DNA of 62,999 nt, counting the filler, from Octopus bimaculoides (Eukaryota): NCBI RefSeq assembly GCF_001194135.2. It is 4 parts of 4 records of this genome, joined end to end, with 100 filler letters (N's around TTAATTAATTAA, not from the genome) between each part and the next. Parts side by side here need not be neighbours in the genome. Positions count along the whole stretch, not along the records: positions 41,238 to 56,232 come from NW_026314114.1; 3 more parts are not named here. One strand, written 5' to 3'. The number at the start of each line of letters is the position of its first letter. Position 1 is the first letter of the stretch. Under the pieces are notes generated by a model that saw only the letters and a program-made list of their open reading frames with translations, searched no databases and was not told where the DNA came from. The position numbers were made by a program, and so were the translations under genes. Of the stretch, positions 1 through 62,999 are shown piece after piece.

Positions 1-330
1 CCAGTACCGCCTGACTGGCTCCCGTAGGATTTTCGAGCGAGATCGTTGCCAGTGCCCCTGGACTGGCTCTTGTGCGGGTGGCACATAAAAGACACCATTT
101 CGAGTGTGGCCATTGCCAGTAGCGCCTGACTGGCCTTCGTGCGGGTGACACGTAAAAGCACCTACTAGACTCTCTGAGTGGTTGGCGTTAGGAAGAGCAT
201 CCAGCTGTAGAAACTCTGCCAAATTAGATTGGAGCCTGGTGTTGCCATCCGGTTTCACCAGTCCTCAGTCAAATTGTCCAACCCATGCTAGCATGAAAAG
301 CGGACGTTAAACGATGATGATGATGATGAT
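1..330 (+). mobile_element. RTE LINE family 1, 3' UTR with (GAT)n tail (5' end runs off the window)
   Basis: Same sequence as the UTR that follows the RTE ORF2 stop at 7803. Ends GGACGTTAAACGATGATGATG. Confidence 0.85.
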
Positions 331-469
331 ACTTGCACACCAATGAGTGACACCAGTAAAAGAATATACAGTAATCCCCTGATTATCACGGGTGCTACGT
401 TCCAAAACCCCCTGCAATAGGTGAAAATCTACAAAGTAGAAACAAAACTGTACTGTATATTCTTTGAGA

Positions 470-735
470 GTGTAAGTGGGTGCTTTTTATGTGCGACCGG
501 CACAGGGGCCAGAGGAGCTGGCATTGACCACAACTGGATGGTGCTTTTTATGTGCCACTGGCACGGAAGCCAGTCAAAGCGGCACTGGCATCGGCCACGT
601 TTGGATGGTACTTTTTACATGTCACCGGCACAGCGGTCACAACTACAATTTCCATTTGATGTTGATGTACTTGACTCAATAGGTCTCCTCAATCACAGCA
701 TGTCCCCTACAATCTAAGATACTTTTGAGTGGGCT
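470..735 (-). mobile_element. RTE family 1, 3' UTR fragment
   Basis: Repeated GTGCTTTTTATGTGCCACTGGCAC units, as at 7500-7800. Confidence 0.65.
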
Positions 736-1059
736 GAAAATGTATTTAGTATTATATATGCATGTCCATGATTCACCCCATAGTCCACTGTCTGCATCCT
801 CTCTTACACCCACCTTGTATCTTGAGATGCTTCAGCATCCCACCACCATTTCTGTCTTCTTTCCAACTTTCCAACTATTCCCACCCACTCATATACTGTA
901 ATGTGGTGGGGGGCACCTTATATCTCTATTGTAAGATGTCTGGGTTTGCGCTTCCATCACACTCAACATTTGGCATGGAATCATCACCACCACCCCTTCT
1001 TCCCTCCCCCATTTAGTTTATGAGGTTTTTTTTTTCTTGCCTTGCAACTTATTCAGCAG

Positions 1060-1262
1060 CTTCAATAGTGCAGGTGGCATGCACGAGAAAAAAACACCCA
1101 GTCCAGTTTGTGAAGTGGCTGGCATTAGGAATGGCATCCAGCTGTAGAAACCATGTCAAAGCTGACATTGGAACTTAATATAATCCTCTGGCTTGTTGGA
1201 TCCTGTCAAATTGTGCAGCACATGTCTGCATGGGAAATAGATGTTAAAAGAAAATAATGACA
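1060..1262 (+). mobile_element. RTE family 1, degraded 3' end
   Basis: GGCATTAGGAATGGCATCCAGCTGTAGAAACC and a degenerate GAT tail. Confidence 0.6.
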
Positions 1263-1309
1263 ATGGTGGTGGTGGTGGTGGAAGCAGTGACGAGGATGGT
1301 GTAAGGCAG

Positions 1310-1515
1310 GGAATTGACAGAATCATCGACACATCAGACGAAAATTCTTAGCTGCATTTCTTCTGAGTCTTTATTTTCTGAGTTCAAATTCCAACAAGGT
1401 CAGCTTTACCTTTCATCCTTCTAGGGGGTCAGTAAAATAAGTACTAATTGAGCATGGGGGTTGATTTAACTGACTTACCCATCCCCTCATAATAGCAGGT
1501 CTTGTGCCAAAAGAA
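1310..1515 (+). mobile_element. SINE family B, degraded
   Basis: GACAGAATCATC...CTGAGTTCAAATTCC...TAAAATAAGTAC. Confidence 0.6.
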
Positions 1516-1544
1516 AGAATTATATATGCATGTGCTGTGTTTAT

Positions 1545-2625
1545 CATCATCATCATCATCATTTAGTGTCTGCTTTTCATGCTGGCATGAGTTAGACAGT
1601 TTGGTTGGAACTGGTAAGCCAGAGAGCTGTACCAGGCTCCAGTCTGATTTTGGCTTGGTTTCTATGTCTGGATGTCCTTCCTAACATCAATCACTCCAAG
1701 ATTGTAGTGGGTGCTGCTTTCTATGTGCCAGTCACATGACACTGGCATCAGTAACTCCAATTTCACTTGGTTTGATGAGTCTTCTGAAACACAGCAATTC
1801 ACCAAAAGTCACGACCCCTTGCCATCGCCTCTGTGAGACCTCAAATTCAAAGATCCTGCTTCATCACCTTGGTCCATGTCTTCCTGGGTCTACCTCTTCC
1901 AGTTTCCCTCCGCAGAAATCAACATTTCTTTACACAGCTGTCTACATCCATACACATCACATGACCATACCAGCACAATTGTCTCTCTTGTACACCACAT
2001 CTGATGCCCCTTAAGCCCAATTTTTCTCTCAAAATGCTTACACTCTGTCATATGAGCACACTGACATTGCACATCCAATGAAGCATACTAACTTCATTTC
2101 TTTCAAGCCTTTGCATGTCCTCTGTGGCCACAGCCCATGCTTCGCTGTGATGCAGCATGGCTGTTCGTACATAGGCATCATACACTCTGCCTTTACTCTG
2201 AGGGAGAGACTCTTTGTTACCTACAGAGGTAGAAGCTCTTTAGACTTTGCCCAGACTATTCTTATTCTAGCAGCTACACTCTCAGAGCATCCACCTTCAT
2301 TGCAGACTTGGTCACCAAAATAATGGAAACTATCAACTACTTCTAAGTATCCTCCTTAGCATTTGATGGAGTCTATTTTCTGTACATTTCTAGTGTTTAT
2401 TGTACCTGTACATCTGCCACACACAAAGACTATTTTCCCTGTTAGCCTTCCTCTGATATTGCTGCACCTCTTATGCGTCTATAGCACTGGGTACACCTTA
2501 TGGAGTTTCTACTACATATTGAGCAGGGCCATCTACTTAAAGGGATTTGTGATTTGTCCTCTTTCCTACTTTCTAGGACTTTGATTATTGTTAAATTAAC
2601 TCTAAGGCAATCTGTTCATGATCTC
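1545..2625 (-). mobile_element. RTE family 1, 5'-truncated degraded copy (PHD-like region, ORF2 C-terminus, 3' UTR)
   Basis: Colinear with 7356-8700. Carries THKRCSNIRGRLTGKIVFVCGRC and a GAT tail. Confidence 0.85.
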
Positions 2626-2667
2626 TTTTTATGTGTTTATAATATATATATCACTTCTCATTTTTAG

Positions 2668-2771
2668 ACATTTGCTGAACAAACACTTGGACCTGCTTCT
2701 TGGATAATGCCAATTCTAATAGCTATATCTGTTATTGGAATGATAAATGGAACTTCGTTGTCAATGTCAAG
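2668..2771 (+). CDS. SLC7/LAT-family amino-acid transporter, first visible exon (TM8); earlier exons lie upstream of the window
   Basis: tttttag|ACA...TCAAG|gtaaat. Encodes TFAEQTLGPASWIMPILIAISVIGMINGTSLSMS(R), matching the SLC7 TM8 pattern W-I-x-P...G-x-x-N-G...S-R. Ends in phase 2. Confidence 0.93.
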
Positions 2772-2989
2772 GTAAATGTTTTAAAACCAACACATCTTTT
2801 CCTCTCTATTCCTACTATTCTGTTGTAAAATCAATCAGCTACTTTAAACAGGTGTTTTGTAGGGAGGGGGTGTTATTTGTCGCTAGTTTTTGTAATTGTT
2901 TAGCTCTGGGTCAGCCTTGAACTGATCAAACTGATAATTAAAAGTCTTTCAGCCTTAGCCATCCAACCTTTATTTGTGTGTGTATATAT

Positions 2990-3290
2990 CATCATCCTCA
3001 TTTAACATCCATGTTCCATGCTGGCATGGGTGGGATGGCTTGACAGGAGCTGGCCACGTAGAAGCCTGCACCAGACTTCTGTGACTGTATTGGCAGGATT
3101 TTTACAGCTGGATGCCCTTCTTAACACCAACCACCCAACTGAGTGCTTTTTATGTGGCACAAGCACAGGCGAGGTCAGTTTTGGCAAGGTTTATACAGCT
3201 GTGGACTGGGGTGCTTTTAAGTAGCACCTGCACTGATAGGGTCACCAAGTACTTGCAAGACAAAAAAAACTTTTAAGAGGGGAGGAGGTG
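2990..3290 (-). mobile_element. RTE family 1, 3' end fragment
   Basis: CATCATCCTCATTTAACATCCATGTTCCATGCTGGCATGGG...CAGCTGGATGCCCTTC. Confidence 0.7.
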
Positions 3291-4093
3291 ATGATGAAAA
3301 GGTTATAGTGAGACAGATACAGGTGTCTTGCTGTAGAGGAAGTACAAGGTTACCTGGCTGGAGAGAGAGGGAGAGGGAGAGAGAGAAATCAGGAATGAAG
3401 ACAGATACAGGTGTCTTGCTGTAGAGGAAGTACAAGGTTACCTGGCTGGAGAGAGAATNNNNNNNNNNNNNNNNNNNNNNNNNNNNNNNNNNNNNNNNNN
3501 NNNNNNNNNNNNNNNNNNNNNNNNNNNNNNNNNNNNNNNNNNNNNNNNNNNNNNNNNNNNNNNNNNNNNNNNNNNNNNNNNNNNNNNNNNNNNNNNNNNN
3601 NNNNNNNNNNNNNNNNNNNNNNNNNNNNNNNNNNNNNNNNNNNNNNNNNNNNNNNNNNNNNNNNNNNNNNNNNNNNNNNNNNNNNNNNNNNNNNNNNNNN
3701 NNNNNNNNNNNNNNNNNNNNNNNNNNNNNNNNNNNNNNNNGGGGTGCTTTTAAGTAGCACCTGCACTGATAGGGTCACCAAGTACTTGCAAGACAAAAAA
3801 AACTTTTAAGAGGGGAGGAGGTGATGATGAAAAGGTTATAGTGAGACAGATACAGGTGTCTTGCTGTAGAGGAAGTACAAGGTTACCTGGCTGGAGAGAG
3901 AGGGAGAGGGAGAGAGAGAAATCAGGAATGAAGACAGATACAGGTGTCTTGCTGTAGAGGAAGTACAAGGTTACCTGGCTGGAGAGAGAATGATCAGGAA
4001 TGATGACAGAAATAGGTGTGCTACCACAAAGAAAATACTGCAGGATGGAGATGGTGGCAAAATGCCAGGCACACTCACAAGGAACAGGGTTCA

Positions 4094-4437
4094 GAGTATG
4101 ACTTGTGTGGTATGAAGCTTGCTTCCCAACTACATGGCTTTTGGTTCAATCCCAGTCTGTATCACTTTGTGCAACTGTCTTCTACTATAGCCTAGAGCTG
4201 ACCAAAGCCTTGTGGGTGATTTGGTACACAGAAACTGAAAGAAGTCCATATATGTGTGTGTGTCTTTGTGAATGTGCTTGTCACCACCCCCACACCACCA
4301 CCACTTGGCAATTGGTGTTTGTGTGTTTATGTCCCTGTGACTTAGCAGTTCAGCAAAAGTTCTGGGGTTTATTCATTCAATTAAAAATTCTTCAAGGTGG
4401 TATCTCAGCATGGCTGCAGTCTAATGACTGGAACAAT
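4094..4437 (+). mobile_element. tRNA-derived SINE family A, degraded
   Basis: Head with A/B-box-like motifs, TCTTCTACTATAGCC core, central (TG)n and the family tail. Confidence 0.75.
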
Positions 4438-4469
4438 GTCCTGCCTCAAAGCTATCCATCGCATGCCCT

Positions 4470-4790
4470 GGTATAGACATGTCCTCTGTCTCCCACTAGA
4501 TCATCCCACCAGAGCTTTAGTGTCATTAAGTACAGCAGCTGCAGGTTGAAAGATGCTTCATGGTAGGCCCCTTCACCAGATGGCTGGACGTGATTGGGGA
4601 AGATCTCTGGAGGCTCAATGTCACCTTGGGGGATGCAAAGGGGCTGGCATGGGACTTTCATCGATGGAGAACACTGGTGGATCTGGTCAGGTCTACACAT
4701 GATAACGTCTCTGAGACCACTGACTTGGGATGACTCCTGCCCCATCAAGCAGGATGCAAGTAAGCCAGTAAGATTAAGCAATGAAAGCTC
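4470..4790 (+). mobile_element. RTE LINE family 2, ORF2 C-terminus and 3' end
   Basis: Encodes GPFTRWLDVIGEDLWRLNVTLGDAKGLAWDFHRWRTLVDLV...*, the RTE C-terminal pattern. A homologous copy is at 48560-48730. Confidence 0.7.
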
Positions 4791-6081
4791 ATAGCAATTA
4801 TAAATTTATTTCTATAAAAAGCTAAGTGTAATTGCGTGATTAATTATACCTGACAGTAATGACTATTAAAAACAGATGACTGCTGAACAGCTGCAATATT
4901 TACCATATGATATTGACTAATACACATAATACGCTTTAACTTAACCTAATTTAATCCTTTGACACTCTCTCTAATGTAATGTTTATTTATTCACATTGTT
5001 TTCAATTAACCCTGCATTATCTCTTAGCTGCAAGATTTTGATGATGTAATTGTTTGGGTTTTTTTAATGATATTAGAAAATAGTTGTGACAGCTGGATCT
5101 GGTCAGTTTGAACATAGAACAAATAGACTATTTGTGCCAGATTTGAATGCTAAAGGATTAAATTATCCATGCCATTAGTAAACAAACTTTCCCCATAGAT
5201 ATGTTTAAATACTAAAAATGAAAAGCAAGGGAGATAATTCCAATGCTGTTAGTGAACCAAAGTTTTGGGAAAATAAAAACAATGCTCATGAAAGTGGATC
5301 TAGTCTTTAAAATCAACAAATTAAAATGACAGATATATTTTAAGCTTATTAAATTTCTTTATCGCTATTTTTATCTGTTAATTGCAAAGATAAGCTCAAT
5401 TAGTCAAAGTGTTTCAACTCGTTCATATTTGATATTCTTTAGTTTGTATATTTAATATGCAGAATGCTCCACAGAGATACCTTCCCTCAGGTCTGCTGTA
5501 AACTGTATTCACTTTTCTGTCAATTCACAAGTTGGCTGTATACCACTTCTACTCCTAAGACCACCAGACACACTCACTTCCTCTCATGACTCAAATTGTG
5601 GCTCCAGACACTGCATTAAACAGTTTTTTTCCTACAATCCCTCCTCTCTAGAATATCACCCATCTAACACCCTTTTTGAATATATTGTTTCCTTTTCTAG
5701 AGGCATTGAGTTTCAGATGTTTAAAATTAGCACTGGCCAGATCAATTGCACCAAGCCTGGAAAGTTTATGAAAGTAATGAGCTTGGCTCCATTTACTGCA
5801 TTAAAAATTTAAAAACCAAAAAGTGTTGTGCTATGCCTCAACACAAATGGTCGAACAGAAATTTTTTTTAAATTACCAAAACATGTGTATAAGGTTCATG
5901 AGATTGTATTTATGATCAGTTTTGATTAGTTTAAGGTTAATGAAATTATATTTCAGCTTTTTTTTTTTTTTTTTTTTTTTTTTTCCTGCAAGTTCAAAGT
6001 GTAGATCAAAAGATATCGTTACTCTCTAATTATTATAAACATTGAAGTATTTCACTTTATGAAAATTCTCTTTGTTTTCAG

Positions 6082-6178
6082 GTTATTCTTTGTGGGAGCC
6101 CAGAATAACCACATGCCAAAAATCATTTCCATGATTACAAGGAAAAATCTAACACCAGCACCTTCCCTTCTTATAATT
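6082..6178 (+). CDS. SLC7/LAT-family transporter, exon 2 of 5 visible
   Basis: ttttcag|G...ATT|gtaagt. Completes the split Arg codon and encodes LFFVGAQNNHMPKIISMITRKNLTPAPSLLII (compare LAT1 [30 protein letters not shown]). Confidence 0.95.
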
Positions 6179-7355
6179 GTAAGTTATATATATGTGTTTT
6201 GCTTCCTTTGTATTTACCATTTCTGTAAGAATTGGGAAGATTTTTTTTCATCTATTGACTGCTTGTTGGGCTTTCAGTTCCGAGGATCTGTCTTCTATTT
6301 AGTTTTCATTCTCTCTTATTAAATTCTTAAATATCTTTACAGGTACTTGTGAAGTGCTTTAGACACACCTTTGTATTCTGTTGATACAAAGAGGTTTCCA
6401 ATTAAAAGTGATTCCTGGGACTTGAATCACTGAGTTGTTATATCTTGTAGACATCTGTTGTTTATGTAATTATTCTTCATGTTTATACTGTGTCTATTAT
6501 CCTGTTAATAACATCTTAGATGCCTGAGCTTGGATTTTTTTTTTTTTTGTTAATAGTGCTTTTTCTGTCCATGCAGGGTAGATGCAGGTATGATTGTGTG
6601 CTTTAGAAGTTCACTTCACAAATACACGCACATGAGTCTGATTCCACTGCTCAGTAATTTTGATAAGCCTCAGGTCAACCAAAGCTATGTGGGTGAAATT
6701 CAGTAGACAAAACTGTGCAGAAGCCCATCTTTTGTTACACTTTGGGTACACTTAGCAGAGCCCAATGTGTTGCAAATATTTGATTTCAGGTGTCTGGTTT
6801 TAGGATAACTTACTTCCTTCTTCTCACCAGTATTGGAGCCCTGTAAAAGGTCATGAGCAATGTCTTTCTCTCTTTAAGTAATCTATACAAAAAAAAGGTC
6901 ATGAAAAGCTTTAAAGGTATATTTGAATGGCATACCATAGCTGTGACAAATGGAACAGTGTAAGAAATTATAAATGAATTCAGAAGCAGATTGTAAGAAC
7001 TGAATGGTATACCATATATGTCTCTGTCATGGTTGGGTCCTGCAACCAGAAGCTAATCGTGATGGGTTATACAGCCGAGAGAGGATGCAGGCAAGAGGAG
7101 GATATAATTGATAACTTTAAGTTCATAATACTACTATATACTGGAGATCAACAGATGTTAAGTAAATGGTTACTTCTTTTCTGGATATATTATCAGATCT
7201 GCACAAACTTAGGAATTATAATGTTCATACCTGCTATTATCTTATTGCTAACCTGTTGTGCTGGAACCTGTTTTAGTAGGTTTGAATACATTACCAGTTA
7301 TTTACATTCCATCTCTGAATTTTCTGTTAAAACTTGTTTTGTTGCAACTCAGCAG

Positions 7356-9270
7356 TCATCATCATCAGCATCATTTTACGTCCACTTTCCATGCTGGCAT
7401 GGGTTGGACGGTTTGACTGAGGACTGGTGAACCAGATGGCTAAACCAGGCTCCAATCTGATTTGGCAAAGTTTCTACAGCTGGATGCCCTTCCTAACGCC
7501 AACAACTCCAAGAGTGTAGTAGGTACTTTTACGTGCCACCAGCATGAGGGCCAGTCAAGCGGTACTGGCAATGACCACGCTCAAAGGGTGTTTTCATGTG
7601 CCACCTGCATGGGAGCCAGTCCAGCGGCAATGGCAACAGCCACACTCGAATGTTGTTTTTCATGTGCCAGTAAAATGATGCTGGCAATGATCACACTTGA
7701 ATGGTGCTTTTCATGTGTCACCAGCACAGGAGCCAATCCGTGGCCCTGGCAACGATCATGCTCAGATGTGCTTTTAACGTTCCACTGGCATGAGCTATGG
7801 TCTCACTTGGGTTGTTGGATCTTCTCAAGCACAGCATATCTCCAAAAGTCTCGGTCACAAGTCATTGCCTCGGTGAGGCCAAATGTTCGAAGGTCTTCCT
7901 TCACCATCTCATCCCAAGTCTTCCTGGCTCTACCTCTTCCACAGGTTCCCTCAACTGCTAGGGTGTGACACTTTTTCACACGGCTGTCCTCATTCATTTG
8001 CAACACATGACCATACCAGCGCAATCGTCTCTCTTGCACACCACATCTGATGCTCCTTAAATCCAACTTTTCTCTCAGGGCACTTATACTCTGTCGAGTA
8101 TGCACACTGACATTACACATCCATCAGAGCATACTGGCTTCATTCCTTACGAGCCTACGCATGTCCTCAGCAGTCACGGCCCATGTTTCATTGCCATATA
8201 GCATGGGTGTTCATACACATGCGTCATACGGTCTGCCTTTTACTTTGAGAGAGAGAGACTCTTTGTCACCAGCAGAGGTAAGAGCTCTCTGAACTTTGCC
8301 CAGGCTATNNNNNNNNNNCGGTCTGCCTTTTACTTTGAGAGAGAGAGACTCTTTGTCACCAGCAGAGGTAAGAGCTCTCTGAACTTTGCCCAGGCTATTC
8401 TTATTCTAGCAGCTACACTTTCAGAGCATCCACCCCTGCAACTGACTTGGTCCTAGGTAACGGAAGCTATCAGCTACTTCTAGTTTTTCTCCTTGGAATG
8501 TGACAAAAGCTGTTCTCTGCACATTTTCAGTGTTTATAGCACCTAAGCATTTGCCACATACAAAATTTATCTTCCCAGTTAGCCTTCTTTTGATATTGTT
8601 TCACCTCTTATGTGTCCATAGCTTGCACTGGGTGCATCTTATAGAGTTTCTACCTACGCCTTTTCTACAGATCGAGCAGTGCCATCTACCTGAAGGGGTT
8701 TGTGTTTTGTCTACCTTCCTACTTATTAGGACTTTGGTTTTAGCTAGGTTGACTCTGAGGCCCTTCAATTCTAGTCCTTGCTTCCACACCTGAAACTTCT
8801 CCTCTAGTTCTGATAGTGACTCAGCAATTAGGGCAAGGTCATCAGCATAGAGGAGCTCCCAGGGGCATCCCATCTTGAATTCCTGTGTTATTGCCTGGAG
8901 GACTATGATAAATAGGAGGGGGCTGAAGACAGAACCTTGGTGGACCCCTACCTCTACCCAGAATTCTTCATTGTACTCGTTGCCAACCCTCACCTTACTG
9001 ACAGCATCCCTGTACACAGCTTGCACAGCTCTCACTAACCATTCTTCTATCCCTAGTTTCCTCATTGACCACCAGATAAGGGATCGGGGGACCCTGTCAA
9101 AGGCTTTCTCGATGTCAATGAAAGCCAGGTACAGAAGTTTATCTTTGGCTAGGTATTTCTCCTGCAGCTGTCTTACCAGAAATATAGCATCAGTGGTGCT
9201 TTTCCCTGGCACGAACCCAAACTGCATCTCCTCTAAACTGACTCTCTCCCTAATTAGTTGGGCTAGGGAG
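7356..9270 (-). mobile_element. RTE LINE family 1, 5'-truncated copy with RT domain, PHD-like insert, C-terminus and 3' UTR
   Basis: ORF 8601-9305 has QFGFVPGKSTTDAIF, FIDIEKAFDRV, GVHQGSVFSPLLF and LYADD. ORF 7803-8120 has RRLRWYGHV...GRGRARKTW...DRDFWR. There are stops and frameshifts, and a GAT tail near 7356. Confidence 0.95.
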
Positions 9271-9408
9271 AGCAGTATTTTTGTATAATATATATTTTGT
9301 TTCATGGCTGTTCTCTTGTGACTGTATCTTCCAGCTTTAATGTGTCAATTTCTTAATAAATATTTTATTTATTTTGTAATTAAAAATTTGTTTCTGTTTT
9401 GCTTGTAG

Positions 9409-9558
9409 CTTATTTTATCTTTGTCATATCAACAATCTGGTGACATTTTCTTCCTAATTGAAATGGAAGGCTTTGGTTTTGCAACAGTGCTTGTTATGGT
9501 ATTTGCTGGCCAAGTATATCTTAGAAGAAAAGAACCCAAACTTCCTCGTCCAATTAAG
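9409..9558 (+). CDS. SLC7/LAT-family transporter, exon 3 of 5 visible (TM9-TM10)
   Basis: ttgtag|CTT...AAG|gtgaga, 150 bp, phase 0/0. Encodes LILSLSYQQSGDIFFLIEMEGFGFATVLVMVFAGQVYLRRKEPKLPRPIK, with the family motif LRxxxPxLxRPIK. Confidence 0.95.
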
Positions 9559-10709
9559 GTGAGAATATTTAACATTTAACTGTTGCTTCCATTATCAACA
9601 TAATTAATTTATATTGTTAATTTTTCAGATTCCCCTCATCTGAAAATACTACACAATTATTTAAAAGAACTACCTATTTTTCAATAATTTTCAATCATAA
9701 AATTATGAAAAACATGTAATGCATACAGAATATGCATTAATCACAAAAGTTTGGTTCAATAATCATTCCCATTCATTTACATTCTCATTATTGACATTGT
9801 TTTATATCTGCTCTCATGGGTTAGACTACTCATTATAGTCTTATTCAGTCATCATTCACAGATAATACCCTATCACACTAGTTAAGGAATCAGATCTTGT
9901 TTCATTTTTGAAACTTAGTCTCTATGGTTGGATGTCTTTCCTATCTTCAACTTTTGCAGTGCATGCATTTATTGTGGTACCAACAAAAGTTATGAGGGAA
10001 AAAGTCAGATTGTGTGAATATTCCAAAAGTCCTCTCCCCACCCCCTCAGAAAAAATTTTCCCTACAAAATTCTTTATAATCGTAATCTATGCTGTTTGAA
10101 AGCTTTTTATATAAAATTTCATCAAAAGATATCCTTTTTCCTGAGGGAAAACATTGGATCTTGTGAATTTTCCGAAAGTCCTCTCCCCACCTCTTGGTTT
10201 GTTGGCGTAAATTTTTGTTTTCCTATTCATTTAATATGCATTTTTTTTACACCCATTACACGTGATTTTGTTTTTGTTTTGATGGTTGGATGTTAAAGTA
10301 GTAATTAAGCTTTATTTTTTCTTTATTTGCTCTTTTTATTCAGTTACCTCTTAAATTTATGCTATTTTCTGTCTATCTATTTCTTTATTTTCTGAAGCAC
10401 TGAATTGGACTTACCTTTTTTTTTTTTTTTTTTTTGTAGTGGTTGGATGTTGCCCAACCACACCCAGATTTCCCCCCCCCCCAATTCTTCTGATTCATAG
10501 GTTTATCGATATCAGAAAATTTGCCTTTTACTTTTGTTCAAAATTGCTTTTTTTTTAATCCACCTGAAAAAATATATCTATTATAAATCTGAACAAAATT
10601 TCAACTTTTCTTCAAAAACATCTGATGCCACCCCTCTCCATCTTTTTCCATTCTACGTATTAGCTTTCTTCATTTACGTATGTGTAGACTTCTGAAACAG
10701 CAGGCAAAA

Positions 10710-11350
10710 AAATATCACGCTTTCACTAGAAAACTCGATATACTTGAACTAACAGCTAAATGCCAAGAAAATAAGTTTTTCCTCATATCACTTTCATTTT
10801 ACAACTCAATCATAAGATTTATGAGAGATAAATGACATATTCATCTGCTAAAATCTTCAAAGTAACTCTATATGTTTGAAATAAGTGAGTTTATTTATTT
10901 TATCTAAGCTTGTGTTTATAAATCCTCTTATCACAAATTACAAAATAAGAAAAGGTTGATTTCAATTGGTGCTGAGTCATGGTTTTGCCCATGTATACAC
11001 TTCACCTGACCGAGCTGGCAAAAAACCTATCACACCTCACTAAAAAATCGATGTGTTTGAAATAACAGCTAAATGTTTGGGAAATATGCTTTTCCTCATA
11101 TCATTTTCATTTTACAACTCAATTTATGAAAAATGAACGACACAACTGCCTGCTAAAATCCTAAGAGTTATGAAAGATGAACGACGTAATCGCCTGCTAA
11201 AATCCTAAGATTATCACAAGATGAATGATGCAATCACCTGCTAAAATCATCAAAGTAACTAGATATGCTTGAAATAACAGCTAAATGTCTGGAAAATATG
11301 TTTTTCTTCATATCATTTTCATTTTACGACTCAGTAATCAGATTTATGAA
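10710..11350 (+). repeat. Degenerate array of a repeat unit of about 130 bp with an internal about 39-bp triplication; a further copy lies at about 18500-18670
   Basis: Recurring TTGAAATAACAGCTAAAT...TTTTCCTCATATCA(C/T)TTTCATTTTACAACTC. Confidence 0.7.
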
Positions 11351-11957
11351 AGACAAACAATTTTGTATGATTTCTGAACATAATTTTAACTAAGCCCGTG
11401 ATTCCCAACATGGGGCATGATGATATTTTGGTGAGGCATGCATAGGGTTATGCTGAATTTTTATACCTTTTGTACACAATGTCTAGTATACCAATAGAGA
11501 AAGGGAGCAATTCAAGAATGAGTTATTAAAAAAAAATTCTTTACATCCCTTCTGTGGACAATTTTATCAAATTTTGGACACTTTAGAGACAACAGATCGT
11601 TTTCATCTTATTCATAAGATTTGATGTCACTAAAGAGGGAATAGATTATTTCCTTGGGCATGTGAAAAACATGTAGGTAATTACAAACACATGTGTGTGC
11701 GTGCATTCATTCGTGTATGTTGTATAGAACTGGTCAGTACTGAAAGCAATGCCATCTTAATTCCCTCTGGAGAAATAAACTGGGGACAGACTTATGTGTG
11801 CAGGTGTGTCTAAGAGTATTAAGTCTTTTGTCTCTGGTGACAGTGAGGGATGAAAGAACTGAATGGGTTGAAATGGAGTGGAAGTAAGGGGGTAGCGTCA
11901 GTGAAAGAGAGAGAGAGAGACATTTATGGTACTTGTAACGCACACACACACACACAC

Positions 11958-11958
<1 letters not shown>

Positions 11959-12033
<75 letters not shown>
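11959..12033. repeat. (TA)n microsatellite
   Basis: Perfect dinucleotide run. Confidence 0.95.
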
Positions 12034-12036
<3 letters not shown>

Positions 12037-13461
12037 CAGAGATGAAAATTAACAGGTCATTTTATTCCCACCAGTCAGTTTGTGAATGGAAGTAAGAAAA
12101 AAATTCCATCATTGATACAAAGGTTGATGGAAGATTCCCGAAATTTTTTTTTTTAGCATATTTTCCGAAAGTTTATACTGAAATCATTTTGAAGAAATTG
12201 TTGAAAAAATATGCTTGAACTGAAATCTCTTTGTGCTTGATTCAAAGGCATAACTACAGATTTCTGCCCCACCTTTGGATGATCATAACTTTCAGAAAAA
12301 TGGATATTTTTTTATGAAATTGTCTACAAGTATGTATTATATCATGTAGATTCCAAATATGCAAAATTTGGGTGGGGGGTGCATTAGTAGGGGTGGGGGA
12401 ATTTCAGAAAATTCACCAGAAATCTATCCATACTTGTAAGGCTGTAAGTAGAATTGTATATATAAAAGCAAACCTAATAGTGGCAGGACAAAATGATCTT
12501 TAAAGTGTAGCGAGTTTAATGATGTAAAATTTAGCTTTTTTATTAATGTTTTTTTTTTTTTTAGTAATAGGTATTTGATTATATTTAAACAATATGCATA
12601 TAATAATAAAACAGATTTTCGGATTTGAATTTAAAATGTCATTTATTTGTTTATTGTTCTAATTTAGAAATTTGTAAGGAATTAATATTTATGCATATTT
12701 ACATATCTTATAATTTAGTATCCCTATTTCTTTTTTTTTTTTTTTCTACATATGCAATTCAACTCTCTTTCGAATTTTTTAATCTTAATATTTGACCAAA
12801 TATTAATAGACGTCATACAAGAAAAATGGGCACTATCATGCTTATTAGCTGTCAGAAGTGAAAGTGCTCACTGCTAGTGAAGTATCTGTCTGTCTGCCTG
12901 TTGATTCTTTGGCTACTGACAGCTAATACCATGACTGGCCGGAGCGAGCTATATGTCTGTCTGTCTCTCTCTCTATCTATCTATCTATTACTCGAAAGTT
13001 GAAAATNNNNNNNNNNNNNNNNNNNNNNNNNNNNNNNNNNNNNNNNNNNNNNNNNNNNNNNNNNNNNNNNNNNNNNNNNNNNNNNNNNNNNNNNNNNNNN
13101 NNNNNNNNNNNNNNNNNNNNNNNNNNNNNNNNNNNNNNNNNNNNNNNNNNNNNNNNNNNNNNNNNNNNNNNNNNNNNNNNNNNNNNNNNNNNNNNNNNNN
13201 NNNNNNNNNNNNNNNNNNNNNNNNNNNNNNNNNNNNNNNNNNNNNNNNNNNNNNNNNNNNNNNNNNNNNNNNNNNNNNNNNNNNNNNNNNNNNNNNNNNN
13301 NNNNNNNNNNNNNNNNNNNNNNNNNNNNNNNNNNNNNNNNNNNNNNNNNNNNNNNNNNNNNNNNNNNNNNNNNNNNNNNNNNNNNNNNNNNNNNNNNNNN
13401 NNNNNNNNNNNNNNNNNNNNNNNNNNNNNNNNNNNNNNNNNNNNNNNNNNNNNNNNNNNNN

Positions 13462-13622
13462 TCTCTAAATGCCAAATCAGTAGTCAGCTTTGCCTGCTGA
13501 TTATCATCAACATGGTCAACATGTCTTTGTTTACATCAATTCGGCAATTTCCGTAAAGAAAGTGGGAAAGGGCGTTAGTCAGCAGGTAGCAGACAGCAAT
13601 CACTCGCTACTCGCTTTCGCAT

Positions 13623-13655
<33 letters not shown>

Positions 13656-13910
13656 TTCTCTCTCTCTCTGTCTCTCTCTCTCTCTCTGTCTCTCTCTCTC
13701 TCTCTCTTTCTCTGTCTTAAAAACACATGTCACTTATCACTCGCTTTCTCTCTCTCTCTCTTCAAAACACGTCACTTATCACTCGCTTTCTCTCTCTCTC
13801 TCTTAAAAACACATGTCACTTATCACTAACCCTAATCCTCTCTCTCTCTAGAGAGAGAGGGAAAGCGAGTGATAAGTGACATGTGTTTTTAAGACAGAGA
13901 CAGACACAGA

Positions 13911-13942
<32 letters not shown>

Positions 13943-14123
13943 ATGCGAAAGCGAGTAGCGAGTGATTGCTGTCTGCTACCTGCTGACTAACGCCCTTTCC
14001 CTCTTTCTTTACGGAAATTGCCGAATTGATGTAAACAAAGACATGTTGACCATGTGGATGATAATCAGCAGGCAAAGCTGACTACTGATTTGGCATTTAG
14101 AGAACTTGTACCGAATGATCGCC
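13462..14123. mobile_element. Foldback MITE with near-continuous inverted arms; left terminus hidden in the gap
   Basis: 13462-13735 is the reverse complement of about 13850-14103. The right end ...GTACCGAATGATCGCC resembles the end of the 14489-14613 element. Confidence 0.75.
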
Positions 14124-14488
14124 AAAGATTACTGTCGATTTTAGCGTTTATGTAACTTCTTGCGGAACCTATGGACTATACTGGCGGAACCCTGGTTGAA
14201 AACCACTAAGCTAAGGAATACAATACGAATTCTGCTGAATCAGATTTTAGAGAATTTTTAATGTCATCAACAATATCTTTAATACGATCAGAAACAGTTG
14301 TTTTTGATAAGCTAATATTTCCAAACAAATTTTTTCTGATCATATATTCTCAATAGCCGTAAGGATACATTATTTCACGAATTCACCATCGCTATGTGAT
14401 TTGAGATTTTAGCAATATTTTCGTATATTGCATAACTAGCTCGAGTAACTGGTTAACTTTCAAGAATTGGCCTTTTAAAAAAAGATTG

Positions 14489-14613
14489 GGCGATCTTACG
14501 GTATGAGTCCTAAATATCGGCCTTTTCCGTAAAAGGCCGATCTTTGGTAAAGATCGCCGAAGACACTTTTTACGGAAAAGGCCGATATTTAGGACTCGTA
14601 CCGTAAGATCGCC
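14489..14613. mobile_element. 125-bp MITE with GG termini and an 8-bp TSD (Merlin-like)
   Basis: 46-bp arms 14489-14534 and 14568-14613 (1 mismatch), flanked by AAAGATTG and AAAGCTTG. Confidence 0.75.
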
Positions 14614-15928
14614 AAAGCTTGTCTTTTGGTCAGATTTTCTTTCAAGGAGGCTATCTTGTCAAAACTTTCGGATTCTTTCAAATTTCCATAAGTCTTATGC
14701 TTCTTCACAAAATGCCTCTCTCTATATATATTTTATGAACGGCTACTTGTTCGTTGCAAATAAGACAAATACACTTGTTATCTATTTCAATAAAAAAATA
14801 AATAAAGCTCAGTCCATTTTTCATCAAACAAAGCACGTTCACCAGCACTTTTTATAGGATTTTTATAACCGCTTGCCATATTGATAAAGGTATTAAAAAA
14901 TTGATTTAACAAAGTTATAAACCGGTTAAATTTATATAATCACCTTCGGAATTTTTGTTATTACCGCTGCTGGGAAAACAAAAGCCAACAAGCTCGCAGT
15001 CGTAATACATGAATTTAGTGTTGTAAAAATAGTAATAAATAAAAATCAGCGAAAGAATTAAGATATTGTTTTGTTCTGCAACTTGATTTTTCTCTCTCTC
15101 CCTTCTCCACACAAGTATTGACAAGCGAGTGAATAGGGAAGGGTGATAAACTGATAAGCCGATGGTAGATGAATGAAACTCCTGTTGACCTTCTTGACAC
15201 CGACTAATAGCAAAAGTGGGACAGCCCTTTCGAAAAACGTTATTTTTCACTGCTTTTTAAGAAAAAAAAAGTTTGTAATATTTTTGGCTGTTTTGTTATA
15301 CCTCGCAAAGTTGTCATCTGGATCGGCTCTGTTCGGTCATTTCCATAAAAAAAAAGAATTATTCATTTACTTTTGTTTTACAGTGAAAGAGAGGAGAAAG
15401 CGAAAGATGTATGAATGTATGTGAGAGAGAGAGAGAGAGAAGGAGAGATTGAGTGCCACTTATACAGGAAAACACACACGTTCACTCTCTCTATCGCTCT
15501 CAAACACGCACATGTACATACAAAAAAGATGTATGCATATGTATTGACGTATCTACGTATACATGACAACACATCCTGTCACTCACTCTTCCCCTCTCCC
15601 TCCCCCTCGCACACACGTCCATTTCATATACAATTACATACATCTTTCACTTTCTCCCCTCTCACTTTAAAACAAATGTAAATAAATAAAAACACTGGCA
15701 TAACTACAGAGTTGTGGATGACAGTTCTGCAAGTCAAAACGAAAGATCGCCATATTGTTTTATAGTGCTGTTCACAAAGCACCAAATTAGTAGTTTCTGT
15801 TTCGATATTCTGGATATGAATAATTTTTATACTGTATCTTCTAACAACCCTTCAGCTTTCGTTTCATATAAAACAATTATTTCTATACATGCAATATATT
15901 TTTAGTTTTCTCAGCTATTGGGTCTTAA

Positions 15929-16138
15929 GGGGCTGATACAAACCTAGTAATATGTGTTTTATAGTGAAGACAAAATTTCCATACAAATGGCAATTACTGG
16001 AGGATTTCCGTTCGAGTCTGACCGTTTTAAGTCGTAGTGGAAACCCGACCTATGTCGCAAATAGGTATACGAGTATTGTATAGATTTTATAATTGAAAAA
16101 TTTACTTTATTTTGTACATAGGAGTGTATCAGCCTTCC
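15929..16138. mobile_element. Short MITE candidate
   Basis: GGGGGCTGATACA / TGTATCAGCCTTCC termini, with TTAA on the left flank and TAAG on the right. Confidence 0.4.
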
Positions 16139-16683
16139 TAAGGCGGAAGTAACAATAGATGAAAATATATTTTGTATTGAGTACGAAAATGTGGCATTAT
16201 TGTCAAATGACGTAGATAGATGGATACTGTCTTTACATAATATAAAACAACGCGTCTTAATTGTTGGACAGCAGTAAATATCGGATTAGACGGCGAGCAA
16301 TAACAAAGTTTGAATAAAAGCCTTATTTGAACTAGTTTATGATATTTAGTTTTGATACCAAGTAACAAATTATTTTCGTACTGAAAGTTTACCCAGTTAC
16401 AGTTGTATTGAACTATTTTGAGCCACAAAATACGCATGCGCACGTCTAACAAACAGCCACAGAAAAAATAAACATTATTGCAGAGATGTACAGAGAGATT
16501 TTGTATCGAAATAAGTTATCTTTTGCATACCTTGCTTTTAGTCTATTGCCTTAATCCCAGCAAAGTACTCCAAGTTTAGTCATTGGCCATATTCGTCTCA
16601 GTACGATTCCACACACACTTGGTTAACATGAAGTTTAGAATCATAAAATAGTGAAAGTAAAGTGTTTTAACAAAACGAAAGTC

Positions 16684-17257
16684 GGATCTTTTTTAAAACG
16701 GAGGCCACATTTTTCATTAACGAAACACTTCGAAACTTGGAACACTGGTAGAATGTGTCATATAAAACATCTTTTTCTCTTAGTCTTCTTAACAAAAAAA
16801 GAAATCCATAAGTTATTCCATGTGAAAGTTGTCAAATTTCTGTAATTTCAACCAATCACTGACGTCCATTCAGCCGATATACATTAAGTGCCGACTACAT
16901 AAACAAACGATTCTGAAACAATTAACCCTAACCCTAACCCTAGGGTTAGGGTTAGGGTTAGGGTGAAAGCAAATTTAAAATGAAAAAAGCAAATAAAACG
17001 AAGGTATGGAGATTAAATACGCTTTACATCGCTTAATCAGCCAAAGGAGTAAATGTAAACAACTGAATACTTGTCAGTGATTGGTTGAAATTATCGAAAT
17101 AAGACAATTTTTTACATGAAATAAATTCGAATACAAAAATATTTTTCTGTTCTATAACACAAAATAGATAAGTATACGAAGTTTGAAAGTCTTTCCGTAC
17201 CAAAAACACTACGTAAAACATTAATGAAAAATGTGGCCCCCGTTTTAAAATAGATCC
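16684..17257. mobile_element. 574-bp foldback MITE with GG termini, a perfect 8-bp TSD and a telomeric-repeat core (Merlin-like)
   Basis: 37-bp TIRs (35/37 identical). CGAAAGTC at 16676-16683 and 17258-17265. Inner inverted match AATTTCAACCAATCACTGAC / GTCAGTGATTGGTTGAAATT. Confidence 0.8.
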
Positions 17258-17449
17258 CGAAAGTCTTTGCAATACAAACCGGAAATTACAACAGACACGG
17301 CGTAATTTCAGATAAACACTTTGTGGTGTCGTCGTTGTAGGCTGCCCGTTGTACGTCAATGTTGACTGTTCTATTCAGAAACCATCTCTGACAAGTTCAC
17401 ATGTAGGCTACAAGGCCTGCTCTTGATCTGCTGTAGACAAAGTTATTTT

Positions 17450-18330
17450 ACACTCTTTCGTATTCTTTGTTGTTCAATAGCTTGAATTAAGAGCCTCAGC
17501 AGTTGGTGCCATTCATCGTGTTGCAGTGCCTTCTCTCAGGTGTCTGCGGAGATGCCGGAGTTCTTCATATGTCTCTTTATCACATCCCTGTATCGCAACC
17601 TTTGACCACCATGGCCCTTCCTGACCTGACGCAATTTAACGTAGAAAATTGCTTTTGGGAGCCAGCTGCCCGCCATCTTGCATACATGTCCCTCACAGCA
17701 TAGCTGCAATGAGGCAATGATAGCCTCCACACTAACTGCGCCAGTGCGGTGCACAACTTCTATATCAGGAATGTGATCCTACCACCATCAGATATGCAAG
17801 ATGGAGCACAGATGACGTTGGATTCACGTCAGCAATACAGGATCGTGCACTCTGTGATGTAGAGGAGGCAAAGCAGCACTGTGGCACTCTACACCGTTAT
17901 CTTCATATTGTGGGTAATATCTCGGAAGTTCTGCAGACACTTCTCAGGAAAGCCAAGAGCCTTTACACCCATGTCTTCGCCTCTCAAAGTCACTGTGCTG
18001 CCAAGATAAGTAAAGGCTTCCATGTACTGCCACTAGCTCAGGTTCACTCGATCAACAAAGATGTCTTGATGACGGCAGGTAGAGCAGTTCAGTCTTCAAA
18101 ATGTTGCTCTTGAGACGAAATATGTCTGGTGCACAAGAAAACAGATCCACAATGTGTTGCATGTCCTCAAAGCTATTCGTCACAAACGCTGAGTTGTCTA
18201 TGTTGAGCAACTTCCTGACATACTTCCTTGATTTTGGTGTTCTTGAAACAATGAAAGTGTTTTGCAATAGAAACTGGAAGTAACGACAGTGATTACCAAT
18301 TTTTTATGAATCGCATTTGATGTCCAATAG
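17450..18330 (-). mobile_element. RTE-BovB-like LINE, degraded ORF2 C-terminal fragment (family 3)
   Basis: FTYLGS motif and SVEAIIASLQL..EGHVCKM..SWLPKAIFY..L...RKGHGGQRLRYRDVIK, the BovB-type C-terminus. Confidence 0.75.
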
Positions 18331-19200
18331 TATGCTTCTTTTGTGAATCTCTGCTACTTCTATACTTATGAAGTTGTCAACCATTCACTCAATTTTGTAG
18401 ATCCAAATGATGACAGCATCCATTAACATCATATCTTTTTAGGATCATGTGTGGAGAGACAAATTTAGAGATCGTGAAAAGCTATTCATGCATCTCATTT
18501 TCTGCATCACTAGAAAACTTGATATGCTTGAAATAACAGCTAAATACCAGGAAAATATGTTTTTCCTCAGATCACTTTCATTTTACAACTCTGTCATAAG
18601 ATTCATGAGAGAGAAATGTCATATTCACTCACTAAAATCCTCAAAACAACTTGATACGTTTGAAATAAATATGATTGTTTTCATCTTATATAAAACACAT
18701 ATGGTGTTCATGTTATATTAAACATAGGTACATTTATGTATTGGATACATTGGTATGGCACCCACATTAGTGGCAGACCATAAAAGAGGAAATAATTTGT
18801 GGCTTGGTATCAAAACTGGAATAAATGTTGTAAGTTAAGATTTTAGGGGAAGAAAAAAGTTTAGAAATCACATGCATGCGCAGCATCATAGCTCAACTCT
18901 GGTTGGAATTAACTTTTTTACTCTGCGCATGTAAGCGAAAGCAGGGTATCAGCTGAACAGATTTTCACCATATTTGGCAGAAATACTCATTGGGTGAATG
19001 GCTCGAAATGAACATTTGGTTTGATTATCATTAGAAAAACAAATGTTTTTTTTTTTTAAATCGAACTTACAAATTTCCCAATAAGCAAGTAGTCTTTTTT
19101 TTTTTTCATTTATTTTGTAATTTACAATGAGCAGATTAAAAAACCTGAGCTTAGATAAAAAATAAATAAATAAACAAAATCAATCAACATTTGAGGATTG

Positions 19201-20580
19201 GGATCTGTTCAGTTTGGCTCACAAATTTTTTTTTTTTTAACTAAACAGTTTGAAACTTCATATACTGGTGTAATTTCTCCTGCAGAACACAGTTTACTTT
19301 GAACATTTTTGACAAAATTTCGTATCCTAGAAGTTATTTCGTGTTAAAGTTGTCGCATTTGGGTAATTTTAACCAATTGACAATGTGCATTCAGTTGAAG
19401 GAAGCTACTGCTGTTTGCAATAGTAATCAAAGAGGAACAACTTCCAGGTCATCTCTACTAAAATGTCACCACTCCGTTCTATTTTATTTTTTGTTTACTG
19501 CCTGTGTTGCATATTACATGTTTTTGGGGTGGGTGGGGGGTTCTCGCGTTGGAGTAATCAGTAAACCTCAAAGAATCAATACCAAGAAGGAAGAAATATT
19601 ATTTACATATATTTATTTGTTTGCCTGACATGTAGTTAGAGATACAGCAGTACCCTATTTTCCAGTCTATAAAACGCATTGGTATTTAAGCCGCAGGGCT
19701 GAATTTGGGGAAAAATTTGGTTTTTATCCACACATAAAGCACACCGATGTTCAAAAGACCTAGAGATCTACAAGTCTGCACCTAGCTTTTTTGTTGTTGA
19801 CATGTTTGTAGTTTCAAAATGCCTTATTTTACAAATACGAGATGTATGGTTGTTGTTATGATTTTTATCAGCAACAAAAACATTTCTTCAATATAAAAGT
19901 TTTTATTAGATTAAAAATAACTTTATCAAAGCATGAAGATAAAACAAATATGATTTTTCTTCCAGGCACCAATCTACTGTAGCCATAGTCTTTCACGTTG
20001 TTCACCAACCAAGCTTTCCTCTGAAAAAAATCAGTGGAATCAGTCAATCTCCATACACAAATTATTTTCCTCCTGAAACTTGTAAAAAAGTACACACAAG
20101 TTTGCTCTCTGGTTGGTAGTTGATGGTGTAGAAGTGGCTGTCTGCCAGTGGAGAGGGAAAGAGTAAGGAATGCACAATGCTGACTAGAAAGGATAAAGGT
20201 GGCATCGTCTTTCTTGCAGTGGAAAGCTTCTCTTTTGTGTCAGCTATGACCAAGGAGCAACACTTTCCCTTCACCCTTTGTCTGACATACGAATAGAACA
20301 GAGTGGTGACATTTAGTAGAGATAACCTGGAAATTGTTCCTCTTCGATTACTATTGCAAAGAGCAGTAGCTTTCTTTAACAGAATACATGTCATTGATTG
20401 GTTAAAATTACCCCAATACATCGTCTTCAACATGAAATAACTTCTAAAATATGAAATTTTGTCAAAAATGTTCAAAGTAAACTATGTTCAGCAGGAGAAA
20501 TTACACCAGTATACAAAGTTTCAAACTGTTTAGTAAAAAAAAATTAATTAAAAAATCTATGAGTGAAACTGAACAGATCC
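19201..20580. mobile_element. Non-autonomous DNA element with about 290-bp TIRs
   Basis: 19201-19491 is the reverse complement of about 20292-20580. Termini are GGATCTGTTCAG and CTGAACAGATCC. No TSD was found. Confidence 0.75.
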
Positions 20581-20669
20581 ATAACTTCTGTTACATTAGA
20601 AAATAATGAAATAATTAACTGATTAACATTTATCAAAGTTAACTTTTCGATTTACGGTGCCCACCTTTG

Positions 20670-20707
<38 letters not shown>

Positions 20708-20849
20708 CATATACATACATTATGTAAGTGTAATTATACACTAAATATGTAGCTAACAGTACTGCAAATTAAAGTCATATTCACATTATCGACATTATTG
20801 TTATTTCTGGATGGTGAACATTTGTGGGCTCCTTTTGTGAAGTATGTTT

Positions 20850-21480
20850 TCTGCAACTTGTGTCTTTGACAAAGCTGCAGTCTTGGATGAAGGAACAACT
20901 GAGACTGGACACCTGACTCCAAGAAAGTCATCAGGTACTCGCAACCCCTCTACTACTCAGGCAATGAGATTAGTGGTGGGGAAGTGCAATAACATTCTCA
21001 GGGAGACTCTAGGCATTGACAAAAATGAATTGGAAAATTTGTTCCAGAGGACTTTCTGGTTAAGGACTACCATGGATAATTTCCAGATGTCCTTGACCTC
21101 ACAGTGTTATCAATGGGCACTACCTTTTCAAGACAAACTCTACAGGCACAGATGTGCTGTCAGACAATGTGTGCACAGAGCAGCAAAACCATTCTACGTG
21201 CACCTGAACAGCTGCTGTCGTGTGTGATATGAATCTGTCTATCAGCCGAGTCCATAGTGATGCTTGCCCTGCTGCCCTCCTTTAATTGGGCAGGTAAGGC
21301 AGCAGTTTTCCTTTGCTTGATGGCTTTGATAAAAGAGCTTGGCTGGTGGATGAGGTTGAAAGGCATGAGGACACAGACTTCCCTCTTGGCCTTTTTCAAG
21401 TTTCACTTGAAAAGGAAAACGAGGATAAAGGGGGAGGTGCTGTCCTTGAGTGAATTTAATGAAAGTGAGACTATATTTCC
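20850..21480 (+). mobile_element. L1/Tx1-like LINE, degraded 3' fragment
   Basis: Frameshifted YQWALPFQDKLYRH, a degenerate CCHC knuckle, and AVFLCLMALIKELGWWMRLKG...FFKFHLKRK, resembling Tx1-clade ORF2 ends. Confidence 0.45.
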
Positions 21481-21904
21481 ATAGGGAAATATAATTTGTC
21501 TTGGAAACAGGTAAGAATTGGTGATAGGAAAAGTATCTGGCCAGAGGAAATCTACCTTAAATAAACTCCACCCAAGCTATGTAGGCATTGATGATGATGA
21601 CAGTGATGTTGTCACAAATTGTGAATGATGATAATGTTGTTGGTTACAAGTTTCCAATTGTCTCCAACTTCTGGTTCACTTCATTTCTATGCCAAGAGTG
21701 ATAAGGAAGTACATCTCAAGAGTATGGACCATAAAGCACCATATTTTCAAGTGGTGGTGGGCATCTCATTGACATTTATATCACTCTAGAATCAGTCAAG
21801 TACAGATAAAGTTTGTGTATGTTTATGTTTTTTTTTTCAGACCCCTTTCATCATTGTTAGTGTCAAGAATTAAGTGCAGCATTTAAAATTCAAGTAGCTG
21901 TTTT

Positions 21905-22540
21905 CAAGATTCCATTTAAAGCCTGGTGTGTAGTCACATAATTTGTGAGGAGAGATTGCATGTGTATGTACATCTATGCTAAATGACAGTGGAACGTGGG
22001 CTTTGACTACAGAGGACTTGTGTGGACTTGAAAGAAATGAAGCTTGTATGCTCCACTGGATGGGTAATGTCAGTGTGCACACACACACAACAGAGTGTAA
22101 ATGATTTAAGAGGTATAAGAGACATCAGATGATGTGTGCAAGAGGGAAGACTGTGCTGGTTTGGTCATGTGATGCCAAGCTCTAATTGTGGAGAGTACCG
22201 AGGAAGACCCAGGGGTAGACCCAGGAAGACATGGGATGAAGTGGTGAGAAAGGACCTTTGGATGCTGGGCCTCACTGACAAAATGACAAGGGACCAGTAA
22301 AATCACTGTCATCCATACATAAAGCCTTGTCCTTTACAGGGGCCAGTGCAACATAAAATGCACTCATGCAGGTGCTGTATAAATGCATCGATGCCAGTGG
22401 TTGGTGTTGGGAAGGGCATCCAACCATAGAAATCATGCTAAAACTGACAATTGGAGCCTGGACTGTTCCCCAGCTAGCCAGTTCCATGTCAAACCATCCA
22501 ACCCATACCAGCATGGAAAATGGGCATTAAATGATGATGA
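21905..22540 (+). mobile_element. RTE family 1, degraded 3' copy
   Basis: GRPRKTWDEVVRKDLWMLGL-like frame, followed by the family 3' UTR and a GAT tail. Confidence 0.8.
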
Positions 22541-23379
22541 GAATTTAAGACTTGAAATGACTATATGAAGAATAGGAGAGCAAGTGATAACCTACCGTCC
22601 CCATCCCTTATATTTTGTGGTTATTATATGCCAGACATTGGTAATTTCTTGTGTAAACACAATCATCATTTCAGGTTTTTTGGTTTTTTTTGTAGAAGCT
22701 ATGGTAGTTGCAGTGATGGAATCTTTACAAGTTATTTCTTAATTTAAATGAGCCATCTACAACTAGCCAGAAACAACTATTTTCACTAATTCACTATCTA
22801 AATCAGAAGTTCATCACTATTTCTTACTTAATGACCCTTTCATTTTTATTTTACCCTACTGGACCTTTCATAGCCATTTGATGTTTACAAAAAAATATCC
22901 CACTTTTTTTTTTTTTTTTTTTTTTTTGTTAGGGATTGTATATAAAAAGAAATAAAATATTTTGTATACTGTAAAAGTATAACTGATTTATTGTACATAA
23001 ATTTTAATAGGATAATCTGTTATGGACCACCCCTAAGGGCCATTTGGACTCTAATTGAGAACCACTGATCTAAATTATACATCATGAAACCTGATAGAAA
23101 TAACAGGAAAGGCATCCCACCATGGAAAATCTTTCTAAACCAATTGATATACAATCATGAATTGTATATCACATACAACCCACCCCCTTTTTTTCTTTTC
23201 TTCCACTTGTTTAAAACAATAATGGTCTTTTGAATATTTCCAGTCTTTCTTAACCATTTTTTTCATTTTCTGAATAAAACACACATTGATATTTGTTTTC
23301 TTTCTCAAACTCAACAGCAAATATCAATTCCTCAAGAAATTTTTTGCATATAATATTATTCTTTGTCTGGATGTAGCAA

Positions 23380-23585
23380 GCTAGCAGAATCATCAACATG
23401 CCAGGTAAAATGCTTAGTGGCATTTTTTCTGGCTCTTTATGTTCTGAGTTCAAATTCTGCCAAGGTTGTCTTTGCCTTTCATCCTTTCAGGATCGATAAA
23501 ATAAGTACCAGTCATGCACTGGAGTTGGTGTAAATGCTCCTCATGCGAAACTACTGCTCTTGTGCCAACATTTGAAATCAATGTC
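23380..23585 (+). mobile_element. SINE family B, degraded, directly upstream of SLC7 exon 4
   Basis: GCTAGCAGAATC...TTCTGAGTTCAAATTCTGCC...GATAAAATAAGTACC. Confidence 0.7.
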
Positions 23586-23629
23586 ATTCAGCATGTCACC
23601 ACTCATTGTTATTTATTTATTTATTTCAG

Positions 23630-23807
23630 GTGCCTGTAGCCTTACCCATAATTTTGTTCTTTGTGAGTTTGATAATTGTGGCATTAACATTTTATGAAAA
23701 ACCACACGAGAGCCTTTTCGCCGCTGGAATCGTTGCTGTTGGTTGCATCATATATTTATTCTGTGTGAGATGGAAGAATAAACCATTGATAATCAGGACT
23801 TCATTAT
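23630..23807 (+). CDS. SLC7/LAT-family transporter, exon 4 of 5 visible (TM11-TM12)
   Basis: tttcag|GTG...TTAT|gtaagt. Encodes VPVALPIILFFVSLIIVALTFYEKPHESLFAAGIVAVGCIIYLFCVRWKNKPLIIRTSL, with the WKNKP motif. Ends in phase 1. Confidence 0.95.
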
Positions 23808-24510
23808 GTAAGTATTTATAAACGGGATGCAACTGGTGAAATATTACACATTACACAAATTCATTCAATATTTCAATTTTAACCCTTTAGTGTTTAAACT
23901 AGACCCCATGTCTGGGGCCCAAATATTCTACCAGCTTCATGTTCAAACAGGCCACATCTGACTTCTCATACCTACCCTGTAATGAATGATTAATTCAAAA
24001 CTATGTCAATACTAATGAGTTTGCAAGGCCTTGTAGTAAAGCATCTGTTAATTTAATTTGCTCCCCCCCCTCTCAACAGTAGCAATAAGCTGCTATGGGA
24101 CTTTACTGTATCTAGATTTTATGGAATGCAATTATTAGTTCATGCATGTATATAGGTGGCCTTTGACTTTTTGTATTCAAAAGGGTTTTTACAAACCAAT
24201 ATTTACATGCTGTTCTTTATAGTTGTATATGATGTGCTTCCAAGAGCCATAATTCTCTCAACAGTTTATAAAATTTGTATGACATTAAGAATATGTACGT
24301 GTACATACACACATGTAGCCGTCTTTCTCTATATATAGTGTATATATATATATATTTTATCGGTGTATGTGCGTGTACATAAGGAGGTGTGATTACTAAG
24401 CATCATTATAAAGTATGAAAGCTATTTCCTTCCAGATCATTGCATGTATTTCCACATCTTTTAAATGTTGAATTTTTATGACATTGCTTTTATTTTTCTA
24501 CTTGTTTCAG

Positions 24511-24587
24511 ATAAAATCACATGTGTTTTGCAGAAGACACTAGATGTAGTTGAGGTTGATGTTGATGAGGAATTGAATTGGGATTAA
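24511..24587 (+). CDS. SLC7/LAT-family transporter, terminal coding exon
   Basis: tttcag|AT completes Tyr, then KITCVLQKTLDVVEVDVDEELNWD-TAA. QKxxxVV matches SLC7 C-termini. Confidence 0.92.
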
Positions 24588-24940
24588 AAATGTGAAAGTA
24601 CTTTCAGAATTGAAAGACCTCAATGCACCAGCTCAGAAAATAAGAAAACACTTTCTAACTGTTATCTTTGGATTCTGTATAGGTTCTATCTCTAGTCATT
24701 CAGTGGTTACCACATATAACTCTATATATATATAAGGTTATGTAGGGTATTAGTTTCGACCAAACCCAAAGATACAGGTAATACCAAGTAAGTGCTGTAT
24801 ACCAACTAGTTTTGCCTCTGTCGTGGTTGCAACATGAGTGGGGAATATAACATGGGTCGTGTATTAGCGTGTGTATGTATAAAGAGAGAAGAGAATAAAG
24901 AGAACAATGGCAAAGTTAGAAATAAATTTTATGGATAAAG

Positions 24941-24987
24941 TCTTACAGCTGTTTCAGGGAAAATCCAATGTATCCCTTCATCGGAGA
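24941..24987 (-). ncRNA. Minimal type I hammerhead ribozyme-like motif (Penelope-associated type)
   Basis: Minus strand TCT-CCGATGA-AGGGA(TACATTGGATTT)TCCCT-GAAAC-AGCT-GTA-AGA. It has core boxes with a U4C variant, a 5-bp helix II, a 2-bp helix III with a palindromic loop, a GUA triplet and a 3-bp helix I. Confidence 0.55.
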
Positions 24988-25714
24988 TAGTAATAGTAGA
25001 GGAATGGATTATTACATCTATAAGAGGAGAGTTGTAGTAGGAAGTGAGAGCGATGCGCTGAAAAAAGAACAAAGAAGAAACAGTACTTGGAGTGTAGCTC
25101 CATTCCAGCAGTAAACATCCATGTAAAGAATCCTTGTGGGTATTTTCCGGAGATAATTGTAGTAGCAAAGGTGGATATATATCACATCGTGTCCGGAGTA
25201 TTCTGTGTGTTGTTTACACTCCAAGNNNNNNNNNNNNNNNNNNNNNNNNNNNNNNNNNNNNNNNNNNNNNNNNNNNNNNNNNNNNNNNNNNNNNNNNNNN
25301 NNNNNNNNNNNNNNNNNNNNNNNNNNNNNNNNNNNNNNNNNNNNNNNNNNNNNNNNNNNNNNNNNNNNNNNNNNNNNNNNNNNNNNNNNNNNNNNNNNNN
25401 NNNNNNNNNNNNNNNNNNNNNNNNNNNNNNNNNNNNNNNNNNNNNNNNNNNNNNNNNNNNNNNNNNNNNNNNNNNNNNNNNNNNNNNNNNNNNNNNNNNN
25501 NNNNNNNNNNNNNNNNNNNNNNNNNNNNNNNNNNNNNNNNNNNNNNNNNNNNNNNNNNNNNNNNNNNNNNNNNNNNNNNNNNNNNNNNNNNNNNNNNNNN
25601 NNNNNNNNNNNNNNNNNNNNNNNNNNNNNNNNNNNNNNNNNNNNNNNNNNNNNNNNNNNNNNNNNNNNNNNNNNNTATATATATATATATATGCATATGT
25701 GTGTGTACATATAT

Positions 25715-26185
25715 CATCAGCATTTAACTTCTGTTTTCCATACTGGCATGGATTGGATGGCATGACAGAAACTGGCAGGAACAGAAGCTGCACCAGGTTC
25801 CATGATCTGTTGTGGCATGGTTTCTACAGGTGGATGCCCTTCCTAATGACAACCACTTCATAGAGTGTAGTGGGTGCTTTTTATGTGGCACTTTGGTTTT
25901 AGGATCTCAATTCTGTTGTGGTGGTGGATCTTTTCAAGTATAACAATGTACCACATATCTCGATCTTCTGTAATCTCCTTTGTACAGCATTTTGAGACCA
26001 TCCTTCACTACTTTGCCTTGTGTCTTCCAGGGACCCCTTTTCAACAATTTCCCTCCAACTTTAGTGATCAGCACTTCTTTATGCGATTGTCCTCATCCAT
26101 CCACATCACATGACCAAACCAATGCAGTCTCCTCTCTTGCACACTGCATCTAATTCCCCTTATGTCCAGCTTCTCTCTCAGTACA
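25715..26185 (-). mobile_element. RTE family 1, 3' copy
   Basis: CAT-tail start, GGATGCCCTTCCTAA, then the ORF2 end CCACATCACATGACCAAACCAATGCAGTCTCC. Confidence 0.8.
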
Positions 26186-26289
26186 CTAATTAAGAGTTGA
26201 ACTTTCTGTGCAGCCTCCTTCACTGCTAATTAGGTGTGAGTGTTGAATTGTTGGTAAATAATCATAGAACCAGCTGGGGTTAAAAAGAT

Positions 26290-26600
26290 TCTTGGTAATA
26301 ACATCCTTTCTAGTGCCGGTGCAACAATAGAACATGCTCACTACACTCTCTAAAGTGATGTTTTGTGACGGAGCATCAAGCTGGAACATTCAAGTGCTGC
26401 TCTGATTCGTCTTGTTATATGGTAACTCTGAACAACAAAGAACTGGCTCAATCTGTGCAAACATGTCCAGCCATGGGGGATTATTTGCTTGTTTAAAAAC
26501 ATGCGAGAACCAGCCACAAGGTGCATCTGGCTATAGAAAATCTTTCTCAAACTCCATCCAACCCATGTGAGTAATGGAAAAGTGGACAATGAGAATGATG
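26290..26600 (+). mobile_element. RTE family 1, degraded 3' UTR
   Basis: CCATCCAACCCATG...ATGGAAAAGTGGAC...GAATGATGA. Confidence 0.55.
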
Positions 26601-28152
26601 ACGTATATATGTGTGTGTGTATATATATATATATATATAGTTTATTGTTTCATTAAGGTATGATCAACAATGAAAGTACTCTATCCAGTGAGAGATAGAT
26701 ATCATTTAATGTACACGGTAGCTCTATCTTTATATTGTATACATTAATGATATATGTACATATATATGTTCTTACATATGTATCTCTCTCTCATATATAT
26801 GTATGTATGTGTATACACTCACACACACATCAATTTTTGTTGATTCACCAAGGAATATTAAATTACTGTGTAAGTGTTGAGTATTCTTTAATGGCTCTAG
26901 ATTGACAGTTTTATGTTTTCCTGCCTTCTCCACTGCTAATCTGACCCTGTTGCTTCTTGAATTATCTAATGTTTGAATATATATGTTAAAATATTATGAT
27001 GCAAAAGCTATTGAAAAATGTTTATCTCTGTATTTTTATAAAAAGTCATCTGAGTAATAAAGCTGTTTCAAGCTTGCATTTTCTATCTCATTCCTGGCAT
27101 TCATGGGAAAATGAAAATATTTCAAATCTAAAATGGTTCTGTTACAAAATTCTGTTGCTGTTTAAACAATTTTTTTTTAAGCCACTCACTTTGACACATG
27201 CTTTTTGCTAAACCAATCTGAAAAGGAGGCTGATACATAACGATGCTTAGCTTCATGAATACAAGATACTAACAATTCAGTTTTTTTCTTCAAACTGTTA
27301 CTGCCTTAAAACAAAATTCATAATTTTTGCCTTAACCTTTTAGCAAATAAACCAGCCATATCTGGGACCCAAATACCTGTTCCATGCTCAAACTGGCCAG
27401 ATCTGGCCTCTTACACTTATTCTACAGTGTCATTCTCAAGATAATCACATCATCAAAATCTTAACCCTATAACATAATACTTGATTAATTCAAAACGATT
27501 TGAATGAATAAACATTTCATTTTTCAGAATAATCTGAATGCTAAAGGGTTAAAGCACACAGCTTACACCACATTTTTGATTTAAAGTTACTATTCCTCCA
27601 GACTTGTACTTTGTCTGCAATCAACCAAATAATTTTAAATTCATTAAAGACCTGTCTCATGTAAGTGCTCTTCAAATTTCAAGAAAACCATAGCACATCT
27701 TTCATCAAGGCTGACAAATAAATATTGATTTTTATAATACTGAATTTTTGGTTTCCCCAATAAATACTTGTGGTTCATTACTGTTGTTTGTTTCTATTTA
27801 ATACCTTACTATACTTATGTCTTGGACAAGGGCCCGGGAACAGGGGGTGCAGCGGGTGCACCCGCACACCCTAGAGTTTTCAGGGGGTGCAAGATCAAAA
27901 TTTGCACCCCCTACATAATCTTACCAGTTGCTAAAATGTATCGGTATAAAATGCTGAAGTTCGATCTCGTTTCAAAACAAAGAAATAAATAAATATATAA
28001 ATAAATAAAAGTGATGAAGCTAGCATAAAATTCCCTAGGGAGTTCTGAAGGCAAGTAGCTTCAAAATACAAAAAAGTAAGTGACAATAACAACAGTAGCA
28101 GCAACAATAACAACAACAAAACCAGCATGTATGGTTAATTTTGAATATATAG

Positions 28153-28252
28153 NNNNNNNNNNNNNNNNNNNNNNNNNNNNNNNNNNNNNNNNNNNNTTAA
28201 TTAATTAANNNNNNNNNNNNNNNNNNNNNNNNNNNNNNNNNNNNNNNNNNNN
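28153..28252. other. Synthetic 100-bp scaffold-join spacer (44N + TTAATTAATTAA + 44N)
   Basis: Identical geometry at three places; the 12-mer is palindromic with stops in all six frames. Confidence 0.9.
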
Positions 28253-28310
<58 letters not shown>

Positions 28311-28313
<3 letters not shown>

Positions 28314-28527
28314 GGCGGCAAGCTGGCAGAATCGTTACCGTGCCGGGCAAAATGCTTAGCGGTATTTCGTCCGTCTTTACGTTCTGAGTTCAAATTCTGC
28401 TGCCATCGACTTTGCCTTTTATCCTATCGGGTCGATAAAATAAGTACCATTTGAGCACTGGGTTCGATGTAATTGACCTTCCTCCTCCCCCGAATTTGCT
28501 GGCCTTATGCCAAAAATTTGAAACCAA

Positions 28528-28587
<60 letters not shown>

Positions 28588-28690
28588 TATTATTATTATT
28601 ATCATAAGCTGGCAGAATCGTTAGCACGCCGGGTAAAATGCTAAGCGGCTTTTTGTCCGTCATTATGTTCTGAGTTCAAATTCCATTCAC
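28311..28690 (+). mobile_element. tRNA-derived SINE family B: a full copy plus a second 5' fragment, embedded in (ATT)n
   Basis: AAGGCGGCAAGCTGGCAGAATCGTTA...GAGTTCAAATTC (B-box-like)...GCCTTATGCCAAAAATTTGAAACC-(ATT)n. Confidence 0.8.
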
Positions 28691-28859
28691 CAATTTTTGT
28701 TTTCTGCCTATAGTTTTATAGACTCTCAGCCCAAAACATTACAGCTATAAAGTATAACTTGGACAGAGTATTGATGTCTACTACCTTATAATATTTTTTC
28801 TAAATTTTTCTTTTGATTGTATTTTGTACATAATTTGGTTCGTTGAATCCTCAGTATTT

Positions 28860-30700
28860 GCAAAACCTGTGCTTGGCGTCTTTTTGTCATATCCTTTTGT
28901 CATATATGGCATATGAAATCCTAATTTTCAACCCTTCAATTCCTTTAATAAATTCACGTAGTTGTGTTTGTAGTTTAGGGTGCTCATGTACAAATGTCAT
29001 ACCATAACATTTATATTCATACCAATCCGGTTTAACACAGTGGTTAAAGTCTTCATTCCAGACAGAGGAGGGAAAGAGAGAGTTCAGTTTCAAAATTCTT
29101 CTAATTGAGATGGGCTTCGTTTTACAATTCCTTCTTTTGTCTGTACCTGCAGTATCGTTTGACAATTACTCACGAGGTCTTTAATACAAGTGTCAAAAGC
29201 ATTCTGTTATTCACTCTATCCTGTGCTCAAGCTCTTCACTCTTATTTTACATCTTGCAGCATGGTTTTGTTAATCAATAATCGGTCTTTACAACCATTGA
29301 AATCTTTACTGCATCCATTCTCTTCTTCTGAAACTAGTTTACTTTTTGTTCTTTCCATATGTTTATTTGTGATATTGTAATTTAAGGCTTCATAGGTTGT
29401 AGGAAGGCGAGTTATAGTTCTGTAGTCTTAGTGTCTGCTATTTTTTTAATCTTGAGGATCAAGACGACTTTCTTATCAATGAACCAGTCAGGGGTTTGGT
29501 GCAGTTCCTTCAGTTTCTCATGAAACATCTGTTAGCACCTTAAGAGCCCACGTTAAATATTTTAACCGGACGTTTGGAAACTTATTACATCCTGATGCCT
29601 TCCTTTTTCTTTTCTTTTTTTTTTGTGTTGTGCATCTTATTGGTTACATCTTGTCTTGTTAAGGTCTCACACGATTATTTAGATGCTGCATTCGTTGCTT
29701 TGAATAATCTCATAACAGGGTGTTTCTCTGCTGTCTATACTCTTCCATCGAACTCTTCTACTTGTCTTGTTTCTAGCGCTGTATTTGTTTCTGTTTTAGT
29801 TCCACATTATTCTCGATAAATTGTTTTTTGTTTTCGAGTCAAATTTTGTTTTCTTCAAGGTATTATTATCGCTCTTCATAACGATGGATTCTTAGTGATT
29901 CTAGTGAAAATCTCTTATTTCGGGCATCCATTAATTCCAAGTGATATTTTTTTCTATTATTTTATATTCCTGTATATTTGTCATTTATTCTTTTTTCAAT
30001 TATATCTCTTCATTGATTTCATTAACGGTTGAGACATGTTTACATTTATTTTCTTTTTCTGTATGTTTCTTTTACATGTTGTTTGCTTGTTTTGATATTC
30101 CAAGATCATAGATATTCCGAATCTGAGAGAGTAACAAATTTTTCTTGTAATTATCGTGGGTGCCACAAATATTATTGCGTTTAACTAGGTGTCTGATTTC
30201 ATTATGATTGGTGTGACCAGATTTGCGATTTTTATTGTTGTTACTATTTCATCAGTACCCTGGGAGACACGCTCGCTGGCCCATATAAATCTTTTCTACT
30301 GAATTTTTTTCTTTAAATATTTTCACTCTCAGATTATTTTCTTATTCGTGTTTTCCATCTTTGAAATCATTTATTCGCAAATATAGCACATGTTCTTTTG
30401 TATCTATAACTTGCTTGTGTTGTTCTAATTTTGGTATTTGTTGAGCAGTATTCTGTAGGTGTCTAGGAATTCGATTTTGTTGTTTTCTTATTTAATTTGT
30501 ATATTTTGCATGCATTAGATGGATCTTAAGTTAACGAATTTGTTGGGATCCAACGTTATATTCCGATCAATGTTATCTTCTCTTCATAGTCGTAGTTACA
30601 TTTCGAGCAAATATGCATGCAGAATAGAAACGTATCTTTTACGTGTTAATTTGTGCCTTTTCTGTTTTAGTTGCCAGAATTAAGAAACAAAGACTTGACC
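28860..30700 (-). mobile_element. R4/Dong-clade non-LTR retrotransposon, degraded N-terminal and RT fragment
   Basis: Frameshifted ITRLPTTYEAL...EENGCSKDFNGCKDRLLINKTML and TKPISIRRI, corresponding to R4 RT motifs NYRPITCLPT and EQKGC..G..GCKDQLLI. The upper boundary is uncertain. Confidence 0.65.
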
Positions 30701-30829
30701 TCTAATTAAATTTTCCCGATTTGCGCCAGGTACCGTATCATTTGTATTCAACGATATCGAGTTTCGTACGCTCCATTTTTGTATTTTTCTTCATCAGTTT
30801 CAAAGTATTCCTCTTTTAACATGGGGTTG

Positions 30830-32463
30830 ATTTATGTCTTAGTTTGTATTGGTTGTCATATTTTATGGCGAAGGAACTGAATATCTCTAGTGCTGATATG
30901 AATTATGTTAGTTTGTTTAAACCCTATATCGGGCCTTGTGTCTAGAGTAGAAAAGAATATCATTTCAAGTAAATAGTAAAAACAAAAGTCGTAATTTAGA
31001 TATTTTCAGTAAATAAAAAGCATCAAACTTGAGCAACTTTCACTATTTTTATTCTAACCAGTTTTAAATGTCATGATGATAACAGAAATATCCTTTATAC
31101 AATTAGATGTTAATAAACAACACATTTCTGTGATTCTTCACATAATAAGTGCTTCATATCTATGGAACTTGTTTGCAGATATGCCCACGGTGTGCTTAAT
31201 TTAGTGTGACTATCATTGCAAACCAGGTGAAACATGTTTAGTTGTACCTTTAACTATTTCTTATGAAAATTGGTATTTTGAATTCTCCTTTAATATTTTA
31301 AATGTGAGATCACAAGGGTCAGGGTCACCTTTGTCAATCATGGTCAAAGAACTGTAGATTGAACTTCATAGTATGCATGCTTTTTATGGATCTTTGCCAT
31401 CACAAATCTGCATTTGCTTACTTTATAACTGCTGACAATTCTGAAAATGACAATTGACTTAACTATGTTTTGTATTTCAGAAATACAGCCGTTTGTGTGA
31501 GAGGAAAATGCAAAAGCATTGCCGATGTTTTCTGCTATATTTGTGGATGTTACACTTTACCTAGGCAGCGAAACAAAATCACCGATTTTGTGAAGAAAAC
31601 TTAATTTGATTACTTTCGCATGAAACTGGGTGAGCAAAACAAAACCTGAAAATCTCATATAGTGTTTAAAACATGTGTTGAAACACTGAGACAATGACTG
31701 CTTCAAATACTTATGCAGAAAGTTTCTACCTTTGTCTAGTGAAAAAGTTAGGGCCGATGTGTTTGACGAGTTGTGATTAGATGTTTATTGCTGTGCGAGC
31801 AGTTTTTGGAGAACATGTCTGGCATTGAAAAATGAAGCACAGAATGCTTTTGCTGTAGTTGTGTCTGATTTCATGGGGAATAGGAAGCCATCAATTTATG
31901 AAGAACTGCTTTCGAGCACAGTGTTACAACATGAATGTAAAAATGCATTTCCTGCAGAATCATCTAATCTACTTCTATGAAAATCTTAGTGCAATAAGTG
32001 GCGAGCAAGGAGAAAGATTCCACCCAGACATCGAGAGCATGAAGACGAGGTATGAAGGCAGGTGGAACACAAACATGATGACCGAGGACTATTGGTTTCT
32101 GCAAAGAAACTATAATGATGCAAGTTATGCATGCAAAGCTGCAAAGAAAAGTTCACTTTGTGGGTAGCTGAAACTCCAGTTTGACAGGAATATCTATCCT
32201 AAGATGTGCAATTAAACATTTTGTGTAATACATTTGTTAAACAATAAAAAGTACGATTGATTTGTATTAGGTTCTTACTTCAGTATTGCATTTAATGGAA
32301 AAAATCGGACATCTTTTGGTAAAAAATGTATAGCTGTTTAACAAAGAACTTCACGTAATAGAAAATTTCTGAGGACATTTCGGAACCCAGCACCATCAAA
32401 TTAGGTAGGACTTATTATAAAATGCAAGACAACTAAAAATTATTTCGAAAATGCTCTCCGGTG
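30830..32463 (+). mobile_element. Internally deleted CMC/Chapaev3-like DNA transposon
   Basis: N-terminal VFCYICGCYTL...FDYFRMKLGEQNK and C-terminal MNVKMHFLQNHL..F.ENL.AISGEQGERFHPDI..M..RYEGRW. The right end is ...CCGGTG at 32463; the left end is degraded. Family assignment is from memory of the motifs. Confidence 0.6.
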
Positions 32464-33156
32464 TTGTCAATAAAATAATAAAAGCAGCTGACAAGCCCTA
32501 TTACTTATGAATAAACAATACAATGGTGCTTATACAGAGTGTAAGCTGTAGAAAAAAAACTTAGAAGAAAAGTGACTAGAAGAAAAGTGACTGTAGTTTT
32601 GTAATCAGTATGCTAATTCAACAGAAATTATGTTCAAAATTGTCCCTTTGTGTTATCATTAGTTGAGATTGACATTTCGATCATGTAGCGACTAACACAG
32701 TTAGACAATGGGATGGGGGAGTGTAAATCCCTTAAACTCTACAGGTTAGTGGAAAGTGTGAAAAAAAATAACCTGGAAAGAGTTCTGAGTGTCAACGAGG
32801 ACAGTCCGAGTAGCATATAAGAGTAAGTTTTCATGTCCGAGAATATGAACAATTTTTAAAAGTAAGGGCCTGATAGTACTGCAGTGGAACGTTGAGGGAT
32901 CAGGATAAATTCCACAGGGAGGGCCAAGGAGAGCCGTCAGCAATCTGAAATCTGTGTCCATTTATTGAAGATTTGTGAATTATTTCGTGTAAGCAGAATC
33001 TGACTATCAGCTGAATGTGTCAGGAAAGTCGATCCACTGATTTCCTTTAGCAAAGACAAGTGGGTTGTTTTCAAATGAAGTTGTATGGTGGACGTGGTTG
33101 AAAGACTCGAGGGCAGAACTTTTGCTGAAAGCTTACGTCAACATCAGCTTGGTCGG

Positions 33157-34850
33157 CTACAACTTGAATGGGGGGATATAAGGATGTTGGGTACTCATAA
33201 GTATGATCTTTTGCAATTCGCTTGTTTTGGAGATGCCAGGGATTTGATCGACATACTTGTTTGCTCCTCTTGATAACATTTCAAGTACCACAATATTAAT
33301 AGGTAATATTGTTTTGAGATTCCACGTATTGCCTATTTCAATCTCCAGCTCCTTGTACTTGTTCATTTTTTCAAACGTTTTTAGAGATGTATTTTTGTCG
33401 GCTGAAGCTGAAACATCAATAAAAAGACAAGCCTTTCTAATATGGTTTTTCACAATGAGATCAAGTCGGCTTGCCTGCATTTCCCGATCAATCTGTACAC
33501 TGAAAAGATGGTAACTTCGGCATTCTGGGCATCTTCTGGTGGCTTGTGTTGCCGCCTACTGTTTTTGTAAGGGAGGTTGTATGTGCGGCATATTGAACAG
33601 TGTTCGTACTTGTAAGAATTCTGTTGGTGCCAGCCTGCTGCATCCAGATATTATGTGGTTGATTATCTCTGGATATTCTCCACATATGCGGCATCACGAG
33701 CTGATTTTATATTTCAGGAAATTACTCTGGTAATTCATAGTTGGAAGGGACTGGTCCTGAGAAGCAACGATATACCCCTCAGTTTCTGGTTTCAGACCAG
33801 AGTATTACAGCCACTGTTGAGTAAGGGCTTTATCTACATCAGAGTCCCTGATTCTAGTCGGGTATTTTCCATGTAGTGGATTTGCTCCCATTTCTCCTTA
33901 ATATATTGGAGGTTGGTTTGTTTGGCTATGGTTTATTTGTTTTGCCTCGTCAGTTAGGAACACATCTTCTGGTACAGGTTCATCTAGTTGCATTACTCGG
34001 GGTTATATTTTCGCGTTTTTCGTCATTGAGTGCAACCTTTTGGTATCTTCATGCTTCATAACCAGCTTTAACATCCAGTCTGCTTGTTGAAGGCTTATAT
34101 AAAGTACCACTGTTGCAATTTTCAATGAGATTTGAGATTGTATTAACCCCTGATCGCCTTCTTTTCTTGGGAGGTATATTAGGTATGTGTTTCATTTTGA
34201 GTGATGCATACAATGCATTGTCCTCAGCTTTCATATTTTGACATCAAATTTGTTGATCTTAGAGAGGGACCAGTTTATATCATTGAAACTGTATATGATT
34301 ACTGGCATGTCCAGTGTTTTTATGGTCTCAATTTTGTTTCTCCCATTCAGCTCGATTTTCAGAAGGCTTCTCATTCTTCGGTAGCACGCCGCCTGTACCT
34401 TTCCTCTCATTAGTGAGTGTTTTATCCCATTTCCTTCACATATTCCTAGATCCTTATAACTGCTCTGAGGTTCTATTTTATCTCCATGTCTCTATCTAAG
34501 GTGATGTTGCATGCGTTTGATAGTTTTTCCCTTGATAAATGTAGTCTTGGCGCATTTGTGAAGCCAGGATTCAATTATGATCCTATCACTTAATTGTTTG
34601 ACTGTGTGTAGGAGGGCTTGCATTTGTCATCCATTCAGAGGAGATGTCGAACTATTTTTCCATACACATTGTATCCATAATTTGTTTCATTCAGAAGTTT
34701 ACATACAAAATTCCTGATTACTGGTGAAATTTTGAACATCTCCAAGCATTCCTTCATCCGGCTGTGAGGGTGACTATCAAAGCCTTCTTGTAGTCTATCC
34801 AGGTCACTAAAAGATGATGTTTTCTCCTGTTGTGACAACCTTCAAAAATC
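33157..34850 (-). mobile_element. R4/Dong-clade non-LTR retrotransposon, degraded RT, CCHC knuckle and restriction-like endonuclease
   Basis: D..K.FDSHPHS..KECLE; HLL*MDD; CRICGEYPEIINHIISGCSRLA; RLDLIV...IDVS...DKN...FEKMNKYKELEIEIG..W (PD-D/ExK type). Confidence 0.85.
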
Positions 34851-34889
34851 ATTCTGTTAATTAATAATTAATATTATTACTTTCTTTTA

Positions 34890-35110
34890 AGGTAGCAAGC
34901 TGGCAGAATCGTTAGCACGCCGGGTAAAATGTTTGGCTGGCGGCATTTCGTCCATCTTCACGTTCTAAATTCCAATTCTGCCGAAGTCGACTTTGCTTTT
35001 CATCCTTTCGGAGTCGATAAAATAAATATCAGTTGAATACTGGGGTCGATGTAACCGACTTACCCCTCCTCTAAAATTACTGGTCCTGGACCAATATTTG
35101 AAGCCAATAT
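34890..35110 (+). mobile_element. SINE family B
   Basis: Colinear with 28311-28528. Confidence 0.8.
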
Positions 35111-35322
35111 TATCATTGTCATATGAGGCGGCCATTTGGCAGAGTCGTTACTGTTACTGCAGTCATTATTACTCATGTAATCACGTGGTTCTTCTATTCA
35201 TTATCGTTGCCACCGTCATTATTGTCATGAATATTAGTTACCCGCCTTGTCTGAATCATAAAAAAATGAATTTTTCTGCTTACCTATCAGATAGATAGTT
35301 TGGCAGGTAGATACCTGCCAAA

Positions 35323-35400
<78 letters not shown>

Positions 35401-35404
35401 GTCT
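35323..35404. repeat. (CTAT)n microsatellite
   Basis: Tetranucleotide run. Confidence 0.95.
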
Positions 35405-35690
35405 NNNNNNNNNNGTCTGTCTCTCTGTCAATATATGCATGCGTGTGTTTGTATATATATATATATATATATATATGAACATACATACAATCATGCATGC
35501 ATGCATACATATATACACACATATATTCATGCATACACGGATGCATACATGGATGCACGCTTCCATGGAAACGCATATTTGTATTAATCACATATAATGC
35601 TTCTATGAGGGTTACTGCCAGAAGGCAAGAACAAATCCATCAACACTAGACAAAGCAAGTAATTTTTCTATATAGTGTATAGTGTGTGTG

Positions 35691-35721
<31 letters not shown>

Positions 35722-36555
35722 ATATATANNNNNNNNNNNNNNNNNNNNNNNNNNNNNNNNNNNNNNNNNNNNNNNNNNNNNNNNNNNNNNNNNNNNNNNN
35801 NNNNNNNNNNNNNNNNNNNNNNNNNNNNNNNNNNNNNNNNNNNNNNNNNNNNNNNNNNNNNNNNNNNNNNNNNNNNNNNNNNNNNNNNNNNNNNNNNNNN
35901 NNNNNNNNNNNNNNNNNNNNNNNNNNNNNNNNNNNNNNNNNNNNNNNNNNNNNNNNNNNNNNNNNNNNNNNNNNNNNNNNNNNNNNNNNNNNNNNNNNNN
36001 NNNNNNNNNNNNNNNNNNNNNNNNNNNNNNNNNNNNNNNNNNNNNNNNNNNNNNNNNNNNNNNNNNNNNNNNNNNNNNNNNNNNNNNNNNNNNNNNNNNN
36101 NNNNNNNNNNNNNNNNNNNNNNNNNNNNNNNNNNNNNNNNNNNNNNNNNNNNNNNNNNNNNNNNNNNNNNNNNNNNNNNNNNNNNNNNNNNNNNNNNNNN
36201 NNNNNNNNNNNNNNNNNNNNNNNNNNNNNNNNNNNNNNNNNNNNNNNNNNNNNNNNNNNNNNNNNNNNNNNNNNNNNNNNNNNNNNNNNNNNNNNNNNNN
36301 NNNNNNNNNNNNNNNNNNNNNNNNNNNNNNNNNNNNNNNNNNNNNNNNNNNNNNNNNNNNNNNNNNNNNNNNNNNNNNNNNNNNNNNNNNNNNNNNNNNN
36401 NNNNNNNNNNNNNNNNNNNNNNNNNNNNNNNNNNNNNNNNNNNNNNNNNNNNNNNNNNNNNNNNNNNNNNNNNNNNNNNNNNNNNNNNNNNNNNNNNNNN
36501 NNNNNNNNNNNNNNNNNNNNNNNNNNTATATATATATATATATATATATATATGC

Positions 36556-36800
36556 GTTTGTGTGTGTGTGTGTGTGTATTTATGTGTCCGTGTCTTTGTG
36601 CCTGTGTTTCCTCCCACCACCGCTTGACAACCGGTCTTGGTGTATTTGCGTCCCCGTAACCTAGCGGTTCGGCAAAGAAAATGATAGAATAAGTACCAAG
36701 CTTTAAAATAAGTACCAGGATCGATTCATTCGGCTAAAAATTTAAAGCGGTGCCCCAGCTTGGCCGCATTCTAACGACTGAAACATTTAAAAGATAACAG
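36556..36800 (+). mobile_element. SINE family A, 3' half (5' half not visible; a gap precedes it)
   Basis: GCTTGACAACCGG...CCCCGTAACCTAGCGGTTCGGCAAA...GATAGAATAAGTACC. Confidence 0.75.
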
Positions 36801-37114
36801 AATAAAAAAATGTATGTGTGCATGCATGTATGTATGTATGTATGTAATAAAAACATTACTGTACCTTTCGTATACGAGTACTATTTCTTCCATCTTGTTT
36901 TGCATTAATGTATTCACATATGCGAATGTATATGTGTGTGTCTGTGTGTGTGTTTGTGTGTGTGTATGTGCGTGTGTATGAATATTAGATCCAGGCAGGT
37001 CACCGTTCAAGCACTGTAGTTATGGCTAATCAAGTTATGGCTAACCACATCGAATGCAATAGAATGACCTGGGACTATTCAAGGTAAACAATCCCAATGT
37101 TTACCCATCGGGTG

Positions 37115-37177
<63 letters not shown>

Positions 37178-49501: not shown

Positions 49502-50260
49502 TAGGGTGAGTGAAAAGTAAGTAGGCATTAAAAATTGGTAATAAAATCCATATTCCTTTTACAAATTTATTAAAACAAATGATACATGTTCTTTATTAAA
49601 TGGGAAAACGAAAGTAAATAGTCATATTTCAACATAAGCACCAGTGGCATCAACCAGTTTAGTCAAACAGCCAAGGGTAGAATGAATAACGTTCTGAAGG
49701 ACGTTGTCTGGGATACCATTGAGAATCTCCTGAATCCATGTCTCCAAGTCCTCCAGTGTGCGAGGTTTTGTCTTGTACACCACTTTTGTGTAACCTCACA
49801 GGTAAAAATCACATGGAGTGAGATTTGGACTTCTTGGAGTTCTGGACATCTGGACTTCTACAGTCACAGCCTTCAGGTTTTAGCTCCTGCACATAATGGG
49901 ATTTTCACGGACAAAAACTCAGTTCTTTATTCAACACCGTACGTATTATGTGTTTTGTTAGTCCACTTTCATGAGCTGCTTGACTTGTTGATTTTTGCAG
50001 GCTGCAATTAAACATTTCCTTCACTGTTGTCATGTTCTCTGCTGATCGGGATGTGGTTGGACAGCCACTTCTTGCATTGTTCACAGAGCCAATGGTCATC
50101 AGCTTTGCATGACAACTTTTTATTGTCTCTGGACGTAGTGTTGCATGCTTACCTTTCAATGCACGCCACCATCTCTGAACTAAAAACAATGGAATTTCAC
50201 ACTTCATAGCATGCTCCTATCTTAGCTTGCTCCTGGACAGTCAAGCAACCAGCCATTTGG
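49502..50260 (-). mobile_element. Tc1/mariner (IS630-Tc1-mariner) transposase relic, internally deleted
   Basis: IGSVNNARSGCPTTSRS...QKSTSQAA (HTH region) joined to PRSPNLTPCDFYL*GY. TAGGGTG terminus in a TA context at about 49502; the other TIR was not found. Confidence 0.8.
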
Positions 50261-51289
50261 AAAATAAGAAATAAGACAATAAGAAAATCAAAAATGCCTT
50301 CCGGCAGCTCTATTACCACATTCAAAAGCATATTCAACATATTCAATTTTTCCTTCACAGTAAACTATTCATAAGTTCTGCCCATACTGACAATAATGGT
50401 GATGACAAATTTTTAAGTTTGCTTGACATTTTATAAGTGTGAAAGGGATTAAAATTTTGATACTCTATATCATAGGTTCCGTCAAGAATAGGCAGAAAAG
50501 AATTGTTTACATAATCAGTTTGAGTAAAGTTGATTGAGTAAAGTGCCATCCAAGCTGATGTTTATTGGTAATTAAATTTAATTTGCAATGCCTATGCATA
50601 TTTATCAGCTTTATTTTTGTTGGTAATTCTTATCAATAACTTTTCCTGTGATCATGACTTGAGAAGTCATACAGCAGTATACTAAAGATCAGACATAATC
50701 TCTTGTGGGCAAGAAATGTAAAATAAAGTTTATAATAAATACAAACACTTTGTAATTTAATAGCTTTCAATGTGATACCTGTTAGACAGAAATTATTTTT
50801 ATTTAATGAAAATTTAATAAAATCTAATTATAAGTGAAATTATGCTAAATACAACTAAATTGAAAACCTTTTTCCCCTGGCCATATTGGCAATTCTGAAA
50901 ACTTTTGGGTGCAAATTTTACATGAGTAGAAGCTTTTTTTAACAAATTTTATCCTGAAAATCACTTGCGTAAATTACACAGGTGCACAAATTACATGGGT
51001 TTTTATGGTAAATGTAACAAAAGCAAAGTTTGAAAGAAATATTAACCATTTTTCATTCTTTCTAGGGGTAAGCAAATAGGAGAAAAAGTTATGTTATACA
51101 ATGTAATTACAGCAGCTGAGTAGCATCATAGTTAAAAGAGTGATGGAGTGATGGATGTTAGGAAGATAAGATGTAGAGAATGCTTGATGAGGGAAGATGG
51201 GTTGAGGGAGAAGGGCACAGCATGTACAAGCATAACATAATGCTCTTAGTCCTCACTTTTGCTATGATGAATGTGTCTTCTCAATTACA

Positions 51290-51965
51290 GTGAGATGCTA
51301 ATTATCTTGTCTTTAGTCATCTCCTCCATGAGGCTCAACATTTTGAGATCAGTCTTCGTTACTTCATCTCATATCTTCCTGGGTCTCCCTCTTACAAATA
51401 TCCCATCCATAGCAAGTACTGAGTACATTGTATGGAATTTCTGGCTAAACCTTTCCTACTTATTATGCAGAGCTAATTATCTGATGGGAATAGAATCCTG
51501 TCTGTTTTCTTGCTTACTAGAATTTTGGTCTTTGATAAGTTAACTTTAAGATCTTTTGATTCCAGGTTTTGCTTCCACTCCTGGAATTTCTTCTCTGATT
51601 ATACTATTTGAACAAGGTCATCAGCATATAATAATTCCTCTGTTATGGCCTGGGGACTTGACGATCTCCTACATGTACTCTAAATTCATTGCTTTATTCA
51701 TTACTAACCCTCACCTTACTGAAAGTACTCCAGTACATGGCTTGTGTGGCTCTTTGTCCATAGGGTGAAGAAGTCTGTCAAAGGCTTTTCCCACTCAATG
51801 AATGCCAATTACAATGGCTTATTCTCAGCTAAATACTTGTCTTGCAGTTGACTTAGAAGGAAGATGGCATCACCAACCCTTCTCCCTAGCACAAAACCAA
51901 ACTGCAATGGAGCTATAATACTATTCATAACTTACATCACCTAGTTCGGCAATTTGATAGCTATA
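51290..51965 (-). mobile_element. RTE family 1, highly degraded RT fragment
   Basis: Colinear with 7900-9260, with internal deletions: QFGFV (AAAACCAAACTGCA), KAFD (GTCAAAGGCTTT) and YADD (AAGGTCATCAGCATA). Confidence 0.75.
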
Positions 51966-52029
51966 TAATCTTTTTTCTACCTAAAGCATCTCCTTTACCC
52001 TTGTAACAAGTGATTTATTTTTCCTAGCA

Positions 52030-52215
52030 CACCAACAAAATATTTGGCAGTATTTGTTCCAGCTTTACATTCTGAGTTCAAATTCTTTTAAGGCTAACTT
52101 TGCCTTTCATCCTTTTAGGATCAATGAAATCAATACCAGTCAACTACTAGGGTTGATGTAATCAACTTAGCCCCTCTCCTAAAATTGCTGACCTTATGCC
52201 AAAATGTGAAACTGT
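52030..52215 (+). mobile_element. SINE family B, degraded, upstream of the LPMO exon
   Basis: TTCTGAGTTCAAATTC...CTTTGCCTTTCATCC...CTTATGCCAAAATGTGAAAC. Confidence 0.65.
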
Positions 52216-52268
52216 TGTTGATTTTTATTAATTTCAATTTTTATTTTTTTTATTTCATATTGACTTAG

Positions 52269-52650
52269 GTGCAATATAAAAAAAATGGAGGTAAATGTGG
52301 CGTATGCGGAGATCCATATGATGGACCCCGTCCCAATGAAGTAAATGGAAAATATGCTACAGGAATCATTGTCCGAAATTACACAGAAGGCCAACAAGTC
52401 GAAGTACAGGTTCAATTGACAGCAAATCACAAAGGCTGGTTCATGTTTACATTATGTCCCAAGAAAAAATATTCTGACCCAGAACCTCTAGAATGTTTTG
52501 AGTCTCATCCCCTGCAAATAGCTGGAAAGAAGAACATGTACAAGTTTCCTATTAAAGCTGAAATGGGCTCAACAACAGTGAAAGTAAACCTTCAGTTACC
52601 TAAAGGACTTTCATGTCCATATTGTGTGTTTCGGTGGAAATACAATGCTG
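52269..52650 (+). CDS. AA15 lytic polysaccharide monooxygenase (chitin-binding type-4-like fold), internal exon
   Basis: acttag|GTG...GCTG|gtaagt. Encodes VQYKKNGGKCGVCGDPYDGPRPNEVNGKYATGIIVRNYTEGQ...LTANHKGWF...LPKGLSCPYCVFRWKYNA. NGGKCGxCGD, TANHxG and CxxCxxxWxY are AA15 hallmarks. Confidence 0.93.
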
Positions 52651-52850
52651 GTAAGTTAATTGGTTGGTTTTAATTTTTTGATATTGTTAGTTTTTTTCGA
52701 AGCTGAAGGAGAAGGTAAAGAAGCTGTGACAAGGGTTCTGAACATCTTCCCTTTAGAGGACTTTCATAAGGCCTTCACAAAGTGGCTGCAATGCTACAAC
52801 AAGAATCCTATTCTGATGGAGAGTAGAGTTTTGTACTTTTTAAATTAATC

Positions 52851-53031
52851 GTTGCCAGTACCGCCTGACTGGCCTTCGTGCCAGTGACACGTAAAAGCAC
52901 CCACTACACTCTCTGAGTGGTTGGCGTTAGGAAGGGCACCCAGCTGTAGAAACTCTGCTAAATCAGATTGGAGCCTGGTGTTGCCAGTCAAATCGTCCAA
53001 CCCATGCTAGCATGGAAAGCGGGCGTTAAAC

Positions 53032-53068
<37 letters not shown>
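52851..53068 (+). mobile_element. RTE family 1, 3' end inside the LPMO intron
   Basis: Near-consensus UTR with a long (GAT)n tail. Confidence 0.85.
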
Positions 53069-53070
<2 letters not shown>

Positions 53071-53340
53071 GGCACATGGTTTAGTGGTTAGGGTATTTGG
53101 CTCACAATTGTAAGGTATTGAGTTCAGTTCCCAGTAATGTGTTGTGTCCTTGAGCAAAACACTTTATTTCACATTACTGCAGTTCACTCAGCTGGCAACA
53201 ATAAGAACATGTATTTCAAAGGGCCAGCCTTGTCATATTCTGTGTCATGCTGAATATTTTTGAGAACTTCGTACACAAGCTTGTGAAGTACTCAACCACT
53301 TGCATGTTAATTTCACAAGCAGACTGTTCCGTTGATTTGA
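53069..53340 (+). mobile_element. SINE sharing the family C head and core
   Basis: TGGTTTAGTGG...GAGTTCAGTTCC...CCTTGAGCAAAACACTTTATT. The 3' body differs from 39241-39580. Confidence 0.6.
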
Positions 53341-53736
53341 AGTAACTTCAAAAATTTCACTTAAATCTGTACACTTAGTTAATTTCCCTAAAAATTTCTC
53401 ATTTACTTTTGCAACAGTTTTGTTTTTTTTCTCTTGTTAACAGTTTTTTTTCTGGTTCTTTCAATACTGGCTCTTTCGTTTACTGACAAGTTGCACTTCA
53501 AACCATACAATTCTTTATTTTCCATAAAAATTTCTTATTTATTTTCTACCCGTCATATTAAGAAATATAATTTCTGTTACCCAGTTATTTTCATTGTTTA
53601 CTATTTTCCGCAACAAGTAATAGGTACAAGATTTGAAAAATGCAATAATATTGTTCAAATCAAAAGATGACTCAGCATCTCTCTGTACTTTAAATATTGA
53701 TATTTTTATTCTAATAAAAGCAAGTGTTAAAAATTT

Positions 53737-53890
53737 GTGTGGTAAGTAGCTTGCTTACCAACCACATGGTTCCGGGTTCATTCCCACTGCGTGGCACTTT
53801 GGGTAAGTGTCTTCCACTATAGCCTCGGGCCGACCAAAGCCTTGTGAGTGGATTTGGTAGACGGAAACTGAAAGAAGCCTGTCGTATATA

Positions 53891-53933
<43 letters not shown>

Positions 53934-54135
53934 GTGTGTGTGTCTGTGTTTGTCCCCCCAACATCGCTTGACAACCGATGGTGGTGTGTTTGGGTCCTCG
54001 TAACTTAGCGGTTCGGCAAAAGAGACCGATAGAATAAGTACTAGGCATCCAAAGAATAAGTCCTGGGGTCGAATTGCTCGACTAAAGGCGCGCTGCAGCA
54101 TGGCCGCAGTCAAATGACTGAAACATTAAAAGAAA
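53737..54135 (+). mobile_element. SINE family A inside the LPMO intron
   Basis: Near-consensus copy with a central (TA)n. Confidence 0.88.
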
Positions 54136-54504
54136 AGAGAATAGTTATTACAGGGTAAGGTGTTACTTGAGAGATATTTGGCTTTTATTTCTAGCCAGAT
54201 GTGTGACCACATAAAGATTTCCTCACTGCTGCTTTCCACGGTAGCAATTTCCTACTAGATGCGTCTGAGCAATCAAGACAAAAATGACCTTGTGATTGGG
54301 ATACAAACATGACTACAGTTATATCACAACTGTCTACTATTTGATTGAAAGTCGATGCTGTATTGACTGGAGATGGAGAGACAGCTGTATTGATTTGACT
54401 GGCTGCAACTAATAGGACAGGTGGACCTGAAGATCACATGGGTAGGAGGCAAGCTTCTTACCACACAGCTATGCTTGCACCTATACCTTATTCTTTCTTT
54501 TATT

Positions 54505-54910
54505 TTTTCACCTGTTTCAGTTATTTGACTGCGGCCATACTGGGGCACCACCTTAAAGGAGTTTTAGTTGAAGAAATCGGCTCCAGGACTTATTCTTTGT
54601 AAGCCTAGTGCTTATTATATCAGTCTCTTTTGCTGAACTGCTAGATTACAGGGATGTAAACACACCAACATCGGTTGTCAAGTGAAGGTGGGAAGGGGAC
54701 AAACACAGACACAAAGACACACTCAGATAAATATGTATATATATATGTGTATGATGGGCTTCTTTCAGTTTCTGTCTACCAAATTCCCTCACAAGGCTTT
54801 GGTCAGCCCGACACTATAGTAGAAGACACTTGTCCAAGGTGCCACATAGAGGGACTGAACCCAGAACCATGTAGTAGGAAAGTAAGCTTCTTACCACACA
54901 GCCATGGGTG
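54505..54910 (-). mobile_element. SINE family A inside the LPMO intron
   Basis: Full copy in inverted orientation to 53737-54135. Confidence 0.85.
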
Positions 54911-55149
54911 TGTCTATGTTAAAAAAGAAAGTAAAACATTTAATAATAGAGTCCCATTTACACAGTATCAAAAATATTTTAGGGGTGGCCACAGCTGAAA
55001 TGCTTCAATCTTTCCTTTATATTGAGTCCACCAAATGATTGAGACAAGATTAGTGATTCAATGATGCATACACTCCTTGTTTGGTTCCTTTCAATGTAGC
55101 TGATTCAGAGAGTGGGAGAGAAACAGCCCCAGTATTTAACAGATACTTT

Positions 55150-55372
55150 ACCGCCTGACTGGCCTTCATGCCAGTGGCACGTAAAAGCACCCACTACACT
55201 CTCTGAGTGGTGGTTGTTAGGAAGGGCATCCAGCTGTAGAAACTCTGCCAAATCAGAGTGGAGCCTGGTGTAGCCATCCGGTTTCACCAGTCCTCAGTCA
55301 AATCGTCCAACCCATGCTAGCATGGAAAGCGGACGTTAAACGACGATGATGATGATGATGATGATGATGAAG
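55150..55372 (+). mobile_element. RTE family 1, 3' end inside the LPMO intron
   Basis: Near-consensus UTR with a (GAT)n tail. Confidence 0.85.
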
Positions 55373-55632
55373 GATGACAGGCAAAATCAACCTAAGAATG
55401 CAGGCAGCAAGAGTAAACACTGAAGGTGTTCTATTGACTCTGTTAATGGGTTGTTTTCAATCATAAGTCTTTTTAATCAGAGCTAACTCAGATCTAAACA
55501 GCACGTAAGTAAAAATCAGGTTTAACCACTCCTTTTATTAATGTAAATCCTTATGTAAGTACACATAAAATAAACCTGTTGTTATATTGTGCTTTCCTGA
55601 AATGATTATCAGTAATTTCTATTTTTAAACAG

Positions 55633-55841
55633 GTAATAGCTGGGGTGTTGATTCCGTTACAAACAAGGGATGCATAGGATGCGGTAACCAAGAACAATTC
55701 TATGGTTGTGCTGACGTCACCATTTTCCAAGATCCTAACAAACCATCTTCAGCTTCAAAACTTACTTGGAATAAACACTATTTGTGGTTGGTTCTAACTG
55801 CTGCTCTTGTCACTGGTTCAGTTTATTCTGCAGATATCTGA
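55633..55841 (+). CDS. AA15 LPMO, terminal exon with hydrophobic C-terminal tail
   Basis: aaacag|GT completes Gly in phase, then NSWGVDSVTNKGCIGCGNQEQFYGCADVTIFQDPNKPSSASKLTWNKHYLWLVLTAALVTGSVYSADI-TGA. GCG-x-x-E-x-F-x-x-CADV is the AA15 C-terminal motif. Confidence 0.93.
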
Positions 55842-55843
55842 AA

Positions 55844-55849
55844 AATAAA
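55844..55849 (+). promoter_or_regulatory. Candidate polyadenylation signal of the LPMO gene
   Basis: AATAAA 3 bp after the stop codon. It may be chance in AT-rich DNA. Confidence 0.2.
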
Positions 55850-56232
55850 CTATTGCTGACTTTTTCATGAACCACATTCCATAGACTTACAAATAATCAC
55901 AACTTAATCTTTACGTGTATGGGCTGTATGTGCATGCGTATGTATGTATGTATGTATGTATGTATGTATGTATGTATGTGTGTATGTATCTATATATATA
56001 TATATATATATAATCATAAATATATAGGGATTGACAGTAACCTGCTTCTCCAACATACTGAGAATTCAGAAATAGCAGTCAAAGAACTACTGATTTCAAA
56101 TTCCTCACGTGGTATTGATGTTCACATGGTCAAAATTAACGTGAGTTATTTAGACATTAACAAATTTATTAGAATATTTAGCTGAAGATCAGAATAGAGT
56201 ATTATGTACTCTTAACTGTGAAACAATTGTAC

Positions 56233-56332
56233 NNNNNNNNNNNNNNNNNNNNNNNNNNNNNNNNNNNNNNNNNNNNTTAATTAATTAANNNNNNNNNNNN
56301 NNNNNNNNNNNNNNNNNNNNNNNNNNNNNNNN
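56233..56332. other. Synthetic 100-bp scaffold-join spacer
   Basis: 44N + TTAATTAATTAA (56277-56288) + 44N. Confidence 0.9.
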
Positions 56333-56981
56333 ATATATATATACCCACACGCACTGAAAAAATATAGTTCGAAGCGCAGAAACATACGCATAAAAAATAT
56401 ATGTACACATATTTACATAGAGAGAATCGATATTTACAAAAAATACAACACAGAGCATCATAAACGCATATAGAATCGATACTTGTGTGTGTGAGAGTGT
56501 ATGTGTATGTCTATATGTCAATCAGTATTTCTGTCTGTCTGTCTGATTGTTAATACATTCATATATGTATATATGTATATATATGCGTACAAGTATACAA
56601 AAGTATGCATAAAATTGGAAAACTATATCTTTACATATGCACATATTTGTATGTATATGTGTGTATGTAGGAATGCACACACAAACACACGCATAGATAT
56701 AGGTATATATAGGTATATATGTACGCAAATTTTCAAAATGCTCTTCATTAAATATATATATATGAACTGTATGTGAACAAAGAAAATTGATTGCCCTATA
56801 ATATTATGTTACTTTATTTTGTGTGTGTTCGTGTATGTATACATACTCATTGACACACACAAGCACACATACACACACACACATATATACATATGCACAT
56901 GTATATAAATATATATATGCACACACATATCTGTACATATGTATGCAAGCACATATGTATGCGTATAAATGTGTGTGTGTG

Positions 56982-57036
<55 letters not shown>

Positions 57037-57210
57037 TCATATATATATATATGTACTTACACAAAGGCACACGTACTCGAGTGCGTGCACGCACGTGTGT
57101 GTGTGACTGTATGCTCGTATATCAATATTAACCTCTATATTTACATAAGCTTGTAAGTACTTAGAAAATTTGAGCTATTTATATATGGTTTCCTAATTGA
57201 TTTGAAGCTG

Positions 57211-57256
<46 letters not shown>

Positions 57257-57525
57257 CACACACACACATATATATATATTTATATACTTTTACGTATCTA
57301 CATTATACACACGCTCATCAAACATACAGGGAGAGTGTCGAATATCGAAGAGAGTACAGAGTGCATAGCATAGAGTGTGCAGTTTCTTTAATACTTTTCT
57401 TACCTATCAAGTTTCAAGACATAGCGATCATCAGGCGCTAGACCCTACAATTTGCTTATAAACCACAGTAATAGTTGAAAGATAATAAAATAGGATACAT
57501 ACATCATACATATATACATACATAT

Positions 57526-57584
<59 letters not shown>

Positions 57585-57700
57585 CTGTTGTGTCTGGGGA
57601 GAGTCATTCTCTTTTGGTGCCTTATAATTTAACACACTCACCGGTGGGTGCATTAAATTATAAGGCACCAAAAGAGAATGACTCTCTCCAGACACAATAG
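57585..57700. repeat. 116-bp near-perfect palindrome
   Basis: 48-bp arms with 2 mismatches; the loop is itself self-complementary around CCGG at 57641-57644. Confidence 0.85.
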
Positions 57701-57961
57701 AATATGCTTCAACATACGAACTTACACAAATAATCTTGCAAACCAAATCCAAAAATGAAATATATATATATATATTGTCGTCCATTTCCCCGCATTCAGC
57801 CTTCTGTTTAAAAGAGAACAAATTTAAAATGGTTTGTAGATATTTGTCATCTTCTAGCGTATTGGTGTTGTCCCTCCAGCATCGTTATTTATCATTATAT
57901 ATTTATAATTATAGACTTTAATATATATACATATATATATATATATATTCTTATATTTATT

Positions 57962-58124
57962 TTCGTCATTTGAATGCGGTCATGCTGGAGCACCGCCCCC
58001 AGGACTTATTATTTGTAAGCCTTGTACTTATTCTATCGGTTTCTTTACCGAACCGCTCGTTACGGGGACGTGAATACACCAGCATCGGTTGTCAAGCGAT
58101 GTTGGGGAGACAAACACAAATACA

Positions 58125-58163
<39 letters not shown>
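57962..58163 (-). mobile_element. SINE family A, 3' half running into a gap
   Basis: GCGGTCATGCTGGAGCACCGCC...GTTACGGGGACGT...(CA)n. Confidence 0.75.
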
Positions 58164-58164
<1 letters not shown>

Positions 58165-59019
58165 NNNNNNNNNNNNNNNNNNNNNNNNNNNNNNNNNNNN
58201 NNNNNNNNNNNNNNNNNNNNNNNNNNNNNNNNNNNNNNNNNNNNNNNNNNNNNNNNNNNNNNNNNNNNNNNNNNNNNNNNNNNNNNNNNNNNNNNNNNNN
58301 NNNNNNNNNNNNNNNNNNNNNNNNNNNNNNNNNNNNNNNNNNNNNNNNNNNNNNNNNNNNNNNNNNNNNNNNNNNNNNNNNNNNNNNNNNNNNNNNNNNN
58401 NNNNNNNNNNNNNNNNNNNNNNNNNNNNNNNNNNNNNNNNNNNNNNNNNNNNNNNNNNNNNNNNNNNNNNNNNNNNNNNNNNNNNNNNNNNNNNNNNNNN
58501 NNNNNNNNNNNNNNNNNNNNNNNNNNNNNNNNNNNNNNNNNNNNNNNNNNNNNNNNNNNNNNNNNNNNNNNNNNNNNNNNNNNNNNNNNNNNNNNNNNNN
58601 NNNNNNNNNNNNNNNNNNNNNNNNNNNNNNNNNNNNNNNNNNNNNNNNNNNNNNNNNNNNNNNNNNNNNNNNNNNNNNNNNNNNNNNNNNNNNNNNNNNN
58701 NNNNNNNNNNNNNNNNNNNNNNNNNNNNNNNNNNNNNNNNNNNNNNNNNNNNNNNNNNNNNNNNNNNNNNNNNNNNNNNNNNNNNNNNNNNNNNNNNNNN
58801 NNNNNNNNNNNNNNNNNNNNNNNNNNNNNNNNNNNNNNNNNNNNNNNNNNNNNNNNNNNNNNNNNNNNNNNNNNNNNNNNNNNNNNNNGTATAATTTCAA
58901 TTCTTCTAATCAAAATATTTAATACATGATGTGTGTAAATAGATCTCTTTTTTATGAAGAGTTTGAAGGCTTTTTTTTTTTTGTCTACTGTGTCTAAATC
59001 ATTCATATACAGGTTTTCA

Positions 59020-59805
59020 ATGATGTTGATGCCTTGATTCAAAATTCTCAGTTTTTCGTTGAAACAAAGCTCACATCGCATCTGTAAGGTTGCGCATTAC
59101 CAGTAATAGTCTGAGTAATTTTGAATTAAGGGGCACTTGTCTCACGTAAGAAACATGTAAACTTTGACAAAACCGTAGCACATTTTCTGTCGGGGTGACA
59201 AATTAATGTTTACGCCTGTAATAACTGTTTTCGGATGTGAATTCCGGGGCCCCAACATATGTTTTAGGTTGATCACTACACTTGGCTTCAATATTTGCAC
59301 TGTAAGCTAGCGCCTTTGCCAGACAGTTACCGGCTAGTGGACAGTTCTCTCAAATTCTACAGTTGCATAATCTTTATTGACTAACTGTTTGCATCTCTCT
59401 TGCATTTAACTTAGTAGTATTATAATTTCTGATATGACTCGAAAATTTTGCAAGCTGAATAGTTATACTTAACACAGTTCCTGTTCAATATTTTTCTAAA
59501 CTTATGCAATGGCGAAAATGGTGATTTGTTAAATTTTAAAATTCTCTAGCTATATTAGCTTTTACTACTACTGGATTATCCATAAATACTGGGTTATACC
59601 ATAAGCTATTCCCATGCCTTTTCCTACGCTGCATATTCCCAGTGTTGTTTTACGTATCTAACCCTATCTGAAAACTCCTTATTTCAAAGCGCCTCTTTAT
59701 AATACCTAGTCGCAGCAATGGAAGCTTGTTCCTCACAAGATAACAAGGATACCCGTTCACCAATATTTCATCCAAGTTCTTCAATATACAATGTGGGTGG
59801 TTCGA
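59020..59805 (-). mobile_element. Penelope-like element fragment (RT C-terminus to GIY-YIG region)
   Basis: Frameshifted SNHPHCILKNL...ERVSLLS...YYKEAL; LWYNPVF...KANIAREF; KILNRNCVKYNYS; LSKF...AQPY...RCELCFNEKLRI. Confidence 0.75.
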
Positions 59806-59854
59806 GTGTCTATATATACAAACTTTTTATTTACATGTCAGTGATGTGCGTGTG

Positions 59855-59857
<3 letters not shown>

Positions 59858-59949
<92 letters not shown>
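59858..59949. repeat. (GT)n microsatellite
   Basis: Perfect dinucleotide run. Confidence 0.95.
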
Positions 59950-59951
<2 letters not shown>

Positions 59952-60878
59952 ACACCGGTAAGATATCGTAGTCAAGGCAGCAGTACTTACACTTAGTCTG
60001 ATTAAAATTATAATTGTTAAATTTAAAAAGAAATTATTTCATCTCCATTAATAAAAAACTTAGAACTCGATGTGTAATTTCATTAATTTTAATATTCAAT
60101 AAAATATTTGCTACTTCCAAGTTCAACATGCTCCAGTTATATTGAACCCATGTGCTATGAGCCCACCTGCACAATACATTAAATATAATGTCATAAAACC
60201 AGTATGAATTTTGCTTTTACTCATTCGTGAGCAGAGAATGTGTGAGCATGTAAGTATGATACGCAGCGGGTGTGTAGAGATATTGTGTTTCATATGACTT
60301 TATAAAATAAAAAATCTGAAAAGCACACACACAGATACACGGACACATACACACACGCACATACATATAGAAATATATACATTCAAATTCTTTTATTCTA
60401 TTTTTTTATTTTCAGATTCAGTCTGAAGCTGTAGTCATGCTGCAGCACCGTCATTACCACTCTCATTTGTATATTTTAGACTCATTTCCCGGTCTTGTCC
60501 GCGGATCTAATCCTGATAAAGTAGTGAGTTGGACATATCTGCTTGAATATATATATATAACAATAAGAAAATGGAGGGGAATATGTGGTACTCATCAACT
60601 TGCAGACAATGTATTATGTAAATTTACCTGTTTATTTTTCAACTAAGAGGACAGGACAATAAAACCAATATACAAACACATATGACATATTTATGTCATA
60701 TCAGTAATAAAAATTAAAAAGGACATCTAGTGTCCGAAGAAGGGAATAGTAATTGGGTATCCCTCCCCGGCAGTATATTGGATATATATTATTCCTTAGT
60801 GGGTTGGATTTACAACCCCTAACTTTCTTGGATTATATATACATATAATATATTCCCTATATGTATTTATATATGTGT

Positions 60879-60931
<53 letters not shown>

Positions 60932-61304
60932 ACATACTTATGTATATGTTTGTGTTAATACAACTGTATATCTGTATATCTGTGTCTGTGGGTATGTGGG
61001 GTTGCGTGAGGGTGTATGTACACAGGTACATGCTTGCAGTGATGCACTCAGATATATATACACGCACCTAGTAAACATATAAATATACCATATTTACCTA
61101 TTCCTCCATACTCCGAACAGCCTTCAATGATGTTCGACTCTTATTGAGGTTTCATCAGACACAAATATATTAATCTATCATCTATGTGCAATAGAGAATA
61201 TGTTTGCTTATATATGTATTCCGACATGCATCTCTGTGTGTGCGTTGTATGTATGTATGTATGTATGTATGTATGTATGTATGTATGTATGTATGTACGT
61301 ATGT

Positions 61305-61344
<40 letters not shown>

Positions 61345-61345
61345 C

Positions 61346-61412
<67 letters not shown>
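61346..61412. repeat. (GATA)n microsatellite
   Basis: Perfect tetranucleotide run. Confidence 0.95.
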
Positions 61413-61659
61413 GGAAGAGGATTTGAAAAGCAGAAGTCTTTTAATGATGTTTATTGATTTCACCGGTTTCCCATATTTAAAAAAAAAAGATTTTCAAAAG
61501 TAAAGTGCAAGGTTTTGTGTAGACTTTGAGGTGTTAAAAGTCAGTTAAAATAGAGTGTTAGAGTCTTTGACAATGATAAGGAAATGTTAAGAGAGGCTTT
61601 GTGTTTAGACAGTCTTCTAAATAAGTTTTCGAAATAGGCAGTAAAATAAGTCCCTAATG

Positions 61660-61902
61660 GTTTATAAGTTCATCAGATATCATAATTGTTTATAAGGGTT
61701 ATAGAGGAAGGACCAATAACCATCCTTCTTCCTTCGTCGCCACTCTTGTATATATGTGTATTACAAGGATGGTTCTATTTTTAGAAAATCGCAACCATCC
61801 TTGTAAAACACATATACAAGACTGGTGATGAAGGAAGAAGGCTGGTCATCGGTCATTCCTCCAAAATCCTTATAAACAATTACGATTTCTGATGAACTTA
61901 TA

Positions 61903-61905
<3 letters not shown>
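61660..61905. repeat. 246-bp imperfect foldback
   Basis: 61660-61774 pairs with 61793-61905 (for example TTACAAGGATGGTT / AACCATCCTTGTAA). Confidence 0.8.
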
Positions 61906-61934
<29 letters not shown>

Positions 61935-62512
61935 TTCGAAACGTCTAGATAGAATAGAGACAGCTGATGAAGGGATATTCCAAGGGGCTTTCCGTTTTCC
62001 TATGTGTTCGTTCCGTTGTCTGTAGTTTATTGTTCTAACGTCCTGTACCCTGATATGCATGTATATACACATGTAGATGTAAGTATGTACATATATGTGT
62101 GTATACATGTATATATATTCTTTGTATTATATATANNNNNNNNNNNNNNNNNNNNNNNNNNNNNNNNNNNNNNNNNNNNNNNNNNNNNNNNNNNNNNNNN
62201 NNNNNNNNNNNNNNNNNNNNNNNNNNNNNNNNNNNNNNNNNNNNNNNNNNNNNNNNNNNNNNNNNNNNNNNNNNNNNNNNNNNNNNNNNNNNNNNNNNNN
62301 NNNNNNNNNNNNNNNNNNNNNNNNNNNNNNNNNNNNNNNNNNNNNNNNNNNNNNNNNNNNNNNNNNNNNNNNNNNNNNNNNNNNNNNNNNNNNNNNNNNN
62401 NNNNNNNNNNNNNNNNNNNNNNNNNNNNNNNNNNNNNNNNNNNNNNNNNNNNNNNNNNNNNNNNNNNNNNNNNNNNNNNNNNNNNNNNNNNNNNNNNNNN
62501 NNNNNNNNNNNN

Positions 62513-62895
62513 CTTACCAACCACATGGTCCCGGGTTCAGTCCCACTGCGTGGCACCTTGGGCAAGTGTCTTCTACTATAGCCTCGGGCCGACCAAAGCC
62601 TTGTGAGTGGATTTGGTAGACGGAAACTGAAAGAAGCCCGTCGTATATATGTATATATATATATGTATGTGTGATTGTGTTTGTGTGTCTGTGTTTGTCC
62701 CCCCAACATCGTTTGACAACCTATGGTGGTGTGTTTAAGTCCCCGTAACTTAGCGGTTCGGCAAAAGAGACCGATAGAATAAGTACTAGGCTTCTAAAGA
62801 ATAAGTCCTGGGGTCGATTTGCTCGACTAAAGGTGGTGCTCCAGCATCGCCACAGTCAAAAGACTGAAACAAGTAGAAGAGTAAAAGAGTAAAAG
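62513..62895 (+). mobile_element. SINE family A (head starts in the gap)
   Basis: Near-consensus copy with a GTAAAAGA tail. Confidence 0.88.
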
Positions 62896-62999
62896 AATTT
62901 TGAACATATTTTACTCCCTATTTTGAACACTTTTATGTAAACTGCTTAAACACAAAGACTCACTTAACATTTTCTTATTGTCAAAGACTTGATCACTGT

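What the first reader, a model, noticed from the sequence alone, without database searches (positions are those of the whole stretch)
52269..55841. AA15 copper LPMO with a predicted GPI-anchor tail in a probable cephalopod
Seen: two in-phase exons encode most of an AA15 domain. It has the second His of the copper brace (TANH), the E-x-F pair in EQFYGCADV (second-sphere Glu with Phe rather than Tyr at the axial position), the surface Trp in NSWG, nine Cys and an N-glycosylation sequon (NYT). After the domain come a short linker, small residues (PSSAS), a spacer and a terminal hydrophobic run (YLWLVLTAALVTGSVY), with no cytoplasmic tail. Known: AA15s oxidatively cleave chitin or cellulose in arthropods and oomycetes, and this C-terminal layout is typical of GPI attachment signals. 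Inference: a cell-surface-tethered oxidative chitin-remodelling enzyme, for example in epithelia making beak, radula, sucker or gut cuticle. I cannot tell from the sequence whether this form is already described in molluscs.
Basis: partly seen in the sequence, partly recalled or inferred. Interest (0 to 1): 0.75.

Follow-up and report, generated by a model that had tools for sequence, protein, structure and literature searches.

The report
Octopus AA15 chitin oxidase, lipid-anchor tail
These are the last two coding exons of an octopus gene for a copper enzyme (AA15 LPMO) that most likely cuts chitin and is probably held on the cell surface by a lipid anchor; it is a real but ordinary member of a family already reported in molluscs, octopods included.

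Summary
Window 52269-52650 and 55633-55841 (+ strand) are two exons with canonical splice sites. Joined in phase 1, they give a 196-aa open frame ending at TGA.

- **Family:** the frame matches Pfam LPMO_10 (E 1.8e-17) and the Thermobia AA15 crystal structure 5MSZ (E 5e-34). A predicted structure finds 5MSZ first.
- **Active site:** the second brace His, the Ala two residues before it, the surface Trp and an axial Phe all align to the active-site positions of characterised AA15s. The Phe is the chitin-type residue.
- **Species:** the nearest protein is Octopus sinensis LOC115214156 (89% identical, 260 aa, "uncharacterized"). The piece is collinear with that gene's intron 1 through exon 3.
- **Missing part:** exon 1, which carries the signal peptide and His1, lies outside the piece. 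His1 cannot be checked here.
- **Constraint:** dN/dS against O. sinensis is 0.27, so the gene is under purifying selection.
- **Tail:** PSSAS, a 7-8 residue spacer, a 16-residue moderately hydrophobic run, then SADI. This fits a GPI signal by rule-based inspection. No dedicated predictor was available.
- **How common:** 63 of 116 relatives carry such a tail.

The literature already reports AA15 in cephalopods and GPI anchors in AA15. This is a new member of a known kind, of low interest.

The parts
41238..52268 (+). 3' part of intron 1 of the AA15 gene. It consists of repeat-rich sequence with two N gaps (42549-42976 and 46164-46392). It contains no exon 1.
   Evidence: This stretch is collinear with O. 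sinensis locus L001 positions 43.2-60.1 kb, which lie inside that gene's ~50-kb intron 1. A tblastn search with four full-length relatives finds no match to the signal-peptide/His1 exon.
52269..52650 (+). Coding exon 2 of 3. It encodes VQYKKNGGKC...WKYNA(G), the middle of the AA15 catalytic domain. It holds six Cys, the NYT sequon (52377-52385) and the second brace His in TANH (52428-52430).
   Evidence: The splice sites are canonical. O. sinensis exon 2 has the same boundaries. Matches to Pfam and to PDB 5MSZ cover this exon.
52651..55632 (+). Intron 2, 2,982 nt, running from gtaagt to the acceptor cag. It contains SINE-like repeats and microsatellites.
   Evidence: The orthologous O. sinensis intron is 12,075 nt.
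55633..55841 (+). Terminal coding exon. It encodes the end of the AA15 domain, then a short stalk and the C-terminal hydrophobic signal, and ends at TGA (55839-55841). Landmarks in the domain are NSWG Trp131 (55641-55643), three Cys, Glu148 (55692-55694) and axial Phe150 (55698-55700).
   Evidence: The O. sinensis RefSeq model uses the same terminal exon.
55746..55838 (+). Candidate GPI-attachment signal. The omega candidates are Ser166 or Ser167 within PSSAS. A spacer (S)KLTWNKH follows. The hydrophobic run YLWLVLTAALVTGSVY spans 55779-55826, and the protein ends with SADI.
   Evidence: Rule-based scan with classical GPI signals as controls. AlphaFold2 models residues 175-193 as a lone helix of lower confidence, outside the domain. 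The layout is conserved in O. sinensis, Argonauta and P0003.
55844..55849 (+). An AATAAA hexamer 3 nt after the stop codon. It is a possible polyadenylation signal, but this was not verified.
   Evidence: Read directly from the sequence.

Best explanation
The window holds coding exons 2 and 3 of a three-exon octopod gene. It is the orthologue of Octopus sinensis LOC115214156 and encodes a family-AA15 lytic polysaccharide monooxygenase (LPMO).

**What the whole protein looks like (by orthology).** It has a signal peptide of about 31 residues. Cleavage of that peptide exposes His1 (HGRLWEP...). A single catalytic domain of about 190 residues follows, with ten Cys forming five disulfides. Then comes a stalk of roughly ten residues and a C-terminal GPI-attachment signal.

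**What is shown here:**
- The gene structure.
- AA15 membership, by sequence and by predicted fold.
- The second brace His, with Ala two residues before it.
- The surface Trp and the axial Phe.
- Nine of the ten conserved Cys.
- Purifying selection on the coding sequence.

**What is inferred:**
- Copper is held by His1 plus His54.
- With a reductant and O2 or H2O2, the enzyme cleaves crystalline chitin oxidatively. The axial Phe and surface Trp match the chitin-specific TdAA15B and the moulting enzyme TcLPMO15-1.
- In the ER, GPI transamidase cuts at a Ser of PSSAS and attaches a lipid anchor, which tethers the enzyme to the outer face of the cell.
- The last beta-strand runs from Phe150, beside the copper, to residue 159. 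The stalk should therefore leave the pole opposite the copper face, so the active face would point away from the membrane towards extracellular chitin.

**What is not determined.** The site of action is unknown. It could be cuticle-forming epithelia or the gut.

**Confidence by step:** AA15 membership about 0.97; chitin as the substrate about 0.65; a GPI anchor rather than another fate of the tail about 0.6.
For: - **Reading frame and splice sites:**
- **Pfam:** LPMO_10, E 1.8e-17 over residues 4-156.
- **Solved structure:** 5MSZ (TdAA15A), E 5.1e-34, with residue-by-residue alignment of His91, Ala89, Tyr166 and Tyr184.
- **Predicted structure:** AlphaFold2 mean pLDDT 82 and a beta-sandwich fold. 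Foldseek ranks 5MSZ first (E 1.2e-13, TM 0.69), followed by AA13, AA10, AA11 and AA9 LPMOs.
- **Conservation:** H54, Q147, E148, F150 and six Cys are invariant across 50 aligned relatives; two more Cys are nearly invariant.
- **Orthologue:** P0001 is 89% identical and starts MDKQRV...HYVQA|HGRLWEP, that is a signal peptide followed directly by His.
- **Gene structure:** three exons and collinearity with the O. sinensis locus.
- **Selection:** dN/dS is 0.265, with dS 0.19.
- **Tail:** small residues at omega and omega+2, a 7-8 residue spacer and a 16-residue run. Mean hydropathy is 1.85 over 13 residues and 1.51 over 19 residues, close to the values for DAF. No basic residue follows the run.
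- **Layout in relatives:** the same layout with unrelated sequence occurs in Argonauta and in P0003. It occurs in 63 of 116 relatives, 50 of which have 6 or fewer residues after the hydrophobic core.
- **Transcript evidence:** a polyadenylated transcript in a relative encodes the same full architecture.
- **Literature:** axial Phe marks chitin-specific AA15 (PMC5823890). The Trp/Phe pair is found in the chitin-active moulting enzyme LPMO15-1 (PMC9156745). GPI anchors are listed among AA15 C-termini (PMC8615602).
Against: - Exon 1 is not in the piece. His1, the signal peptide and the tenth Cys are known only from the orthologue.
- No dedicated GPI predictor (NetGPI, PredGPI, big-PI) could be run. 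The positive-control GPI signals were written from my memory.
- The tail ends in SADI, which includes one charged residue.
- AlphaFold2 draws the tail as a 19-residue helix, which would also suit a membrane span.
- Insect AA15s with a similar tail (LPMO15-2) are described as transmembrane proteins (PMC9156745).
- No expression or activity data exist for any molluscan AA15 in the literature I could search.
Confidence: 0.6

Rival explanations
1. The enzyme is the same AA15, but the C-terminal hydrophobic run is a true single-pass membrane span. The protein would be type I with a four-residue cytoplasmic tail, not a cleaved GPI signal.
For: AlphaFold2 models residues 175-193 as one helix. The uncharged stretch between His176 and Asp195 is 18 residues long. 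Insect group II LPMO15-2 proteins are annotated with a C-terminal transmembrane span (PMC9156745). Several relatives carry Arg/Lys after the hydrophobic core.
Against: The best 19-residue hydropathy is only 1.51, below the usual 1.6 threshold for a membrane span and close to the value for the GPI signal of DAF. No positive residue follows the run; the tail is SADI here and SANI in O. sinensis. A set of small residues sits at the right distance upstream for an omega site. Among tail-type relatives, 37 of 63 have no Lys/Arg after the core and many end right at it.
Confidence: 0.22
2. The protein is a surface-tethered copper-binding or copper-handling protein rather than a polysaccharide-cleaving enzyme, by analogy with the GPI-anchored fungal LPMO-like X325/Bim1 proteins.
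For: It shares an architecture with X325: a histidine-brace domain with a GPI-type tail (PMC8615602, PMC10952591). No activity data exist for any molluscan AA15.
Against: The sequence and fold matches are to AA15 and then to catalytic AA13, AA10, AA11 and AA9 enzymes. No X325 structure appears in the sequence search at E<=1 or in the top 50 fold matches. The surface Trp, the Ala, the Glu-x-Phe motif and the brace His are those of active chitin-cleaving AA15s and are invariant or nearly so (PMC9156745).
Confidence: 0.07
3. The gene is a decaying copy or an incomplete gene in this species. Under this reading, exons 2-3 survive but there is no functional exon 1.
For: Exon 1 is not present in the 11 kb upstream of exon 2. 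No identical protein from this species is in the protein database.
Against: The orthologous exon 1 lies about 50 kb upstream in O. sinensis. The piece begins at a point equivalent to about 33 kb downstream of that exon, so its absence here is expected. Both exons are open with canonical splice sites. dN/dS is 0.265.
Confidence: 0.04

Closest known systems
Octopus sinensis LOC115214156 (RefSeq 'uncharacterized protein', 260 aa; P0001)
   Same: It is the orthologue. It is 89% identical over all 196 residues and has the same exon boundaries, the same terminal exon and the same tail layout. The flanking intron DNA is collinear at mostly 88-93% identity.
   Different: It comes from a different species. 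It has a two-residue indel in a loop. Its intron 2 is 12,075 nt against 2,982 nt here. It has extra N-glycosylation sequons (NNT, NLS, NKT).
TdAA15A and TdAA15B from Thermobia domestica (PDB 5MSZ; founding AA15 enzymes, PMC5823890)
   Same: Same family and fold. The brace His, Ala, Glu and the cysteines align. Like TdAA15B, which is chitin-specific, this protein has an axial Phe.
   Different: Identity to TdAA15A is about 38%. TdAA15A has an axial Tyr and a surface Tyr166 where this protein has Phe and Trp. The Thermobia enzymes are soluble gut enzymes made of the catalytic domain only, with no C-terminal tail.
Insect LPMO15-1 (group I; required for cuticle chitin turnover at the moult, PMC9156745)
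   Same: Same active-site signature: Ala/His, the surface Trp (W188 in TcLPMO15-1) and the axial Phe (F206). The likely substrate, chitin, is also the same.
   Different: LPMO15-1 carries a C-terminal stretch of about 120 residues with two six-Cys repeats and no hydrophobic tail. The window protein lacks that motif. Octopods have a separate paralogue with it (P0110).
Insect LPMO15-2 (group II, PMC9156745)
   Same: Same architecture: signal peptide, AA15 domain and a C-terminal hydrophobic segment that tethers the protein to the membrane.
   Different: Orthology was not tested here. The arthropod relatives that this search recovered are of the Cys-rich type. The insect tail is described as a transmembrane span, and its function is unknown.
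GPI-anchored LPMOs and LPMO-like proteins of fungi (some AA9, AA14 and AA16; X325/Bim1; PMC8615602, PMC10952591)
   Same: A histidine-brace domain displayed on the cell surface through a C-terminal GPI signal.
   Different: These are different families from a different kingdom. They have long Ser/Thr/Pro-rich linkers, where this protein has a stalk of about ten residues. X325 is not a polysaccharide-cleaving enzyme.

Membership tests
AA15 LPMO (CAZy auxiliary activity family 15) | Significant sequence similarity to the AA15 catalytic domain (Pfam LPMO_10 and characterised AA15 enzymes) | tested here: met
   Pfam PF03067 at E 1.8e-17, 65 bits against a cut-off of 23. 5MSZ TdAA15A at E 5.1e-34 over 159 residues.
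AA15 LPMO (CAZy auxiliary activity family 15) | N-terminal His1 exposed directly by signal-peptide cleavage (first half of the copper histidine brace) | not testable with these tools
   Exon 1 lies outside the piece. In the O. sinensis orthologue the sequence reads ...FHYVQA|HGRLWEP. Among the listed relatives, 77 of 120 start with Met and carry an HG-type motif 15-60 residues in.
AA15 LPMO (CAZy auxiliary activity family 15) | Second brace histidine (His91 of TdAA15A) with Ala two residues before it | tested here: met
   The window's TANH aligns with QAPH of 5MSZ: His54 with His91 and Ala52 with Ala89. H54 is invariant and A52 nearly invariant in 50 sequences.
AA15 LPMO (CAZy auxiliary activity family 15) | Axial aromatic residue (Tyr184 position; Phe in chitin-specific members) | tested here: met
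   Phe150 aligns with Tyr184. The residue at this position is Phe in all 116 relatives that carry the motif. The link between Phe and chitin specificity comes from PMC5823890 and PMC9156745.
AA15 LPMO (CAZy auxiliary activity family 15) | Ten conserved cysteines forming five disulfides | tested here: inconclusive
   Nine Cys are in the fragment. Six are invariant and two nearly invariant. The tenth is expected in exon 1 (CGG in the orthologue), which is not in the piece.
AA15 LPMO (CAZy auxiliary activity family 15) | LPMO beta-sandwich fold | tested here: met
   AlphaFold2 mean pLDDT 82, with blocks over residues 31-160 averaging 82-97. Foldseek top hit 5MSZ, E 1.2e-13, TM 0.69.
AA15 LPMO (CAZy auxiliary activity family 15) | Copper-dependent oxidative cleavage of chitin or cellulose | not testable with these tools
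   This needs recombinant enzyme and product analysis.
GPI-anchored protein | N-terminal ER signal peptide | not testable with these tools
   It is not in the piece. The orthologue P0001 has a hydrophobic N-terminus ending in VQA just before His. No signal-peptide predictor was available.
GPI-anchored protein | Omega site with small residues at omega and omega+2, followed by a 5-10 residue polar spacer | tested here: met
   S166-S-A or S167-A-S, followed by the spacer (S)KLTWNKH. This is a rule-based scan only.
GPI-anchored protein | C-terminal moderately hydrophobic run of about 12-20 residues with no cytoplasmic domain | tested here: met
   The run is YLWLVLTAALVTGSVY followed by SADI. Hydropathy over 13 residues is 1.85 and over 19 residues is 1.51, within the range of the six classical GPI signals used as controls, which I wrote from memory.
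GPI-anchored protein | Positive call by a trained predictor, or experimental release by PI-PLC | not testable with these tools
   NetGPI, PredGPI and big-PI are not available here, and no experiment was possible.
Insect-type group I LPMO15-1 | C-terminal stretch of about 120 residues with two six-Cys repeats | tested here: not met
   Only 40 residues follow the CADV motif and none is Cys. The motif is present in other relatives, including the octopod paralogue P0110.
X325 / Bim1 LPMO-like copper proteins | Sequence or fold similarity to X325 | tested here: not met
   No X325 entry appears in the PDB sequence search at E<=1 or among the 50 best fold matches.

The most novel reading that the evidence does not exclude
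Cephalopods may have a minimal, short-stalk form of the membrane-tethered AA15. Its C-terminal extension of 35-46 residues is the shortest among the 63 tail-type relatives, whose median is 75. After GPI processing, only about ten residues would separate the domain from the lipid. The copper face would then sit a few nanometres above the apical membrane, pointing outwards. The enzyme would act on chitin as it is extruded and organised in beak, radula, sucker lining, stylet or gut cuticle. That would be a role in building or patterning chitin rather than in degrading it, which has not been shown for any animal LPMO.
Probability: 0.15. Interest if true: 0.55.

Novelty: new member of a known kind. 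Interest (0 to 1): 0.2.

Why it matters
Its importance is modest. It adds one correctly delimited gene fragment to a family already known to occur in octopods, and the orthologue is already in RefSeq as an "uncharacterized protein".

Two points could be useful. First, about half of the molluscan AA15s recovered here carry a GPI-like tail. Second, no molluscan AA15 has been studied functionally in the literature I could search. A surface-tethered chitin oxidase in animals that build beaks, radulae and sucker linings from chitin is therefore a reasonable target for experiment.

The finding does not change any current concept.

Tried and rejected
- **Exon 1 search.** I searched the whole piece for the signal-peptide/His1 exon with tblastn, using four full-length relatives, word size 2 and E<=10. 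Only noise came back. Collinearity with O. sinensis explains why.
- **Pseudogene or gene fragment.** I considered this and rejected it on the open frames, the canonical splice sites and dN/dS 0.265.
- **Read-through of the exon 2 donor.** It stops after seven codons (NAGKLIGWF*) and would remove the Trp and the Glu-x-Phe motif. It is not a plausible product.
- **Transposase-like ORFs.** Pfam scans of three such ORFs (49622-50207 minus strand; 52660-52848 plus strand) gave nothing significant.
- **RNA genes.** The tRNA scan and the Rfam scan of the piece found nothing.
- **Literature.** My first cephalopod query was badly posed and returned only cephalopod papers. The repeat and the searches for AA15 with GPI, mollusc, anchor and LPMO15 found no functional study of a molluscan or cephalopod AA15. 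They did find statements that the family occurs there and that some AA15s carry GPI anchors.
- **Second-sphere Glu.** I could not confirm from the AA15 structure paper that Glu182 of TdAA15A is a second-sphere residue. That role rests on analogy with AA10 enzymes, from my own knowledge.
- **Orthology to insect group II LPMO15-2.** Not tested, because named sequences could not be fetched.
Full report
**1. The observation**

Reading window 52000-56232 and translating it confirms two exons on the + strand.
- Exon A is 52269-52650. It is preceded by ttgacttag and followed by gtaagt.
- Exon B is 55633-55841. It is preceded by a pyrimidine-rich tract ending in cag and ends in TGA at 55839-55841.
- The two join in phase 1 to give one 196-aa frame. 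The other two frames are full of stops.

The only correction is that four residues (SADI) follow the hydrophobic run.

**2. Family**

- The frame matches Pfam LPMO_10 at E 1.8e-17, 65 bits against a cut-off of 23.
- It matches the only solved AA15, Thermobia domestica TdAA15A (5MSZ), at E 5.1e-34 over 159 residues.
- In that alignment His54 lies on His91 (second brace His), Ala52 on Ala89, Trp131 on Tyr166, Glu148 on Glu182 and Phe150 on the axial Tyr184.
- The structure paper names His1, His91, Ala89, Tyr184 and the surface Tyr166/Tyr24 as the active-site and substrate-face residues. It also reports that Phe-type AA15s such as TdAA15B are chitin-specific (PMC5823890).
- The insect moulting enzyme LPMO15-1 has exactly the Trp/Phe combination seen here (PMC9156745).
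- Across 50 aligned relatives, H54, Q147, E148, F150 and six Cys are invariant, and two more Cys are nearly so.
- An AlphaFold2 model built on that alignment has mean pLDDT 82. Blocks over residues 31-160 average 82-97, and the fold is a beta-sandwich.
- Foldseek ranks 5MSZ first (E 1.2e-13, TM 0.69), followed by AA13, AA10, AA11 and AA9 LPMOs.

The second-sphere role of the Glu is my inference from AA10 enzymes. The AA15 paper does not discuss it.

**3. Whose gene, and where is the rest?**

- The best protein hit is Octopus sinensis LOC115214156 (P0001, 260 aa, 89% identity, full coverage). Next is the Argonauta hians protein of the same name (60%). All other named hits near the top are molluscan.
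- P0001 begins MDKQRVLASLRTLILIFYFLCISRTFHYVQA|HGRLWEPVARSSMWRKHYGTPTNYQDNELYCGGVT and then continues VQYKKNGGKC..., which is exactly where the window's exon A starts.
- The O. sinensis gene spans 62.8 kb. It has three coding exons: exon 1 at L001 10001 to about 10199, exon 2 at 60103-60478, and exon 3 at 72554-72762.
- The piece 41238-56232 is collinear with L001 from about 43.2 to 72.9 kb, at mostly 88-93% DNA identity.
- The piece therefore starts inside intron 1, at a point equivalent to about 33 kb downstream of exon 1.
- Consistently, tblastn with four full-length relatives finds no exon 1 anywhere in the piece.

His1 and the signal peptide therefore cannot be examined in this window. 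The source is an octopod other than O. sinensis, and its protein is not in the database.

**4. Is the gene alive?**

Both exons are open and have canonical splice sites. Against O. sinensis, dS is 0.19, dN is 0.05 and dN/dS is 0.265 over 194 codons. This indicates purifying selection. A Logan contig (SRR31864755) carrying relative P0003 (64% identical) has an uninterrupted 247-codon CDS and ends in a run of 22 A. It is therefore a polyadenylated transcript encoding a signal peptide, His1, the AA15 domain and a short hydrophobic tail.

**5. The tail**

After the CADV motif only 40 residues remain.
- A rule-based scan finds omega candidates Ser166 (S-S-A) and Ser167 (S-A-S). A spacer of 7-8 residues follows, then the run YLWLVLTAALVTGSVY, then SADI.
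- Hydropathy of the run is 1.85 over 13 residues and 1.51 over 19 residues. That is below the usual 1.6 threshold for a membrane span and very close to the GPI signal of DAF. It lies within the range of six classical GPI signals that I wrote from memory as controls.
- No basic residue follows the run.
- O. sinensis keeps the same layout. Argonauta and P0003 keep the layout with unrelated sequence. That pattern is what GPI signals typically show.
- Among 116 relatives with a recognisable domain end, 63 have a hydrophobic C-terminal tail. Of those, 50 have 6 or fewer residues after the core, and 37 have no Lys/Arg after it.
- Sixteen others have the Cys-rich motif of the insect LPMO15-1 type.
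- The three cephalopod-type proteins have the shortest extensions, 35-46 residues against a median of 75.
- AlphaFold2 draws residues 175-193 as a lone helix at pLDDT about 57-74. This does not discriminate between a GPI signal and a transmembrane span.

I could not run NetGPI, PredGPI or big-PI, so GPI attachment remains a well-motivated prediction. I put it at about 0.6, against about 0.22 for a membrane span with a four-residue tail.

**6. Mechanism**

Shown:
- AA15 membership.
- The brace His with Ala two residues before it.
- The surface Trp and the axial Phe.
- Nine of the ten conserved Cys.
- Purifying selection.

Inferred:
- The ER signal peptide exposes His1.
- His1 and His54 hold copper.
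- With a reductant and O2 or H2O2, the enzyme oxidatively cleaves chitin chains.
- GPI transamidase replaces the last 29 or 30 residues with a lipid anchor.
- The last strand (148-159) runs from Phe150, next to the copper, to the far end of the sandwich. The stalk of about ten residues should therefore leave the pole opposite the copper face, so the active face would point outwards.

Which tissue uses the enzyme is unknown.

**7. Comparison with what is known**

- AA15 was reported in molluscs when the family was founded (PMC5823890).
- A later review lists cephalopods and 'octopodes' explicitly (PMC10952591).
- A survey of 27,060 LPMO sequences lists GPI anchors among AA15 C-termini (PMC8615602).
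- Insect group II LPMO15-2 has a C-terminal membrane segment (PMC9156745).
- A snail genome survey counts eight AA15 genes (PMC10295696).
- I found no functional study of a molluscan AA15 in the searchable library.

The finding is therefore a correct reading of an ordinary orthologue: a new member of a known kind.

**8. Verdict**

The caveats are heuristic GPI evidence only, His1 not visible in the piece, and an untested tissue role. Interest is 0.2. The most novel reading not excluded is a short-stalk, outward-facing surface enzyme acting on nascent chitin in cephalopod cuticular structures (probability about 0.15).

Noticed in passing
window 41266-41455, 43108-43304, 43525-43731, 44667-44853, 45958-46163, 53736-54140, 54727-54923: This is a SINE-like interspersed repeat family present in both orientations, with copies 74-94% alike. 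The copy at 53736-54140 also matches more than a dozen places in the 83-kb O. sinensis locus. ARAGORN and Rfam recognise nothing in it.
   Followed up: partly
window 47427-47667, 48030-48194 (inverted), 52850-53071, 55140-55381: This is a second interspersed repeat family, ending in a (GAT)n/(ATG)n microsatellite tail. Two copies lie in the same orientation inside intron 2.
   Followed up: partly
window 46901-47191 and 47247-47436: There are two short tandem arrays in intron 1: a 97-nt unit repeated three times (66-91% alike) and a 95-nt unit repeated twice (88% alike).
   Followed up: no
window 49622-50207 (- strand) and 52660-52848 (+ strand): To my eye, short ORFs here resemble decayed pieces of a Tc1/mariner-type transposase (helix-turn-helix and C-terminal parts). 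Pfam gives no significant match, so this remains an unverified impression.
   Followed up: partly
window 52651-55632 compared with L001 60479-72553: Intron 2 is 2,982 nt here against 12,075 nt in O. sinensis. The whole 15-kb piece corresponds to about 29.7 kb of the O. sinensis locus. Intron size has therefore changed greatly between two octopods, presumably through repeat gain or loss.
   Followed up: no
window 42549-42976 and 46164-46392: Two assembly gaps (runs of N, 428 and 229 nt) lie inside intron 1. ORFs reported across them are artefacts.
   Followed up: yes
window 55844-55849: An AATAAA hexamer starts 3 nt after the stop codon. It could be a polyadenylation signal giving a very short 3' UTR. 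This was not tested.
   Followed up: no
relatives P0110 (Argonauta hians, named after LOC115222289) and P0099: Octopods also have a second AA15 paralogue with a long Cys-rich C-terminal extension instead of a hydrophobic tail. Both C-terminal architectures therefore coexist in one lineage, as insect groups I and II do.
   Followed up: partly
L002 (Logan SRR31864755 contig, 1830 nt): This polyadenylated transcript encodes P0003. It carries about 1 kb of AT-rich sequence (31% GC) upstream of the start codon. That could be a long 5' UTR or retained intron sequence.
   Followed up: no
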